A stretch of DNA of 64,000 nucleotides. Source: Halarcobacter sp. (GTDB lineage: Bacteria > Campylobacterota > Campylobacteria > Campylobacterales > Arcobacteraceae). Positions 1 through 64,000 of the stretch are shown here, piece by piece (within the stretch, counting starts at the first letter, position 1; every line of letters starts with the position of its first letter). Position numbers and translations under genes: made by a program. The notes under the pieces are model-generated. The model saw nothing but the letters and a program-made list of their open reading frames with translations, did no database searches and was not told where the DNA came from. The stretch covers positions 1,632,001 through 1,696,000 of the forward strand of contig OY781089.1 of the NCBI GenBank assembly GCA_963676565.1, given 5' to 3'.

Positions 1-290
1 CAGTTGCTTCAACTATTCAAAGGGATTTAGCAACAGCTACCACTTCTATTCAAACTTATTACTTGACTAAAAGAAGTATTTCTGATATTTCAGAGGCTGT
101 TCAATTAAATACTAAAAATTGGGCTTTAGATAATAATAAGTTAAAAATCACTTCAACAAATGCAAATGATTGTGCTTCTTTGGAAGTAAAAGATTCGCAA
201 ATTGTAATTACTATCTCAAAAGATGCTGATGATATTTGTGAAAAATTAAATGAATTAGGTATTGAAAGTACTACAATAAAACTAATCTAA
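1..290 (+). CDS. 5'-truncated prepilin/type II secretion pseudopilin-like protein (C-terminal part)
   Basis: Frame is open from base 3 (VASTIQRDLATATTSIQTYYL...), resembling the post-TM helix of Campylobacterota pseudopilins; has a Cys pair; the N-terminus lies outside the window. Confidence 0.45.
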   Translation, partial: VASTIQRDLATATTSIQTYYLTKRSISDISEAVQLNTKNWALDNNKLKITSTNANDCASLEVKDSQIVITISKDADDICEKLNELGIESTTIKLI

Positions 291-295
291 ACTAT

Positions 296-321
296 AAGAG
301 TATAGTTTTGACTATACTCTT
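296..321 (+). terminator. Hairpin, probable intrinsic terminator
   Basis: aagagtatagt/actatactctt inverted repeat just after the stop codon. Confidence 0.55.
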
Positions 322-423
322 TACTTAAAAACCATTCTAAAGACAAATCTATTATACAAACATAATAATTTATTCGATAAAATATTCAACCTTACAGAAT
401 ATTACAAAGAAAAGAGATATAGT

Positions 424-966
424 ATGATTTTAAGTCAAGCTGATAAAGAACTAATTAACAACTCAATTAGAGATGTTAAAGATTTCCCAAAAGAAGGGAT
501 TGTATTTAAAGATATAACTACTTTATTAAATAATAAAGTTGCCTTCCAAACCTTAATGAACCACTTAGAAGAAAGATATAAAACTTATGATTTAGATTAT
601 GTTGCAGGTATTGATTCAAGAGGTTTTATATTTGGAGCTGCTTTAGCTGATAGACTTAATATTGGTTTTGTTCCAGTTAGGAAGAAGGGGAAATTACCTT
701 CTACAACAGTTTGCGAAAAGTATGAATTAGAATATGGTTTTGATGAGGTTGAAATTCATTTAGATGCATTTCCAATTGATAATGCAAATGTATTATTAAT
801 AGATGATTTAATAGCAACAGGTGGGACTGCAAATGCTTCTGCAAAATTAATTAAAGATGTAAAAGCGAATTTGGTTGAAACTTGTTTCTTAATTAACCTT
901 ACATTTTTGGATGGTGTTAAAAGATTAGAACAACATGCGCCAGTATATACAATATTAGATATTTAA
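424..966 (+). CDS. apt: Adenine phosphoribosyltransferase
   Basis: [30 protein letters not shown] and PRPP-binding [12 protein letters not shown] motifs. Confidence 0.97.
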
Positions 967-979
967 AAAGAGATTATAA

Positions 980-2194
980 ATGAAAAAAGATTTTTACATA
1001 CCAAAAACATCAATCTTTGATCCAGATAGTAATGGTCATTTTGGGATTTTTGGAGGAAGGTACGTTCCTGAAACATTGATGCCAATTTTAAAAGAACTAG
1101 AAGATGAATATAAAAAATATAGACATGATGAAGAGTTTTGGAAAGAGGTTGATGGATATTTAAAAGATTATGTTGGAAGAGAAAATCCACTTTATCTTGC
1201 AAAAAATATAAGTGAAGAGATTGGCGCAAAAGTTTATTTAAAAAGAGAAGATTTAAACCATACAGGAGCTCACAAAGTAAATAACGTAATTGCTCAAGGA
1301 TTACTTGCAAAGAAACTTGGGAAGAAAAAAGTAATTGCTGAAACAGGAGCAGGTCAACATGGTGTTGCAAGTGCTACTATTGCAGCACTTCTTGGTCTTG
1401 AATGTACAGTTTTTATGGGAGCAAAGGATGTAGCTAGACAAGAGCTAAATGTATTTAGAATGAAACTACTTGGAGCAAAGGTGGTTGCAGTTGAATCTGG
1501 TAGTAAAACATTAAAAGATGCTATGAATGATGCAATTAGATATTGGGTTACAAATGCTAGAGATACTTTTTATATAATTGGAACAGTTGCAGGACCACAC
1601 CCTTATCCCGTTATGGTTAGAGATTTCCAAGCAATTATTGGTTATGAAGCAAGGGCTCAAATTCTAAAAAAAGAGGGTAGATTACCAGACTATGTTGTTG
1701 CTTGTATTGGTGGTGGATCTAATGCAATTGGTATGTTCTCTCATTTCCTAGAAGATAAAGAAACAACTTGCGTAGGGATTGAAGCTGGAGGATTAGGACT
1801 TAATACAGACAAACATGGTTGTTCTTTAGAAAAAGGAAGTCCTGGAGTTTTACATGGTCAATGTTCATATCTACTACAAGATGAAAATGGTCAAGTTTTA
1901 GAAGCACACTCTATTAGTGCTGGGCTTGATTATCCAGGAATTGGACCAGAACACTCTTTTCATAAAGACAATAAAACTGTTCAATACGATTCTATTACAG
2001 ATAAAGAAGCTTTAGATGCCTTTGTATGGTTATCTCAAAAAGAGGGAATTATTCCAGCTTTTGAAAGTGCCCATGCAATTGCATATTTAAAAAAGGCAAA
2101 AGAGAAATTAAAAGATAAAATAATAATTATAAATCTTTCTGGACGTGGTGATAAAGATATGGTTCAAGCAAAAGAACTATTAGATTTTGATTAA
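980..2194 (+). CDS. trpB: Tryptophan synthase beta subunit
   Basis: [13 protein letters not shown] (PLP lysine), [29 protein letters not shown]. Confidence 0.98.
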
Positions 2195-2202
2195 GAGTTT
2201 TA

Positions 2203-2889
2203 ATGTTAGAAAAATTACAAAATAATTCAGGGAAAATACTCTTTTTAGTTGTTTTACTTTTTGTAATCTTTTTAGGTTACAATTTGTATCAAGCTCCTGT
2301 AGAAGGTTTAGAAAATAAATTTTTATATTTACTAAAAACTTATGGTTATATTATACTTTTTGCATGGAGTATATTAGAGGGTGAAGCAGGTCTTATAATG
2401 GCTGGACTGTTATCTCATACTGGTGATATGAACCTTTATTTTGCAGTTTTTGTTGCAGGGCTTGGTGGTTTCGCAGGGGATCAGATATACTTTTATACAG
2501 GAAGATTTAATAAATCTTATGTTCATAAAAAGTTTAAAGGGCAAAGAAGAAAATTTGCCTTAGCACACTTACTTTTAGTAAAATATGGTTGGCCAATTAT
2601 TTTTATTCAAAGATATATGTATGGTATGAGAACAATTATTCCTATTTCAATTGGTCTTACAAGATATAGTGCAAAAATGTTTGCTTTTATAAATTTAATT
2701 AGTGCTTGGTGTTGGGCTGCAATTACTATTGTACCTGCATGGTATTTTGGTGAAGAGATTTTAGTAGTATTAAAATGGGTAAAAGATCATTGGTATTACG
2801 CAGCACCATTTGGAATATTTATTGGTGGAAGTATAATTTATTATTTCCATAGTGTAACTAAGAAAAAGGAGAAAAACTTTGAAGGTTAA
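2203..2889 (+). CDS. DedA family membrane protein
   Basis: LEGE, GDQIYFYTGR, RYMYGMRT motifs and several TM segments. Confidence 0.9.
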   Translation: MLEKLQNNSGKILFLVVLLFVIFLGYNLYQAPVEGLENKFLYLLKTYGYIILFAWSILEGEAGLIMAGLLSHTGDMNLYFAVFVAGLGGFAGDQIYFYTGRFNKSYVHKKFKGQRRKFALAHLLLVKYGWPIIFIQRYMYGMRTIIPISIGLTRYSAKMFAFINLISAWCWAAITIVPAWYFGEEILVVLKWVKDHWYYAAPFGIFIGGSIIYYFHSVTKKKEKNFEG

Positions 2890-4285
2890 TTTAGTAGAAA
2901 ATAGTTTTGAAAAAGAAGAATCTGAAATTGAAATATATATAACTGATGATATTGAAAATACAAAAGATAAAGAACTTTTAGACCTTTTAGGGTTTGAAGA
3001 AAAAGATGAAAGTGTTATCTTACTTCCTGAAGTTGGAAGAATTTATGTAGGGTGTGAAGATAATGATTATGATAGTATTGCAATTGCAATTTCATGTGCT
3101 ATTAAAAAATTCCAATCTACAAAATTTGAAAGTGCAAAAATAAAATTAGATGATTTAAATTTAAAAGCTCTAGTTGAAGGTGCTATTTTAGGTTCATATA
3201 AATTTTGTGAATATAAATCAGAAAAGAAAAAAGTAAAAAAACAAGAATTAAATATTTGTGTACCTAAAATCACAAAAGAGCTGCAAAAAGAATTCGATGA
3301 TTCAAAAATTATTGCAAAATCTGTTAATAAAACTAGAAATATTGTAAATACTCCACCAGCAGATTATTATCCAAAAGTTATGGCTGAGACAGCAAAAAAG
3401 ATTGCAAAAGAGAACAATCTTGATTGTAGAATTGAGGGTGAAGAATATTTAGAAAAAAATGGAATGTTTGCGATGCTTTCAGTTGGTCGTGCTTCAATTC
3501 ATGAGTCAAAATTAATACATTTAACTTATAAACCAGAAAATGCTAAGAAAAAAATTGTTTTAGTTGGTAAGGGTTTAACCTATGATTCAGGTGGATTATC
3601 ACTTAAATCTGCAGATTTTATGGTTACTATGAAATCTGATAAAAGTGGTGGAAGTGCTGTTTTAGGTATAATGAATGCTGTTGCAAAATTAGGACTTGAT
3701 GTTGAAGTTCATGGTATTATTGGTGCAGTAGAAAATATGATTGGTGGAGATGCCTATAAGCCAGATGATGTGTTAGTTGCTAAAAATGGTAAAACTATTG
3801 AAGTAAGAAACACTGATGCTGAAGGTAGACTAGTTCTTGCTGATTGTTTATGTTATGCACAAGATGAGATTGATGATATAGATTATATATTTGACTATGC
3901 TACATTAACAGGCGCATGTGTTGTTGGTGTTGGTGAATATACATCTGGAATAATGGGAAGAAATATTGAACTAAAAAGATCAATTGTTGCAAATGCTTTA
4001 GCAGCTGGCGAATATGCGACTACTTTACCTTTTAACAGATTTTTAAGAAAAACTTTAAAATCTGAAATTGCAGATATTTCAAATATTGCAAACACTAGAT
4101 ATGGTGGAGCAATAACAGCTGGATTATTTTTAGATAATTTCATATATGAAGAAAATAAAGAAAAATGGATTCACCATGATATTGCGGGACCTGCATTTGT
4201 AGAAAAAGCATGGGGTTATAATCCACATGGCGCAAGTGGAGCTGGAGTTAGAATGACTCTAGAATTTTTGAAAAATATTGACTAA
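2879..4285 (+). CDS. pepA: Leucyl aminopeptidase (M17)
   Basis: LVGKGLTYDSGGLSLK, MKSDKSG, NTDAEGRLVLAD, ATLTGA. Confidence 0.96.
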   Translation: MKVNLVENSFEKEESEIEIYITDDIENTKDKELLDLLGFEEKDESVILLPEVGRIYVGCEDNDYDSIAIAISCAIKKFQSTKFESAKIKLDDLNLKALVEGAILGSYKFCEYKSEKKKVKKQELNICVPKITKELQKEFDDSKIIAKSVNKTRNIVNTPPADYYPKVMAETAKKIAKENNLDCRIEGEEYLEKNGMFAMLSVGRASIHESKLIHLTYKPENAKKKIVLVGKGLTYDSGGLSLKSADFMVTMKSDKSGGSAVLGIMNAVAKLGLDVEVHGIIGAVENMIGGDAYKPDDVLVAKNGKTIEVRNTDAEGRLVLADCLCYAQDEIDDIDYIFDYATLTGACVVGVGEYTSGIMGRNIELKRSIVANALAAGEYATTLPFNRFLRKTLKSEIADISNIANTRYGGAITAGLFLDNFIYEENKEKWIHHDIAGPAFVEKAWGYNPHGASGAGVRMTLEFLKNID

Positions 4286-4308
4286 AAAATTTATTTATAG
4301 GAAAAGAT

Positions 4309-5304
4309 ATGATTAAAACTGATGTAAAACCAAAAATTTTAGTAATTGGTGACTTGATGATAGATGCTTATTTAATTGGTAGTTGTGATAGAATTGCTTT
4401 AGATGCACCTGTTCCTGTTCTTGATATTAAAGAGGAGCTTGATGTTCTAGGTGGAGCTGGAAATGTTGTTAGAAATTTAGCTTCATTAGGTGCAAAAGTT
4501 TCAGTTATGTCAGTAACTGGTGATGGTCAAAATGGTAAAGAATTAAAACATTTACTAGATCAACTTGAAACAAAATCATTTATTTTAGAGCAAAAGGGAA
4601 GAAAGACTTCTAGAAAAACTAGAATTATGTCAAATGGTAAACAAATTTTTAGATTTGATCATGAAAGTAAAAACAACATATCTTTTGACAATGTAAAAAA
4701 ATTATACTCTAAACTTCAAGAGAAAATTAAAGCATATGATGCTATTTTATTGGCAGATTATGGTAAAGGTGTATTAACAAGAGACTTTACACAAAAGATT
4801 ATTCAATATGCAAATAAACATGATGTAAAAACTATTGTTGATCCATATGGAGATGATTATTCAAAATATCAAGGGGCATATTTAATTATTCCTAATAAAG
4901 AAGAAGCTTCAAAGGTTACTGGAATTGATATTGAAAATGATGATAGACTTTTAGATGCTTTAAAAGAGATGAAAAATAAATTTGAAACAAAAGAAGCAGT
5001 AGTTACACTAGCAGAAGAGGGTGTAGCAGTTTTAAATGAAAACAATAAGTTATCTGTTCTTCCAACAGTTCCTTTAGAGGTTTTTGATGTAACAGGTTCA
5101 GGAGATACACTATTAGCTTCAATGGGTTATGCACTTGCAGGAAGCAATGATATTATTAGCTCAGTAGAGTTTGCTAACTTAGCAACTGGAGTTGTTTTAA
5201 GAAAAGCTGGTACTTCTACAGTTTCAATTGAAGAGATACAATCTGATCAAACTTATCTTGATAGAAAAATTATTGAAAAAAATTTAAGTTGTAAACTTAA
5301 CTAA
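4309..5304 (+). CDS. Heptose-7-phosphate kinase-like PfkB protein (HldE/RfaE kinase domain only)
   Basis: LVIGDLMID, APVPV, GGAGNV, DYGKGVL, PNKEEA, VFDVTGSGDT; no C-terminal adenylyltransferase domain. Confidence 0.85.
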   Translation: MIKTDVKPKILVIGDLMIDAYLIGSCDRIALDAPVPVLDIKEELDVLGGAGNVVRNLASLGAKVSVMSVTGDGQNGKELKHLLDQLETKSFILEQKGRKTSRKTRIMSNGKQIFRFDHESKNNISFDNVKKLYSKLQEKIKAYDAILLADYGKGVLTRDFTQKIIQYANKHDVKTIVDPYGDDYSKYQGAYLIIPNKEEASKVTGIDIENDDRLLDALKEMKNKFETKEAVVTLAEEGVAVLNENNKLSVLPTVPLEVFDVTGSGDTLLASMGYALAGSNDIISSVEFANLATGVVLRKAGTSTVSIEEIQSDQTYLDRKIIEKNLSCKLN

Positions 5305-5326
5305 AAAGTAGGGAAATCCCTACTTT
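5305..5326 (+). terminator. Intrinsic terminator hairpin
   Basis: aaagtaggga/tccctacttt immediately after the stop codon. Confidence 0.65.
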
Positions 5327-5385
5327 AAGTAAAGTTATTAAATAAGAAATTTTTTTATTAAATTATTTATGATATAATATATGCA

Positions 5386-7902
5386 ATGAAGTATATAGTT
5401 ATATTATTAGTTTTTACAACTTTATCATTTTCTCAAAATTTAGATAAGGTAAATCTTTACTTAAAATGGAAACATCAATTTCAATTTGCAGGTTTTTATA
5501 TAGCAAAAGAAAAAGGTTTTTTTGAAGAAGAGGGCCTTGATGTAAATATTATTGAACCAACTTCAAATAATGCTATTTATATTAATAAAATTTTAGAAGA
5601 AGAAAACTCTTTTGGTATATATGATTCATCGTTGATTAATTCAGTTATGCATGGTGAAAAACTATCTTTAATAATGCCAATCCTACAAGAAACACCCTTT
5701 GCCTTTTTATTTTTAAAAAGCTCAAATATAAAATCTATCGATGACTTTGAGAATAAAAAAATAATGTTAGATTTGAATAATCAAGAGAATGCTTTTGTTA
5801 AATTGTTTTTAAATAAATTTAATATAAATAAAAAAAACATAAAAGTAATTCCAAGCTCTTATAATATCAATGATTTAATAAAAAATAGAGTTGATGTCAT
5901 TACTTCTTATTTAACAAATGAAACCTATTTATTAGAAGAAAAAGGGATTAAATATGATTATTTAAAAGCTTCATCTTTTGGAATGAATTTTTATGGAGAT
6001 ATACTTTTTACGTCACTAAAAAATGAAAGAGATAATCTAAAAAGAGTTAAAGCTTTTTTTAATGCCACAATGAAAGGTTGGCAATTTGCTTTTGATAATA
6101 TTGATGAAACAATAAAGTTGATTTTAGAAAAATACAACACTCAGGGATTTGATTACAGTAAATATTTATTTGAGGCAAATGGATTAAAAAAGTTATCTGG
6201 TATTAATAATGGAACTTTTGGAAAATTTAAACTTAGTAAGATAAATCAAATTATTAGTAGCTATTTTTTAATTGATAAAAACCTTACTCTAGAAGATATA
6301 AATAATCTTGATATAGATTCCTTATCAAATGAAAGATTTTTTATTAATGATAAATCAATAGTTTTTAATAAAAAAGAATTAGAATATCTAGAAAAAAAAG
6401 ATAAGATTACTTTTTGTGTAAGTGAAGGTATAGAACCTATAGTTTTTTATAAAAATGGTGAATACAAAGGTATTGCTGTAGATTTTTTTAAGATGATTGA
6501 GAAAAAAATTAATAAAAAAATACAAGGGCTACTTGCTATAACTCCAGAAAAATGTGATGCTTTATTAAAAGAGAAAAAAGTAGACTTGAAACCTTTAATC
6601 TTAACTAATTCAAAGGATTATGATTTTTTAAAACCAACTTTACCATATTACGATGGATACTTGGTATTAGCTACAAAGATTAGTCAACCATATTTATTAG
6701 ATATCTCACAATTAGAAGATAAACAATTAGGCTTATTGAAAAGTACAGGAATGATTAATGATCTTATAAAAAAAAGATTTCCAAATTTAAATTTTATTGA
6801 GATTAATGGAACAGTTGAAAATGCACTGGAATTAATAAGAAAAGATGAAATATATGGCTTCGTGGGTATTTCAGATATCATCTCATATAATATTCAAAAA
6901 TACTTCACCCATGAATTAAAAATAATGAAAAGATTAAGTGACTTAAAAAATGTAAGTATTGGAGTAGTAAAAGATGATGATATCTTACATTCAATCTTAA
7001 ACAAAGCAATTTTAAGTTTTGATGATAAAGAAAAGAGAGATATTAAAAATAAATGGGCATATGTTAAAGAAGAAACAATAATAAAAAAAGAGTATTTAAT
7101 TAATATACTTTTTATAATTACTATAATCACTTTAGCTTTTTTATATAAACAATATATTTTAAATAAATCAAATAAACAACTTAAAATAAAAGTTGATGAG
7201 GAAGTACAAAAAAATAGAGAAAAAGATAAAATTCTTTTTCAGCAAATAAAACTTGCTAGTATGGGAGAGATGTTAAATAATGTCGCCCATCAATGGAGAC
7301 AACCCTTAAATGTAATCAATTCAAATGTTGCAGTGATTGACTCAGTATTTTTGAAGCATAAGATTCAAGACAAAAAATTAGAAAATACTCTTACCCAAAT
7401 TGAATCACAAACAAAATATATGTCTGATACTATTGATAGTTTTAGAACATTTTTCTATCCTTCAAAAGAAAAAGCTGAGTTTGTATTATCTAAAACTATA
7501 GATCACGTATTAAGAATAGTGAAATTTGATTATGAAAAATCTAATATTAAAATAAATACAAAAGTTCTAAACGATAAGAAAATCATAGGTTACAAAGGTG
7601 AATATATCCAAACAGTAATAGCTATATTAAATAATTCAAGGGATGCTTTTATCTTAAATGGGATTGAAAATCCTAAGATAGAGATTTGTATCGATAATAT
7701 GCTTACAGTTGAGGATAATGCTGGAGGAATAGATGATAAGTTAATCGATAGAATTTTTGAACCTTATTTTACTACAAAATACAAAAATAAAGGAACTGGT
7801 ACAGGTCTTTATATGGCTAAAATGATTATAGAAAATTCTATGAATGGTACATTAAGTGTGGAACAAATAAAAAATGGAACAAGATTTAAGATTGTAATTT
7901 AA
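5386..7902 (+). CDS. Sensor histidine kinase with NMT1/THI5-like and family-3 periplasmic binding domains
   Basis: LKWKHQFQFAGFY N-terminus, second binding domain, TM, then SMGEMLNNVAHQWRQPL (H box), DNAGGI, FEPYFTTK, GTGTGLY. Confidence 0.92.
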   Translation: MKYIVILLVFTTLSFSQNLDKVNLYLKWKHQFQFAGFYIAKEKGFFEEEGLDVNIIEPTSNNAIYINKILEEENSFGIYDSSLINSVMHGEKLSLIMPILQETPFAFLFLKSSNIKSIDDFENKKIMLDLNNQENAFVKLFLNKFNINKKNIKVIPSSYNINDLIKNRVDVITSYLTNETYLLEEKGIKYDYLKASSFGMNFYGDILFTSLKNERDNLKRVKAFFNATMKGWQFAFDNIDETIKLILEKYNTQGFDYSKYLFEANGLKKLSGINNGTFGKFKLSKINQIISSYFLIDKNLTLEDINNLDIDSLSNERFFINDKSIVFNKKELEYLEKKDKITFCVSEGIEPIVFYKNGEYKGIAVDFFKMIEKKINKKIQGLLAITPEKCDALLKEKKVDLKPLILTNSKDYDFLKPTLPYYDGYLVLATKISQPYLLDISQLEDKQLGLLKSTGMINDLIKKRFPNLNFIEINGTVENALELIRKDEIYGFVGISDIISYNIQKYFTHELKIMKRLSDLKNVSIGVVKDDDILHSILNKAILSFDDKEKRDIKNKWAYVKEETIIKKEYLINILFIITIITLAFLYKQYILNKSNKQLKIKVDEEVQKNREKDKILFQQIKLASMGEMLNNVAHQWRQPLNVINSNVAVIDSVFLKHKIQDKKLENTLTQIESQTKYMSDTIDSFRTFFYPSKEKAEFVLSKTIDHVLRIVKFDYEKSNIKINTKVLNDKKIIGYKGEYIQTVIAILNNSRDAFILNGIENPKIEICIDNMLTVEDNAGGIDDKLIDRIFEPYFTTKYKNKGTGTGLYMAKMIIENSMNGTLSVEQIKNGTRFKIVI

Positions 7903-7913
7903 ATGGAGATAAA

Positions 7914-8591
7914 ATGGACAAAAATTATTCTATTCTATATGCAGAAGATAATAAAAATGTTAGAGAAAACTATGTAGTATATTTAGAGAACTACTTTGAT
8001 TTTATATACGAAGCTAATGATGGCGTAGAGGCATTTGATATTTATAGAGATAAAAAACCAAATGTACTTTTAATTGATATAAATATGCCAAATATGAACG
8101 GATTAGAGTTTGTAAAGAAAGTTAGGGAAAATGACGAAAAGATACCTATAATTATACTTAGTGCTTATTCTGACAAAGAGTTTTTATTTGAGGCAATAAA
8201 ATTAAATTTGATTGAATATTTAGTTAAACCAGTTGATAGAAATGAATTTAAAAGTGTATTGGAAAATTCTATTAATAAAGTTAAAGAAAATTTTTCCGAA
8301 AACCAATTAATTAATTTTACTAAAATAGCTTATTGGGATAGCTCAAAAAGATTGTTTTTTTATAAAAATAAAATGGTTGATTTAACAAAAAATGAAAGAA
8401 TGCTTTTTGAACTTTTATTAAATAATAAAAATCAAATTATAAATCCAAATGAAATCTCAAAGTATGTATGGGACAATAAAGCTGAAGTTAATGATGCTAG
8501 TATTAGGAATTTAGTAAAAAGATTAAGAAAAAAATTACCTGTTGATATTATTCAAAGCATATATGGAAGTGGATATACTTTAAGTTATTAG
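7914..8591 (+). CDS. OmpR-family response regulator
   Basis: YAED, LLIDINMP, KP receiver motifs; winged helix IRNLVKRLRKKL...YGSGY. Confidence 0.95.
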   Translation: MDKNYSILYAEDNKNVRENYVVYLENYFDFIYEANDGVEAFDIYRDKKPNVLLIDINMPNMNGLEFVKKVRENDEKIPIIILSAYSDKEFLFEAIKLNLIEYLVKPVDRNEFKSVLENSINKVKENFSENQLINFTKIAYWDSSKRLFFYKNKMVDLTKNERMLFELLLNNKNQIINPNEISKYVWDNKAEVNDASIRNLVKRLRKKLPVDIIQSIYGSGYTLSY

Positions 8592-8650
8592 GGTGTATTT
8601 AAATCAATTTTGAGTATAATCGCGAATTAAAATATAAATAAAGGTCATAA

Positions 8651-9754
8651 ATGGGTTTAGGTGTAGGAATCGTAGGATTACCAAACGTAGGAAAATCAAC
8701 AACTTTTAATGCTTTAACAAAAGCACAAAATGCAGAGGCACAAAACTATCCTTTTTGTACTATTGAACCAAACAAAGCTGTTGTTCCTGTTCCTGATAAA
8801 AGGTTAGATGAATTAGCAAAAATTGTTATTCCTAATAAAATTCAACACTCTACAATTGATTTCGTTGATATTGCAGGATTAGTAAGAGGTGCTTCAAAGG
8901 GTGAAGGCCTAGGAAATCAATTCTTATCTAATATCAGAGAAGTAGAAGTGATTTTACATATGGTTAGATGTTTTGAAGATGGTAATATTACTCACGTAGA
9001 AGGTGATGTTGATCCAATTAGAGATATTGAAATTATTGAAACAGAATTAATTTATGCAGATATAACTCAATGTGAAAAGAAAATTGAAAAACTAAAAAAG
9101 CAATCTAAAGGTTCAAAAGAAGCAGCAGCTATGTTAGTTGTCGCAGAAGCGTTAATGAAACATTTAGAAGATTTACAACCAGTTAAAACATTTGAGGATA
9201 AAGAGAATGAACTTTTCTTACAAATGGACAAAGAGTTAAGATTCTTATCAAATAAAGATGTAATTTATGGTGCAAACATGGATGAAGATTCTTTGATGGA
9301 TGGGACAAATGACTTTGTTGAAAGACTTAAAGAGCATGCAGCAACTGTAAATGCAGATGTAATTACACTTTGTGCAAAAATTGAAGAAGAATTAGTTGGT
9401 ATGGATGATGATGAAGCAAAAGAGCTATTAACTGATTTAGGTGTAGAGGAGTCTGGACTTGAACAAATTATTCATAAAGCTTTTGATAAACTAGGATTAC
9501 AATCATATTTTACTGCTGGAAAAGTTGAAGTTAGAGCATGGACAATTAGAAAAAATACTAAAGCCCCTCAAGCAGCTGCTGTTATTCATAACGATTTTGA
9601 AAAAGGCTTTATTAAAGCAGAAGTTATCTCTTATGAAGATTTCGTTACTCTTGGTGGAGAAGCTAAGTGTAAAGAAGCTGGTAAGCTAAGACTTGAAGGA
9701 AAAGATTACGTTGTTCAGGATGGAGATGTAATGCATTTTAGGTTTAACACTTAA
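8651..9754 (+). CDS. ychF: Redox-regulated ATPase YchF
   Basis: GIVGLPNVGKST, NYPFCTIEPN, DIAGLVRGASKGEGLGNQFL, TGS-type C-terminus. Confidence 0.97.
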   Translation: MGLGVGIVGLPNVGKSTTFNALTKAQNAEAQNYPFCTIEPNKAVVPVPDKRLDELAKIVIPNKIQHSTIDFVDIAGLVRGASKGEGLGNQFLSNIREVEVILHMVRCFEDGNITHVEGDVDPIRDIEIIETELIYADITQCEKKIEKLKKQSKGSKEAAAMLVVAEALMKHLEDLQPVKTFEDKENELFLQMDKELRFLSNKDVIYGANMDEDSLMDGTNDFVERLKEHAATVNADVITLCAKIEEELVGMDDDEAKELLTDLGVEESGLEQIIHKAFDKLGLQSYFTAGKVEVRAWTIRKNTKAPQAAAVIHNDFEKGFIKAEVISYEDFVTLGGEAKCKEAGKLRLEGKDYVVQDGDVMHFRFNT

Positions 9755-9799
9755 TAAAAATTTTGTTATAATTTATATAATTTCATAGAGGAGTATATT

Positions 9800-10618
9800 G
9801 TGAGTGATTATATTATTGAAAAAATTGAGTCTTTACCTCCATTACCTAAGACAATAATTGAGATTGAAGAATTTAGACAAAAATCTGATAAAGAATCTTT
9901 TGAATTACTAAAAATTGTAGAAAAAGATGCACTTATTGTTTCTACTTTATTAAAGGTTTCAAATTCAGCTATGTTTGGATTTAGAAGCAAAGTTGAAACG
10001 GCAAGTAAGGCTATCAATCTTTTAGGAATTAATTTTACTATTTCTATTGCAATTGGTGGTACAGTTCAAAATCTTTTAAAAACAAATTTATCAGCATATG
10101 GAATTAATAGTGATGACTTTATGAGAGCCTCAAATCTTGCAACTACTCTTACTTCTAACTGGCTTTCTAAAGTATCGTTTGATCTAAAAGAAGAATTAAT
10201 TTTGCCATCTTTATTACAAGAAGCTGGTAAATTTATTTTAGCTGACCTTATTGAAAATGAAGGAAAAACTGAAGAGTTTAATCTGGCAATAAATAGTGGT
10301 AAAGATGTTACTTCTCTAGAAAAAGAACTTATAGGTATGACAACTTCTGAAATTACTGCTAGAATATTTAAACATTGGAAATTAAGTGAAAACTTGATCA
10401 ATGTAATTGAATATGTTGATGATATTGAAAAATGTCCAGCTGAATATTTAGAAAGAACTCAAATCCTTGAAGTAGTTAAAACAATTTGTGATGTAACGGA
10501 TGCCTTTAGTGATAAGAATATTGAAAAAGGTATTGAAAAAGCAAAAGAATATAATCTTGATATTAAAAGTTTAGAAAAAGCTATTGAAAAAATTCAAGAT
10601 AGATTATTAGATGAATAA
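9800..10618 (+). CDS. HDOD domain protein
   Basis: IESLPPLP, LLKVSNSAMFGF, IFKHWKL. Confidence 0.9.
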   Translation: MSDYIIEKIESLPPLPKTIIEIEEFRQKSDKESFELLKIVEKDALIVSTLLKVSNSAMFGFRSKVETASKAINLLGINFTISIAIGGTVQNLLKTNLSAYGINSDDFMRASNLATTLTSNWLSKVSFDLKEELILPSLLQEAGKFILADLIENEGKTEEFNLAINSGKDVTSLEKELIGMTTSEITARIFKHWKLSENLINVIEYVDDIEKCPAEYLERTQILEVVKTICDVTDAFSDKNIEKGIEKAKEYNLDIKSLEKAIEKIQDRLLDE

Positions 10619-10638
10619 TTAAGACAAAATAGTCTTAA

Positions 10639-13044
10639 TTATTTAAATTCATTATATTTATCTTCATTAGTCATTGCAAGTCCTAGAGAGTGTAATGATT
10701 TCTCTATAATATTATCTTTATAACCCCATGATACAGATATTGTCAAATTTGGTTTAATCTCTTCATCTTTAGTAATAAAATTTAACTCTTTTATCTTTTC
10801 TATGTATTGTCTGTAGTCTTCATTTTTATTTAAAATAAAAGCAATTCTAGGACCATAAAATCTATATAGAGGAATAAAATTATTTATTTTCAATACATAA
10901 TCTTTAAAGAATTCATTGACTTTTTTATAATGGAATTTATTGTTTAACTCTATAAAATCATTGATATAAATCTCTACTAAAATAAACTCTTCTGTTTCAT
11001 CTTTTTGTAAAAGCTCTGCTTGTAGCTTATTTTTGTTATAAAGTGTTGTGACAGTATCTTGATAAATAGGGATACTTTTTATGTAACTAATTATTAAATT
11101 TATAATATTTTGTTTAATATATTCTTTGTTTTTTTGATAAATATTTTCAAAAATATGTTTATATACCTTTGAATAAGCTATTTTTAGTTTATACCCATCT
11201 ATTAATGGAATATCTATACGTTCATAACCTAGGTCTATTAGTATACAATCTTCTTCACATAAACCTTCTACTGCAACAAATGTAAGTCCATAAAAGATAT
11301 CTTCTGAGATAAAATGCTCAATATATTTATTTAAAAGTTGATTATTTAAACCCTCATCATTAAAAATCTTAGTAACTATATTTGATAGATCTTGATTTAT
11401 TTGATATTTTAAATTAACTTCCTCTTGCTCAAAATATTCATTCATCAATTTTTGACCTATTTCAACATACTTTGAATCTGATATTAAAACACCTTCCAGA
11501 TTCATTTTTTGGATATTTGATTTCCCATGATTATAAAGAATATCTTTGTTTAATTTTGCATATTCATTTTCCAATAAATCTTTTCCATTTATACTTACAT
11601 AATAAAAATAGTATAAAGATGATTTTTTGATAGAATCATAATCAAAATAATAAGAAAAATATAATGATAAAGATAAATATAATTTTGAATAAATTGACAT
11701 AAGATGTGATGCAATTTTATTTTCTTCAATATAATCAATTATTTTTTTAATGATGTTAGAATCTAATTTGTCTGATTTATTATAGATGAATTTATTTATA
11801 ATGACGTCACAAATATTTAATTTATAAAATTCATGATAGTCATTTTTAAACTTTTCAAAATTAAGAAGAATTTCCAAAATTTTAGACATTTTCTCATCAT
11901 CGATATTTGGTGCATAAAGTATTAAAGAATAAATAATATGCATATTTGAGCTGTTAAAGTCGCAATTATCTATAAACTCATTTATAATATCTTCATATTT
12001 TTTTGTTTCATAATCTTTATAATAGATATAAGAATAGTTTGATAAAAGTTCTTCTTTTAAACTATCTAGACTATTAAATACAGGTACATTTTTATGGGTG
12101 ATTATTTGTTTATACAAGTTGATAATATCTTTAAATTTTTCAATACTATGATAATCTTCTTCTTCATAAGTTAATTCAAGTTTATATAAAAGGTTCAATA
12201 ATAGTGTAGTTGAAGAGTTTAGAAAAATATAATAGTATTCATGGCTGTCATTGTCATTTGCAAAGTTTGTATTTTTTGATAAGTCATAACCTTCATAAAT
12301 CTTTTCAAAATTAAAAGTAAATTCTTCTATTAAGTATTCACAGTTTTTATTTGAAGCATCAATGTAAGGGATATGAGAGTAATAAAATAAAAGTTTTCCT
12401 AGAATGTTGTTCAAAGTATTTATTTTATCTACATCAAGTTCAAGGCTAAATTTAACAATATTAATTGTTTCACTAATTACATTAACTAAAGGGTTAATGG
12501 TCTTTTTTCTTAGAATATCAATTGAATTTATAGTACATAGTTCATTTATAACTTCTATTAAAATAGTATATAACTCAAATGTTAAATCAAAGTTTTCTTG
12601 ATCTTTATCTTTTAAATTTTGTAGCTCTTTTTCATATTCTCTAAATAGATTTCCTAGGATTTCCATATTATAAAAATTGTAACTCTCAAAAATATCAAAT
12701 TTTTTTCCCATTGATAATAAATTTACAATGATTATAATCTCTTTAAAAACTACTGTTGTAGAATCATCAAGAATATTTTTCATCTTATTTTGAATATATG
12801 AGAGCAGATATCTTTTAAAATTGATATTTGAAGTTATTTCATGTGCAATATCATCGGGAATATTCTTATTATCAATATATAATTCACTAATATAATTTAT
12901 TAAAGCATTATAGTCATCATTTAGATTATCTAAAAAGGAAGTATTAGTTTTTATATTGTACTTTGAAAGTAAGTTTGTAACAACAAAATCTTCTAAGTCT
13001 ACATCCAAAAATTCAGAGGCAGTGCTTTTTTTTATTATAAACAT
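10639..13044 (-). CDS. Large helical protein with C-terminal degenerate GGDEF-like domain
   Basis: C-terminus YQDTVTTLYNKNKL...INDFIELNNKF...LYRFYGPRIAFIL...LTISVSWG fits GGDEF fold spacing; N-terminal ~650 aa not recognised. Confidence 0.65.
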   Translation of the reverse strand: MFIIKKSTASEFLDVDLEDFVVTNLLSKYNIKTNTSFLDNLNDDYNALINYISELYIDNKNIPDDIAHEITSNINFKRYLLSYIQNKMKNILDDSTTVVFKEIIIIVNLLSMGKKFDIFESYNFYNMEILGNLFREYEKELQNLKDKDQENFDLTFELYTILIEVINELCTINSIDILRKKTINPLVNVISETINIVKFSLELDVDKINTLNNILGKLLFYYSHIPYIDASNKNCEYLIEEFTFNFEKIYEGYDLSKNTNFANDNDSHEYYYIFLNSSTTLLLNLLYKLELTYEEEDYHSIEKFKDIINLYKQIITHKNVPVFNSLDSLKEELLSNYSYIYYKDYETKKYEDIINEFIDNCDFNSSNMHIIYSLILYAPNIDDEKMSKILEILLNFEKFKNDYHEFYKLNICDVIINKFIYNKSDKLDSNIIKKIIDYIEENKIASHLMSIYSKLYLSLSLYFSYYFDYDSIKKSSLYYFYYVSINGKDLLENEYAKLNKDILYNHGKSNIQKMNLEGVLISDSKYVEIGQKLMNEYFEQEEVNLKYQINQDLSNIVTKIFNDEGLNNQLLNKYIEHFISEDIFYGLTFVAVEGLCEEDCILIDLGYERIDIPLIDGYKLKIAYSKVYKHIFENIYQKNKEYIKQNIINLIISYIKSIPIYQDTVTTLYNKNKLQAELLQKDETEEFILVEIYINDFIELNNKFHYKKVNEFFKDYVLKINNFIPLYRFYGPRIAFILNKNEDYRQYIEKIKELNFITKDEEIKPNLTISVSWGYKDNIIEKSLHSLGLAMTNEDKYNEFK

Positions 13045-13088
13045 AGTGAATCCTAAAAAGAAGATAATCTATTATATAACTTTAAAAC

Positions 13089-13706
13089 TTACAAACCTTG
13101 AAGTATTATATTCCATAAATAGTCAATCTCTTCATCTTCAAAGGAGATTGTATTCATATCATCAAAAAGTTCTCTTATTTTTTTTATTTTAAATTTTCTA
13201 CTATAAGCACATGAAGGATGGACTGGCATAAAGCTTCTGACTAGTGAAACATCTTTTTTTATATCCTCTTCACACAAAAAACAGTTTAGTTCATTATGTA
13301 GTCTGCCCTCATATTCTAAAAGTTTTAAATAGTTTTTACAAATGGCTCTTTTAGGGTTTTGTTTTATCATTTGATGGGACAATTTATCTAATAGTTCAAA
13401 ATAAAAAGTGTCAATATCTTCCACATCTTTTAGATGTGGATAGAAAAGTTTTATAAATCTTTGCCAACAATATAGTTTCTCATTGTCAAATATCCATTCA
13501 AATCCTAATTGAATCACATCTTTTAGTCTTGGGATAGTACTTTTTAAGTTAGATTCTAGTTCAAAATCAATCTTATACCCAACATTTATATTTGAGTGTC
13601 TTGCTCCATAAAATCTATAAGTTGTGAATATATGATTTTCACTTAAAATTGAAACGATCAAATCATCATCTTTAACCGATTTTATGTCTATAATGTAGCC
13701 TTGCAT
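13089..13706 (-). CDS. recO: Recombination protein RecO (Campylobacterota type)
   Basis: MQGYII...YRFYGARHS N-terminus, LLEYEGRLH, CFLC...HPSC zinc motif. Confidence 0.9.
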   Translation of the reverse strand: MQGYIIDIKSVKDDDLIVSILSENHIFTTYRFYGARHSNINVGYKIDFELESNLKSTIPRLKDVIQLGFEWIFDNEKLYCWQRFIKLFYPHLKDVEDIDTFYFELLDKLSHQMIKQNPKRAICKNYLKLLEYEGRLHNELNCFLCEEDIKKDVSLVRSFMPVHPSCAYSRKFKIKKIRELFDDMNTISFEDEEIDYLWNIILQGL

Positions 13707-13814
13707 AACACTTTCTATAAATAATTTAAAAAAATTATATCAAATCTAAAATAGAAATTTGCTTCAAATAAAATTTATGCTAAAATATTTCAAACATTTT
13801 AAAAGGGAAAATAA

Positions 13815-14144
13815 ATGGATTTTAGTAACGTTAATATTGCCAAGGAAGCTAGTATTCTTTATAACGGAAATATCACGAGTAGAGGTATAACTTTTGAAGA
13901 TGGAAGTAAAAAAACATTAGGAATTATGTTACCTGGTGAGTACGAGTTAAATACAGTTAATAAAGCTACAATAGATATCAATTCTGGTTCGCTTGAAGTT
14001 ATGTTACCTGCTGAAGATTGGGTTGAGTATACTGCACCTGCTAGTATTGAAATTTCTCAAAACTCAAAGTACAAATTAAAAGTTACATCATTAGTTGATT
14101 ATTGTTGTTCTTTTGAAAAGGTATCATACAATAAGAATAAGTAG
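13815..14144 (+). CDS. ppnP: Pyrimidine/purine nucleoside phosphorylase (DUF1255 cupin)
   Basis: YNGNITSR, DGSKKTLGIMLPGEY, VDYCCSF. Confidence 0.85.
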   Translation: MDFSNVNIAKEASILYNGNITSRGITFEDGSKKTLGIMLPGEYELNTVNKATIDINSGSLEVMLPAEDWVEYTAPASIEISQNSKYKLKVTSLVDYCCSFEKVSYNKNK

Positions 14145-14213
14145 GAGATAAAGTATTTACTTTATCTTTTATTAAGAATAAGTAGGAGATAAAGTATTTA
14201 CTTTATCTTTTAT
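14132..14213 (+). repeat. Exact 41-bp tandem duplication containing the ppnP stop codon and terminator hairpin
   Basis: taagaataagtaggagataaagtatttactttatcttttat at 14132-14172 and 14173-14213; each copy has the stem agataaagt/actttatct followed by a T-run. Confidence 0.95.
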
Positions 14214-14217
14214 TTTT

Positions 14218-14364
14218 CTACATCAAAATTTTTTCACTCTTTCTATTACAATAAATTTCGATTAATATTAATGAAACTACTATAGACGTTATCATCCAAA
14301 AATATGGAATGTAAAAAGCTAAAATCAATAAAACAAAAATCATTGTTATTAATAGATATTTCAT
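14218..14364 (-). CDS. Small hydrophobic membrane protein, 48 aa (below the ORF track cut-off)
   Basis: Hand translation MKYLLITMIFVLLILAFYIPYFWMITSIVVSLILIEIYCNRKSEKILM; AAGG upstream; ends at the duplicated hairpin. Confidence 0.55.
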   Translation of the reverse strand: MKYLLITMIFVLLILAFYIPYFWMITSIVVSLILIEIYCNRKSEKILM

Positions 14365-14450
14365 ACCTGAAACCTTAAAATAAATTAATAATATAATAAT
14401 ATATAAAAGTAAATAAAAAGTAAATTATAAAATAGTTTTAGTTGATAAAA

Positions 14451-14479
14451 AAAGCTCTAAAAATTAATTTTAGAGCTTT
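14451..14479 (-). terminator. Terminator hairpin downstream of the SOR-like gene
   Basis: aaagctctaaaa/ttttagagcttt with an A-run on + (U-run on -). Confidence 0.65.
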
Positions 14480-14514
14480 GTATAAGTTATTTGTTTATTT
14501 TAGAACTTTGAAGA

Positions 14515-14901
14515 TTATTCAGCTACAGAAACTTCTACAGGTGTAGATTCCCAAATACCGTGTTTTGTACAGTATCCGTGTGCAACAAGGTTTAATTTTT
14601 TACCAGTTGGAATAATTGTAAATGTTGTAGTATTATGAGCTTTAACATTTCCTAATGTTCCTGGAACATAAGATGCCTTTGCTAATTGAGTATCCCCATT
14701 AAATAGTGTTACTGACTCAATATAGTGATCAAAATCATCAGGGTGAGTATATTCGTTACCCATTTTTACAGTTACTTCAAATGGTTCACCTTTTTTTGCA
14801 GTTTCAGCACAGTGGATAAATGGTGAGTGTCTATCAATTAAGTCTCTTTTTGCTTCTCTCTCAACAGTATCGATGTCAACATATTTGTTAATTTTTGGCA
14901 T
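14515..14901 (-). CDS. Desulfoferrodoxin/neelaredoxin-like superoxide reductase (class II SORL domain)
   Basis: DRHSP, YTHPDDFDHYI, YCTKHGIW iron ligands. Confidence 0.88.
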   Translation of the reverse strand: MPKINKYVDIDTVEREAKRDLIDRHSPFIHCAETAKKGEPFEVTVKMGNEYTHPDDFDHYIESVTLFNGDTQLAKASYVPGTLGNVKAHNTTTFTIIPTGKKLNLVAHGYCTKHGIWESTPVEVSVAE

Positions 14902-14952
14902 ATTATTTCTCCTTAATAAAATTGGTGTGCATTATATCGAAAAATCTTGAAT

Positions 14953-14974
14953 TAATAAGATAATTATTTTATTA
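14953..14974. promoter_or_regulatory. Fur/PerR-like palindrome upstream of the SOR-like gene
   Basis: taataagataa/ttattttatta, 10 of 11 positions palindromic, at the -35 position of a minus-strand TATAAT (14931-14936); AT-rich background lowers certainty. Confidence 0.4.
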
Positions 14975-15031
14975 AAATTGTTTTTAAGAAAAATATCAGA
15001 AATAAAAGCTTCATTATGATAACATTCTTTG

Positions 15032-15856
15032 ATGAATAAAGAAGATTATTTTATAAAACAATTTGATAAGAACTCATCTTTTATAGGAGATGATGGTGCT
15101 TTAGTTGATAATATTGTATACAGTAATGATGCTTTTTTTGAAGATGTTCATTTCAAAAAAGATTGGTTTAGTTTAAAACAGATTGCAAGAAAAGCAATGT
15201 TGGTAAATATCTCTGATGCAATTGCTATGAATGCAGTTCCTAAATATGCACTACTTACAGTTGCCATTCCTAAAGAATATACAAAAAAAGATATTAAAAA
15301 ATTGGCACAAGGTTTTTTAGAAGTTGCTAAAGAGTATGGAATTGAGATAATTGGTGGAGATACCATCTCTAATATAAAACTTGATATTAGCGTTACTATT
15401 ATTTCAAAAACAAATGATGCAAAATTAAGAAATGGAATCAAAAAAGATGATTTGATTTGCTATACAGGAGATTTAGGTACTTGTAAAAAAGATCTGGAAA
15501 AACTTTTGGCAGGGAAGAAAATCTTAAAAACATCAAAATTTTATGAGCCTAAATTAAAAGCAGAATTTTTTTATGAAGTTTCAAAGTATGTAAATGCAGC
15601 AATGGATATCTCAGATGGTTTATTTTTTGAACTTGAAAGAATGTCTAAACAAAGTAAGGTTGGTTTTAAGTTTTTTGATAATATTTCAAAAGAAATAGCT
15701 TGTTCAGGTGAAGAGTATGAACTTTTATTCTCTTTTTCACCAAAGCATATTAACAAAATAGAAGAGATAGCAAAAAAGCATAATGTAATTTTAAACATTT
15801 TTGCAAAAGCCAATAAAGGCAAATTTAGATGTGATTGTAAAAATCACCATTTTTAA
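15032..15856 (+). CDS. thiL: Thiamine-monophosphate kinase
   Basis: IGDDGA, EDVHF, VNISDAIAMNA, IIGGDT, MDISDGL, GEEYELLF. Confidence 0.93.
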   Translation: MNKEDYFIKQFDKNSSFIGDDGALVDNIVYSNDAFFEDVHFKKDWFSLKQIARKAMLVNISDAIAMNAVPKYALLTVAIPKEYTKKDIKKLAQGFLEVAKEYGIEIIGGDTISNIKLDISVTIISKTNDAKLRNGIKKDDLICYTGDLGTCKKDLEKLLAGKKILKTSKFYEPKLKAEFFYEVSKYVNAAMDISDGLFFELERMSKQSKVGFKFFDNISKEIACSGEEYELLFSFSPKHINKIEEIAKKHNVILNIFAKANKGKFRCDCKNHHF

Positions 15857-15872
15857 AAAGGAAAAATATAAT

Positions 15873-16937
15873 TTGAAAAATCTACAAAGGTATTTAAACC
15901 ATTCAAAAATTGATGTTCACTTTAAACAAAGTAAGGAAGACTTTGTTGTTACAGAAGTTCCATTATATGAATTCTCAGGTGAGGGTGAACATATAATCAT
16001 AAAGTTTAGAAAAAAAGATTTGACAACATGGGATGCTGTTCAAATTTTTTCAGAACAACTTGGATGTAAAAGTAGAGATATAGGATATGCAGGATTAAAA
16101 GATAAAAATGCTATGACAGTTCAGCATATATCAGTTCCAAAACAATGTGAAGCAAATATAGAAAAATTTGCCCATGATAATATTAAGATTTTAGAGAAAA
16201 CTTATCATAATAATAAAGTTAGAGTAGGGCATTTAAAAGGAAATAAATTTTTTATTAGACTTAAAAGAGTTACACCTTTAGATGCAAAAAAAATTGAAGA
16301 GGCTGTTTCAAGTATTTCTAAATATGGTATGCCAAATTATTTCGGGTTTCAAAGGTTTGGAATAGAAGGGGATAATTATAAAAAGGGTGAAGCTATTATA
16401 AATGGTGAATTAAAAGAAAAAAATAGAAAACTAAAGCAGATGTATATAAATGCTTATCAAAGTTATCTTTTTAACTCTTGGTTATCAAAGAGAATTGAAA
16501 TTTCAAAACTAATTGAGGCCTTTGAACCAAAAGAGATTTATGAAAAACTACAATTACCTTTAGATGTTGTAAAACTTATGAAATCCCAAGAACATCCATT
16601 TAAAATTGTTTCAGGTGATTTAATGAGCCATTATCCCTATGGAAGAATCTTTTATGTTGAAAACATGGAAGAGGAAGCTAATAAATTTTCTAAGTTTGAT
16701 AGAGTTCCAACTGGTTTACTTTGTGGTAGAAGAGTAAAAAAATCAGAAGATTTAGCTCAAACAATAGAAAAAGAGTTTGATAAAGAGATGAAAGAGGATG
16801 GAGCAAGAAGATTTGCTTGGATTTTTCCAACTGAGATAGAATCAAACTATAAAGAAGATAAAAATTGGATGGAATTGCAGTTTTATTTACCTAAGGGTTC
16901 ATATGCAACTGAATTTATTGCAGAAATTATTCATTAG
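15873..16937 (+). CDS. truD: tRNA pseudouridine(13) synthase
   Basis: EDFVVTE, YAGLKDKNAMTVQ, GHLKGNKF, PNYFGFQRFG, LPKGSYAT; TTG start after AAGGA. Confidence 0.95.
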   Translation: MKNLQRYLNHSKIDVHFKQSKEDFVVTEVPLYEFSGEGEHIIIKFRKKDLTTWDAVQIFSEQLGCKSRDIGYAGLKDKNAMTVQHISVPKQCEANIEKFAHDNIKILEKTYHNNKVRVGHLKGNKFFIRLKRVTPLDAKKIEEAVSSISKYGMPNYFGFQRFGIEGDNYKKGEAIINGELKEKNRKLKQMYINAYQSYLFNSWLSKRIEISKLIEAFEPKEIYEKLQLPLDVVKLMKSQEHPFKIVSGDLMSHYPYGRIFYVENMEEEANKFSKFDRVPTGLLCGRRVKKSEDLAQTIEKEFDKEMKEDGARRFAWIFPTEIESNYKEDKNWMELQFYLPKGSYATEFIAEIIH

Positions 16938-17026
16938 CTAAAGAAACTATAAGTACATATTTTACTTTATTATTTTTAAGTTAATTTAGGTTAAACTTTT
17001 TTTAATGAATGAAAAAGGGCCAAATA

Positions 17027-17386
17027 ATGACTTATGAAGAATTGATAAAAGAGTTATGTGATGTTATAAAAGAATCTGAAGTAAATTCAGTTTCAATCTA
17101 TGAAAATTTAGAAGACTTAAATTCAAAAATTGAAAACTTTGATATTCCTGCACACGATAAAAGTAAAATTCAAGATAATATTTCAAGTTCTTTAGGTCTT
17201 CTTCAACATCAAGATTTACACAGACAAAAAATAGAAAGAGTTGTAAATTATGTTTGTGAAAAGAATAATATTGATTCTAGTGAGTATAATATTTCAAATT
17301 CTGCTAAAACAATATCAAGTGAAGATAGTGAAGATTTTATGTCACAAGATGAACTTGATGCTTTAATAAAAAGTATGAATCCTTAA
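17027..17386 (+). CDS. Short CheZ-like chemotaxis phosphatase
   Basis: LQHQDLHRQKIERVV (D-x3-Q catalytic motif) and C-terminal SQDELDALI CheY-binding-type peptide. Confidence 0.75.
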   Translation: MTYEELIKELCDVIKESEVNSVSIYENLEDLNSKIENFDIPAHDKSKIQDNISSSLGLLQHQDLHRQKIERVVNYVCEKNNIDSSEYNISNSAKTISSEDSEDFMSQDELDALIKSMNP

Positions 17387-17407
17387 AGATAAAAAGGGAT
17401 TTCCTTT

Positions 17408-19594
17408 TTATCTTTTACATACATCTTTTTTAAGACGGTTAAGGTTTCCAAAGATTCTTAGTGATTCTATTTCAACCTCTTTAGCTTTTTCGTTGATTAT
17501 TGAATTATTTTGTTTTTCTGAGTTTACATCAACAAGGTTTTGTAGTTTTTTTGTTAAGTTCTCATTTAACTTTTTTAATTCTTCAATTGATTGATGGTTT
17601 GCATCTGGATTGATTTTTATATAGTTTTCAATCCATGTTCCTATTGAATTTTTTCTTTCAACTTGATATTGTGAATATGAACCAAGATTAGAATATACTT
17701 TATCTTTTAAAGAAAGTATTCCAACTTTTAAACTAGCTGTATCATACACTAAATCAATATTACAAACTTCATCTCTAGATTCTTGTAAGAATTCTGCTCT
17801 TGAAGCTGCTGTTACTAAAGAAGTAGACATATGTGCAATCTCTGCAGACATTTTAGAGATTCTATCAGCTACTTGTGCATTTTGTTGTGTAGCTTGGTCA
17901 AGCATAGTAACTGCATCATTAATTTGAGTAATTCCTCTCTCTTGTTCTTTAGACGAAGTTGCTACAAAGTCAATTTTTTCAATGGTTGAACTAATATTGT
18001 CATTTAATACTGTATATCCAGAAATCATATTATCAGAGATTTTTTTACCATCTTGAGCTTTTTGTGTTGCTTTTTCAACTATTTCTTTAATCTCTTTTGC
18101 AGCCTCTGCACTTCTACTAGCTAGATTTCTAACCTCTTGTGCAACAACTGCAAAACCTTTACCTGCTTCACCAGCTGTAGCAGCTTCAACTGCAGCATTT
18201 AGTGATAAAATATTAGTTTGGAATGAGATTTGATCAATCACTTCAATTGCTTCATTTATTGAGCTAACTTGAGTATTAATGTCATCCATTGCATTTGCAG
18301 TTCTATTAGCTAAGTTTTGACCATCTTCTGCTGATTTAGTAACTTTTTGAGCTAACTCTGCCATTTCAATAGAAGCTCTTGTGTTACCTTGTATATTTGC
18401 TGTAATTTGTTCTAATGCTGCAGCTGTTTCTTCTAAAGATGCCGCTTGTTGGTTTGACGCTTGAGACAAGTCATTAGATGCTTTAGATAATGTGTGGGTA
18501 TTTTTATCTAAAGAATCACCCGTATTCATAATCATTGCTAGTATTTCTGAAGTGTTATTTCCTACAAGTTTTATACCAGCAGTTAATGAACCTAAATCTC
18601 CATAAATTCCTCTATCATCAATTTTATGATCAAATTTTGATTTTGAATATTCTCTAAGTGTTGCATTTATTTTATCTAATGTCTCTTTTGTATTTGAGAT
18701 CATGATATTTAATTTATTTTTTAAATCCTCAACATATGGGTTAGAAGCTTTTGACTCAACTTTATAAACAAAGAAACCATTTCCAGTTTTTTCTAAAATA
18801 TCATTTGCTTCTTCTATTACTTTTTCATCTTGTTTTAAACCTTCTCTAACTTTATCCATATATGAGTTGAATAAATCTGCTACCTCTCCAACTTCATCTT
18901 TAGATACAACATCTAGTTTTATATTTGCATCATTTGAGTCAAGCAGGTTTTGGAATCCCTCTTTTAGTTTATTAATAGGATTTGTAGTTCTTTTTACAAT
19001 TATAAAAATCAATCCAATTGTTATCCACCCAAATATTGTAGATAAAATTAAAATTTCAACAACTAAATCAGCTATTCGGTCATCTGATTCGTCAAGTGAA
19101 AATGTTAAGTCCATTACACCAATAACATCACCTTCTTGTTGATTAGCATGACACATCAAACACTCTTGTGTAGCAACCATTGGTTTAATCATTCTTAAAT
19201 CGTGTACACCATTTTCAGTTGTTTCAATTAGTTGATTCTCTTTTGTTTTAAATGATTTTAAGATATCTTTATCTTTTGTATACTCTGTCCCTGGCGCATA
19301 CATCTCAATTAAACCTTGACTTTTTGCAATATTTAAGATTTTTACACCTTTAATAGTTCTTGCTTCATCTTCTGCTTTTTGAATTTGTGCAGGATCACCT
19401 GTATTCATTGCATTTCTTAAACTTTGAAACATCGCAGTGTTTAACATTTCAAGATTTTCTTTTGTTACTACAATAGAATCTTTTTTTACTTGTTCGGTTG
19501 TAAAATAAGTAACAATCAAACTTGAAAGTGTCATTAATATAAGTAACGAAAATATAATTTTATTACTTATTTTTTTTGTTATTAATTCTAGCAT
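17408..19594 (-). CDS. Methyl-accepting chemotaxis protein with periplasmic c-type heme sensor, HAMP and degenerate CZB-like tail
   Basis: TM-CLMCH-TM, DEVGEVA (HAMP), [34 protein letters not shown] hairpin tip. Confidence 0.93.
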
Positions 19595-19691
19595 TATTCT
19601 CATCCCCATGAATTAAGCTTATATACTGTATAATGTACTATTATAATTATTAATAAAATATTAAATTTAGTTAAAAGATGTAGAGAATTAT

Positions 19692-20252
19692 ATGATTGTA
19701 GGTATTGAAGGAACAATTGAAAGAAAAGAACCAACATTATTAAATGTAAATGTTGGTGGAATAATTTACGAAGTTTTTGTTTCAGTTAACTGTAGTTCAA
19801 AAATTATTGATACAAAAATAAAGCTTTTTATTACTCATATTATTAGAGAAGATTCACAAACTTTATATGGTTTCTTAGACCCCAATGAAAAAAAACTTTT
19901 TGATACTGTAATAAAAATAAATGGTGTTGGTCCAAAGGTAGCATTAGCTATTTGTTCAACTTTTACCCCTAGTTCTTTTGCAAATATTGTTAGTTCAAAT
20001 GATATCTCAATGTTAAAAAGAGTACCTGGTATTGGTCCTAAGGGTGCAAGTAGAATTTTAGTAGAGTTGTCAGGATTTATTATTGATGGTGAAGAAGATG
20101 GTAACACTGATTCAAATCATAATATTGAAGCAGCACTTGCTTTAGAGTCTTTAGGGTTTAAAAAAGATATAGTATCAAAAGTACTTAAAAACTGTAAATC
20201 TACAAGTACAAGTGATTTAGTAAGAGAAGCACTTAAATTTCTACAAAAATAA
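19692..20252 (+). CDS. ruvA: Holliday junction branch migration protein RuvA
   Basis: [33 protein letters not shown]. Confidence 0.96.
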
Positions 20253-20273
20253 TAAAACTATAGGAGACATAGA

Positions 20274-21308
20274 TTGAAATTAGCTATCATTTTTGGAGGA
20301 AAATCTTATGAACATGAGATTTCAATAGTATCTGCAATTGCAATGAAAGATGTTTTAAAACACGAATTAACATATATTTTTTTAGATACAAATAGAGAAT
20401 TCTATCATATCCCAACAGATACAATAAAATCAAAACTTTTTAGTAGTGGTGAATATAAAAAATGTGATAAACTTCTTCTAAAAAATGGAGCATTTACAAA
20501 AAAAGCAATGTTTGGTGAAAAAACATTAGATTTTGATGTTGCTTTAAATATTATTCATGGTGGAGATGGAGAAGATGGTCTAGTTACATCACTTTTAGAA
20601 TTTAATAATATTCAATATCTTGGACCTAGAAAAGGTGCTTGCTCAGTATCTTTTAATAAGTTTTTAACAAAAGGTTATGCATCAAGTGTTGGTGTTAAAA
20701 CTATTCAATATAAATATTATACTAATAAATCGCAAATTTCAGTTGTTCAATATCCAGTTATCATAAAACCAGTAACACTTGGAAGTTCAATTGGTGTTTC
20801 TATTGTAAAAAATCAAGATGAATTAGATTATGCTTTAGATGTTGCTTTTGAGTTTGATGATGCAGTTATCATTGAGCCATTTATTCAAGGTATAAAAGAG
20901 TATAACCTTGCAGGTTGTAAGGTTAATGGGGAGTTTGTATTCTCTATAATTGAAGAACCACAAAAAGCCGAGTTTTTAGATTTCGATAAAAAATATTTAG
21001 ATTTTGCAAGAACTTCAAAAGCTATTGAAGCCAACTTAGATGATAAGATGGCTGAAAAAGTAAAAGAAACATTTAAAAAAATTTATAATAATACTTTTGA
21101 GGGCGCTTTAATTAGATGTGACCTTTTCATCAATGAAGATGAAGTTTATTTAAATGAGATAAATCCTATTCCTGGTTCTATGGCAAACTATTTGTTTGAA
21201 GATTTTAATGCAGTTTTCACATCTTTAGCTTCTTCTTTACCAAAACAAAGAAACATTACAATTAACTATGAGTATGTAAATAAAATACAAGCATCAAAGG
21301 GAAAATAA
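20274..21308 (+). CDS. ddl: D-alanine--D-alanine ligase
   Basis: FGGKSYEHEISI, HGGDGEDG, GSSIGV, LNEINPIPG. Confidence 0.95.
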   Translation: MKLAIIFGGKSYEHEISIVSAIAMKDVLKHELTYIFLDTNREFYHIPTDTIKSKLFSSGEYKKCDKLLLKNGAFTKKAMFGEKTLDFDVALNIIHGGDGEDGLVTSLLEFNNIQYLGPRKGACSVSFNKFLTKGYASSVGVKTIQYKYYTNKSQISVVQYPVIIKPVTLGSSIGVSIVKNQDELDYALDVAFEFDDAVIIEPFIQGIKEYNLAGCKVNGEFVFSIIEEPQKAEFLDFDKKYLDFARTSKAIEANLDDKMAEKVKETFKKIYNNTFEGALIRCDLFINEDEVYLNEINPIPGSMANYLFEDFNAVFTSLASSLPKQRNITINYEYVNKIQASKGK

Positions 21309-22028
21309 TTGGCTCAAAAGAGTATAAATATTGATAATAAAAAATTTGATATCTCTTATGATTTAGTAAACCCCTCTTTAAAAAACGATTTTGTTGTTTT
21401 ACATGGTTGGGGTTCAAATAAAGAGATAATGAAGCAAGCCTTTAGTTCTTATTTAAAAGATTTTAGACATATTTATATTGATATGCCAGGCTTTGGTAAA
21501 AGTTCAAATGATTATACTCTTACTACAAATGATTATGCAAAAATAGTTAATAGTTTTTTAGAAGAGTTAAATTCAGATAAAAAGATTATTGCTGGACACT
21601 CTTTTGGTGGGAAGGTAGCAACTTTAATAAACCCTGATAATCTTGTTTTATTAAGTACGGCTGGAATTTTAGAAGAGAAGCCATTAGATATTAAACTAAA
21701 AATAAAATTCTCAAAAATCTTAAATACTTTAGGTTTAAAAGGTATAACTAAAGCTTTTAGAAGTAAAGATGTTAATCAAATGAGTGAAGCTATGTACTCA
21801 ACTTTTAAAAATGTTGTTGATGAAGACTTTACAAACTCTTTTAAATCTTATAAAAAAAATGGTATGATTTTTTGGGGTGAAGAAGATAGTGCAACAACAC
21901 TTCCTTCTGGGAAAAAGATTCATTCATTGATTGAAAATAGTAGTTTTACTTCATATAAAGGTGACCACTACTTTTTCTTGAAACATGCAAATGATATTTC
22001 ACAAAAAATAGAAAATGGAATTATTTAA
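21309..22028 (+). CDS. Alpha/beta fold hydrolase
   Basis: LHGWG, DMPGFG, GHSFGG nucleophile, GDH. Confidence 0.92.
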   Translation: MAQKSINIDNKKFDISYDLVNPSLKNDFVVLHGWGSNKEIMKQAFSSYLKDFRHIYIDMPGFGKSSNDYTLTTNDYAKIVNSFLEELNSDKKIIAGHSFGGKVATLINPDNLVLLSTAGILEEKPLDIKLKIKFSKILNTLGLKGITKAFRSKDVNQMSEAMYSTFKNVVDEDFTNSFKSYKKNGMIFWGEEDSATTLPSGKKIHSLIENSSFTSYKGDHYFFLKHANDISQKIENGII

Positions 22029-23464
22029 TGGAATACTTATATATTTTTACACATATAATTTTAATTATGGCATTAGGTTGGTACCTAATAACTAATCTTC
22101 AATGGTATAACTATAAAATTGAAAGAGTTGTTTTAAAACACCATAAATGGCAATGGCATATCACTTATTTTGTTGCACCAATTGTTTTATTTCATCTTTT
22201 ACCGGAACTTTATTTTACAATCTATTTTTACTTAATATTTATGACAAGTTTTATTTTATGGAATAAAAAACTTGACAAGTCTTTAGTTTTAACTGGTCGT
22301 GTAAAAAGATTTTTAGCAATACTATTATTTACAACTTTTGCAATAACTTCATTATGTTTAGCAAGTGAAGCTTGTCACTCAACAGCTGTATTTATTCCTT
22401 TATTTTTAGCATATGGTATCTCAACACTTTTAGAAAAGATGTTTTTTATATCTTTTAAACATAAAGCAAAAGAAAGACTTGAAACTATTCCTGGTTTAAA
22501 AACAGTTGCAATTACTGCTTCATATGGAAAAACATCAATTAAAAACTATTTATATCAAGTATTAAAAAATAAATATAAGGTTTATAAAACACCAAGGTCA
22601 GTAAATACTATAGGTGGAATTGTTTTAGATGTAAATAGAGATTTACCTTTAGATACTCAAATTTATATTGCTGAAGCTGGCGCAAGACAGATGGGTGATA
22701 TTGCAGAGATTACACTTTTTTTAGAACCAGAATATTGTGTGTTAGGTTCAGTTGGGGAACAACATATTGAGTATTTTAAAACTTTAGATAATATTATTCA
22801 TACAAAAATGGAGATTTTACAAAGTCCAAAGATGAAAAGAGGTTTTGTACATGAATCAGTTCCAATTAAAGAGTATGATACTATCACAAAATTTCCAGAT
22901 AATCTAAATGTTACAATGTCAAACTTAGATGGTATTTGGTTTGATATTTTAATCAATGGTGAACAACAACATTTCCATGCTCCTATACTTGGAAGTTTTA
23001 ATGCAATCAATTTAACAGCAGTAATTTTAGTTGCCCATGAACTTGGAATGAGTATTGATGAGATAAAAATGGCAATAAAAGATTTACCTCAAGTTGAACA
23101 TAGACTTCAAAAAATAGAAGCAGGTGGTAAAGTTATTATAGATGACAGTTTCAATGGTAACCTAGAAGGTATGCTTGAGGCAATTAATATTTGTACACAC
23201 CATGAAGGAAGAAAAGTTATTGTAACTCCTGGACTTGTTGAATCAACTTCTGAAGCAAATATTTTATTGGCAAATGAGATTAATGAAAAGTTTGATTTTG
23301 CAATTATTACGGGTTCTTTAAATACTCATTTATTAAGTGCAAATATTGATGATAAAAAACTATTTATATTAAAAGATAAAGAGCAATTACAAGATACACT
23401 TGCCCAAAAAACAAAAGCAGGGGATTTAATACTTTTTGCAAATGATGCACCAAACTTTATATAG
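22028..23464 (+). CDS. murF: UDP-N-acetylmuramoyl-tripeptide--D-Ala-D-Ala ligase (membrane-anchored Campylobacterota type)
   Basis: N-terminal TMs, ITASYGKTSIK, IIDDSFNGN; in an operon with ddl. Confidence 0.85.
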   Translation: MEYLYIFTHIILIMALGWYLITNLQWYNYKIERVVLKHHKWQWHITYFVAPIVLFHLLPELYFTIYFYLIFMTSFILWNKKLDKSLVLTGRVKRFLAILLFTTFAITSLCLASEACHSTAVFIPLFLAYGISTLLEKMFFISFKHKAKERLETIPGLKTVAITASYGKTSIKNYLYQVLKNKYKVYKTPRSVNTIGGIVLDVNRDLPLDTQIYIAEAGARQMGDIAEITLFLEPEYCVLGSVGEQHIEYFKTLDNIIHTKMEILQSPKMKRGFVHESVPIKEYDTITKFPDNLNVTMSNLDGIWFDILINGEQQHFHAPILGSFNAINLTAVILVAHELGMSIDEIKMAIKDLPQVEHRLQKIEAGGKVIIDDSFNGNLEGMLEAINICTHHEGRKVIVTPGLVESTSEANILLANEINEKFDFAIITGSLNTHLLSANIDDKKLFILKDKEQLQDTLAQKTKAGDLILFANDAPNFI

Positions 23465-23475
23465 GAAAACTTATA

Positions 23476-23967
23476 ATGGATAGACTTTATGCACCTTGGA
23501 GATTTGAATACGTAACAGAGGAAAAAATTGAAGGGTGTGTATTTTGTCATATACATAAAAATGTTGACAAAGATGAAAAACTTGGAGTTTTATTTAGAGA
23601 TAAAAACTGTTATGTTGTGATGAATAAATATCCATATTCTCCTGGTCATATGATGATAATACCTAATTTTCATACCGATAAAATTGAAGACTTAGATGAA
23701 CAAACATGGATTGATATGTCTATTAGAGTTAGACAAGCTACAAAAATGCTCAAAGAAGTTTTAAATGCCCAAGGTGTCAATATAGGAATGAACCTTAGTA
23801 AAGCTGCAGGAGCAGGAATTGCTGAACATGTTCATTACCATGTCTTACCAAGATGGTTAGGTGATACAAACTTTATTTCATCTATAGGAAATACAAGGGT
23901 ATACCCAGTTGACTTTGATAAGATATATTTGGATCTTAAAGTACAGGCTTCTAAGTATTTTTTATAA
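23476..23967 (+). CDS. HIT family hydrolase
   Basis: LYAPWR, CVFC, NKYPYSPGH, HVHYHVLPRW. Confidence 0.93.
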   Translation: MDRLYAPWRFEYVTEEKIEGCVFCHIHKNVDKDEKLGVLFRDKNCYVVMNKYPYSPGHMMIIPNFHTDKIEDLDEQTWIDMSIRVRQATKMLKEVLNAQGVNIGMNLSKAAGAGIAEHVHYHVLPRWLGDTNFISSIGNTRVYPVDFDKIYLDLKVQASKYFL

Positions 23968-23983
23968 TTAAATTGGATTGTAA

Positions 23984-25111
23984 ATGGAACCTAAAAAAAT
24001 TATTGAATTTGTTAGACAAAAAGACTTTAAATTTATAAAAGAAATTGGTAGAGGTTCTTTTGGCGAAACAGTATTATTAGAAGATGAATATATTGATTAT
24101 GAATTTGTTTGCAAAAAATATTCACCTTTTGAATTTATAGATAAAGAAGCTTTTTATAAAAATTTCATTAATGAAATTAAAACTTTACACCTTCTTTACA
24201 ATAGAAATATTGTAAGAGTATTTAATTATTATTTATACCCAAAATTGCATCTAGGTTATTTGATGATGGAATATATCAATGGTGAAACAATTTCTGATTA
24301 TTTAGAAAAGTATCCAGAAAATTTGAATGATATATTTAAACAAGTAATTGAAGGGTTTTCATATTTAGAATCGCATAAAATATTACATAGAGACATTAGA
24401 GATAATAATATTCTTGTTGATGATAAAGGAATAGTAAAAATTATAGATTTTGGATTTTCGAAGAAAATAAATTTCGATGGTGATAATCAAAAGAGTATAT
24501 CAATTAATTGGATAAGCAGTGTACTACCTGATGATTTTAAAATGGAAATTTATGACCATACTACAGAAATTTTCTTTGTTGGTAAGTTGTTCGAAGACAT
24601 AATGAGCCAAATAAACAGTTCATTTAAATATAAAACTATATTAAAAAAAATGATTGAAGTAAATCCTAAACATAGAATTTCTTCTTTTAAACTAATTCTG
24701 AAAGAAATTAATGAAAAATCTTTTACTTTAAATTTGTTTAATAAAGATGAAAAAAGTATTTACAAAAATTTAGCAGAATCTTTTTCTACTGGAATAGTAA
24801 AAAGAGAAGAATCTTCTAATATAATTAGTGATATTGATAAAATCATTAAAAATCTTGATACATTGCATCAAAAGACAATGCTTGAAGATTTTGTTAATTC
24901 TAAACATTTATTAAGAGTATTTATAGATGGTGAATATCAGTTTTCAAATACGCTAGTTGAAGTTGAAAGTATTCAAAATTTTACTTCTTTCTTTAAAAGT
25001 ATTTCTAGAGAAAAACAAAATATAATTTTATATCATTTATCGACAAGGTTTGATGATGTTTTTAAATATTCAAATAATGTATATATTGATGATGAAGAAA
25101 TACCTTTCTAG
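23984..25111 (+). CDS. Hanks-type Ser/Thr protein kinase with SSB-like acidic C-terminal tail
   Basis: IGRGSFG, VCKK, NEIK, HRDIRDNN, IIDFG; ends YIDDEEIPF. Confidence 0.9.
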   Translation: MEPKKIIEFVRQKDFKFIKEIGRGSFGETVLLEDEYIDYEFVCKKYSPFEFIDKEAFYKNFINEIKTLHLLYNRNIVRVFNYYLYPKLHLGYLMMEYINGETISDYLEKYPENLNDIFKQVIEGFSYLESHKILHRDIRDNNILVDDKGIVKIIDFGFSKKINFDGDNQKSISINWISSVLPDDFKMEIYDHTTEIFFVGKLFEDIMSQINSSFKYKTILKKMIEVNPKHRISSFKLILKEINEKSFTLNLFNKDEKSIYKNLAESFSTGIVKREESSNIISDIDKIIKNLDTLHQKTMLEDFVNSKHLLRVFIDGEYQFSNTLVEVESIQNFTSFFKSISREKQNIILYHLSTRFDDVFKYSNNVYIDDEEIPF

Positions 25112-25164
25112 GTAAAGTAGTTATATATTTAGCATTATTATAAATTAAGTTATACTCAAAAACT

Positions 25165-25300
25165 ATTTTTATGCTTTGTGTTATTTATCTCTTTTGCGTG
25201 ACTAAAAACTTGCTAAAACATTTTGTAAGAACGTTTCTTTACGCTTCAAACAGTTTACTCACTTGTTTTTATAAGAGATAAATAACGCTCGGCTTCAAAA
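25165..25300 (-). ncRNA. Putative structured non-coding element A (RNA or ssDNA)
   Basis: 14-bp perfect inverted repeat gttatttatctctt (25180-25193)/aagagataaataac (25273-25286) enclosing inner stems; on - it shows ttgaagccg...tgtttga...agttt like element B. Confidence 0.45.
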
Positions 25301-25402
25301 ATGTAGAGAGGTTGGATAAGGACATTTGGTTTATTTGTTACCATTTTATTTGAGTTTGTGTCGTATTAAATCTAGGTATGAAAGTTTACAGCTTTTTTCA
25401 GT

Positions 25403-25623
25403 CCAGACTTTGTTGAAGCCGGAAGGTTTTTAATTCTTTTCGAAAAAGCCTGAGAATGTTTGAGATAAAAAGGTGACTAAATGTCACGTTTTTATTGAGT
25501 TTCGCAAGGCAAAAAATAAGTACAAACATGTAGGGAAGCTCTGCCTTCAACAATGTGTCTGGTTGCTTTTTGCCATACTTTTTTCAACAAAAAAGTGTGA
25601 AAGCGTACTCACCTCATGAGTAC
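25403..25623 (+). ncRNA. Putative structured non-coding element B (RNA or ssDNA)
   Basis: Long-range stem ccagac..ttgttgaag (25403-25418)/cttcaacaa..gtctgg (25545-25562); hairpins at 25465-25495, 25574-25599 (U-G pair on +) and 25605-25623. Confidence 0.55.
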
Positions 25624-25655
25624 AAGACCAAGAGAAGTATTTAACTCCTCAAAAT

Positions 25656-25925
25656 CTACTTATGGGAATGACTTTCTGCAATCAAGCCTTGAATTTTTTC
25701 ATAAACTTCATTAGCTTGTTCATCCTCAATTTTTCCTTCATTTACAGCATAAATAATATTTTGTAACTCTACAAGAAAAGACTCCATATCTCTTACTTCT
25801 TCCATATTCTCATCTGTTTGTTCTTTTTTTTCAATAATTGTATGTAAATCATATAGATATGCTTCTACCTCTGGTATCATTGTCTTTTCTATAACTTCTA
25901 ATAAATCTTTTTTAATCTGTGTCAT
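25656..25925 (-). CDS. Hypothetical acidic helical protein
   Basis: ORF with AAGGA RBS before ATG 25925; no motif recognised. Confidence 0.75.
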   Translation of the reverse strand: MTQIKKDLLEVIEKTMIPEVEAYLYDLHTIIEKKEQTDENMEEVRDMESFLVELQNIIYAVNEGKIEDEQANEVYEKIQGLIAESHSHK

Positions 25926-26166
25926 AATTTTATATATCCTTATATTTTTTATATTATATCTTATCAATCCCCTTATTTATATTTTTTTATAGCTTTAAAA
26001 TATGAAAATATAATTTTTCAATTCAAGTAAAATATTAAGTTACAAATTCTCTAATATATTTTATTTAAAATAAACATTAACTATATAAACTATATACAAT
26101 TTCTCTTCCAATTTACAAAAAAATTTAGTATATTATTCTTTGGGAAAAGTACAAGAAGGATAATAT

Positions 26167-27411
26167 ATGAAAAAAGACATAATTATTATTGGTGGTGGTA
26201 TTGTTGGATTAACTTGCGCTTACTTTTTAAATAAAGCAGGACGAGAAGTAACAATTATTGATGAAGGGAATATTACTAATTCTACATCATTTGGAAATGC
26301 TGGCTTACTTTCAGCTTTTGACAAATCCCCATTAAGTTATCCTGGCGTTGTTACAAATACTTTAAAACTGATGCTTAAAAATCAATCCCCTGCAATAGTC
26401 CATCCTACAACAGATTTAAATGTATATAAATGGTTATTGAAATTTGTAGTAAATGCAAATGAAAAAAGAACAAATAAAACTATGATGTTATTTGAAAAAT
26501 ATGGTGAGATTTCAAATAGACTTTATAAAAAAATGCAAAAAGATGACAACTTAGATTTTGATTTTCACCATGATGGGATGTTATCTATTTTCACAGAAGA
26601 AAAAACATACCAAGAAAAATTAAAAAAATACAATTATGTCGATGAAAAAAGATTTAAGATTTTAGATAAAGAAGAGATTAGTGAGTATTTGCCAAGTGGT
26701 ACTGAAAAGATTAAAGGTGGAATTTTATTTAAAAAAAATGCAAGATTTGATCCTAAAAGAGCAATGCATGAATTAAAAAGGCACTTGGAAGAATCAGGTG
26801 TAGAGTTTATATTAAATGAAAAAATTGACAATATAAGTTTTAAAGATAGTAAAGTAAGTTATATACACTCTAAAAATGGTGAATTTTACGAAGCAGAACA
26901 TTTTATTATGTCAACTGGATATCAAACGCTTTTAGCTGATATTAGAAAAAAACCATTGATGATGACACCTGCAAAAGGTTATAGTATAACTTTTAATATG
27001 CCAGAAGAGTTAATGCCAAAAGTATCAACCTTATTTAATGACTTGTTTATTGTTATGACTCCAAGACGGGATAATGTAAGATTAACCTCTAAACTTGAAA
27101 TAGGTAGTGATGACCCAAAAGTTGTTAAAAAACAAATTGACAGTATCAAGAAAAACTTTTTTGAATATAATAAAAATTTTGAGATGCTTAATGAAGAGTT
27201 TTGGAGTGGCTTTAGACCTTTAACACCAAATGATATTCCACTTATTGGAAGAGATGATGAGATTAAAAACTTAACGTATGCTATGGGACTAGGTTGGCTT
27301 GGTATGACATTTGCTCCAGCTGTTGGTAAAATTATTACAGAACTAGTAGTTAAAGATAAATCAAATGCCAAATCTGACGATATATTATTGTTTTCTGGAT
27401 TTTATCAGTAA
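26167..27411 (+). CDS. D-amino acid dehydrogenase/oxidase family FAD-dependent oxidoreductase
   Basis: GGGIVG, TSFGNAG, PAKGYS, WSGFRPLTPNDIPLIG, GWLGMTFAP. Confidence 0.9.
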   Translation: MKKDIIIIGGGIVGLTCAYFLNKAGREVTIIDEGNITNSTSFGNAGLLSAFDKSPLSYPGVVTNTLKLMLKNQSPAIVHPTTDLNVYKWLLKFVVNANEKRTNKTMMLFEKYGEISNRLYKKMQKDDNLDFDFHHDGMLSIFTEEKTYQEKLKKYNYVDEKRFKILDKEEISEYLPSGTEKIKGGILFKKNARFDPKRAMHELKRHLEESGVEFILNEKIDNISFKDSKVSYIHSKNGEFYEAEHFIMSTGYQTLLADIRKKPLMMTPAKGYSITFNMPEELMPKVSTLFNDLFIVMTPRRDNVRLTSKLEIGSDDPKVVKKQIDSIKKNFFEYNKNFEMLNEEFWSGFRPLTPNDIPLIGRDDEIKNLTYAMGLGWLGMTFAPAVGKIITELVVKDKSNAKSDDILLFSGFYQ

Positions 27412-27425
27412 GTAAAAAATTTAAA

Positions 27426-27932
27426 TTAGTTTCTTAAATTTTGAGTATAAGCTTGTAACTGTTCGTTTACTTTTGGTGTTTGTATTTCTTTATTCACAAT
27501 ATCCATAATAGAAGCATATGCTGATAATTCAACTTCACCAGTACCTTGGTTGTTTCCTTTTAAGGATTCAATCAAGCTTGAAGTTAAATCTGTAATATTT
27601 TGATTATTTTGTTCATCTACAGAAAAATTTTGAGGTTTAACCCCTAATTCTTCTAAAGTATTTGTAAAATCTTCATTTGAAATTTTACCCTCTTTTAAAT
27701 CATTAAAAGAAGAGACTATATTATCTTGTAATTCTTGAAACTCAATACTCTCTTGAGATATAGGATTTATTGCAACAGCAGTTGCAGGCAATTCTAAACC
27801 ACTTACTCTATTTGTAGCTAGTGATTCCTCATTGGAAGGACTATTAACAACAGCAATATTTTCAGCAGAAACTTCAGATACATCAAATGGATCATAAGCT
27901 GAATAGATTGGATCTACAGGTGCAATTTGCAT
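27426..27932 (-). CDS. Hypothetical acidic protein
   Basis: ORF with strong AGGAGG RBS; no motif recognised. Confidence 0.75.
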   Translation of the reverse strand: MQIAPVDPIYSAYDPFDVSEVSAENIAVVNSPSNEESLATNRVSGLELPATAVAINPISQESIEFQELQDNIVSSFNDLKEGKISNEDFTNTLEELGVKPQNFSVDEQNNQNITDLTSSLIESLKGNNQGTGEVELSAYASIMDIVNKEIQTPKVNEQLQAYTQNLRN

Positions 27933-27999
27933 AATAACCTCCTTTTTCTTAGATAATTATACCATAATCAGTCAAAAAAAAGAAATATTATCAATAATA

Positions 28000-28629
28000 T
28001 TATTCTATTACATTTAATAGATTTTTACCCTTTGTAGTTAGATAGGGTAAAATCATAAATTCAAAAAAAATCTCTTTTGCTTCTTTTATTGATTCTCTTG
28101 TAACATCACCTGTTATTGAAGCAAATGCTTGCCAGTATGAAGTTATAAACCAATGAAGTTTTGCTCTTTTTTCTAAATTATCATTTATGGAAGAAACTAA
28201 AATATCCTCATTTATAAAGAACTCTAAATTATCTTGAATTTGTAGTATTCTTTTTTGTTGATTTTTTACAAATAGTTCTTTTAAGCTAGGATTTAATGCC
28301 ATGATAACCATTGAGTCTCTTAATAAAAAACGATATTCATAAAAAAGTTCTCCCATTTTGTCAAAGTTTACTTGTAGTTGTTTTAAAGGATTAGATGAAA
28401 TTTTTATTAGTTCAAAACTTTTTTGTGAAGAGTAAACTTGTGATAAATCCATATATAAAGATAAAATAATCTCTTCTTTGTTTTTAAAATGATAATAAAG
28501 ATTACCAGGAGAAATATCTGCTTCTTTTGCTATATGGTTTGTAGTTATACTTAAAGTGTCGTTTTCATTAAACAATTTTAGTGCAGCATTTTTTATTTTG
28601 TCAATTGTTGATATCTTCTTTTTTTTCAT
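28000..28629 (-). CDS. TetR/AcrR family transcriptional regulator
   Basis: ALKLFNE...[29 protein letters not shown]. Confidence 0.95.
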
Positions 28630-28645
28630 GGGATATTTTAACATA

Positions 28646-28684
28646 TTAGAGCTTTTACTTTAAAAATTAGAGTAATTACTCTAA
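28646..28684. promoter_or_regulatory. Tandem putative TetR operators
   Basis: Perfect 18-bp palindrome ttagagtaattactctaa (28667-28684) and degenerate copy ttagagcttttactttaa (28646-28663) between divergent tetR and dinB-like genes. Confidence 0.7.
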
Positions 28685-28760
28685 AATTAAGTTTATCTAG
28701 TTTATACTGTCGTTATATGTTAATTTATTTACATTTTATTTTAAATATAAAGGAGTTTTT

Positions 28761-29327
28761 ATGTCAGAGCCAAAGCCAGGAGCAGGGTTACCTTTCTGTG
28801 AAAGAATTTTTATAAAATATATTGGTGTAACATGTGCAAGAGTTTTTTTATCTTGGGATAATTCATTGAAATTATTTCAAAAAGAATCACTAAAAATAAA
28901 AGAACTTATAAAAGATATACCTCAAGAAAAACTTCAACAAAGAGTAAAAATAGATAGAGTATTTGGTATTGAAGATCATAGTTGCAATTATTCTATAAAT
29001 ATGACATTAGAGCATTTATCAATTGTCATTACAGCAATGATTTTTCTAATTGATTCTTTATCAAAAGAGAATGTGATAGAAAAAGAGGTAAAAATTGAAG
29101 AGGTAAAACCAAGTCAAAATGGAAATGATGAAGATAAAAAGTTTTTTCAAAGTGTTGACAAATATGTATCGTTCATTGAAAAGCATCCTAAAAATATATC
29201 TAAAGCAACTAAGTCACACCCTTGGTTTGTAGAATTCAATAATAAAGATTGGGCAACATTTTGTTTCATTCATACAGCAGTTCATCGAAGACAAATTGAA
29301 GCTATTATAAAAAAATTGAATTCTTAG
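28761..29327 (+). CDS. DinB/YfiT-like protein
   Basis: YSINMTLEHL, HPWF, HTAVHRRQI His triad pattern. Confidence 0.8.
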   Translation: MSEPKPGAGLPFCERIFIKYIGVTCARVFLSWDNSLKLFQKESLKIKELIKDIPQEKLQQRVKIDRVFGIEDHSCNYSINMTLEHLSIVITAMIFLIDSLSKENVIEKEVKIEEVKPSQNGNDEDKKFFQSVDKYVSFIEKHPKNISKATKSHPWFVEFNNKDWATFCFIHTAVHRRQIEAIIKKLNS

Positions 29328-29393
29328 ACTTTTAAAATATTTTCTTTGTTTATGATGTTATACTTTCTTTTATAATTTAGATAAAGGATTAGA

Positions 29394-29744
29394 ATGATTA
29401 CTAGAAAAATTGTAAATGAGAAAATGAGTAGAATAGTTGAGCATAATGGTACAATTTATCTAGCGGGTATTGTTTCAGATGACAAAGAATTAGATATAAA
29501 AGTTCAAGCAAAAAGAGCTTTAGAAATAGTTGATGAAAGATTAAAACAAGCAGGAAGTAATAAACATAATATCCTAAGAACAGAAATATTTTTAAAAGAT
29601 ATTTATAGGGATTTTAATGATTTCAATGATGTTTGGAAAGCTTGGATTCCCCAAGATGATAAACCAGCGAGATCTTGTGTTCAAGCAAATATGGCAAGCC
29701 ATAATACTTTAGTAGAATTGGTTATAACAGCAGCAAAGATTTAA
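29394..29744 (+). CDS. RidA/YjgF family protein (YoaB-like)
   Basis: MSRIVEHNGTIYLAG, FNDVWKAW, PARSCVQA, LVELVITAA. Confidence 0.92.
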   Translation: MITRKIVNEKMSRIVEHNGTIYLAGIVSDDKELDIKVQAKRALEIVDERLKQAGSNKHNILRTEIFLKDIYRDFNDFNDVWKAWIPQDDKPARSCVQANMASHNTLVELVITAAKI

Positions 29745-29757
29745 ATAAGAGTTTAAA

Positions 29758-31035
29758 TTAACTCTTATTTAAAATATCATTGGCAGCTCTAATTCCAGAT
29801 GCCCAAGCAGCAGTAATACCCCTAGAAGTTCCAGCCCCATCACCTATAATATAATATCCTTCTTTTACACAAAAGTTCTTATTTATAAATTGAGGTCTAT
29901 TTGAGTAGGTTTTTATTTCAGGATAATAAAGTATTGTAGAAGGGTGTAATACCCCTGGAACAATTGAATCAAGTTTTTTAAGTGCACTCCAGATATCTCT
30001 TAATATCTTTGCAGGCATACTAAGAGATAAATCTCCTGCAACTGCATTTGATAAAGAGGGTTTAAAGTCATATAAATCATTGTTAAAACTCTCTTTTTTA
30101 CTTCTTGAACCTAATCTAAAGTCACCAACTCTTTGCATAATAACAGAACCACCAGAAAGTTGCATAACCATTTCACCAAGTATTTTACCAAACTGTTGAC
30201 CACTTACAACAGGTTCTGTTAATCTAATAGTTTTAAGCATTGCAAAATTTACAAGTTTGTTAGGTTTTTTGTCCCTTGACATAGAGTGTCCATTTACAGA
30301 GTAATAACCTTTGTATTTTTCCCTAACTATATGAGCACAACCAGAATTTGTACAGAAAGTTCTTACCTTATTTGGAAATAAAATTTTAGGGTCATAATAC
30401 TCTTTTACTATTGGATAGTTTTCCTCTTTTAATTCAACTCTTATTCCAATATCTACAATATTATCTTTGTATTCAACGCCTATTCTATCCATCTGCTTTT
30501 GCATCCAGTCATAATCAGCTCTACCTGGGCCAAGTATGATATTATCAAAAGTAATAATCTCTCCAGTAGCAAGGGTTAACTCTTTTTTATTTTCATTTAA
30601 TTGTTCTACTTGAGTTTCTAAAGCAACACTTACACCAAGCACTTTTAATTTATCAATTAAAGAGTTAATCAAAGCGGATGATTTATCAGTTCCAACATGG
30701 GCTTGGTCTATTGCTAAAATATTAACATCAAGTTTTTTAGCCCTTTGGATATATTTTTCAATATCAAGTCTAGTTTCCATTTTAGGATTTAAATGCTGTT
30801 TTACCTCTTCAAGTAATTCATCCGCATCTTCTTTTTCCCAATGTTCAAAGGGGAAACCAACTGGATATGTGTAGTTTTGTTTACAATCATTTCGTAAACC
30901 ACCAGAGCTTATTTTTTTCTTTTCTATTAAAAGAATAGATTGATTAGAGTTTTCAGCTAATTTAAAAGCAGCTCCTAGTCCAGATGGCCCAGAACCTACA
31001 ATTATTGAGTTATAGTGTGTATTAAATTTTTCCAT
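29758..31035 (-). CDS. FAD-dependent oxidoreductase (uncharacterised flavoprotein family)
   Basis: IVGSGPSG, HVGTD, VDIGIRVE, VRTFCTN, VNGHS, GDGAGTSRG. Confidence 0.85.
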   Translation of the reverse strand: MEKFNTHYNSIIVGSGPSGLGAAFKLAENSNQSILLIEKKKISSGGLRNDCKQNYTYPVGFPFEHWEKEDADELLEEVKQHLNPKMETRLDIEKYIQRAKKLDVNILAIDQAHVGTDKSSALINSLIDKLKVLGVSVALETQVEQLNENKKELTLATGEIITFDNIILGPGRADYDWMQKQMDRIGVEYKDNIVDIGIRVELKEENYPIVKEYYDPKILFPNKVRTFCTNSGCAHIVREKYKGYYSVNGHSMSRDKKPNKLVNFAMLKTIRLTEPVVSGQQFGKILGEMVMQLSGGSVIMQRVGDFRLGSRSKKESFNNDLYDFKPSLSNAVAGDLSLSMPAKILRDIWSALKKLDSIVPGVLHPSTILYYPEIKTYSNRPQFINKNFCVKEGYYIIGDGAGTSRGITAAWASGIRAANDILNKS

Positions 31036-31097
31036 AAAAATATTATAACTAAAATTGATTACTATAAAGAATCATTTTTATACAATTATGATACAGA

Positions 31098-31514
31098 CTA
31101 AAATACAAACGATATGTCAATTATACTTATATGATAAATTTGAACCTTTACTCCAGAAGAATCTAAAATAGAATATTTAATTAATAAATCATTTGGATTT
31201 TCCAACTCACTGTTTTTATTTACAAAGTTAGTATACTTATCTTTATCTATAATAGAGTAAACAAATTGAGCTTTTTTCTTAAATTCTTCATTATTAATAT
31301 ATAAATCAAAAACTTCTTTTTGTGTAACTTCGTCATATTTATCTATGAAATTTGTTTTATATAATTCTTCTACTAAATCAGTTTTTTTAAATTCATTACT
31401 ATTATATAAATAATACTCTTCATCTAATATCTCTTCTAATCCTTTAGATATTTCAAAGTGGTTATATTTTTTATAACCATTGTCATCTTCTATTAAATGT
31501 GTTTTTTGAATCAC
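31098..31514 (-). CDS. Hypothetical protein
   Basis: ORF with AGGAG RBS and GTG start; no motif recognised. Confidence 0.75.
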   Translation of the reverse strand: MIQKTHLIEDDNGYKKYNHFEISKGLEEILDEEYYLYNSNEFKKTDLVEELYKTNFIDKYDEVTQKEVFDLYINNEEFKKKAQFVYSIIDKDKYTNFVNKNSELENPNDLLIKYSILDSSGVKVQIYHISIIDISFVF

Positions 31515-31666
31515 ATTGTCTCCTTTTTAAAAATATAACTTTATATAAATTGTCATAAAAATAGGGTTAAACTTTTAAAACGCTTAAAAGATACCATAAT
31601 CAATACTAGTTATCCTTTTAAAAAGGAAAAAAATATTAGAAAATATTCACAGAAACACCATAACTC

Positions 31667-31702
31667 TTGACATTTAATACAAATTTTATTATAATACGCG
31701 CC
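31667..31702 (+). promoter_or_regulatory. Consensus sigma70 promoter of the S10 cluster with GC-rich discriminator
   Basis: TTGACA (31667-31672), 17 bp, TATAAT (31690-31695), then acgcgcc. Confidence 0.85.
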
Positions 31703-31763
31703 CACTAAAAGTGGTTAGAGTGCTTTTTTCGGCACGTCTAACGAGTTCTTTAAAGGAAAAAAC

Positions 31764-32078
31764 ATGGAAAAAATTAGATTAAAGCTTAAAGCTTATGATC
31801 ATAGAGTTTTAGACAGAAGTGTTGCTTCAATCGTTGAAGCTGTTAAAAGAACTGGTGCTGAGTTGAGAGGTCCTATTCCTCTTCCAACAAAGATCAGAAA
31901 ATATACAGTTCTTAAAGGTCCTCACGTAAACAAAGACGCTAGAGAACAATTCGAAATTAGAGTTCACACAAGAATGATTGATATCATCGCTGCAACTCCA
32001 GATACAGTTGATTCTCTTATGAAGCTAGACTTAGCTCCAGAAGTTGATGTTGAAGTTAGATCAATGGGTCAAGAATAA
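31764..32078 (+). CDS. rpsJ: 30S ribosomal protein S10
   Basis: [28 protein letters not shown]. Confidence 0.99.
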
Positions 32079-32094
32079 GAAGAAAGGGTAATAA

Positions 32095-32670
32095 ATGGAA
32101 TTTATCGTAGAAAAAATCGGTATGAGTAGAACTGTTTCAGTTCCATCTACACCAGTTACACTTTTAAAAGTTCTTGATACTAAAGTATGTGACGTAAATG
32201 AGGGTGTAGCACTTGTTTCGTATGCTGCAGGGAAGAAATTCAATAAAGCAATCGAAGGTCAACAAAAAAAATTCGGATTAAGCAAAGAGTTTAATAGATT
32301 TGCAACATTAAATGTAGCAAATACTGAAGCTGGTGATTTAGATGTAACTGTATTAGCTGAAGCTAAAGTTTTAAAAACAACTTTTAAAACTAAAGGTAGA
32401 GGTTTTTCTGGTGGAGTTAAAAGATGGAACTTCGCTGGTGGTAGAGCATCACACGGACACAGAATGGGTAGAAGAGTTGGTTCTATCGGTAACTGTGAAT
32501 GGCCAGGTAGAGTTATGCCAGGTAAAAAAATGCCAGGACAATACGGAAATACAAATGTAACTGTTAAAAATGAAGTTGTTTCATTCGATGCAGAAACAGG
32601 TATATTAGTTGTAAAAGGTTCAGTTTCTGGATCAAATGGTAGATTAGGAAAAGTAAGGATTGCTAAATGA
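32095..32670 (+). CDS. rplC: 50S ribosomal protein L3
   Basis: [27 protein letters not shown]; operon order. Confidence 0.98.
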
Positions 32671-33257
32671 GTAACGCAGTAGCAGTAAAAACAAATGAGT
32701 TACCAGAGTCTTTTAAAGACATTAACTCACACAATTTATATCTTTATGTTAAATCTTACTTAGCTGCTCAAAGAGCAAATACTGCTAGAGTAAAAAACAG
32801 AACAGAAGTAAGCGGTGGTGGTAAAAAACCAAAAGCTCAAAAAGGTTCTGGTGGAGCAAGATGGGGTTCTAAAAGATCACCACTATTCGTTGGTGGAGGT
32901 CAAGTATTTGGACCTACAAAAAGAAACTACAACCAAAAGATCAACAAAAAGCAAAAAGCTTTAGCATTAAAATATGCTATTAACGCTCAAGCTGACAATG
33001 GTTCTTTATTTGTTGCTGATTCAATCAAAGTTGAATCTGGTAAAACTAAAGATGCGGTTTCAATCATTAGTGCATTAAATGCAAGAGATACATTAGTAAT
33101 TGTTAATACAATTGATGAAAAAACATATTTAGCGTTCAGAAATGTTAAAAACTGTTACATGATTGAAAAACAAGAAGTAAATGCTTATGTAGTTGCAGCA
33201 TACCATTCAGTACTTGTTGAAAAAGAAGTACTTGAATCATTAACAAAAGAGGCGTAA
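32667..33257 (+). CDS. rplD: 50S ribosomal protein L4
   Basis: [22 protein letters not shown]. Confidence 0.98.
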
Positions 33258-33258
33258 G

Positions 33259-33540
33259 ATGGCAGATATTACAGATATTAAAGCAATATTATACACAGAA
33301 AAGACAATCGAGCTTCAAGAAAACGGTGTAATCGTTGTTCAAACTAGTCCTAGAATGACTAAAAACGGTTTAAAAGAAGTATTTAAAGAGTATTTTGGTG
33401 TTACTCCATTAAAAATTAACTCTTTAAGACAAGATGGTAAAGTTAAAAGATTTAGAGGAAGACCTGGAAAAAGACCAGACTTCAAAAAATTCTATGTTAC
33501 ATTACCAGAAGACGCAGAAATTGCGAACTTATCAGCGTAA
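33259..33540 (+). CDS. rplW: 50S ribosomal protein L23
   Basis: [19 protein letters not shown]. Confidence 0.97.
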
Positions 33541-33551
33541 GGAGATTATAG

Positions 33552-34379
33552 ATGGCAATTAAAAAATTTAGACCAATAACTCCTGCAAGAAGATTCATGT
33601 CTGTTATGGATACTTCTGATATTACTTCTAAACCAACAGTTAGATCTTTATTAAAAAGAATTAGCGCAAAAGCTGGTAGAAATAATAACGGTAGAATTAC
33701 TTCAAGACACAAAGAAGCAGGTGCTAAAAAATTATATAGAATTATTGACTTCAAAAGAAATAAATTTGGTGTTGAAGGAACAGTTGCAACTGTTGAGTAC
33801 GATCCATACAGAAACTGTAGAATTTGTTTAATTAACTATTTAGATGGTGACAAAAGATATATCTTACAACCATCAGGATTAAAAGTTGGAGATAAAGTTC
33901 AAGCTGCTGAATCTGGATTAGATATTGTTCCAGGTAACGCTATGACTTTAAAAGCAATTCCAGTTGGTACAATGGTTCATAATGTTGAACTTAAACCTGG
34001 AAAAGGTGGACAATTAGTAAGATCTGCTGGTGCATATGCACAAATCATGGGTAGAGAAGACAAATATGTTATTTTAAGATTACCATCAGGTGAGATGAGA
34101 AAAATCTTAGGTGTTTGTATTGCAACTATTGGTGTTGTTGGAAACGAAGATTTCTCAAACATGGTAATTGGTAAAGCTGGTAGAACTAGACACCTTGGTA
34201 TTAGACCACAAACTAGAGGTTCTGCAATGAACCCAATTGATCACCCACACGGTGGTGGTGAAGGTAAAACTAACTCAGGAAGACATCCAGTTACTCCTTG
34301 GGGTATGCCAACTAAAGGTTATAAAACTAGAAAGAAAAAAGCTAGTGATAAATTAATCATTTCAAGAAGAAAGAAGTAA
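33552..34379 (+). CDS. rplB: 50S ribosomal protein L2
   Basis: [29 protein letters not shown]. Confidence 0.99.
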
Positions 34380-34388
34380 GGGTTTAAG

Positions 34389-34664
34389 ATGGCAAGATCA
34401 ATAAAAAAAGGTCCATTTGTAGACGCACACTTAATGAAAAAAGTTATCAAAGCTAATGAAGCTAATGATAAAAAACCAATTAAAACTTGGTCAAGAAGAT
34501 CAATGGTATTACCAGATATGATTGGATTAACTTTCAATGTGCACAATGGAAGAAACTTCGTTCCAGTAAATATTACTGAGAATCACGTTGGATATAAATT
34601 AGGTGAATTTGCACCAACTAGAACATTCAAGGGCCATAAAGGTTCTGTACAGAAGAAGGCGTAA
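34389..34664 (+). CDS. rpsS: 30S ribosomal protein S19
   Basis: [24 protein letters not shown]. Confidence 0.99.
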
Positions 34665-34666
34665 TA

Positions 34667-34999
34667 ATGGGTAAAGCTATATTAAGATTTATTAGAGTTT
34701 CTCCAACTAAAGCAAGATTAATTGCAAGAGAAGTTCAAGGTATGAATGCAGAGTATGCAATTGCATCTTTAGAATTCACTCCTAACAAAGCTGCTGGTAT
34801 TATTTCAAAAGTTATCGCTTCTGCTGTAGCAAACGCTGGTTTAGAACCAGAAGAAGCTGTAATTACATCTGCTAGAGTAGATAAAGGTCCAGTTTTAAAA
34901 AGATTCACTCCAAGAGCAAGAGGTAGTGCATCACCAAAACATAAACCAACTGCACACATTATGATTGAAGTAGCGGCTGCTGAAAAAGGAGATAAGTAA
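34667..34999 (+). CDS. rplV: 50S ribosomal protein L22
   Basis: [19 protein letters not shown]. Confidence 0.98.
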
Positions 35000-35700
35000 T
35001 GGGTCAAAAAGTTAATCCAATAGGTTTAAGATTAGGTATCAACAGAAACTGGGAATCTAGATGGTTTCCTAAATTCTCTAATATGCCTGCAAACGTTGCT
35101 GAAGATGACAAAATCAGAAAGTATGTTAAAAAAGAATTATACTATGCTGGAATTGCTCAAACAATCGTAGAAAGAACTGCTAAAAAAGTTAGAGTTACTG
35201 TTGTTGCTGCTAGACCTGGTATCATCATTGGTAAAAAAGGTGCAGATGTTGAAAAACTAAAAAACAATCTTTCTAAATTAGTTGGTAAAGAGATTGCAGT
35301 TAACATTAAAGAAGAGAGAAAACCACAACTTTCTGGTCAATTAGCTGCTGAAAATGTTGCTCAACAATTAGAAAGAAGAGTTGCATTTAGAAGAGCTATG
35401 AAAAGAGTTATGCAAAATGCAATTAAATCTGGTGCAAAAGGTATTAAAGTATCTGTTTCTGGTAGACTTGGTGGAGCTGAAATGGCTAGAACTGAGTGGT
35501 ACTTAGAGGGAAGAGTTCCTTTACATACATTAAGAGCTAGAATTGATTATGGTTTCGCTGAAGCACATACAACTTATGGTTGTATTGGTATTAAAGTATG
35601 GATCTTCAAAGGTGAGGTACTTGCAAAAGGTATCCCTGCTGAAAAAGACACTGCTTCTAAACCACAAAAAAGAAGACCAAGTAAAAGAAGAGGTAAATAA
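34999..35700 (+). CDS. rpsC: 30S ribosomal protein S3
   Basis: [36 protein letters not shown]. Confidence 0.99.
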
Positions 35701-35702
35701 TT

Positions 35703-36128
35703 ATGTTAATGCCTAAAAGAACAAAATACAGAAAGCAAATGAAGGGTAGAAACAGAGGTAAATCTGGAAGAGCCAACACTTTAGCTTATGGTGAGTTTGG
35801 AATCAAAGCACTTGAACATGGAAGAATCGATTCAAGACAAATTGAAGCTGCCAGAATTGCTATGACAAGAGCTATCAAAAGAGCTGGTAAAGTATGGATT
35901 ATGGTATTCCCTCATAAACCTTTAACTAAAAGACCACTAGAAGTGAGAATGGGTAAAGGTAAAGGTCCAATTGACAAGTGGGTAATGAATATTAAGCCAG
36001 GAAGAATTTGTTTCGAAATGGCGGGTGTTTCTGAAGATTTAGCAAAATCTGCTCTAACTTTAGCACAACACAAATTACCATTCAAAACTAAAATTGTAAG
36101 TAGAGAAAGTGAAAATGATTTATTCTGA
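35703..36128 (+). CDS. rplP: 50S ribosomal protein L16
   Basis: [25 protein letters not shown]. Confidence 0.99.
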
Positions 36129-36306
36129 TTTAAATGAAAAAAGCTTACAAGAGCTAAATGAGTTATTAAAAGAGAAAAAGGTGCTTCTTTTTGAATTAAA
36201 AGCTAAGCTAAAAACTATGCAGTTAACAAATACTTCTGAATTAAGAGCGTGCAAAAAAGATATCGCTAGAATTCAAACAGCAATTACTGCAGCTAAAGCT
36301 AAGTAA
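36115..36306 (+). CDS. rpmC: 50S ribosomal protein L29
   Basis: KKDIARIQT; position after rplP. Confidence 0.95.
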
Positions 36307-36317
36307 GGATCTAAAGT

Positions 36318-36569
36318 ATGACACATAAAAGAGAGATTCAAGGTGTTGTAGTAAAAAAATCTGGTGATAAGACTGCTTCAGTATTAGTTACTAGATACGT
36401 TTTACACCCAAAATACCACAAGACTGTTAAGAGATTTAAAAAATACTTAGTGCATGATGAAAGAAATGAATTAAATGAAGGTGACACTGTAATTGCGGTT
36501 GAGTGTAGACCTCTTTCTAAAACAAAATCTTTCAGATTAAAGAAAATTGTTGCTACAGGAGTTAAATAA
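36318..36569 (+). CDS. rpsQ: 30S ribosomal protein S17
   Basis: [18 protein letters not shown]. Confidence 0.98.
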
Positions 36570-36937
36570 TGATTCAAAGTTTTACTAGATTAAATGTAGC
36601 TGATAACACTGGTGCTAAAGAGATCATGTGTATCAAAGTTCTTGGTGGAAGTCATAGAAGATATGCTTCTGTTGGTGATGTAATTGTAGCTTCAGTTAAA
36701 AAAGCTTTACCAACTGGTAAAGTTAAAAAAGGTGCTGTTGTTAAAGCTGTTGTTGTAAGAACTCATAAAGAAGTTCAAAGAGAAAACGGATCTTTAATTA
36801 GATTTGATGACAACGCTGCAGTTATCCTTGATGCTAAAAAAGAGCCAATTGGGACAAGAATTTTTGGACCTGTTGCTAGAGAAGTTAGATACGCAGGATT
36901 CATGAAAATTGTTTCACTTGCTCCGGAGGTACTATAA
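36569..36937 (+). CDS. rplN: 50S ribosomal protein L14
   Basis: [30 protein letters not shown]. Confidence 0.99.
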
Positions 36938-37167
36938 TGGCTTTAAAAATTAAAAAAGGTGATACTGTAAAAATCATCGCTGGTGATGATAAGGGTAAAA
37001 CTGGTGAAGTTTTAGCTGTAATCCCATCAAAAAAACAAGTAATTGTTAAAGATTGTAAAGTTGCTAAAAAAACTGTTAAACCATCTGAAGAAAATAAAGA
37101 TGGTGGATTTGTAAACAAAGAGATGCCAATTGATATCTCAAATGTAGCAAAAGTAGAAGGTGAATAG
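36937..37167 (+). CDS. rplX: 50S ribosomal protein L24
   Basis: [22 protein letters not shown] motif, PIDISNV. Confidence 0.97.
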
Positions 37168-37168
37168 T

Positions 37169-37717
37169 ATGGCAGCAAGATTATTAGAAAGATATAAAAC
37201 AGAAATTAAACCAGTTTTAGAAACTGAATTTCCTAAAAATAAAATGTTAACTGCTAAATTAGACAAAGTTGTTATCTCTGTTGGTGCAGGTGAAGCAATG
37301 AAAGATTCTAAATTAATGCAAAACATTCAAGATACAATCTCTTTAATCGCTGGTCAACAAGCAGTTAAAGTTATTGCTAAAAAATCAGTTGCTGGTTTTA
37401 AAGTAAGAGAAGGTTACCCTGTAGGTGTTAAAGTAACTCTTAGAGGTGAACAAATGTATACATTCTTAGATAAATTATGTTCAATCGCTTTACCAAGAGT
37501 AAAAGACTTTAGAGGTCTTAATAGAAATGGTTTTGATGGTCAAGGTAACTTTAACTTTGGTCTTGATGAACAATTAATGTTCCCAGAAGTAGTTTATGAT
37601 AACATTATCAAAACTCATGGTATGAATATTTCAATTTCAACAACTGCAAACAATGATCAAGAAGCATATAGATTATTAGAGCTTGTTGGAGTTCCATTTA
37701 CTAAAGGAAGAGCGTAA
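37169..37717 (+). CDS. rplE: 50S ribosomal protein L5
   Basis: [29 protein letters not shown]. Confidence 0.98.
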
Positions 37718-37902
37718 TGGCAAAGAAATCTATGATTGCTAAACAAAAGAGAACTCCTAAGTTCTCTTCAAGAGCATATACAAGATGTTCAGTATGTGGT
37801 AGACCACATTCAGTATACAGAGATTTTGGTCTTTGTAGAGTTTGTTTAAGAAAAATGGCTAACGAGGGATTACTTCCTGGCGTTAAGAAATCTAGTTGGT
37901 AG
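37717..37902 (+). CDS. rpsN: 30S ribosomal protein S14, zinc-binding type Z
   Basis: RCSVCGRP...[16 protein letters not shown]. Confidence 0.98.
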
Positions 37903-37915
37903 GAGAATAAAAGCT

Positions 37916-38314
37916 ATGATGAATGATATTATCGCAGATGCTTTAACTAGAATTAGAAATGCTGCAATGAGAAAATTAGAAGTTGCAACATTATTACATT
38001 CTAATACAGTTGTTGGTATCTTAGAAGTTTTACAACAAAAAGAGTATATTGAATCTTTCAAAGTAATTGATGGTGAAAATAATAAAAAGACTATTCAAGT
38101 AACATTGAAATATGATGATAACGACAACTCAGTTATTAACGAAATTAAAAGAGTTTCAACACCAGGTAGAAGAGTTTACAAAGGTGCTGAAGAGATTAAA
38201 AGTTTTAAAAACGGATATGGTACAATCATTGTTTCTACAAACAAAGGTGTAATTGCAAATGATGAAGCTCACGCTGCTAAAGTTGGTGGTGAAGTGCTTT
38301 GTACTGTATGGTAG
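37916..38314 (+). CDS. rpsH: 30S ribosomal protein S8
   Basis: [28 protein letters not shown]. Confidence 0.98.
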
Positions 38315-38323
38315 GAGAATGTA

Positions 38324-38857
38324 ATGTCTAGAATTGGAAAAAAACCTATCACTATCCCATCAGGAGTTGAAGTAACTGTTGATGGTACAGTAGTAAACGT
38401 AAAAAAAGGGAACAAAACTATTCCTGTTGAAACACACGGAAGAGTTGAAACTAAAATCGAAAACAACGAAGTTGTTTTAGAAAAAGTTGGAGAAACTAAA
38501 GAATCTTCTGCTTTCTGGGGAACTTACAGAGCATTAATTAACAATGCAGTTGTTGGTTTATCTGAAGGTTTCCAAAAATCTCTTGAAATCAACGGTGTTG
38601 GTTATAGAGCTGCTGTAAAAGGAAAAGTATTAGAACTACAATTAGGTTATTCTCACCCAATTAACTATGAAATCGCTGATGGATTAGAAATTACTGTTGA
38701 GAAAAACATTATTCACGTAAAAGGTGCTGACAAACAACAAGTTGGTCAAGCTGCTGCGATTATTAGAGGCTTTAGAGCTCCTGAACCATACAAAGGTAAA
38801 GGTGTGAAATATACTGACGAGCATATCGTTAGAAAAGCTGGTAAAACTGCTAAGTAA
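38324..38857 (+). CDS. rplF: 50S ribosomal protein L6
   Basis: [23 protein letters not shown]. Confidence 0.99.
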
Positions 38858-38867
38858 GGTGTGAAGT

Positions 38868-39230
38868 ATGAGTAGAGCAAAAGATTTATTAAAAAAGAAC
38901 TCTTTAAGAGCAATCAGAAAAAAAAGAGTTAGAGGAAGTATCGGAAAAGGTACAGCTGAAACACCTAGAGTAACAATTTTTAGATCAAATAAATACTTAA
39001 GTGCACAAGCAATTAATGATATTGATGGTGTTACATTAGCAGCTTCTGGTTCTAAAGCTTTAGGATTAGGTGCTAATAAAGAAAGTGCAGCAAAAGTTGC
39101 AGCAGAATTTGCAGAAAAATTAAAAGCTGCTGGAATTGAAGTAGTTAAATTTGATAGAAATGGGTACCTTTATCATGGTGTTGTTGCAGCATTTGCTGAT
39201 GCACTAAGAGAAAATGGTATCAAATTATAA
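38868..39230 (+). CDS. rplR: 50S ribosomal protein L18
   Basis: [20 protein letters not shown]. Confidence 0.98.
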
Positions 39231-39236
39231 GGGTTA

Positions 39237-39683
39237 ATGATGGCAGCAGTAAATAGAGAAGATTTTCAAGAAGCAATCGTTAAAATCGGAAGAGTAACAA
39301 AAGTTGTAAAAGGTGGTAGAAGATTTAGATTTACAGCTTTAGTTGTTGTTGGAGATAAAAACGGTACAGTAGGATTTGGAACAGGAAAAGCAAAAGAGGT
39401 TCCTGATGCAATTAAAAAAGCTTTAGATGATGCATTCAAGTCTTTAGTTAAAGTTAACATTCATGGTACTACAATTACACATGATATTGAACATAAATAT
39501 AATTCAAGTAAAATTCTTTTAAAACCAGCTTCAGAAGGTACAGGACTTATCGCAGGTGGTGCGACAAGACCAGTTCTAGAGTTAGCAGGGGTTAAAGATA
39601 TTATTGCGAAATCTTTAGGTTCAAATAATCCAAATAACCTTGTACAAGCTACAGTTGAAGCATTAGCAAGAATTAAAGGATAA
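39237..39683 (+). CDS. rpsE: 30S ribosomal protein S5
   Basis: [32 protein letters not shown]. Confidence 0.99.
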
Positions 39684-39688
39684 GAAAG

Positions 39689-40087
39689 ATGGCATTAGAT
39701 AATTTACAACCAGCAACTGGAAGTACTAAAAACGTAAAAAGAGTAGGTAGAGGTCAAGGTTCAGGAATGGGTAAGACTTCTACAAGAGGTCAAAAAGGTC
39801 AAAAATCTAGATCTGGATTTAAAATTAAAAGACACTTTGAAGGTGGTCAAATGCCACTTCAAAAAAGAGTTCCTAAAATAGGATTCTTTTCAAGAGTATC
39901 TAAGCCTTATACAATTAATGTTGAAAAAGTAAAACAAGTGGCAGCACTTGAAGAGATTACAGTTGAAACTATTAAATCTGTATACAAACTATCTAAGTCT
40001 GTTACAAAAGTTAAATTAATTGGTGCAACTGCAAAAGACTTAGCATCTAAAATTAAAGACGAAAACGTAACAACTACTGGAAATTAG
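39689..40087 (+). CDS. rplO: 50S ribosomal protein L15
   Basis: [34 protein letters not shown]. Confidence 0.99.
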
Positions 40088-40089
40088 TT

Positions 40090-41352
40090 ATGAGTAAAGA
40101 TCTAATAAATAAGATTCTTATTACATTAGGTTTTATTTTACTTTACAGGTTACTGGCATACGTGCCAGTTCCTGGAGTTAATATAGACGTAGTTAAAGAA
40201 TTCTTCGATTCAAATGCAAATAATGCATTGGGTCTTGTAAATATGTTTAGTGGTAATGCAGTTGAAAGACTGTCAATTATTTCACTAGGTATTATGCCTT
40301 ACATTACAGCTTCAATTATTATGGAGCTATTAGCCGCAACTTTCCCTAACCTTGGTAAAATGAAAAAAGAGCGAGATGGGATGCAAAAATATATGCAAAT
40401 CATCAGATATACAACTATTGTAATTACTTTAATTCAATCTGTTGGTGTATCAATGGGTCTTAATTCATTAACTGGACAAAGTGGACAAAGTGCAATTTCA
40501 ATTGATATGGATACGTTTGTAGCTGTATCATCAATTTCTATGTTAACTGGTACAATGCTTCTTATGTGGATTGGTGAACAAATCACTCAAAAAGGTATTG
40601 GTAACGGTATTTCATTAATTATCTTCGCTGGTATTGTTTCTGCAATTCCTGGAGCAATTGGTGGAACTATTGATTTAGTTAACAATGGACAAATGAATTT
40701 CTTAACGGTAATTGCAATTTTAGTAATTGTTTTAGCTACTGTTGGAGCAATTATTTATGTAGAATTAGGTGAAAGAAGAGTACCTGTTTCTTACTCTAGA
40801 AAAGTTATGATGCAAAATCAGAAAAAAAGAGTAATGAATTATATTCCAATAAAAGTGAATTTATCAGGTGTTATTCCAGCTATTTTTGCAAGTGCAATTT
40901 TAATGTTCCCTGCAACTATATTGCAAGGTACACAAAATAAGTATTTATTAATGGTAGCAGATTTCTTAAGTCCACAATCATATACATTTAATGTACTTAT
41001 GTTTTTATTTGTAGTTTTCTTTGCATTCTTCTATGCATCAATTACATTTAATGCAAAAGACATTTCTGAAAACTTAAAAAAACAAGGTGGTTTTATTCCT
41101 GGTGTTAGACCTGGAGCATCGACTGCAGATTTTTTAAATGAAGTAGCTAGTAGATTAACTCTTTGGGGTGCAATCTATTTAGGACTTATTTCAACTTTAC
41201 CATGGCTAATTGTAAAAGCTATGGGTGTTCCTTTCTATTTCGGAGGGGTTGCTGTACTTATTGTTGTTCAAGTTGCAATTGATACTATGAGAAAAATTGA
41301 AGCTCAACAATATATGAATAAGTACGAAACATTAAGTGCAGTTGGACTGTAA
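40090..41352 (+). CDS. secY: Preprotein translocase subunit SecY
   Basis: LGIMPYITASII, GIGNGISLIIF, GFIPGVRPG. Confidence 0.99.
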   Translation: MSKDLINKILITLGFILLYRLLAYVPVPGVNIDVVKEFFDSNANNALGLVNMFSGNAVERLSIISLGIMPYITASIIMELLAATFPNLGKMKKERDGMQKYMQIIRYTTIVITLIQSVGVSMGLNSLTGQSGQSAISIDMDTFVAVSSISMLTGTMLLMWIGEQITQKGIGNGISLIIFAGIVSAIPGAIGGTIDLVNNGQMNFLTVIAILVIVLATVGAIIYVELGERRVPVSYSRKVMMQNQKKRVMNYIPIKVNLSGVIPAIFASAILMFPATILQGTQNKYLLMVADFLSPQSYTFNVLMFLFVVFFAFFYASITFNAKDISENLKKQGGFIPGVRPGASTADFLNEVASRLTLWGAIYLGLISTLPWLIVKAMGVPFYFGGVAVLIVVQVAIDTMRKIEAQQYMNKYETLSAVGL

Positions 41353-41358
41353 TTAATT

Positions 41359-42123
41359 ATGGCTATTCCTTTAAGAAAACCAAACGAAATATCTAAGTTA
41401 GCAACGGCGTCTCAAGCTGTTGCTAAAACACTAAAATACCTAGAACAAAATGTTAAAGCAGGAATGACTTTAAAAGAGGTAGATGCAATGGGTGAAGCAT
41501 ATTTGCGAAATCTTGGTGCAAGACCATCTTTTAAAGGACTTTATGGTTTCCCAGGCGCAGTATGTACTTCGTTAAATGAAGTTATTATTCATGGAATCCC
41601 TGATGATACAGTTTTAAAAGAGGGTGACATTTTAGGATTAGATGTAGGTAGCGAGATAGATGGATGGTATGGTGATGCAGCAATTACTATGCCTATAGGA
41701 CAAATATCAAAAGAAGATGAAGCTTTAATTGCTTGTTCAAAAGATGCTTTATATCATGCAATTGATGTGATTAAAGAGGGTATGAGATTTAAAGAATTAT
41801 CTTTAGAAATTGAAAAATTCATTGTTAGTAAAGGTTATCAACCACTAACAAGGTTTTGTGGACATGGAATTGGTAAAAAACCTCATGGTGAACCTGAAAT
41901 TCCTAATTATTTAGAATCAGGAAACGCAAAATCAGGCCCAAAAATCAAAAATGGTATGGTGTTTTGTTTAGAACCTATGATTTGTCAAAAACTTAGAGAA
42001 CCAGTTATTTTAGATAATGAATGGGATGTCGTAAGTGAAGATAGATTAAGAGGTAGTCATTATGAGCATACAGTTGCTGTAGTAGACGGAAAAGCAGTGA
42101 TTTTAAGTCAAGTAGATGAGTAA
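41359..42123 (+). CDS. map: Methionine aminopeptidase type I
   Basis: [23 protein letters not shown]. Confidence 0.97.
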
Positions 42124-42137
42124 ACTTAGGAGACAAA

Positions 42138-42356
42138 GTGGCAAAAGATGATGTAATAGTAATTGATGGAAAAGTAATTGAAGCTTTACCAAATGCTATG
42201 TTTAGAGTTGAATTAGATAATGGACATGTTGTATTGTGTCATATCTCAGGAAAAATGAGAATGCACTATATTAAGATCTTACCTGGAGACAAAGTAAAAG
42301 TTGAAATTACTCCTTACTCTCTAGATAAGGGAAGAATTACACATAGATATAAATAA
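42138..42356 (+). CDS. infA: Translation initiation factor IF-1
   Basis: [28 protein letters not shown]. Confidence 0.99.
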
Positions 42357-42363
42357 TAATATT

Positions 42364-42402
42364 TAGAGACAATATTAATTTAGATTATTTTTATTGTCTC
42401 TA
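42364..42402 (+). terminator. Hairpin ending the ribosomal cluster
   Basis: tagagacaata/tattgtctcta inverted repeat after infA. Confidence 0.5.
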
Positions 42403-42450
42403 TATTATTTTGTGTTATAATATGTAAAAACTATTTAAGTGCATATTATA

Positions 42451-43701
42451 ATGAAAAACACAGAACTTCTTTCAAAACAAACTTTAGAAAATTTAAAACA
42501 GCAAAATAAATCTTTAAGCCCTGAAAACTATGAAAGGGAATTTTTTAAACTTTCAACACAACAAAATATAATTTTTGAAGAAAAAAAACAATTAGATTCT
42601 ATACAAAATAATTTATGCAAATTAGAGAAAAAATCAATTAAAGATGGTATTACTTTTAAAGAGATCTCAGAGATTTTAAGTAAAAGAATAAATAGCCAAC
42701 AAGTAAAACAATTTTTAAAAGATTTATCTTATTTTATGTCACCTTCTTTATCAAAGGATACCAAAAATGATATTGATAAATTGTGTGAAGAGATTTCAAA
42801 TAATCCAAATGAATTAATAAATATTGATAATCTTAGAAGATTACGTGAGTTAACAAATCTTAGAATAAAAGATGACAAGAATATTTATAATGAAAAAACT
42901 GAAGATATAAAAAAACTTATAAGATTTTTAGTTGAAATATTTACAAAAACTGTTAATGAAACAAATATTACCCTTGATAAAATTATTGAAATAAAAAAAG
43001 AAATAAAAAATTTAGATTTATCAGATTCTTCAACAAAACAAGTTAGTTTACTACATAAAAAATTAATTGATAATATTGATGAGATTGAAAGAAATCTAAA
43101 ATCAAATAACGATTCACTTTTAAACTCACAAAATAATACTGATGAATTATATAATCAAATTGAAAATTTAAAATGCAGTTTAGATAAAGCAGAAGAGGAA
43201 AAATCAATTGATTTTTTAACTGGTGTTTTAACAAGAAGGGCTTTTGCCCAAGAGAGTAAAAGAGCTGACAATGAGTATAATGTATTTGAAGCAAAATATG
43301 CTGTTGTATTTTTTGATATAGACCATTTCAAAAAAATAAATGATAATTTTGGGCATGACTGTGGTGATAGTGTACTTTATACCTTTGCTTCAATATTAAA
43401 TAAACTTACTAGAAATGAAGATATTATATGTAGATATGGTGGTGAAGAGTTTGTAGCAATAATTCATTATAATAGTTTATTTGATGTAACAAATTATCTA
43501 AAAAGAGTTAAGAATATTATATCAACTAATAAATTTGTTTATAAAGAGTATAAAATTGAAGTAAACTTTTCAGCTGGTGTTGCCTTTAGAACTAATTATC
43601 ATAACTTTGAGGAAACGTTAAATTTTGCTGACAAACTTCTATATAAAGCAAAAAATGCAGGAAGAAATAAAATTATACTAGATAATAACGAAGAGTTTTA
43701 A
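42451..43701 (+). CDS. Diguanylate cyclase (coiled coil plus GGEEF)
   Basis: DFLTGVLTR, DIDHFKKINDNFGHDCGD, RNED I-site, RYGGEEF, AKNAGRN. Confidence 0.95.
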   Translation: MKNTELLSKQTLENLKQQNKSLSPENYEREFFKLSTQQNIIFEEKKQLDSIQNNLCKLEKKSIKDGITFKEISEILSKRINSQQVKQFLKDLSYFMSPSLSKDTKNDIDKLCEEISNNPNELINIDNLRRLRELTNLRIKDDKNIYNEKTEDIKKLIRFLVEIFTKTVNETNITLDKIIEIKKEIKNLDLSDSSTKQVSLLHKKLIDNIDEIERNLKSNNDSLLNSQNNTDELYNQIENLKCSLDKAEEEKSIDFLTGVLTRRAFAQESKRADNEYNVFEAKYAVVFFDIDHFKKINDNFGHDCGDSVLYTFASILNKLTRNEDIICRYGGEEFVAIIHYNSLFDVTNYLKRVKNIISTNKFVYKEYKIEVNFSAGVAFRTNYHNFEETLNFADKLLYKAKNAGRNKIILDNNEEF

Positions 43702-43710
43702 TAAACACAA

Positions 43711-43766
43711 CTATGAAGACTAAATGTAATTCTGTCGCGCGTGAATTTACAAATAAGTCTTCATAG
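43711..43766. terminator. Long hairpin between convergent genes
   Basis: ctatgaagact/agtcttcatag outer stem, tgtaattc/gaatttaca inner stem. Confidence 0.5.
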
Positions 43767-43772
43767 AACTAT

Positions 43773-43985
43773 TTATTTAATTCTATTTTTTGTTAAATTT
43801 ATCTCTTCTTCAATAAACTTTTTTTGTTCAATCATAAAATCTAAATGCTTTTTTAATAATTCTCTATCTGCATAGGATTTTATAATAAAATCATACAATT
43901 TAGGTCTATTTTTTTTCCAATTATGTAAGGTTGTTTTATTTACTTCTAAATCTTCTTCTAATTTTCTAAAACTTGGTATACTCAT
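43773..43985 (-). CDS. Small HTH DNA-binding protein with C-terminal coiled coil (70 aa)
   Basis: RKLEEDLEVNKTTLHNWKK HTH pattern; AAGGA RBS; TTGACT-17-TACTAT promoter at 44035-44007. Confidence 0.75.
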   Translation of the reverse strand: MSIPSFRKLEEDLEVNKTTLHNWKKNRPKLYDFIIKSYADRELLKKHLDFMIEQKKFIEEEINLTKNRIK

Positions 43986-43999
43986 TATAATCCTTGTGT

Positions 44000-44078
44000 G
44001 AACAATATAGTACAAAATATTGGAATAAAAGTCAATATATTTATAAAATTTGTACTAAATATTGGAACAAATATGTAC
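44000..44078. promoter_or_regulatory. Array of GAAC/GTAC half-sites (putative operator)
   Basis: gtac(a/t)aaatattggaa at 44010 and 44052; GAAC-N6-GTAC at 44000 and 44065. Confidence 0.6.
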
Positions 44079-44105
44079 AAAAGAAGTTTTTTTGTAAAAT
44101 TCAAT

Positions 44106-44774
44106 ATGACAAAAACAGTTAAAAATAAAATTTTACACCAGCTAAATTTTCTAAAGACTATTGGTTATAACTATCATGAAACAGTTACAATCTCAAATTT
44201 TGATGTAAATGGAAACAGCCTACCTAATAATTTAAATGAGCTAAATCTAATTATGGAAAACTGTTATTTATGTGAACTGTCGAAATCAAGAAGAAATGTT
44301 TTATGTGGGCAAGGAAATCCTAATGCCCAAATAATGTTTGTTGCAGATGAGCCAACTGCTAGTGAAGATGAATTAAAAAGTTTTTTTGTGGGTAAAACAG
44401 GTGAAACCTTAGCCAAAATGATTGAAAATGTATTACTATTAAAAAAAGAGGATGTATTTATAACTACTTTAACAAAATGCAAAAGTTTAGATACTATAAC
44501 TCCTGCATGTTTTAATAGTTGTAGTTCATATTTATATAAACAAATTGATATTATTAAACCTAAATTAATTGTTCTTTTAGGTGAAAAAACATATCAATAT
44601 TTATGTAATGACTCAAGTAGTTCATTTTTGAAAGTTAGAGGTCAATTGACAAAATTCAATGAGTATGATGTTTTACCAACCCATAGTATCTCATATCTTT
44701 TAAGGAACCCTTCTTCAAAAAAAGAAGCCTTTCATGATATGCTTAAAATTAAATCTATTTTGGAGTTAAATTGA
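44106..44774 (+). CDS. Uracil-DNA glycosylase family 4-like Fe-S protein
   Basis: CYLCELSKSR, GQGNPNAQIMFV, FVGKTG, KC...C, KPKLIVLLG, YLLRNPS. Confidence 0.85.
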   Translation: MTKTVKNKILHQLNFLKTIGYNYHETVTISNFDVNGNSLPNNLNELNLIMENCYLCELSKSRRNVLCGQGNPNAQIMFVADEPTASEDELKSFFVGKTGETLAKMIENVLLLKKEDVFITTLTKCKSLDTITPACFNSCSSYLYKQIDIIKPKLIVLLGEKTYQYLCNDSSSSFLKVRGQLTKFNEYDVLPTHSISYLLRNPSSKKEAFHDMLKIKSILELN

Positions 44775-45967
44775 AAAATATAATATTAATATTGCTTGCA
44801 TTTTTTGTTCTTATAGGATGTGCCCCTAAAGAAGTTGTTATTGATAGAAAACAAGTTAAAACGGAAAAAGAAGAGCTTGTTTTAATTCAAAATGAGTCAA
44901 ATCCAGGTTCATTATTTTATCAAAGAAAAAAAGAAAAAGTTATTATTGAAGATGATAGTATAAATAAAATTGCTATTTTATATCCATCAAGAATAGTAGG
45001 AAAATATGCTAAAAGTACAATTAGTACAATCTCTGCTTTTTTGATTTACAATGATAAGCCCTTTGTAATTGAAACATTTGATACATATGATGAAAATCCA
45101 GAAAATATTTTAGAACAAGTTAATCTTTTAAAAGAGAATGGTTTCACAAAAGTTATTGCAATGTTTACCTCTAATGGTTTTAATACATTAAATTTAGATA
45201 GTGATAGCTCTTTTGCAAATTTTTATTTTCCTTTAATTAACAAATCAGAAGTTAAAACATATAAGTCAAACTTTATTTTTGGTGGAATTTCATATGATGA
45301 TCAATTACAAATATTAGAAACATTGTCAACTAATAGAAATACAATGTTTTATGTTAAATCATATCTTGGAAATAAATTAAAAGAATCATATGAACAAATA
45401 TTTTCAAACCCAGGGATAATTAAAGAGATAGAAAGAGCTAATAATAGATATAAATATATAATGGAAGATGAAAGAATTGTAGGAAATACAATTATTGTTA
45501 ATACTCCAATTGTAAAAACTTCAATTATTCTTTCTCAACTTACAGCCTTTGAAGTCAATCCCTTAAAAGTATTATCTACTCAATTAAATTATAATCCCCT
45601 TTTAATAAAACTAACTCAAGAAAGAGATAGAGAAAACTTTTTTGTTGTAAGTTCTATTGAAGAGGTTGATAGCTTTCTAGAAGAGTATACAAAACTTCTT
45701 GGGGGTGATGTGACATATAATTGGGTTGATTATTCATCTTTAGTTGGAGCAAACTATTTATTGTTTTCTCAATATGCACAAGATAAACAAGAAGAAAAAG
45801 CTAATAATTTCATAATCATGAAAGAAAAAGATGAGAATGGTAAAGAGTTAATAAAAGATAGAAATGAAGAGATTGTAAAAACAAAAATTATTGAGAACCA
45901 AGCAGATTATAAACCTACATTATATGGAACAACCCCATATGGCTTTTCTAAAATGGAACTTAATTAA
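44771..45967 (+). CDS. Hypothetical lipoprotein
   Basis: LIGC lipobox; KIAILYPS periplasmic-binding-like start. Confidence 0.75.
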   Translation: MKNIILILLAFFVLIGCAPKEVVIDRKQVKTEKEELVLIQNESNPGSLFYQRKKEKVIIEDDSINKIAILYPSRIVGKYAKSTISTISAFLIYNDKPFVIETFDTYDENPENILEQVNLLKENGFTKVIAMFTSNGFNTLNLDSDSSFANFYFPLINKSEVKTYKSNFIFGGISYDDQLQILETLSTNRNTMFYVKSYLGNKLKESYEQIFSNPGIIKEIERANNRYKYIMEDERIVGNTIIVNTPIVKTSIILSQLTAFEVNPLKVLSTQLNYNPLLIKLTQERDRENFFVVSSIEEVDSFLEEYTKLLGGDVTYNWVDYSSLVGANYLLFSQYAQDKQEEKANNFIIMKEKDENGKELIKDRNEEIVKTKIIENQADYKPTLYGTTPYGFSKMELN

Positions 45968-46024
45968 GTAAAATTTAGATATAATCGCGAATTATTAAAA
46001 AAAGATATATAGACGGAGTCAGAT

Positions 46025-47788
46025 TTGAGAACGCATTATTGTACAGAAGTAACAGAAAAAAACATTGACGAAATTGTAACAGTAGCTGGATGGGTAAACA
46101 GTAGAAGAGACCACGGTGGAATTATTTTTATTGACTTAAGAGATAGAGGTGGTTTAGTTCAACTAGTTTGTGACCCAGCAGATAATAAAGATGCATGGGA
46201 AGTAGCTGACAGTGTAAGAGATGAGTTTGTTTTAATTGCAACAGGTAAAGTAAGAGCTAGAGGTGAAGGTTTAGAAAATCCAAATCTTATCACTGGAAAA
46301 ATCGAAATTGTTGTTGAAAAGTTAGTTATTGAAAACAAATCAAAACCTATGCCTTTTGAATTAGGTGATGAAAAAGTTAATGAAGAGATTAGATTAAGAA
46401 ATAGATTTTTAGAATTAAGAACAAAAAGATCTCTTGATATTTTTAAATTAAGAAGTACAGCAAATATTGCAGTTAGAAATTGCCTAAATGATTTAGGATT
46501 TTTAGATGTTGAGACTCCAATTTTAACAAAATCAACTCCAGAAGGTGCTAGAGATTATCTTGTTCCAAGTAGAGTTCACCCAGGTGAATTTTATGCATTA
46601 CCACAATCTCCACAATTATTTAAACAATTATTGATGGTATCTGGGTTTGACAAATATTTCCAAATTGCTAAATGTTTTAGAGATGAAGACTTAAGAGCAG
46701 ATAGACAACCAGAATTTACTCAAATAGATGTTGAGATGAGTTTCTGTAATCAAGAGGATGTGATTAAAGTAGCTGAAAAATTAATTCATGATACATTTAC
46801 AGCTTGTGGTAAAGATGTTCCATCAACTTTCCCAAGAATTACATATAAAGACGCAATGGAAAAATATGGTTCTGACAAACCTGATATGAGATTTGATATG
46901 GCAATGGTTGATGTTATTGATATTTTTGCAAACTCAACTAATGAAATTTTTGCTTCAATTGCACAAGATAAGAAAAACAATAGAATCAAAGCCCTAAGAT
47001 GTCCAAATGGAGATAACCTATTCTCAAAAAGACAAATGAAAGGTTTTGAAGATTATGTTAGAAAATTTGGAGCTAAAGGTTTAGGTTACTTCCAAATGAA
47101 AGAGGACGGTTTAAAAGGTCCTTTAACTAAATTCTTCTCTGAAGAGGATTTAGAAGCAATCGTAAAAACAACAGAGTTAGAAGTTGGAGACGTTGTATTC
47201 TTTGGAGCAGGGGACAAAAAAACTGTTTGTGATTATATGGGAAGATTTAGACTTTACCTTGCAGAGCAAATGGATATTATTCCTGCAGATGCTTATGAAT
47301 TTATCTGGGTTGTTGATTTCCCAATGTTTGAAACAGAAGATGGAAAAACAAAAGCACTTCACCACCCATTTACAATGCCAAATTTAGAAAAATGTGATTT
47401 AAATAATGTTGAAGATTTAGAAGACATTGAATCTATTGCTTATGATATCGTATTAAATGGTACAGAATTAGGTGGTGGTTCAATTAGAATTCACAAAGAA
47501 GAGATTCAAGAAAAAGTATTCGAACTTATGGGAATCTCTCAAGAAGAAGCTAATGAGAAATTTGGATTCTTACTTGAAGCATTAAGATATGGTGCTCCAA
47601 GTCACGGAGGTTTTGCTTTAGGTTTTGATAGAATGATTATGTTACTAGCTGGAACTGATTCAATTAGAGATGTAATTGCATTCCCTAAAACTCAAAGAGC
47701 TCAATGTTTATTAACTCAAGCACCAAGTGAAGTTGATAATGATCAATTAAAAGAACTTGCCCTAAGAGTTAGAAAAACAGAAATCTAA
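46025..47788 (+). CDS. aspS: Aspartate--tRNA ligase
   Basis: [58 protein letters not shown]. Confidence 0.99.
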
Positions 47789-47805
47789 TTAGAAAAAGAG
47801 GTAGT

Positions 47806-48603
47806 ATGAAAAAGACATTCTTAATACTACTTCTTTTCACAACATTTTTATTCTGCCGAGACACTGTCACAATTACTTATCCTGTACAGGAATATTTTAT
47901 AAAAAAAATAGCTAATGATGAAGTTTATATAAAAACAATCTTTTTAGAAGATAATGACTTATCAAAAATTGAAGATAAAACTTTTGATGATTTAGCTTTT
48001 AGCAAATATTATTTTACACAAAATTTGCCAGTTGAAAAAAAAATCATTGATATCTTAAAATCTAAGAATAAAGAGATAAAAGTTATTAATCTTGATAAAA
48101 ATATCTTAAAACTTAAAACTAAAAATGGTTTAAATAATCCTTATATTTGGATGGATCCAGTTCTTTGTAGAGAGTATGCAAAAAACATCTATGAAGAATT
48201 AGTAAATATGCAAGAATATAACAAAAAGTTTTTTAAAATTAACTACGAAAAATTTTTAGAAGAATTAGACGAAACATATTTATATTTAAAAGAAAGAATT
48301 GATAGGTCTGAAGTTTATGGATTTTTGGCATTTAATGAAAAACTTGATTACTTTGCTAAAAGATTTAGACTAGATGTATATCACAAAGAAAATAGAGTGA
48401 TTAATTTAAATGAAGTTTCAAGTTTTTTAGAATTTTCTCAAAAAGTGCATTTACGACATATCATTCTTGATGTTGGCAATAATTATAAAATTGCACAATC
48501 TTATGCAAACTATATAGATGGACAAATTATTGAAATTGATGTTTTTGAAAGAAATTGGAAAATATCTCTTTATGCTTTAGTTAGAAGATTGACTACTTTA
48601 TAA
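47806..48603 (+). CDS. ZnuA/TroA-like periplasmic binding protein lacking His ligands
   Basis: Signal peptide, NPYIWMDP, NYEKFLEELD, LDYFAKRFRL pattern. Confidence 0.75.
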   Translation: MKKTFLILLLFTTFLFCRDTVTITYPVQEYFIKKIANDEVYIKTIFLEDNDLSKIEDKTFDDLAFSKYYFTQNLPVEKKIIDILKSKNKEIKVINLDKNILKLKTKNGLNNPYIWMDPVLCREYAKNIYEELVNMQEYNKKFFKINYEKFLEELDETYLYLKERIDRSEVYGFLAFNEKLDYFAKRFRLDVYHKENRVINLNEVSSFLEFSQKVHLRHIILDVGNNYKIAQSYANYIDGQIIEIDVFERNWKISLYALVRRLTTL

Positions 48604-48725
48604 AACCCCTTTTTTTGATCATAATAAAAAATTATTTATTTAAAAAGTAGATTTTTTATACAGTTGTATAAAAGCCTTTTTTTTGATATGTAGTATCATT
48701 ATACTATCAAAAATGAAGGAAATTT

Positions 48726-51302
48726 ATGTCAAAAAATCTAATCAATTATAAAGGTATAAATGTAAAAAAAGAGCTCTATCCCATAATAAAATATATTGAA
48801 GATGTTGAAAAATATAGAGAAGAGTTGGGAACTTTAAGTTCATCTTGGGATATCTATGCACTTTTAGGACAACTAGGAGATATAAATATTGATATTGGGA
48901 AAACAAAAGAAAACTTTTTAAATCTTACTTCAACTTTATTAAATCATTTAAGTGAAGAAACAATCAAAAAAGTAACTGCCGAAATGAACTTTAAAGCACA
49001 AGTTGCAATTGATATTGTTATAAGAAATCTTTTTGAAAGGACAGCTGATATTGGCTTTCTTGCAACAGATGATGATATTAGATATTTTATTAAAAATTAT
49101 GTTTCAAAATATAATGATGATAGCAAAGGTTTAAAAGATAAAATAAAGAATAGATTTCAAGAATATGTTGATAAGTATTCTGTTTATTTTGACATTGTTC
49201 TAGCAGATAGAAATGGAAGAATCTTATCAAGACTAGATGATAATACTCCTGGAGATTTTATAGATAAAAAATTTATTGATAAAGTTGTTAATACTAGTGA
49301 TGAGTATGTAGAAACTTATCAGTCCCATGATTTTTTACCAAAATTAAATAGGTCATTAGTATATTCTTATAAAGTTACAGAAAATAATGATCCCAACTCT
49401 ACAACAATGGGAGTTTTATGTTTATGTTTTAAATTTATTGATGAGATGAGAGGTGTATTTGATAATTTAATTGATTCTTCAAATAAAGAGTGTCTAGTTT
49501 TATTAGATGAAAATGGTTATGTTATAGCTTCAAGTGATAGAAATCATATTCCATGGGATGTAAAAGTACCTATTGTAAAAGATGAAACTTATAAAATTAT
49601 AACTTTTCAAGGTAGAGACTATATAGCAAAAAGTTGTGAAACTAAGGGATATCAAGGTTTTATGGGTTTAAATTGGTATGGTCATATAATGATTCCTTTA
49701 GAATATGCTTTTTTAAGTGATGTATTAAATGACGTAAATTATGATAAAAAAGTTATTGATTCAATGATGGAAAATGAAAACCATTTCTCAAAAGATTTAA
49801 AAGAGGTATTTAATAAAAGTAAAACTATTCAAGATAATCTAAGTCGTGTAATTTGGAATGGTAATATTGCTCAAAGTAAATTAAACTCTTCAAATAGAGG
49901 GTTTTCTAAATCCCTTTTAAATGAGATTGGAATTACAGGTACTAAAGCAAATTCCTCTTTAAATAATTTAAATAAAACTATTATAAGTTCAATTTTGAAA
50001 GATAGTGAATTTTTATCATCTTTGGCAATTGATATTATGGATAGAAACCTTTATGAAAGAGCAAATGATTGTAGATGGTGGGCTTTAACATCATCTTTTA
50101 GAGAGATGTTTGATGAGCCTTCTTCTTTAATTTATCATGAAAAGCAGATCTCTTCAATTTTAAAATATATCAATGATTTATATACAGTTTACACCAATTT
50201 AATGGTATTTGATAAAGATGGGAAGATTGTAGCTGTATCAAATGATGATGAAAAACATCTTGTAGGAAAAGTATTATCTCAAAATTGGGTTGGTGATACT
50301 TTTAAATTACAAGATACACAAGAGTATTGTGTTTCAAGATTTGAAAAAACAAATTTATACAATAATGAGTCAACCTATGTTTATTGCGCTGCAATTAGGT
50401 CATCTAAAGATGATTCAATTATAAATGGTGGGATTGCCATTGTATTTGATTCAAAACCACAATTCAAAGCTATGCTTGAAGATTGTTTGCCTACAAAAAA
50501 CGATGGAGTTTATGCTTTTTTTACAAATAGAGATAAAACAATTATCTCAACAACAAGTGAAAAATATGAAGTTGGTTCAAGACTTGAAATTGATGATAAA
50601 TTTTTCGAACTTAAAAATGGTGAAAAACTAAGTGAAATTATAGAAAGAAATGGTAAATACTATGCTATTGGAGTTAGATGCTCAAGTGGGTATAGAGAAT
50701 ATAAAAGTAGTAATGATAAATATAAAAATGATGTTTTATCTTTTGTTTTTATTTATATAGGTGAAAAGAAAGAGAAATTAATTTACAAAGAAAGCAGTAC
50801 AGAGAAGTTTTTAAATAAAAGTACAAATAAAAAGTTTGATGAAAACAGTGTAGAACTAGCAACATTTTATTTAGGAAATAAATTTTTGGCAGTTGAAGCA
50901 TCAAATGTAATTGAGTCTGTAGGAATTGAGCAGTTACAAGAATCAATAGAAATGGACAAGAAAAACCACTTTAAAGGGATGGTTTTACATAAAGAAAGAT
51001 TAATCTCCGTACTTGATATAAGAGATTTTTTAAATGAAGAGATAAAAGACAATGAAGTAGATAATATTATTCTTTTTGAATACGATAAAGATAATAAAGG
51101 ACATTGTGTTGGAATTTTAGTTTCTTCCCTTGAAAGTATTTCAGTTGTTCAAAGATCTTCAATACAAAATATTGAAAGTCATTTTTTAGGTTCAGGAACA
51201 CTAATTAAAAGTTTAGTTGATATAAATGATTTTGGAGAATCACAAGTTGCTATGTTACTTGATATTAAAAAGATTGATGAAAATTTAACTGAAAATTTAT
51301 AA
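48726..51302 (+). CDS. Cytoplasmic tandem Cache-like sensor fused to C-terminal CheW
   Basis: Two AIDI..RNL(F/Y)ER..D modules; C-terminal LATFYLG...GMVLHKERLISVLDI...VGILVSSL CheW pattern; no TM. Confidence 0.8.
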   Translation: MSKNLINYKGINVKKELYPIIKYIEDVEKYREELGTLSSSWDIYALLGQLGDINIDIGKTKENFLNLTSTLLNHLSEETIKKVTAEMNFKAQVAIDIVIRNLFERTADIGFLATDDDIRYFIKNYVSKYNDDSKGLKDKIKNRFQEYVDKYSVYFDIVLADRNGRILSRLDDNTPGDFIDKKFIDKVVNTSDEYVETYQSHDFLPKLNRSLVYSYKVTENNDPNSTTMGVLCLCFKFIDEMRGVFDNLIDSSNKECLVLLDENGYVIASSDRNHIPWDVKVPIVKDETYKIITFQGRDYIAKSCETKGYQGFMGLNWYGHIMIPLEYAFLSDVLNDVNYDKKVIDSMMENENHFSKDLKEVFNKSKTIQDNLSRVIWNGNIAQSKLNSSNRGFSKSLLNEIGITGTKANSSLNNLNKTIISSILKDSEFLSSLAIDIMDRNLYERANDCRWWALTSSFREMFDEPSSLIYHEKQISSILKYINDLYTVYTNLMVFDKDGKIVAVSNDDEKHLVGKVLSQNWVGDTFKLQDTQEYCVSRFEKTNLYNNESTYVYCAAIRSSKDDSIINGGIAIVFDSKPQFKAMLEDCLPTKNDGVYAFFTNRDKTIISTTSEKYEVGSRLEIDDKFFELKNGEKLSEIIERNGKYYAIGVRCSSGYREYKSSNDKYKNDVLSFVFIYIGEKKEKLIYKESSTEKFLNKSTNKKFDENSVELATFYLGNKFLAVEASNVIESVGIEQLQESIEMDKKNHFKGMVLHKERLISVLDIRDFLNEEIKDNEVDNIILFEYDKDNKGHCVGILVSSLESISVVQRSSIQNIESHFLGSGTLIKSLVDINDFGESQVAMLLDIKKIDENLTENL

Positions 51303-51384
51303 TTAGAATTAAAGTCTTAAATATATGTAGATTAACAAAGATTTTGGCACAATACGAAAAAATATATAAAGAGTCAAAATTTAA

Positions 51385-53133
51385 ATGAATAATATAAAAA
51401 CAAAATTCTTACCAACAACTAAAAAAGAGATGGATGCCTTAGGCTGGGATCAATGTGATGTTATCTTAGTAAGTGGTGATGCATATATAGATTCTCCCTT
51501 TATAGGAGTTGCAGTTGTTGGGAGAATTTTAGAACAACTTGGATTTAAAGTTGGAATTATTGGTCAACCTGACGTTAAATCAGATGATATTACTAGACTT
51601 GGTGAACCAAAACTTTATTGGGGAGTTAGTGGTGGAAGTATTGATTCAATGGTATCAAACTACACTGCAACTAAAAAGTTTAGAAATTCTGATGATTATA
51701 CTCCAGGTGGAAAAAATGATAAAAGACCCGATAGGGCAACATTAGTTTATACAAATCTAATTAGAAGATTCTATAAAAATACAGTTCCTGTTGTTTTAGG
51801 TGGAATTGAAGCAAGTCTAAGAAGAGTTACTCACTATGATTATTGGACAAATAAGTTAAGAAAACCAGTGCTTTTTGATTCAAAAGCTGATTACTTAATA
51901 TATGGTATGGGTGAAATGGCAATTAGAGAGTTCTCAATTGCTTTAAGAGATGGAACAGACCCAAGAAAAGTTAGAGGTGTATGTTATATCTCTAAGGAGC
52001 CAGTTGAAGATTATATTCAACTTCCATCACACCAAGAGTGTTTAGATGACAAAGAAAAATATATAGACCTTTTCGACCATTTTTATCAAAACAATGACCC
52101 TATAAATGCAAATGGACTTTGTCAAAAAGTTGATACTAGATATGCTATTCAAAATCCTCCATGTGATTACCTTGATGAAAAAGAGATGGATGAGATTGCA
52201 ATGTATCCATATCAAAGGGATTTACACCCTTACCACAAGCCAGAGGGAAAAGTAAAGTGCTTAGAAACAATTAAATTTTCTATTCAAACTCATCATGGTT
52301 GTTGGGGAGAATGTAATTTCTGTGCCATTGGAGTTCACCAAGGAAGAACGATACGTACTAGAAGTGAATCAAATATTATCCAAGAAGCAAAAGACTTTAC
52401 AAAAATGAAAGATTTTAAAGGAATCATTTCTGATGTAGGTGGACCAACAGCTAATATGTACGGATATGAGTGTGGTAAAAAACTTAAAAAGGGAACTTGT
52501 GATGATATAAGATGTGTTGACTTTGATAGACTTTGTAAGGTTATGAAAGTTGACCATAGTAGAAGTATTAAATTACTTCGAGATATTAGAGAAGTACCGG
52601 GTGTTAAAAAAGCTTTCGTTGCTTCTGGATTAAGATATGATTTTATTCCAGCAGATAAAAAACATGGCTATACATATTTAAAAGAGTTAGTTGAACACCA
52701 TATCTCTGGACAAATGAAAGTAGCCCCAGAACATACCTCTGATAGGGTTTTAAAACTTATGGGAAAACCTGGAAAACAACCATTAATTGAGTTTAAAAAG
52801 ATGTATGATAGATTAAATAAAGAAGCTGGTAAGAAACAATTTTTAACTTATTATCTAATTGCAGCACATCCAGGATGTGAAGAGAAAGATATGCATGAGT
52901 TAAAGCAGTTTACAACCCATGAATTAAAGATGAACCCTGAACAAGCTCAAGTTTTCACACCAACACCTGGAACATATTCAGCAGTTATGTATTACACTGA
53001 ACTTGATCCAGAAACAAGAAAACCAATTTTTGTGGAAAAAGATACAGTAAGAAAAGAAAAACAAAAAAATATTGTGATTGATAAAAAATACTATCAAAGA
53101 AGAAAAAGCACTGGCGCATCAATGCAAAGCTAA
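51385..53133 (+). CDS. YgiQ family radical SAM protein
   Basis: GDAYIDSP, GGIEASLRR, GCWGECNFC, DVGGPTANMY, KVAPEH. Confidence 0.94.
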   Translation: MNNIKTKFLPTTKKEMDALGWDQCDVILVSGDAYIDSPFIGVAVVGRILEQLGFKVGIIGQPDVKSDDITRLGEPKLYWGVSGGSIDSMVSNYTATKKFRNSDDYTPGGKNDKRPDRATLVYTNLIRRFYKNTVPVVLGGIEASLRRVTHYDYWTNKLRKPVLFDSKADYLIYGMGEMAIREFSIALRDGTDPRKVRGVCYISKEPVEDYIQLPSHQECLDDKEKYIDLFDHFYQNNDPINANGLCQKVDTRYAIQNPPCDYLDEKEMDEIAMYPYQRDLHPYHKPEGKVKCLETIKFSIQTHHGCWGECNFCAIGVHQGRTIRTRSESNIIQEAKDFTKMKDFKGIISDVGGPTANMYGYECGKKLKKGTCDDIRCVDFDRLCKVMKVDHSRSIKLLRDIREVPGVKKAFVASGLRYDFIPADKKHGYTYLKELVEHHISGQMKVAPEHTSDRVLKLMGKPGKQPLIEFKKMYDRLNKEAGKKQFLTYYLIAAHPGCEEKDMHELKQFTTHELKMNPEQAQVFTPTPGTYSAVMYYTELDPETRKPIFVEKDTVRKEKQKNIVIDKKYYQRRKSTGASMQS

Positions 53134-53143
53134 AGGAGTGGCT

Positions 53144-53551
53144 ATGAAATATATTTTATTATTAATCCTTTTATTAAATGGATTATTTGCATCATCTTCA
53201 AAATTTATTGAGAATATGAATTATGAAACTATTTATGAAAAAGCTTTAGAAAGGGCAATAAAAGAAAATAAGTCTATTATGATGATTGCCAGTACTAAAT
53301 CTTGTCCTTGGTGTAGAAAACTCGAAAGACAGACTCTAAAAAGAGAGAATATTAATAATATAATTCAAAAAAACTTTGTCCCTTTATCTGTTGACCAAGA
53401 TTTAAAAAATTATCCAAAAAAGTATGAAGTAAAAGTTGTGCCAACTGTATATTTTATAAATCCTAAGAATGAGAGTGTAATAAAAAAAGTTTTAGGATAT
53501 AAAAATAGAAAAGAGTTTTCTAAAATCCTAGATGAGGTAGTTTCAAAATGA
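53144..53551 (+). CDS. Exported thioredoxin-family protein (SoxW-like)
   Basis: Signal peptide, CPWC, VPT cis-Pro loop. Confidence 0.88.
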   Translation: MKYILLLILLLNGLFASSSKFIENMNYETIYEKALERAIKENKSIMMIASTKSCPWCRKLERQTLKRENINNIIQKNFVPLSVDQDLKNYPKKYEVKVVPTVYFINPKNESVIKKVLGYKNRKEFSKILDEVVSK

Positions 53552-53985
53552 AAAAGTTGATTATCCTATTTTTTACATTTGTTTATTCTTTTGCTCTAAC
53601 TCCATACTCTTTGGAGAATGTAAAAGAAGTAAATCTAAAGTTTTTAAATAAAAAAGAAAACATCTCAAAAAAGCTTGAAGAAAAGATTACTAAAAAAGTA
53701 AAAGAAGAACTTGAAAAACTAGGTATCAAAACTAAAACCCAAAATTATTCGAACTTTATAATTAAAGCAAAAGTGATAAAAATTGCCAATAAACAGTTTG
53801 TTCAAACTTCTATTATGATAGTTGAAGATATCAAGCCTATAAGAGATGAATCACTTCTTACAATAGCAATAACATATAAAAAAGATGATAGTTTTATTGC
53901 TGAAAATTTAGAAGTAGATATTTATGAATCTATAGTTGATTATTTGTTAGAAGATTTTATTGAACAATATAAAGCTGAAAATTAA
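53548..53985 (+). CDS. Hypothetical exported protein
   Basis: Signal peptide; overlaps the upstream stop codon. Confidence 0.75.
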   Translation: MKKLIILFFTFVYSFALTPYSLENVKEVNLKFLNKKENISKKLEEKITKKVKEELEKLGIKTKTQNYSNFIIKAKVIKIANKQFVQTSIMIVEDIKPIRDESLLTIAITYKKDDSFIAENLEVDIYESIVDYLLEDFIEQYKAEN

Positions 53986-53987
53986 AT

Positions 53988-54029
53988 CATAAAAAAAGGG
54001 ACAACTTTATCGTTGTCCCTTTTTTTATG
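53988..54029. terminator. Bidirectional intrinsic terminator
   Basis: cataaaaaaagggacaac/gttgtccctttttttatg between convergent genes. Confidence 0.85.
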
Positions 54030-54036
54030 TAAGAAG

Positions 54037-54678
54037 TTACGCTAAAGCGTTAAACATATCTTCTGTTACTTCTGAAACCTCTTTTGTTCCATCAAGTTCC
54101 ATAAATACACCCATTTTAGTATAGAAATCAATTAGTGGCGCAGTTTGTGCATGGTAAGCTTCTAATCTGCTTTTTACAGTTTCTGCATTATCATCTTTTC
54201 TAATAATTAATTCACCACCACAGTAGTCACATACATTTTCTTCTTTTGAAGGATTAAACTCTACATGAAATGATGCTCCACATTTAGAACACACTCTTCT
54301 TCCTGTGATTCTTCCAACAATTAATTCATCTGGAACATTTAGTGAAATCACTTTATCTAAACTAATTTTCATTGTTGCCATTAACTCATTTAAAGCTTCA
54401 GCTTGAGCTAAAGTTCTTGGGAACCCATCTAATATAAAACCTTCTTTACAGTCATCCTCAGCAAGTCTATCTTTAATAATACCAATAATTGTTGAATCAG
54501 GAACTAATTGCCCAGCATCCATAAATTTTTTAGCTTCCATACCCATATCTGTTTTATCAGCAATTGCTGCTCTTAAGATATCTCCAGTTGAGATTTGTGG
54601 AATATTATATTTTTCTATTAAAAATTTTGCTTGAGTTCCCTTTCCAGCTCCAGGTGCTCCAAATAGCATTAAGTTCAT
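54037..54678 (-). CDS. adk: Adenylate kinase, long form with zinc-binding LID
   Basis: GAPGAGKGTQ, STGDILR, LDGFPRT, CSKC...CDYC, RKDD. Confidence 0.96.
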   Translation of the reverse strand: MNLMLFGAPGAGKGTQAKFLIEKYNIPQISTGDILRAAIADKTDMGMEAKKFMDAGQLVPDSTIIGIIKDRLAEDDCKEGFILDGFPRTLAQAEALNELMATMKISLDKVISLNVPDELIVGRITGRRVCSKCGASFHVEFNPSKEENVCDYCGGELIIRKDDNAETVKSRLEAYHAQTAPLIDFYTKMGVFMELDGTKEVSEVTEDMFNALA

Positions 54679-54799
54679 GTTTCTTTTCCTTAGTTTTTCT
54701 TTTTTGATTTGAGTATTGTATTCAAAAACCATTTAATATCAAATAAACAATTCATAAGAGTTTTGATATAATTGCCACTTCAAAAATTAAAGGTCTTAA

Positions 54800-55369
54800 A
54801 TGAAAAAATTATTTTTAATTATTGGTGCACCTGGAAGTGGAAAAACTACAGATGCCGAATTAATAGCTGAAAATCACAAAAATATTACACATTATTCAAC
54901 TGGTGATATGTTTAGATCAGAAGTTGCAAGCGGAAGCCAAAGGGGAGCTTTAATTGATACATATATTAGTAAAGGTCTTATTGTTCCAATTGATATTGCC
55001 ATAGAAACTATCATAACTGCAATAAAAAATGCTCCTACTGATGTGATAATAATAGATGGATATCCAAGAAGTTTTGAACAAATGAATGAACTAGATAAAT
55101 ATTTAATGGATGAAACTGAAGTGGAATTAATTAATGTTATTGAAGTAGTTGTTTCACCTGAAGTAGCAAGAGACAGAGTTTTAGGTCGAGCAAGAGGTGC
55201 AGATGATAATGTGGAAGTTTTTAATAATAGAATGAACGTTTATATTGAACCTTTAAAAACAATTCAAGAGTTTTATGAATCTAAAAACCTATTAGTAAAA
55301 ATAAATGGTGAGAGAACAATCAAAGAGATTGTTGATGAGATGGAAATTTTTATAAAATCAAAAATATAA
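54800..55369 (+). CDS. adk: Adenylate kinase, short LID-less form
   Basis: GAPGSGKTT, STGDMFR, IDGYPR, RARGADD. Confidence 0.92.
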   Translation: MKKLFLIIGAPGSGKTTDAELIAENHKNITHYSTGDMFRSEVASGSQRGALIDTYISKGLIVPIDIAIETIITAIKNAPTDVIIIDGYPRSFEQMNELDKYLMDETEVELINVIEVVVSPEVARDRVLGRARGADDNVEVFNNRMNVYIEPLKTIQEFYESKNLLVKINGERTIKEIVDEMEIFIKSKI

Positions 55370-56133
55370 TGAAAAATCAACCTAACTTTTATAGTGTAAT
55401 TATAGGAACTGAACTATTAAATGGGCGAAGAAAAGATGCCCATTTTTCTTTTTTAAATGAACAATTATTAAAACGAAATTGGAATCATAAAGCTTCATTT
55501 GTAATTGAAGATGATGTGGAACTTATGGAAAAAATATTCCAACTTATAAAATCAGATGAAAACTCTGTAATGTTTTGTTTTGGAGGAATTGGAGCAACTC
55601 CAGATGACTACACTAGACCAATGGCTGCAAAAGTTTTTACTGATGGAAAAATGCAATATCACGAAAAAGCAAAAGAACTAATAATCAATCAATTTGGTGA
55701 TGAGGCTTATCCTTTTAGAATAGAGATGGGGCACTTGCCAGTAAATGCAGGATTACTTAAAAATGTTGTAAATAATGTTGCAGGGTTTTATTTGGAAGAG
55801 AGATATTTTTTTACTCCAGGGTTTCCTTCAATGAGCCAATCCATGGTGATTGAAGCCTTAGACAAATTTTATCCTAAAAATGAGATTGAAAAATATAGAA
55901 AGACTTTAACTGCATTTTGTGGAGAAAATGATTTAATCCCTGTAATGAAAGAGATGCCAAAACAAATTGAACTATCTTCACTACCAAAAATAATCGATGA
56001 CAAAAGACGAGTTGTATTATCTTTGGCTTCATATGATCAAAATATTTTAGATGAAAACTTTGAAAAATATATAAAATACTGCAAAAAAAATAAAATAGAA
56101 TTTATATTAAAAGATATTAGTATTACAAATTAA
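55369..56133 (+). CDS. CinA-like/molybdopterin-binding domain protein
   Basis: IIGTELLNGRRKD, GGIGATPDDYT, FTPGFP. Confidence 0.88.
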   Translation: MKNQPNFYSVIIGTELLNGRRKDAHFSFLNEQLLKRNWNHKASFVIEDDVELMEKIFQLIKSDENSVMFCFGGIGATPDDYTRPMAAKVFTDGKMQYHEKAKELIINQFGDEAYPFRIEMGHLPVNAGLLKNVVNNVAGFYLEERYFFTPGFPSMSQSMVIEALDKFYPKNEIEKYRKTLTAFCGENDLIPVMKEMPKQIELSSLPKIIDDKRRVVLSLASYDQNILDENFEKYIKYCKKNKIEFILKDISITN

Positions 56134-56263
56134 TCTTAGTTTTCTACTAAGAGCTCCCTTTTTTAGGTACTTTATTTCCTTGCAATTTAAGTTAAGTTTA
56201 TTTTTAGAAATAAACTTTTTTTTTCAATTATAATTACGCTCTTATTTTATATTAGGAACAAGA

Positions 56264-56974
56264 TTGGAATTAGAGCAAATTAGTAATTTTGTCTTTTGTG
56301 ATAAAAGACTTAATCAATTTGAGTTAGAGTTTGGATTACTTCCTAATCCATATTATGATTATCCATTTTTAATAATCAAAGATTTTTTAGCACAATCTTT
56401 ATGTGATGATATTATTAAAAGTATCAAAAAAGAGGATGATTATATTGATGCAAAGATTAAAAAAGAAAACTATCTAAATAAAACAGACAAAAGTATTAGA
56501 AAGACAAAAATCTATAAATTATCAAATGAATATAAAAATATTTATAGAAAAAGATTTTTGGAGTGTCAAAAACTAATTGAAGATTTTTTCTCAATGGCTT
56601 TAACCACTAGTACAAAAGTTCAAGTTTTAGAGTACCAGAAAGGCTCTTTTTATAAAGCACATAGTGATGATTCAAATATGATTTTAAAAGATGATGAATT
56701 AATAGGTTTTAAAAATGTTGCAATAAATAGAAAACTTACTACTGTTTTGTTTGCAAGTTCTTGTGAAGATAATGAAGATTTTAATACATTTAGTGGTGGA
56801 GAATTAGTTTTTAACTTTTTATATGATGAACAAGGAAATAATATCAAGTATATCCCAAAAGCTGGTGAGATGATAGTTTTTTTAAGTAATCCATATTTCA
56901 CCCATGAAGTTTTAGAAGTAAAAAGTGGCTATAGATTAAGTTTAGTTCAATGGCATGATGCTTTGATAAACTAA
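56264..56974 (+). CDS. 2OG-Fe(II) oxygenase (prolyl-hydroxylase-like)
   Basis: YKAHSD, RKLT, FSGGEL, HEV, GYRLSLVQW. Confidence 0.9.
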   Translation: MELEQISNFVFCDKRLNQFELEFGLLPNPYYDYPFLIIKDFLAQSLCDDIIKSIKKEDDYIDAKIKKENYLNKTDKSIRKTKIYKLSNEYKNIYRKRFLECQKLIEDFFSMALTTSTKVQVLEYQKGSFYKAHSDDSNMILKDDELIGFKNVAINRKLTTVLFASSCEDNEDFNTFSGGELVFNFLYDEQGNNIKYIPKAGEMIVFLSNPYFTHEVLEVKSGYRLSLVQWHDALIN

Positions 56975-57633
56975 GGTTTATTATAGAAGTTAAACTTCCA
57001 ACCTTTATCTTCTGAATATTTTTCTAAATTATAGTCTTCCCAAACTTTGATACATTTTTTATTTCCAAGTTCTTTACCTTTTTTTGCAAAGGCATGGGCT
57101 CTACCAAAGTTTGGGAAAACACCTTTTCCACTTGCATACATAAATGCTAAATTACATTGTGCATCTATAAGACCTTGTTTTGATGCTCTTTCAAAATATT
57201 TTACAGCCATTTTAAAATCTTTTTCTATTACTACGCCATTAACTAAAAATAATCCTAACATATTTTGAGCAGGCGCGTAGTTTAGTTTTGAAGATTTTAT
57301 AAAAGAGTTATATGCATCAACTAGATTGTAGTAGGGTGTTTTTTTATTTAGTTGAAGTTTTCCTATTAAATAAAAAGCTTCTGGGTCATCTAGTTTTGAA
57401 GCTTTTTGCAAAAATTCATATGAAGTTTGAAAGCTTCTTTGTACCTCTTTACCATTTGCATAAATCTTTGCAATTTCAATCATTGCTTTTGTATTGTTTT
57501 TTGAAGCTAAGTTTCTATAGTATGATAAAGCTTCTAATGTTCCATATTCTTTTTCATAATTTTTCACCTCTTCAAAGCTAATTGCATTTAATAGGTTTAC
57601 GAAAACAATTAATAGAACAATTGTTTTTTTCAT
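56971..57633 (-). CDS. Sel1-repeat exported protein
   Basis: Signal peptide; [21 protein letters not shown] repeats. Confidence 0.9.
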
Positions 57634-58652
57634 TTTATAACTTTTTTGATACCTGGCATTAGGGTTGTAGTAATTTCATAAGTTATTGTGTCATGGATTT
57701 TTGCTAATTTTGTCACATCATCAAAAATGCAAACCTCTTCATCTGAAGAATTTACAGAAAGATTATCCATAGATACTCTACCTAAAATTTTATACCCCTT
57801 TGGCGTGAGATATTCCTTTTCTCCATTAAGTCTTAAAAATCCATCTCCATATCCAACATCATAGGTAGAAATTTCCATTTTTTCTTTTGCCATAAATTTT
57901 CCACCATATCCAACTTTTTGATTTTTTTCTATTGTTCTTGTTGAAATTTTATTTGCCCAAAGTGACATTACAGGTTTCAATTTTGGATTGTCAAAGATAG
58001 GATTTGTTTCTAAATATCCATATTGGGCTATTCCTACTCTTGCAAAATCTTCATCGAAATTCTTAAACCTAAATAAAGCCGATGAATTAGCAGAATGAAA
58101 CTTAGGAATTGGTAAAAAAAGTTGTTCACATATTTCACACACTTGTTTTCTTACTTGATTAAAAACTGACCTTTGAAAGAAAAAGTCACATGAAAGTTCA
58201 TCAGCACTTCTATAATGAGTCATAACACCCGTTAAATTTAATTTTTTACTAGAAAGCCCTAAAATAGCCTTTTCTAGAGTTTCGGTGGTTATTCCATTTC
58301 TATGCATTCCCGTGTCAATTTTTAAGTGAACATTCGTATTTTCGGGTAACCTTTCGATTTCTTCAATTGTATTCACTACTATGTGAAAAGTATGTGAATA
58401 AGTTGAATAACTTCTATCAGCAAGAATTAAGATTTGCTCAAAAAAAGTCTCGATTTTTTTAGCTTCTTCAAGAGTTCTCACTACTGCTTTTGTTATTCCA
58501 AACTCTTTTGCTAAGCTAGCAATCTCAAGAAGTCCATGACCATATGCATTATCTTTTAGTACTACAGCAGTTTTTTCTTTTGAGCCTGTTTTCTTTGTAA
58601 TGATTTCTAAATTATGAAAGTAGTTTTCTTTGCTTAAAACAATTTTTGCCAA
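57630..58652 (-). CDS. alr: Alanine racemase
   Basis: [35 protein letters not shown]. Confidence 0.96.
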
Positions 58653-58658
58653 AGTGAG

Positions 58659-60488
58659 TTAATCCTTAAGTGTATTAAAAAATTCTTGTAGAAGAATAGC
58701 ATCTTTTTCGTTTAGAACATCTTTTAATTCATCTTTACTTGCATTTCTTATATTTTCAAAAGATCCAAAATATAAAAGAAGTTTTTTAACCTTTGCCTCT
58801 CCAATTCCTTTGATTTGAAGAAGTGAAATTTTGCTATCCTCTTTTCTTTTTTGTTTCTTGTGAAATGATATAGCAAATCTGTGGGCTTCATCCCTAAGTC
58901 TTTGTATAAATTGTAGTCTTTTGTCTGTTGGAAGAAGTTCAAGTTTTTCTATTTCACCATTGTTTTCAAAAAATACAATATCTTTTGCACTACCTTTTGC
59001 TCTATGGGCTTTAAAATCAAGTTTTTCTTTTGCAATTGCACAAATATCAAGATTAACCCCACAAGAATTTCTAATATCAATAGCAAGCTTAAGAAGTGTT
59101 TCTCCACCATCAATAACCCACATATCAGGAGCAGGGTTTTTTTCAAAACTTTCAACTCTTCTCATTAGAGTTTCTCTCATTTGAGCATATTCATCTTTTG
59201 CTTCAAGATTATAGTGTCTAAAATCAGACTTTACAAACTTTTCTTCCCAAGTAACCATCGCCCCAACTGTTGCTTGTCCCATCATATGGGAGTTATCAAA
59301 GCACTCAAATCTATAAGGTGTTTTTTCTAAGTTAAAAAGTTCTTTTATCTCATCATAAACTGATTTTGATGTTGTGCCACTTAGCCTTAAAAGTTCATTT
59401 GCATTGTTAAGTCCAACTTGAACAATCTCTTTTTTCTTTCCTCTTTTTGGGTTAGTTATTGGGATATTTTTTGAAAATTTATTTTGAATAAACTCTTCAA
59501 TCTCCTGTTTTTCTTCTATATCGTGGGCAACTATAATCTCTTTTGGTAAAAGTGGAATCTCATTGTCATAATAGTTTACTATGGCTCTTTCATAGGCTTC
59601 ATTTATATCAATTGTAATATCTTCTTTATTTGGTTTGATATAATCATGGTTTGATGATGCAAGTTTTCCATCTCTAAAAAACATTCTAACTAAGGCTGCT
59701 TTATTGTCTATAATACTTATTGCAAATAGGTCTATATCTTCATTTGTAGCTAAATCCATACCTGTTTGGATTTGAGATTTTTTGATTGTTGTGATTCTAT
59801 CTCGAAGTTTCATCGCTTCTTCAAATCTAAACTCAGAACTATACTCTTCCATCTTTGATGTTAGTTTTGAAATTAGCCTATTTTTATTGTAAATATATCC
59901 TAATGATTCATCAATAAGTTTTGCATAATCCTCTTTTGAAATCTTACCCTCACATGGAGCATGACATTTTTTTATTTGGTAAAAAAGGCAGGCTTCTTTA
60001 CCTTTGATACAAGATTTCTTTTGAACCAATGGCACTATTTCATAAATAGAATCAAGCATATCTCTAGCCCCAGTGGAGTAGGGACCAAAGTATTTTACAT
60101 TTTTATCTTTTAATACTCTTCTTGTAATCTCAAGTCTTGGGAAGTCTTCATTTAGATTTATATAAATATATGGATAGGTTTTATCATCCCTAAGTAATAT
60201 ATTGTATTTTGGTTTTAATTGTTTGATAAGAGAATTTTCTAAAATTAAAGCATCGTGCTCATTTGGTACAACAATCCACTCTAAAGATTCAACCTCACTA
60301 ATCATCTTATAAATTCTAGGGCTTAATTTATCAGATGGTAGAAGTTTTGGGGTAAATTTAAAGTATGACTTTACACGGTTTTTTAAAACCTTTGCTTTTC
60401 CTATATAAAGTAGTTTTCCATTTCTATCGAAGTATTGATATACTCCGGCATCTTTGGGTAGTTGTTTTAGTTTCTCTTCTAAATTCAT
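58659..60488 (-). CDS. uvrC: Excinuclease ABC subunit C
   Basis: GVY...YIGKAK GIY-YIG, ECFDNSH, VIDGG, RDEAHRFA, HhH. Confidence 0.97.
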   Translation of the reverse strand: MNLEEKLKQLPKDAGVYQYFDRNGKLLYIGKAKVLKNRVKSYFKFTPKLLPSDKLSPRIYKMISEVESLEWIVVPNEHDALILENSLIKQLKPKYNILLRDDKTYPYIYINLNEDFPRLEITRRVLKDKNVKYFGPYSTGARDMLDSIYEIVPLVQKKSCIKGKEACLFYQIKKCHAPCEGKISKEDYAKLIDESLGYIYNKNRLISKLTSKMEEYSSEFRFEEAMKLRDRITTIKKSQIQTGMDLATNEDIDLFAISIIDNKAALVRMFFRDGKLASSNHDYIKPNKEDITIDINEAYERAIVNYYDNEIPLLPKEIIVAHDIEEKQEIEEFIQNKFSKNIPITNPKRGKKKEIVQVGLNNANELLRLSGTTSKSVYDEIKELFNLEKTPYRFECFDNSHMMGQATVGAMVTWEEKFVKSDFRHYNLEAKDEYAQMRETLMRRVESFEKNPAPDMWVIDGGETLLKLAIDIRNSCGVNLDICAIAKEKLDFKAHRAKGSAKDIVFFENNGEIEKLELLPTDKRLQFIQRLRDEAHRFAISFHKKQKRKEDSKISLLQIKGIGEAKVKKLLLYFGSFENIRNASKDELKDVLNEKDAILLQEFFNTLKD

Positions 60489-60686
60489 TTTTGGATTATA
60501 TCAAAAATATCTTAACCTCAAGGCAAATGTTAGAGTTAGTCTTTTAAGAGATGTTTTACTAAAATATATTTATTTATTATTTTAAACAAAGTAGAATATG
60601 AAATTATCTCAAACAAAATCTTAATATTATTTTCAGCTGACCTCTTATATTAAGATAATATTTTGAATTAATAATTGGAAAGAAAA

Positions 60687-61352
60687 ATGAAAAACGAAAC
60701 AAGTGAAAGAGACTATGATAATAACCCTATTGTGATTGAAGATAGAATGCCAGAAATTGGTTTTTGGTTTTTTATGTCTTTTGCAATTATACCATTATGT
60801 GTTGTCTTATTTATTATGCAACAAACAGGAATAAAAATTGACTGGACACATGTACTTATTTCAGCGAGTATTATTTATATACCTGGTTTTTTTTCTTTGG
60901 CAGTAAATATGCCTAAGGATAAGAAAATAAAATTCTATGAAAATAAAATTGTTAGAGAATGGGATGGAAAATTATTAGAACTCAATTTTAATGAAGAATT
61001 AGATTTTCAGATAGGTTATATTGATTTTTATAATAAGAGACAAGAAGCTAATGATTTTGTAAAGCTATTGTTACCAATTTACTACCCCATTGTAGCATTT
61101 ATTCAACACCCTTATTTATTAATCATAAAAACTATATATAAATCAATTAATAAATTTAACAACAAAAAGAAATTTGATACTTTGTATATTTTTAATAAAA
61201 CAGAAATGATTGCAGTATTTATTGAAAGTGATTTAATTGAGAAAGATTTAAAAAAATATTTAAGTCTTAAGTCAATTGATATTACTTCACTTAAAACTTT
61301 TTACACAACATCATATGTATTTGATGGAATGAATAACTTTATAAACAAATGA
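60687..61352 (+). CDS. Hypothetical membrane protein (immunity-like cassette)
   Basis: ERDYDNNPIVIED N-terminus, two TM helices and a later hydrophobic segment. Confidence 0.7.
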   Translation: MKNETSERDYDNNPIVIEDRMPEIGFWFFMSFAIIPLCVVLFIMQQTGIKIDWTHVLISASIIYIPGFFSLAVNMPKDKKIKFYENKIVREWDGKLLELNFNEELDFQIGYIDFYNKRQEANDFVKLLLPIYYPIVAFIQHPYLLIIKTIYKSINKFNNKKKFDTLYIFNKTEMIAVFIESDLIEKDLKKYLSLKSIDITSLKTFYTTSYVFDGMNNFINK

Positions 61353-61419
61353 GAACGATAATGTCTCCTTTCTCTGAATTAAAAAATAAAAGAGACATGC
61401 ATCTTTTCAATTTTTGTTA

Positions 61420-61497
61420 ATGGAAATGTCAAACAAAAAAATAGTGCCCAAGTATTGTGAACAATGTGGTGAGTTAATAAAAGGAGAAAATAAATGA
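61420..61497 (+). pseudogene. Probable 3' gene remnant (MEMSNKKIVPKYCEQCGELIKGENK)
   Basis: Short frame with CxxC whose stop overlaps the next ATG; ends LIKGE like the LIKGD end of 62316..62858. Confidence 0.35.
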
Positions 61498-62306
61498 AAT
61501 GGCTAATAAATATTTTAATAATAAGTTGCTTTTTACAAGCAAATGAACTTTCAGACACAATAACAAATAATACAAAAGTAGATATGTTGTGTGTAGAAAG
61601 TTATCCAAGTGTATATAAAAAAGAAGGTCAAAAAAATGTGAAAGTTTTTGATAGTGAAAAATATATCAATACTCTAAAACCAAATAAGAGTATAAAGAAA
61701 AAAAGAGAAGGTACCCTTAACTGCTACAATGAGTTTAAAGATATAACTTCATCAAAAGATAATAGAATTTTTCAAACAAATGAAAGAACCATTGAAAGTC
61801 ATTTAATAAGTCATAATAAATACAATCTAACACTATATGAAAATAAAACTCGAGATTTTGTTGAAAAAAACTTTGGCATAGCTCAAAGGTGTGCACCTTA
61901 TAAAGATGGTAAATATTGTAATTATGGATATGGACTAGATATTTTATTTGATACACACAATAAAGTTAAAACATTATATCTCTATGAAAATACAGTTCAT
62001 AGAGGAGAACTTCCTTTTGAACCTGAATCAATTTTAAAGCTTTATTCAAATTCTAAACCCCTTGGTCTTTGGGTAGTTAAAGACTATAAAAAACTATTCT
62101 CAAAAAAACCAACACTTAAAACAAATAGTTTAATTATGTGGGAAAATCTTTCAAAACATATAAAAAGAGTAACTATGATACCTAAGAATGGCTATTACCC
62201 ATTAAGCTATACAGTAAAAGATGGACATAACCTATATAAAAATGGCTATGAAGATTCAGCTAAACCAATGGATTATGTACAGGCAATTCAAGTTGAGTAT
62301 AGGTAA
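61494..62306 (+). CDS. Hypothetical exported protein
   Basis: Signal peptide, four Cys in the mature part, AGGAG RBS. Confidence 0.75.
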   Translation: MKWLINILIISCFLQANELSDTITNNTKVDMLCVESYPSVYKKEGQKNVKVFDSEKYINTLKPNKSIKKKREGTLNCYNEFKDITSSKDNRIFQTNERTIESHLISHNKYNLTLYENKTRDFVEKNFGIAQRCAPYKDGKYCNYGYGLDILFDTHNKVKTLYLYENTVHRGELPFEPESILKLYSNSKPLGLWVVKDYKKLFSKKPTLKTNSLIMWENLSKHIKRVTMIPKNGYYPLSYTVKDGHNLYKNGYEDSAKPMDYVQAIQVEYR

Positions 62307-62315
62307 GCAAAGAAG

Positions 62316-62858
62316 ATGGGTGTAAAAATCACTGAAAAAGATGGAAAGAAATATATAGGTGAGGAAGAAATCCTTTTTGAATATGAATTAGGTGTAAATA
62401 TGTTTAAAATAACTATGATTATATTTGGACCATTATTATTTTTTATTTATGCAAAAAGTCAAAATTTTGATGTAGGAATTTTTTATTTTATAATTTTACT
62501 TATATTTTTTATATTTCTATGTGTATTTTTGTTAAGAAATATACAAAATATATATAGAAAAAAAGTTTTTATCACACAAAAACATATTATTACTGCTTCT
62601 GGTTCAAAATTTAAAAAAGAGAATATCTATATATATTATTCTCTTTTTTCTGATTCTGCAGGGTTATTAAGTCATACAGAGTTATTTTTTTATAATGGAA
62701 AAAAGTTTGATTTTATTTTTTTTGTAAAAGTAGATGAAAACGATAAAAATTTCAAAACTTTAATGCAGACTTTATATGATATTTCAAAAAATGAGAATAT
62801 TTTAATTGAAAATATGAATTCACAAACAATAAGACAAAAACTAATTAAAGGAGACTAA
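62316..62858 (+). CDS. Hypothetical two-TM membrane protein (immunity-like cassette)
   Basis: Two N-terminal TMs followed by a beta-rich soluble part. Confidence 0.7.
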   Translation: MGVKITEKDGKKYIGEEEILFEYELGVNMFKITMIIFGPLLFFIYAKSQNFDVGIFYFIILLIFFIFLCVFLLRNIQNIYRKKVFITQKHIITASGSKFKKENIYIYYSLFSDSAGLLSHTELFFYNGKKFDFIFFVKVDENDKNFKTLMQTLYDISKNENILIENMNSQTIRQKLIKGD

Positions 62859-62859
62859 G

Positions 62860-62991
62860 ATGGTAACAGATGTAAGTAATTATTTAACAAATATTGATGG
62901 TACATATTTTGATGCAGTATCAAATATATTAAATAAGACTGATAATAAAACTGCTCTAGTTACACCCCAGAGGATGAATCTCCACTTTTGA
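62860..62991 (+). pseudogene. Gene start truncated by the inserted element
   Basis: AGGAG RBS, then MVTDVSNYLTNIDGTYFDAVSNILNKTDNKTALV running into the left inverted repeat and stopping. Confidence 0.55.
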
Positions 62992-63192
62992 GATTAAAGA
63001 ATATAGAAAATCAATAAATTAAAGTTTCTAGCTGAGAAGTTTTAATTTGTAGATAAAAATAAAGATAAAAAGATGCCCACAAGATTAAGAGTAGATTTTG
63101 AAGGATACCATCATATAATAAATAGAGGAGTAAATAGATGTATCAATATAAAATAAAAGATAAAAAAATGGAGATTCATCTACTGGGGGTGT
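62962..63192 (+). mobile_element. Internally deleted transposable element with terminal inverted repeats and Y1/RAYT transposase stub
   Basis: acaccccagaggatgaatctcca (62962-62984) / tggagattcatctactgggggtgt (63169-63192); AGTT on both flanks; internal ORF 63073-63156 MPTRLRVDFEGYHHIINRGVNRC. Confidence 0.8.
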
Positions 63193-63299
63193 AGTTGTCA
63201 TGCAAGAAAACTTTTCTCAAAAAACACTATAGCAATTTAGGGATAGTTTTATCTTTTCAAATACTCTATAATTTCCATAAAAACTTTGAAAGAGAACAT

Positions 63300-64000
63300 A
63301 TGAAAAAAGAATCAGAACAAACTCAATTTCTTCAAAAAAATCACTATCTACAAAGTGTTTATAAAGTCATTTTTTATATTGAGCAAAACTATGGCTATGA
63401 ACTAAGTCTGGAAGAGCTCTCATCTGTTGCGGGTTTTTCAAAGTACCATTTTCATAGGATATTTAAATCTATCACCGGTGAAAATTTAAATGATTATATC
63501 AGAAGAGTGAGGCTTTCAAGTACAACTTTAAAACTTAAAACCAATCAAAAAATCACACAGATTGCTATGCATAGTGGGTACGAAACCAATGCCTCTTTTT
63601 CAAGAGCTTTTAAAAAGCATTTTGGGATGACGCCAACTGAGTTTTCAAAAAATGCAAAAACAAAAAAAGGAAACAATATGTTAGAACCTGAAATTATTGA
63701 GATAAAAGATATTGAACTTTTTTATGTCAGAGCAACTGGAGAATACCGCCAATCCGTAGAGGAATCATGGAATAAGATTATTGAGTATGCTTATAAGAAC
63801 AATCTCTTTGGAAAAATCAAAGCAAGATATGGCATCGCACATGATAATCCAAATGTCATAGAGAGTGAGAAGATTCGCTATGACGCCTGCATTGAAACGG
63901 ATGATATAGGGCTTGAACCTGATGGTGATGTAACATCAAAAATCATAACTGGCGGTACGTATGCAAAATTTTTGCATGTCGGCAGTTATGAAGATTTGGA
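63300..64000 (+). CDS. AraC family regulator with GyrI-like effector domain (3'-truncated by the window)
   Basis: Hand translation: LSLEELSSVAGFSKYHFHRIFK, GYETNASFSRAFKKHFGMTP, HDNP...IRYDACI, GGTYAKFLHVGSY. Confidence 0.93.
   Translation, partial: MKKESEQTQFLQKNHYLQSVYKVIFYIEQNYGYELSLEELSSVAGFSKYHFHRIFKSITGENLNDYIRRVRLSSTTLKLKTNQKITQIAMHSGYETNASFSRAFKKHFGMTPTEFSKNAKTKKGNNMLEPEIIEIKDIELFYVRATGEYRQSVEESWNKIIEYAYKNNLFGKIKARYGIAHDNPNVIESEKIRYDACIETDDIGLEPDGDVTSKIITGGTYAKFLHVGSYEDL

Follow-up and report, generated by a model that had tools for sequence, protein, structure and literature searches.

A horizontally mobile putative Ser/Thr kinase of Halarcobacter that ends in a host-matched SSB-type tip

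An open reading frame in Halarcobacter sp. (assembly GCA_963676565.1, contig OY781089.1) displays the sequence of a Ser/Thr kinase whose C-terminus copies the docking peptide at the end of SSB. The window, i.e. the whole stretch of DNA that was analysed, is 64,000 nt long. In the genomes compared, the kinase tip tracks each host's own SSB tip, rare variants included. Bacterial replication, repair and recombination of DNA use the SSB tip as their central docking hub, and the known users of the tip are enzymes that bind it. That a family of enzymes itself carries this tip, and keeps it matched to the host in more than a dozen phyla, implies strong selection on the interaction between tip and pocket. 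The findings suggest that a probable anti-phage enzyme joins the DNA replication and repair machinery in a manner not described before. No description of a protein kinase with an SSB-type tip was found in a full-text search of the main texts of openly accessible papers.

The kinase gene and its product

The gene and the segments of its product are located as follows in the window.

23984..25111, + strand: kinase gene (ORF listing; 375 codons and a stop codon; Pfam Pkinase, 104.4 bits)
24011..24718, + strand: Hanks-type catalytic domain, residues ~10–245 (Pfam; AlphaFold2; Foldseek; profile match)
24047..24064, + strand: Gly-rich loop G22-R-G-S-F-G27 (G24 and G27 invariant in 25 sequences, nearly so in 150)
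24113..24115, + strand: ATP-anchoring Lys44 (invariant in 150 sequences)
24386..24394, + strand: catalytic loop H135-R136-D137, with N142 downstream (invariant in 150 sequences)
24446..24454, + strand: metal-binding motif D155-F156-G157 (D155 invariant, F156 and G157 at least 90%, in 150 sequences)
24743..25069, + strand: family-specific alpha/beta C-terminal domain, residues ~254–362 (AlphaFold2)
25070..25084, + strand: short variable linker, residues 363–367 (length and sequence vary in the alignment; drop in pLDDT)
25085..25108, + strand: SSB-tip mimic I-D-D-E-E-I-P-F-COOH, residues 368–375 (P374 and F375 invariant)

The open reading frame encodes 375 amino acids and its C-terminus is ...NNVYIDDEEIPF. 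Pfam Pkinase (PF00069) aligns with residues 16–178 (104.4 bits, gathering cut-off 31.7) and PF07714 (PK_Tyr_Ser-Thr) with residues 16–235 (82.9 bits, cut-off 23.1). A database homology search finds full-length homologues in many phyla. Across 150 family sequences, with identity down to 34%, residues K44, E64, HRD135–137, N142 and D155 are invariant. The canonical APE motif, which is typical of Hanks-type kinases and not defining, is absent; a conserved P182-x-[DE]-F is found in its position in alignments of 25 and of 150 sequences. The AlphaFold2 model of the full-length protein has a pLDDT of 90 overall and mostly 86–98 in the catalytic domain, and it displays a complete bilobal kinase fold. 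In a Foldseek comparison this model matches PknB of S. aureus (4eqm_D) with a target-normalised TM of 0.69 and PknB of M. tuberculosis (3orm) with one of 0.65, and 4eqm is also the nearest solved structure by profile search (E = 8e-34). Profile, catalytic residues and predicted fold all place the protein among the Hanks-type Ser/Thr kinases. The catalytic core is intact and under selection, and the protein is predicted to be an active enzyme. The initial annotation had described a soluble Hanks-type kinase with Gly loop, Lys, HRD and DFG intact and no APE motif, and Pfam and both alignments bear this out. A two-copy complex prediction for the kinase gave scores of 0.09 and 0.01 against a mark of 0.42, which is uninformative as to self-association.

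The position of the gene after a ruvA-ddl-murF-HIT run, noted at the outset, agrees with the Pfam assignments of the upstream genes (RuvA, Ddl, an alpha/beta hydrolase, MurF and HIT), and the kinase follows ruvA-ddl-murF-HIT in two congeners as well. Likewise no phosphatase or FHA partner gene was found near the kinase, as had been stated: the only PP2C domain of the genome is fused to a separate 589-aa kinase ~690 kb away, and the single FHA protein lies ~1.3 Mb away.

The C-terminal domain had been described as a helical domain of ~120 aa. This description is to be amended, as AlphaFold2 gives an alpha/beta domain that is not purely helical, with pLDDT 94–98 both within the full-length model and when folded alone. 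Comparison with the PDB by Foldseek gave zero matches at E ≤ 0.001, VIA-align against 48,161 chains gave nothing at Z ≥ 5 (best Z 4.6), and the ESM Atlas gave no usable match after kinase families were skipped. The modelled domain has no known fold relative in the databases compared, which does not by itself prove a new fold. Nor was the domain found in shorter (30–205 aa) or longer (658–2000 aa) proteins; these searches were word-based and used a single sequence, and for that reason the absence of the domain outside the family is weak evidence.

The SSB-type tip and its match to the host SSB

The last eight residues of the kinase, IDDEEIPF, are identical at 7/8 positions to those of the chromosomal SSB of the same genome (IDDDEIPF), a likeness that the initial annotation had proposed to examine. 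Endings of the type [DE][DE][ILVM]PF occur in 3 of 3,843 open reading frames (≥80 aa, six frames) of the 3.34-Mb genome, i.e. the two SSBs and the kinase, where composition alone gives an expectation of 0.027. The resemblance to an SSB tail is thus real and far beyond chance. The kinase has no OB fold (no match to PF00436), and the two true SSBs of the genome are encoded elsewhere.

The ending is conserved in the family. An [ILV]PF ending is present in 118 of the 120 best homologues (76 IPF, 33 LPF, 9 VPF), and the two sequences that lack it are the shortest. Among divergent representatives of 50% clusters, 114/149 end in PF, the remainder being mostly fragments or near-variants. At the 79 genome loci studied, 78 members end in PF and one in PFN. 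The family tail profile has D/E at positions −6 to −4 and I/L/V/M at position −3, followed by P and F, and is identical to that of SSB tips. Judged from these alignments, the tip is the most conserved feature apart from the active site and defines the family. A tail that varied among homologues, which had been named beforehand as speaking against the proposal, was not found.

Residues 367–375 are predicted to be disordered. The pLDDT by block falls from 66 at positions 361–370 to 44 at 371–375; the tail stands below 50 in the full-length AlphaFold2 model and at 53 in a domain-only model, and in both (alignments of 150 and 80 sequences) it is undocked. The kinase ending has the features of the SSB family of tips, i.e. 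an acidic end and [ILVM]-P-F on a predicted disordered tether. The likeness to the bacterial SSB C-terminus (e.g. ...DDDIPF) extends to the acidic run, the I/L/V/M residue, the proline, the terminal phenylalanine and the disordered tether. The two differ in that the tip is carried by a kinase plus an alpha/beta domain and not by an OB fold, with one tail per kinase chain, and in the tether, which is ~5–15 residues long in the kinases, whereas the SSBs examined have far longer tails after the OB fold.

The kinase tip was compared with the SSBs of the same genome. An SSB bearing a P-[FY] tip was recovered in 72 of 79 genomes, the other seven being without a recovered tailed SSB. The last three residues of the kinase are those of a host SSB in 68/72 genomes, whereas 10,000 shuffled pairings of kinases and SSBs give 32.8 on average and never more than 48. 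Identity extends to the last four residues in 59 of these genomes, to the last five in 41 and to the last six in 17. The mean shared suffix is 4.67 residues as against 4.32 when pairs are shuffled within tip classes, and the observed value was reached in 0/10,000 shuffles. The four mismatches consist of two hosts whose SSB ends in LPY, one I for V and one I for L.

Rare tips follow the same rule. The pairs of kinase and SSB endings are DDDMPF with GDMPF in Clostridium, LDEDVPF with LDEDVPF in Verrucomicrobiota, MDDVPF with MDDVPF in Desulfovibrionales, and ELPFN with ELPFN in Acetatifactor; coincidence of the rare tips under random assignment has P ~2.4e-7. On a tree from which the tail was excluded, at least 8 changes of the tip residue are counted, and these switches track the SSB of the new host. 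In a conservative phylogenetic test the independent pairs with good support number only 3, or 7 when all branches are counted; all point in the same direction, but p = 0.25. Mimicry of SSB by the tail, as suggested, has strong support, and the suggestion is sharpened by this co-variation of the tip with the host's own SSB tip.

Mobility of the gene and its neighbourhoods

Comparison with related strains delimits an insertion, whose parts are listed below.

23962..25650, no strand: ~1.69-kb segment present or absent between strains, comprising the kinase and downstream non-coding DNA (G010, metagenomic contigs)
23476..23967, + strand: HIT-family gene, left anchor of the insertion (Pfam HIT; 92.3% nucleotide identity to G010)
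25656..25967, − strand: 103-aa open reading frame, right anchor of the insertion (adjoins HIT in G010; 92.0% nucleotide identity)
25181..25605, no strand: MITE-like dispersed repeat, non-coding and structured, immediately downstream of the kinase (fold, inverted repeats, copies)

The kinase gene is present in 3/25 species genomes of the genus. A close relative (G010) has an empty site with flanks 92–93% identical to those of the window, and empty-site alleles are also found in metagenomic contigs (runs X2 and X7), where position 23961 is joined to 25651 or 25643. No Pfam family scores above cut-off for the 103-aa right anchor. Identity to a congener (G006) is 96.3% for the kinase DNA, as against 74–87% for the flanking genes. 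From these comparisons the gene is accessory and has been transferred recently. Presence as a core gene in all relatives, which the initial annotation had regarded as telling against its proposal, is contradicted by the sparse distribution and the empty sites.

The repeat that follows the kinase contains no open reading frame of 60 aa or more. It displays an RNA fold z-score of −4.54 and two inverted-repeat pairs, and of the 24 other species genomes of the genus 20 contain matches to it, with as many as 36 copies in a single genome. The same repeat lies directly 3′ of the kinase in the congeners G006 and G003. Rfam assigns no family to the downstream non-coding DNA; one match reached 17.5 bits against a cut-off of 105.

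In other phyla the DNA shared between genera is limited to the open reading frame with 25–55 nt upstream and 17–92 nt downstream. An exact inverted repeat of at least 9 nt frames the kinase gene in 18/79 loci (2/77 in an offset control, 0/79 in a shuffled control), and in 16 of the 18 the bounded unit is 1,158–1,186 nt. In these phyla a single-gene cassette of ~1.17 kb, with inverted repeats at its ends, appears to be the unit that moves. The best inverted repeat around the copy in the window is 8 nt and AT-rich. Direct repeats of 6–9 nt, as target-site duplications would leave, are present in the flanks of 4/16 loci, with 5 nt or none in the other 12. Mobile cassettes that lack a transposase and have terminal inverted repeats (MIC/MITE-like) are a known concept, and the minimal cassette described here offers a lead of its own on the movement of single defence-type genes from one genus to another.

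An integron gene cassette was considered and rejected, there being no long attC within the mobile unit and no arrays. In one group of loci (L050) the shared DNA ends 17–27 nt past the stop codon, as against ~57 nt or more for an attC, and each locus has just two occurrences of the cassette end motif and no array of them. Integron core sites have the form GTTRRRY / RYYYAAC, and several cassette ends fit this consensus.

Proteins within two genes of the kinase (291 proteins at 79 loci) were scanned with PADLOC at E ≤ 1e-20. A match was found beside the kinase at 27/79 loci, involving 36/291 proteins; the other 52 loci are without one. The matches include Cas9, Shedu, DpdF, retron/DRT reverse transcriptase, DrmD, Hhe and SoFic, as well as type II and IIG restriction-modification and about ten PDC candidates, and two of them, on a Der GTPase and an ABC ATPase, are probably false. 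Pfam adds HicAB, PIN, AbiJ, Schlafen-AlbA_2, transposases and an integrase, together with housekeeping neighbours at many loci. In a control with open reading frames beside ssb, which had shorter flanks, 16 of 150 gave raw matches (150 of the 180 available were scanned), a similar rate. None of these was left after curation: 15 came from a single model that hit a ~350-aa gene next to ssb, MutY-like in the 3/3 cases checked by Pfam, and one was an ABC ATPase. The kinase gene, as these annotations have it, is often located among defence genes. The enrichment near defence genes that the initial annotation had proposed to test is supported in a qualitative way only: many different systems are represented, and the control is imperfect.

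There is no conserved partner gene, the commonest neighbour family being present at 8/79 loci, and Shedu adjoins the kinase only in five related Burkholderiales-type loci. In the window, the two downstream open reading frames tested gave no significant PADLOC match.

Possible roles and relation to known systems

According to the accessible part of one report, the partner proteins that the SSB tip recruits number at least 17 (PMC10018359), and in that of another the function of RecT is matched to the C-terminal 7 residues of the host SSB (PMC13490951). The explanation considered best here, with a modest lean in its favour, is that of a stand-alone anti-phage or anti-mobile-element kinase whose SSB-tip mimic docks onto SSB-tip-binding proteins. 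A horizontally mobile Ser/Thr kinase would carry a host-matched copy of the docking peptide, and the tip would insert into the SSB-tip pockets of SSB-interacting proteins; the kinase would thereby be tethered to these proteins and would phosphorylate them or be activated by them. Candidate targets in the host include PriA, RecQ, RecO, RecG and ExoI-type proteins. On the side of phages and plasmids, candidates are proteins that need the host SSB tip, e.g. RecT/Red-beta-type annealases and SSB-hijacking replication proteins. The most likely role would be defence against phages or other invading DNA, either by disabling the replication or recombination proteins of the invader or by a shutdown of DNA transactions in the host (abortive infection). 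The C-terminal domain specific to the family probably serves to place the kinase against its captured partner or to regulate it in relation to that partner.

A more specific form of this proposal is put forward tentatively. The protein may represent a new immune sensor-effector class, a "bait" kinase, in which invader proteins grasp the decoy SSB tip and are phosphorylated or activate the kinase. Its targets would be single-strand annealing recombinases, SSB-hijacking replication proteins and helicase loaders; the tip would be re-tuned to the SSB of the new host after each horizontal transfer, and the gene would spread as a minimal single-gene cassette. If the kinase is a defence system, it would represent a new principle of sensing or targeting, in which invaders are baited with a host peptide that they must keep recognising, and experimenters would gain a compact system of one gene. 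Which family member suits which laboratory host is predicted by the host-matching rule.

The gene may instead be selfish or serve a mobile element, the tip docking the kinase onto host replication and repair enzymes that are phosphorylated for the benefit of the element, e.g. in host takeover, in blocking host recombination or repair, or in excluding competitors. The ~1.17-kb cassette bounded by inverted repeats and the dispersed MITE-like repeat that adjoins the kinase in the genus are in keeping with this. A search of 2.9 million viral contigs yielded 3 full-length members, two of them inside phage genomes among phage structural and nucleotide-metabolism genes, and for that reason the gene may sometimes serve a phage. 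The window's kinase locus is not a defence island and has housekeeping genes on its flanks; this together with the two members in phage genomes makes a function in the service of mobile elements possible. The T7 phage kinase, in the accessible part of its description, phosphorylates many host proteins (PMC13645617). However, such members are rare in viral contigs, no member covering at least 80% of the protein is present in 50,697 phage records or 72,556 plasmid records, and most loci are chromosomal. The tip also matches the chromosomal SSB of the resident host, and defence genes carried on prophages or cassettes would look alike. Service to an element is considered unlikely.

Two further readings place the kinase within the ordinary functions of the cell. 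As a host regulator outside defence, it would be drawn by its tip into the SSB interactome where forks stall or ssDNA gaps occur, and would phosphorylate repair proteins there. Bacillus subtilis YabT, a DNA-activated kinase that phosphorylates RecA, is comparable in spirit. The match of tip and host SSB, the position after ruvA-ddl-murF-HIT in the window and in two congeners, and the housekeeping neighbours elsewhere fit such a regulator, and control of the SSB interactome by phosphorylation would be an unexplored layer in genome maintenance. Vertical inheritance would be expected of a core regulator, but the gene is sporadic in the genus, close relatives and natural populations have empty sites, transfer between species and between phyla is recent, and the neighbourhoods vary and are often of the defence type, so that a regulator of this kind is quite improbable. 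Alternatively, the tip may not be meant for third-party SSB partners. It could be an auto-inhibitory pseudo-ligand on the kinase's own C-terminal domain, released once free SSB tips accumulate on ssDNA, or it could bind the OB fold of SSB, the kinase riding on DNA-free SSB and sensing the ssDNA load. Both variants also require host-tip matching, a conserved C-terminal domain without a fold match directly precedes the tip, and the SSB tip has been reported to fold back onto its own OB domain. The undocked, low-pLDDT tail in both AlphaFold2 models speaks against them, and this reading is held to be very doubtful.

The preferred reading, an anti-phage or anti-mobile-element kinase, may be compared with known systems. 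Staphylococcal Stk2 and E. coli PD-T4-6 are single-gene defence kinases. The present kinase resembles them in that it is of the Hanks type and stands alone, no cognate phosphatase or FHA gene accompanying it, and in its sporadic distribution and many defence-type neighbourhoods. Its core matches PD-T4-6 models, which make up 22 of the 25 matches listed (best E = 6e-27), but the alignments end at residue 159–208 of 375 and leave the C-terminal domain and the tip unmatched, i.e. there is no whole-protein match to PD-T4-6. An SSB-type tail is not reported for Stk2 or PD-T4-6 in the accessible parts of the literature found.

The best-scoring defence model listed for the core is mad6 (PADLOC PDLC04138; E = 5e-36, residues 12–177). 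MAD6 (NCBIfam NF047741) is however a protein of ~610–660 aa in a multi-gene system, the kinase reaches 66.6 bits against its cut-off of 460, and no MADS partner genes lie beside the window kinase, where the neighbours are housekeeping genes. These PADLOC matches cover the generic catalytic core only. PknB, Stk1 and StkP include the nearest solved structures by profile and by fold; unlike them, the window kinase has no transmembrane segment and no PASTA repeats (Pfam), and its gene is not core. The NCBIfam model for Stk1/PknB PASTA kinases (NF033483) gives 81.4 bits against a cut-off of 450, and only residues 16–163 align.

CapK/CapS, described as a "DNA damage-activated kinase", was considered and found to be unrelated, being a GHKL/anti-sigma-type kinase in the accessible part of the report (PMC13373217).

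Other proteins that carry an SSB-like tip are known. The T7 gp4 helicase and the gp2.5 SSB share an acidic tail ending in Phe. That case is internal to a phage replisome, involves no kinase, and its tail is not matched to a host SSB; it nevertheless gives a precedent for a second protein that imitates the SSB tail and competes for the same binding site. As far as the accessible part of a preprint describes it, the phage SSB-like protein Bas52_0087, with the tip FDDDIPF, triggers the DRT10 defence system (bioRxiv 10.64898/2026.04.29.721553). It differs from the present family in being SSB-like and encoded by a phage, whereas the kinases are mainly chromosomal and extend over more than a dozen phyla. 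Both are non-canonical carriers of the SSB docking tip that may engage host DNA-processing enzymes.

The kinase open reading frame and its domains

The initial annotation placed an orphan Ser/Thr kinase gene after a ruvA-ddl-murF-HIT run, and the open reading frame is present exactly as described, with genes for RuvA, Ddl, an alpha/beta hydrolase, MurF and HIT upstream of it.

23984–25111, + strand: kinase open reading frame, 375 aa, C-terminus ...NNVYIDDEEIPF

The Pfam protein-kinase domain encompasses residues 16–178 (104.4 bits, cut-off 31.7), and the Tyr/Ser-Thr kinase Pfam model reaches residue 235. Alignments of 25 and of 150 family members show the Gly loop, K44, E64, H135-R136-D137, N142 and D155-F156-G157 to be invariant or nearly so, in agreement with the motifs first noted as intact; the canonical APE motif is absent, as also noted, and a conserved P182-x-[DE]-F stands in its place. 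Every test for the Hanks-type kinase superfamily places the protein in it. Judged by its sequence, the family is that of a catalytically competent kinase.

A full-length AlphaFold2 model, with the 150-sequence alignment as input, is confident (mean pLDDT 90). It displays a kinase domain at about residues 1–245, a compact alpha/beta domain at about 254–362 (pLDDT 94–98) and a tail at 367–375 that is predicted to be disordered (pLDDT <50). The C-terminal domain had been termed helical; the model thus makes it an alpha/beta domain instead. Among solved structures, those closest to it are ordinary bacterial Hanks kinases; for S. aureus PknB (4eqm) the profile E-value is 8e-34 and the target-normalised TM 0.69. 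The C-terminal domain also folds in isolation (pLDDT 91). It gave no match at E ≤ 0.001 in a Foldseek search of the PDB, and VIA-align against 48,161 chains reached no Z as high as 5; further searches, themselves weak evidence, did not find the domain outside the kinase family.

As the initial annotation had stated, there is no phosphatase or FHA partner nearby, and the sole FHA protein of the genome is encoded far from the kinase. The sole PP2C is fused to another Hanks kinase in a 589-aa protein outside the window (G000:C1:964789–966312; loci L020, L252 and L254), and similar proteins of 579–589 aa are found in several congeners.

The C-terminal tip and the SSB of the host

The genome encodes two SSBs. 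The chromosomal SSB, with rpsF and holA-like genes as neighbours, ends in ...DIDDDEIPF, and seven of its last eight residues are identical to those of the kinase. Among 3,843 open reading frames (at least 80 aa, all six frames, 3.34-Mb genome), three end in [DE][DE][ILVM]PF, namely the two SSBs and the kinase, compared with 0.027 predicted from composition. The second SSB (144 aa, ...DIKDEDIPF) is located outside the window at G000:C1:2900052–2900486 (L002); its gene adjoins a MYG1/UPF0160-type exonuclease-like gene and may be part of an integrated element.

The tail is conserved in homologues. A word-indexed search of 5.8 billion clusters yielded 1,038 proteins at E ≤ 0.001. The top 120, from many phyla, are 45–100% identical over their full length, and 118 end in [ILV]PF (76 IPF, 33 LPF, 9 VPF), the two exceptions being the shortest of the 120 sequences. 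An exhaustive HMMER search of 1.84 billion representatives gave 188 clusters at E ≤ 1e-30; a PF ending is present in 114 of the 149 new representatives listed (30–59% identity), and most of the 35 that lack it are N-terminal fragments or near-variants (such as ELPFN, VLPFT and EIPY). In one-genome-per-species contigs a relative is encoded in 314 of 396 pattern-matched stretches. Of the best 80 loci, 79 contain the open reading frame, with a PF ending in 78 and PFN in one. Residues directly before the tip vary in length and sequence across the alignment. The tail profile of the family (acidic at −6 to −4, I/L/V/M at −3, then invariant P and F) is that of the SSB tips in the same genomes.

All PF00436 matches were located in the 79 locus-bearing genomes and the SSB C-termini read. 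In 72 of these, one or more SSBs with a P-[FY] tip were recovered. The remaining seven (two Gastranaerophilales MAGs and five Bacteroidota) yielded no tailed SSB, probably owing to truncated open reading frames or missing contigs. The kinase and a host SSB have the same last three residues in 68 of the 72 genomes; 10,000 shuffles of kinase-genome pairs gave 32.8 ± 3.8 matches, with a maximum of 48. Agreement extends to the last four residues in 59 genomes, the last five in 41 and the last six in 17. The mean shared suffix is 4.67, versus 4.32 ± 0.08 when shuffling is confined within tip classes (0 of 10,000 reach the observed value).

Rare tips follow the host as well. In Clostridium beijerinckii the kinase ends in ...DDDMPF and the SSBs in ...GDMPF (twice) and ...SNMPF. 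The pairs are ...SLDEDVPF and ...NLDEDVPF in a Verrucomicrobiota MAG, ...MDDVPF and ...GMDDVPF in a Desulfovibrionales MAG, and ...FDELPFN and ...DEELPFN in an Acetatifactor MAG, where both proteins carry the extra final residue. The four rare kinase tips all occur on hosts with the same rare tip (P about 2.4e-7 under random assignment). Longer agreements are seen in Burkholderia-type genomes (kinase EMDDDIPF, SSB DEMDDDIPF) and a proteobacterial MAG (NFDDDIPF, DNFDDDIPF).

When the last 12 residues are left out of the maximum-likelihood kinase tree, the phyla intermingle. Eight or more changes of the tip residue are seen, and the switches go with the host: V/V pairs arise on two occasions, M/M on one, and L/L on four or more within an otherwise I-type clade, e.g. 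a Chlorobiota (L) member whose sister is a Planctomycetota (I) member. A conservative independent-pairs test has only three well-supported pairs (seven on all branches), which are all concordant, but with p = 0.25. The four mismatches are two hosts with LPY SSBs, one I versus V, and one I versus L, the last in a small MAG contig. The LPY hosts are Bacteroidota (G048 and G068, hosts of loci L032 and L052), with SSB ...DLPY and kinase ...DDLPF.

The proposed mimicry of the SSB tail is thus supported and sharpened, and these comparisons argue that selection keeps the kinase tip identical to the docking tip of the resident SSB.

Transfer, cassettes and gene neighbourhoods

The kinase is not a core gene. 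Full-length orthologues are present in three of 25 species genomes of the genus, including that of the window. Those in G006 (96% identity, ending YIDDDEIPF) and G003 (57%, ending YYNEDDEIPF) also follow murF-HIT. In G010, the closest relative examined (flanks 92–93% identical in DNA), the HIT stop codon and the gene for a 103-aa protein are about 56 bp apart, with no kinase between them; the window has 1.69 kb extra at this position. Contigs from two public DNA runs join position 23961 to 25643 or 25651 and are empty-site alleles; kinase-bearing contigs are found in the same two runs.

The kinase gene of the window is 96.3% identical in DNA to that of G006, compared with 82.4% for the 3′ part of murF, 74.4% for HIT, 88.2% for the downstream non-coding region and 87.0% for the 103-aa gene. 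Its G+C content is 22.3%, versus 26–31% in neighbouring genes. These values indicate recent exchange. HIT (window 23476–23967 versus 997–1488 of the G006 locus L004) is itself unusually diverged, more so than murF and the 103-aa gene, which lie to the two sides of the insertion point.

The 544 bp 3′ of the kinase contain no open reading frame of 60 aa or more, have an RNA fold z of −4.54 relative to shuffles, and hold two inverted-repeat pairs. Within them lies a dispersed repeat:

25181–25605 (within 25112–25655): MITE-like structured non-coding dispersed repeat, about 425 nt

Of the 24 other species genomes of the genus, 20 contain this repeat, a single genome having as many as 36 copies, and its contig depth in metagenomic runs is very high; it matches no Rfam family. 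A copy directly follows the kinase in G006 and G003 also, and one lies near HIT in the kinase-less G016.

In other phyla the mobile unit is shorter yet. The 21-kb loci of different genera, cultured isolates included, have in common the open reading frame and short flanks only (25–55 nt upstream, 17–92 nt downstream, 88–97% identity). At the ends lie inverted repeats whose variation from subgroup to subgroup is compensatory: GTTGGGTGCA...TGCACCCAAC, GTTGGCAGTA...TACTGCCAAC and GTTGGCAGAT...ATCTGCCAAC. An exact inverted repeat of at least 9 nt frames the gene at 18 of 79 loci (offset control 2/77, shuffled control 0/79), and at 16 of the 18 it bounds a unit of 1,158–1,186 nt with the kinase as sole cargo:

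Cassette loci: L029, L031, L033, L035, L036, L038, L040, L043, L044, L046, L050, L052, L060, L088, L092, L097

The repeats are 9–12 nt long, of the form GTT[AG]G... / ...C[CT]AAC, and lie, at most loci, about 30–40 nt 5′ of the kinase start and 6–17 nt after the stop. These ends resemble integron core sites; the loci show no long attC, no array, no transposase and no clear, established target-site duplication. The window's own copy has no detectable inverted-repeat pair.

Searches of 50,697 phage and 72,556 plasmid records gave no member that covers at least 80% of the protein. Among 2.9 million viral contigs there are three full-length members, each ending in an SSB-type tip; two of them belong to phage genomes and sit between structural or nucleotide-metabolism genes (L242 5938–7134 and L243 1123–2286, tips DDDIPF and VDDLPF). 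One is located between head-tail adaptor/head-assembly genes and ribonucleotide reductase, the other directly upstream of terminase, portal and protease genes.

There is no conserved neighbour; the best recurring family is found at 8 of 79 loci. Within two genes either side, 36 of 291 proteins at 27 of 79 loci match PADLOC models at E ≤ 1e-20. These include Cas9, Shedu, DpdF, a retron/DRT reverse transcriptase, type II and IIG restriction-modification, DrmD, Hhe/PDC-S37, NsnB-like, SoFic and about ten other PDC candidates; two matches (Der GTPase, ABC ATPase) look false. Pfam neighbours at the first 42 loci include HicAB, PIN, AbiJ, Schlafen-AlbA_2 with an HTH gene, EAD11, Fic, transposases and an integrase, and plainly housekeeping genes too. 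A Shedu-type (SduA, DUF4263) nuclease gene directly adjoins the kinase (gene +1) at five related, Burkholderiales-type loci (L067, L069, L076, L082, L085), mostly convergent, reflecting either one ancestral island or a functional pairing. The window's own locus shows no defence island.

As a control, 150 of the 180 open reading frames adjoining SSB genes of the same genomes were scanned and 16 matched: one an ABC ATPase, and 15 a single model, PDLC03398 ("Type II nicking endonuclease", E 1e-26 to 1e-37), on a gene of about 350 aa beside ssb in Bacteroidota (L105, L107, L108, L111, L112, L114, L120, L121, L124, L125, L127, L128, L132, L188, L191). All three such genes checked with Pfam are MutY-like (HhH-GPD and NUDIX_4), a systematic false positive for defence scans. 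The raw rates are alike (12% for kinase neighbours versus 11% in the control), so that what sets the two apart is the kind and diversity of the matches. The support for enrichment near defence genes is qualitative, with no clean statistic. The gene has the character of a mobile accessory gene and is often met in defence neighbourhoods.

In gut Bacteroidales (L057, L059, L061) the kinase lies in a common 4.6–9.3-kb block, 92–99.9% identical between different genera, with an HTH gene, a 593-aa Schlafen-AlbA_2 protein and a large MTES_1575/Hhe-type helicase-nuclease at −2, −1 and +2.

Proposed role of the tip

Stk2 and PD-T4-6 are single-gene defence kinases. The present family may work in a similar mode, with a targeting or sensing module that those two are not known to possess, as a defence-type stand-alone kinase with an SSB-tip bait, for which a defence role is plausible.

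At least 17 partner proteins are described as docking onto the SSB tip (PMC10018359), and the C-terminal seven residues of SSB as setting the function of phage-type RecT recombinases in a host (PMC13490951). A phage SSB-like protein with an FDDDIPF tip is reported to trigger DRT10, a defence system that involves the SSB partner SbcB (bioRxiv 10.64898/2026.04.29.721553), and phage recombinases to be targeted by several defence systems (PMC11846896).

The kinase bears its SSB-type tip on a short flexible tether. The tip would enter the same pockets as the SSB tip and tether the kinase to whichever proteins carry them; these would then become its substrates or activators. Matching to the host is expected with pockets on host enzymes or on phage proteins adapted to the host. 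That the tip is a functional SSB-tip mimic is very probable, and that it docks into partner pockets is probable. The whole statement, mimicry and docking together with a defence role, is on balance favoured, and the mechanistic and anti-phage ideas of the initial annotation are plausible.

Three other explanations bear on the same data. The kinase may serve the phage or cassette that carries it: it is the sole cargo of cassettes and occurs in phage contigs, and the family is mainly chromosomal; we regard this as unlikely. A non-defence regulator of replication and repair would suit the host-matched tip, the housekeeping neighbours and the window's own locus, and less so the diverse defence genes at other loci; its probability is lower still. 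Finally, the tip might act on the kinase itself or on the OB fold of SSB; this appears the most improbable of the three. The reading preferred here remains docking in the service of defence.

With respect to known families, the kinase scores far under the cut-offs of the PknB/PASTA, MAD6 and PglW equivalogs, and PD-T4-6 models match it over the catalytic core only. It carries the defining tip of SSB and lacks the OB fold, and is therefore not an SSB. The public names of family members go no further than "protein kinase family protein" and similar labels, and full-text searches of the literature turned up no account of a kinase that ends in an SSB tip. In the present case the tip belongs to an enzyme family that is mainly chromosomal, spans many phyla and can be shown to match its hosts.
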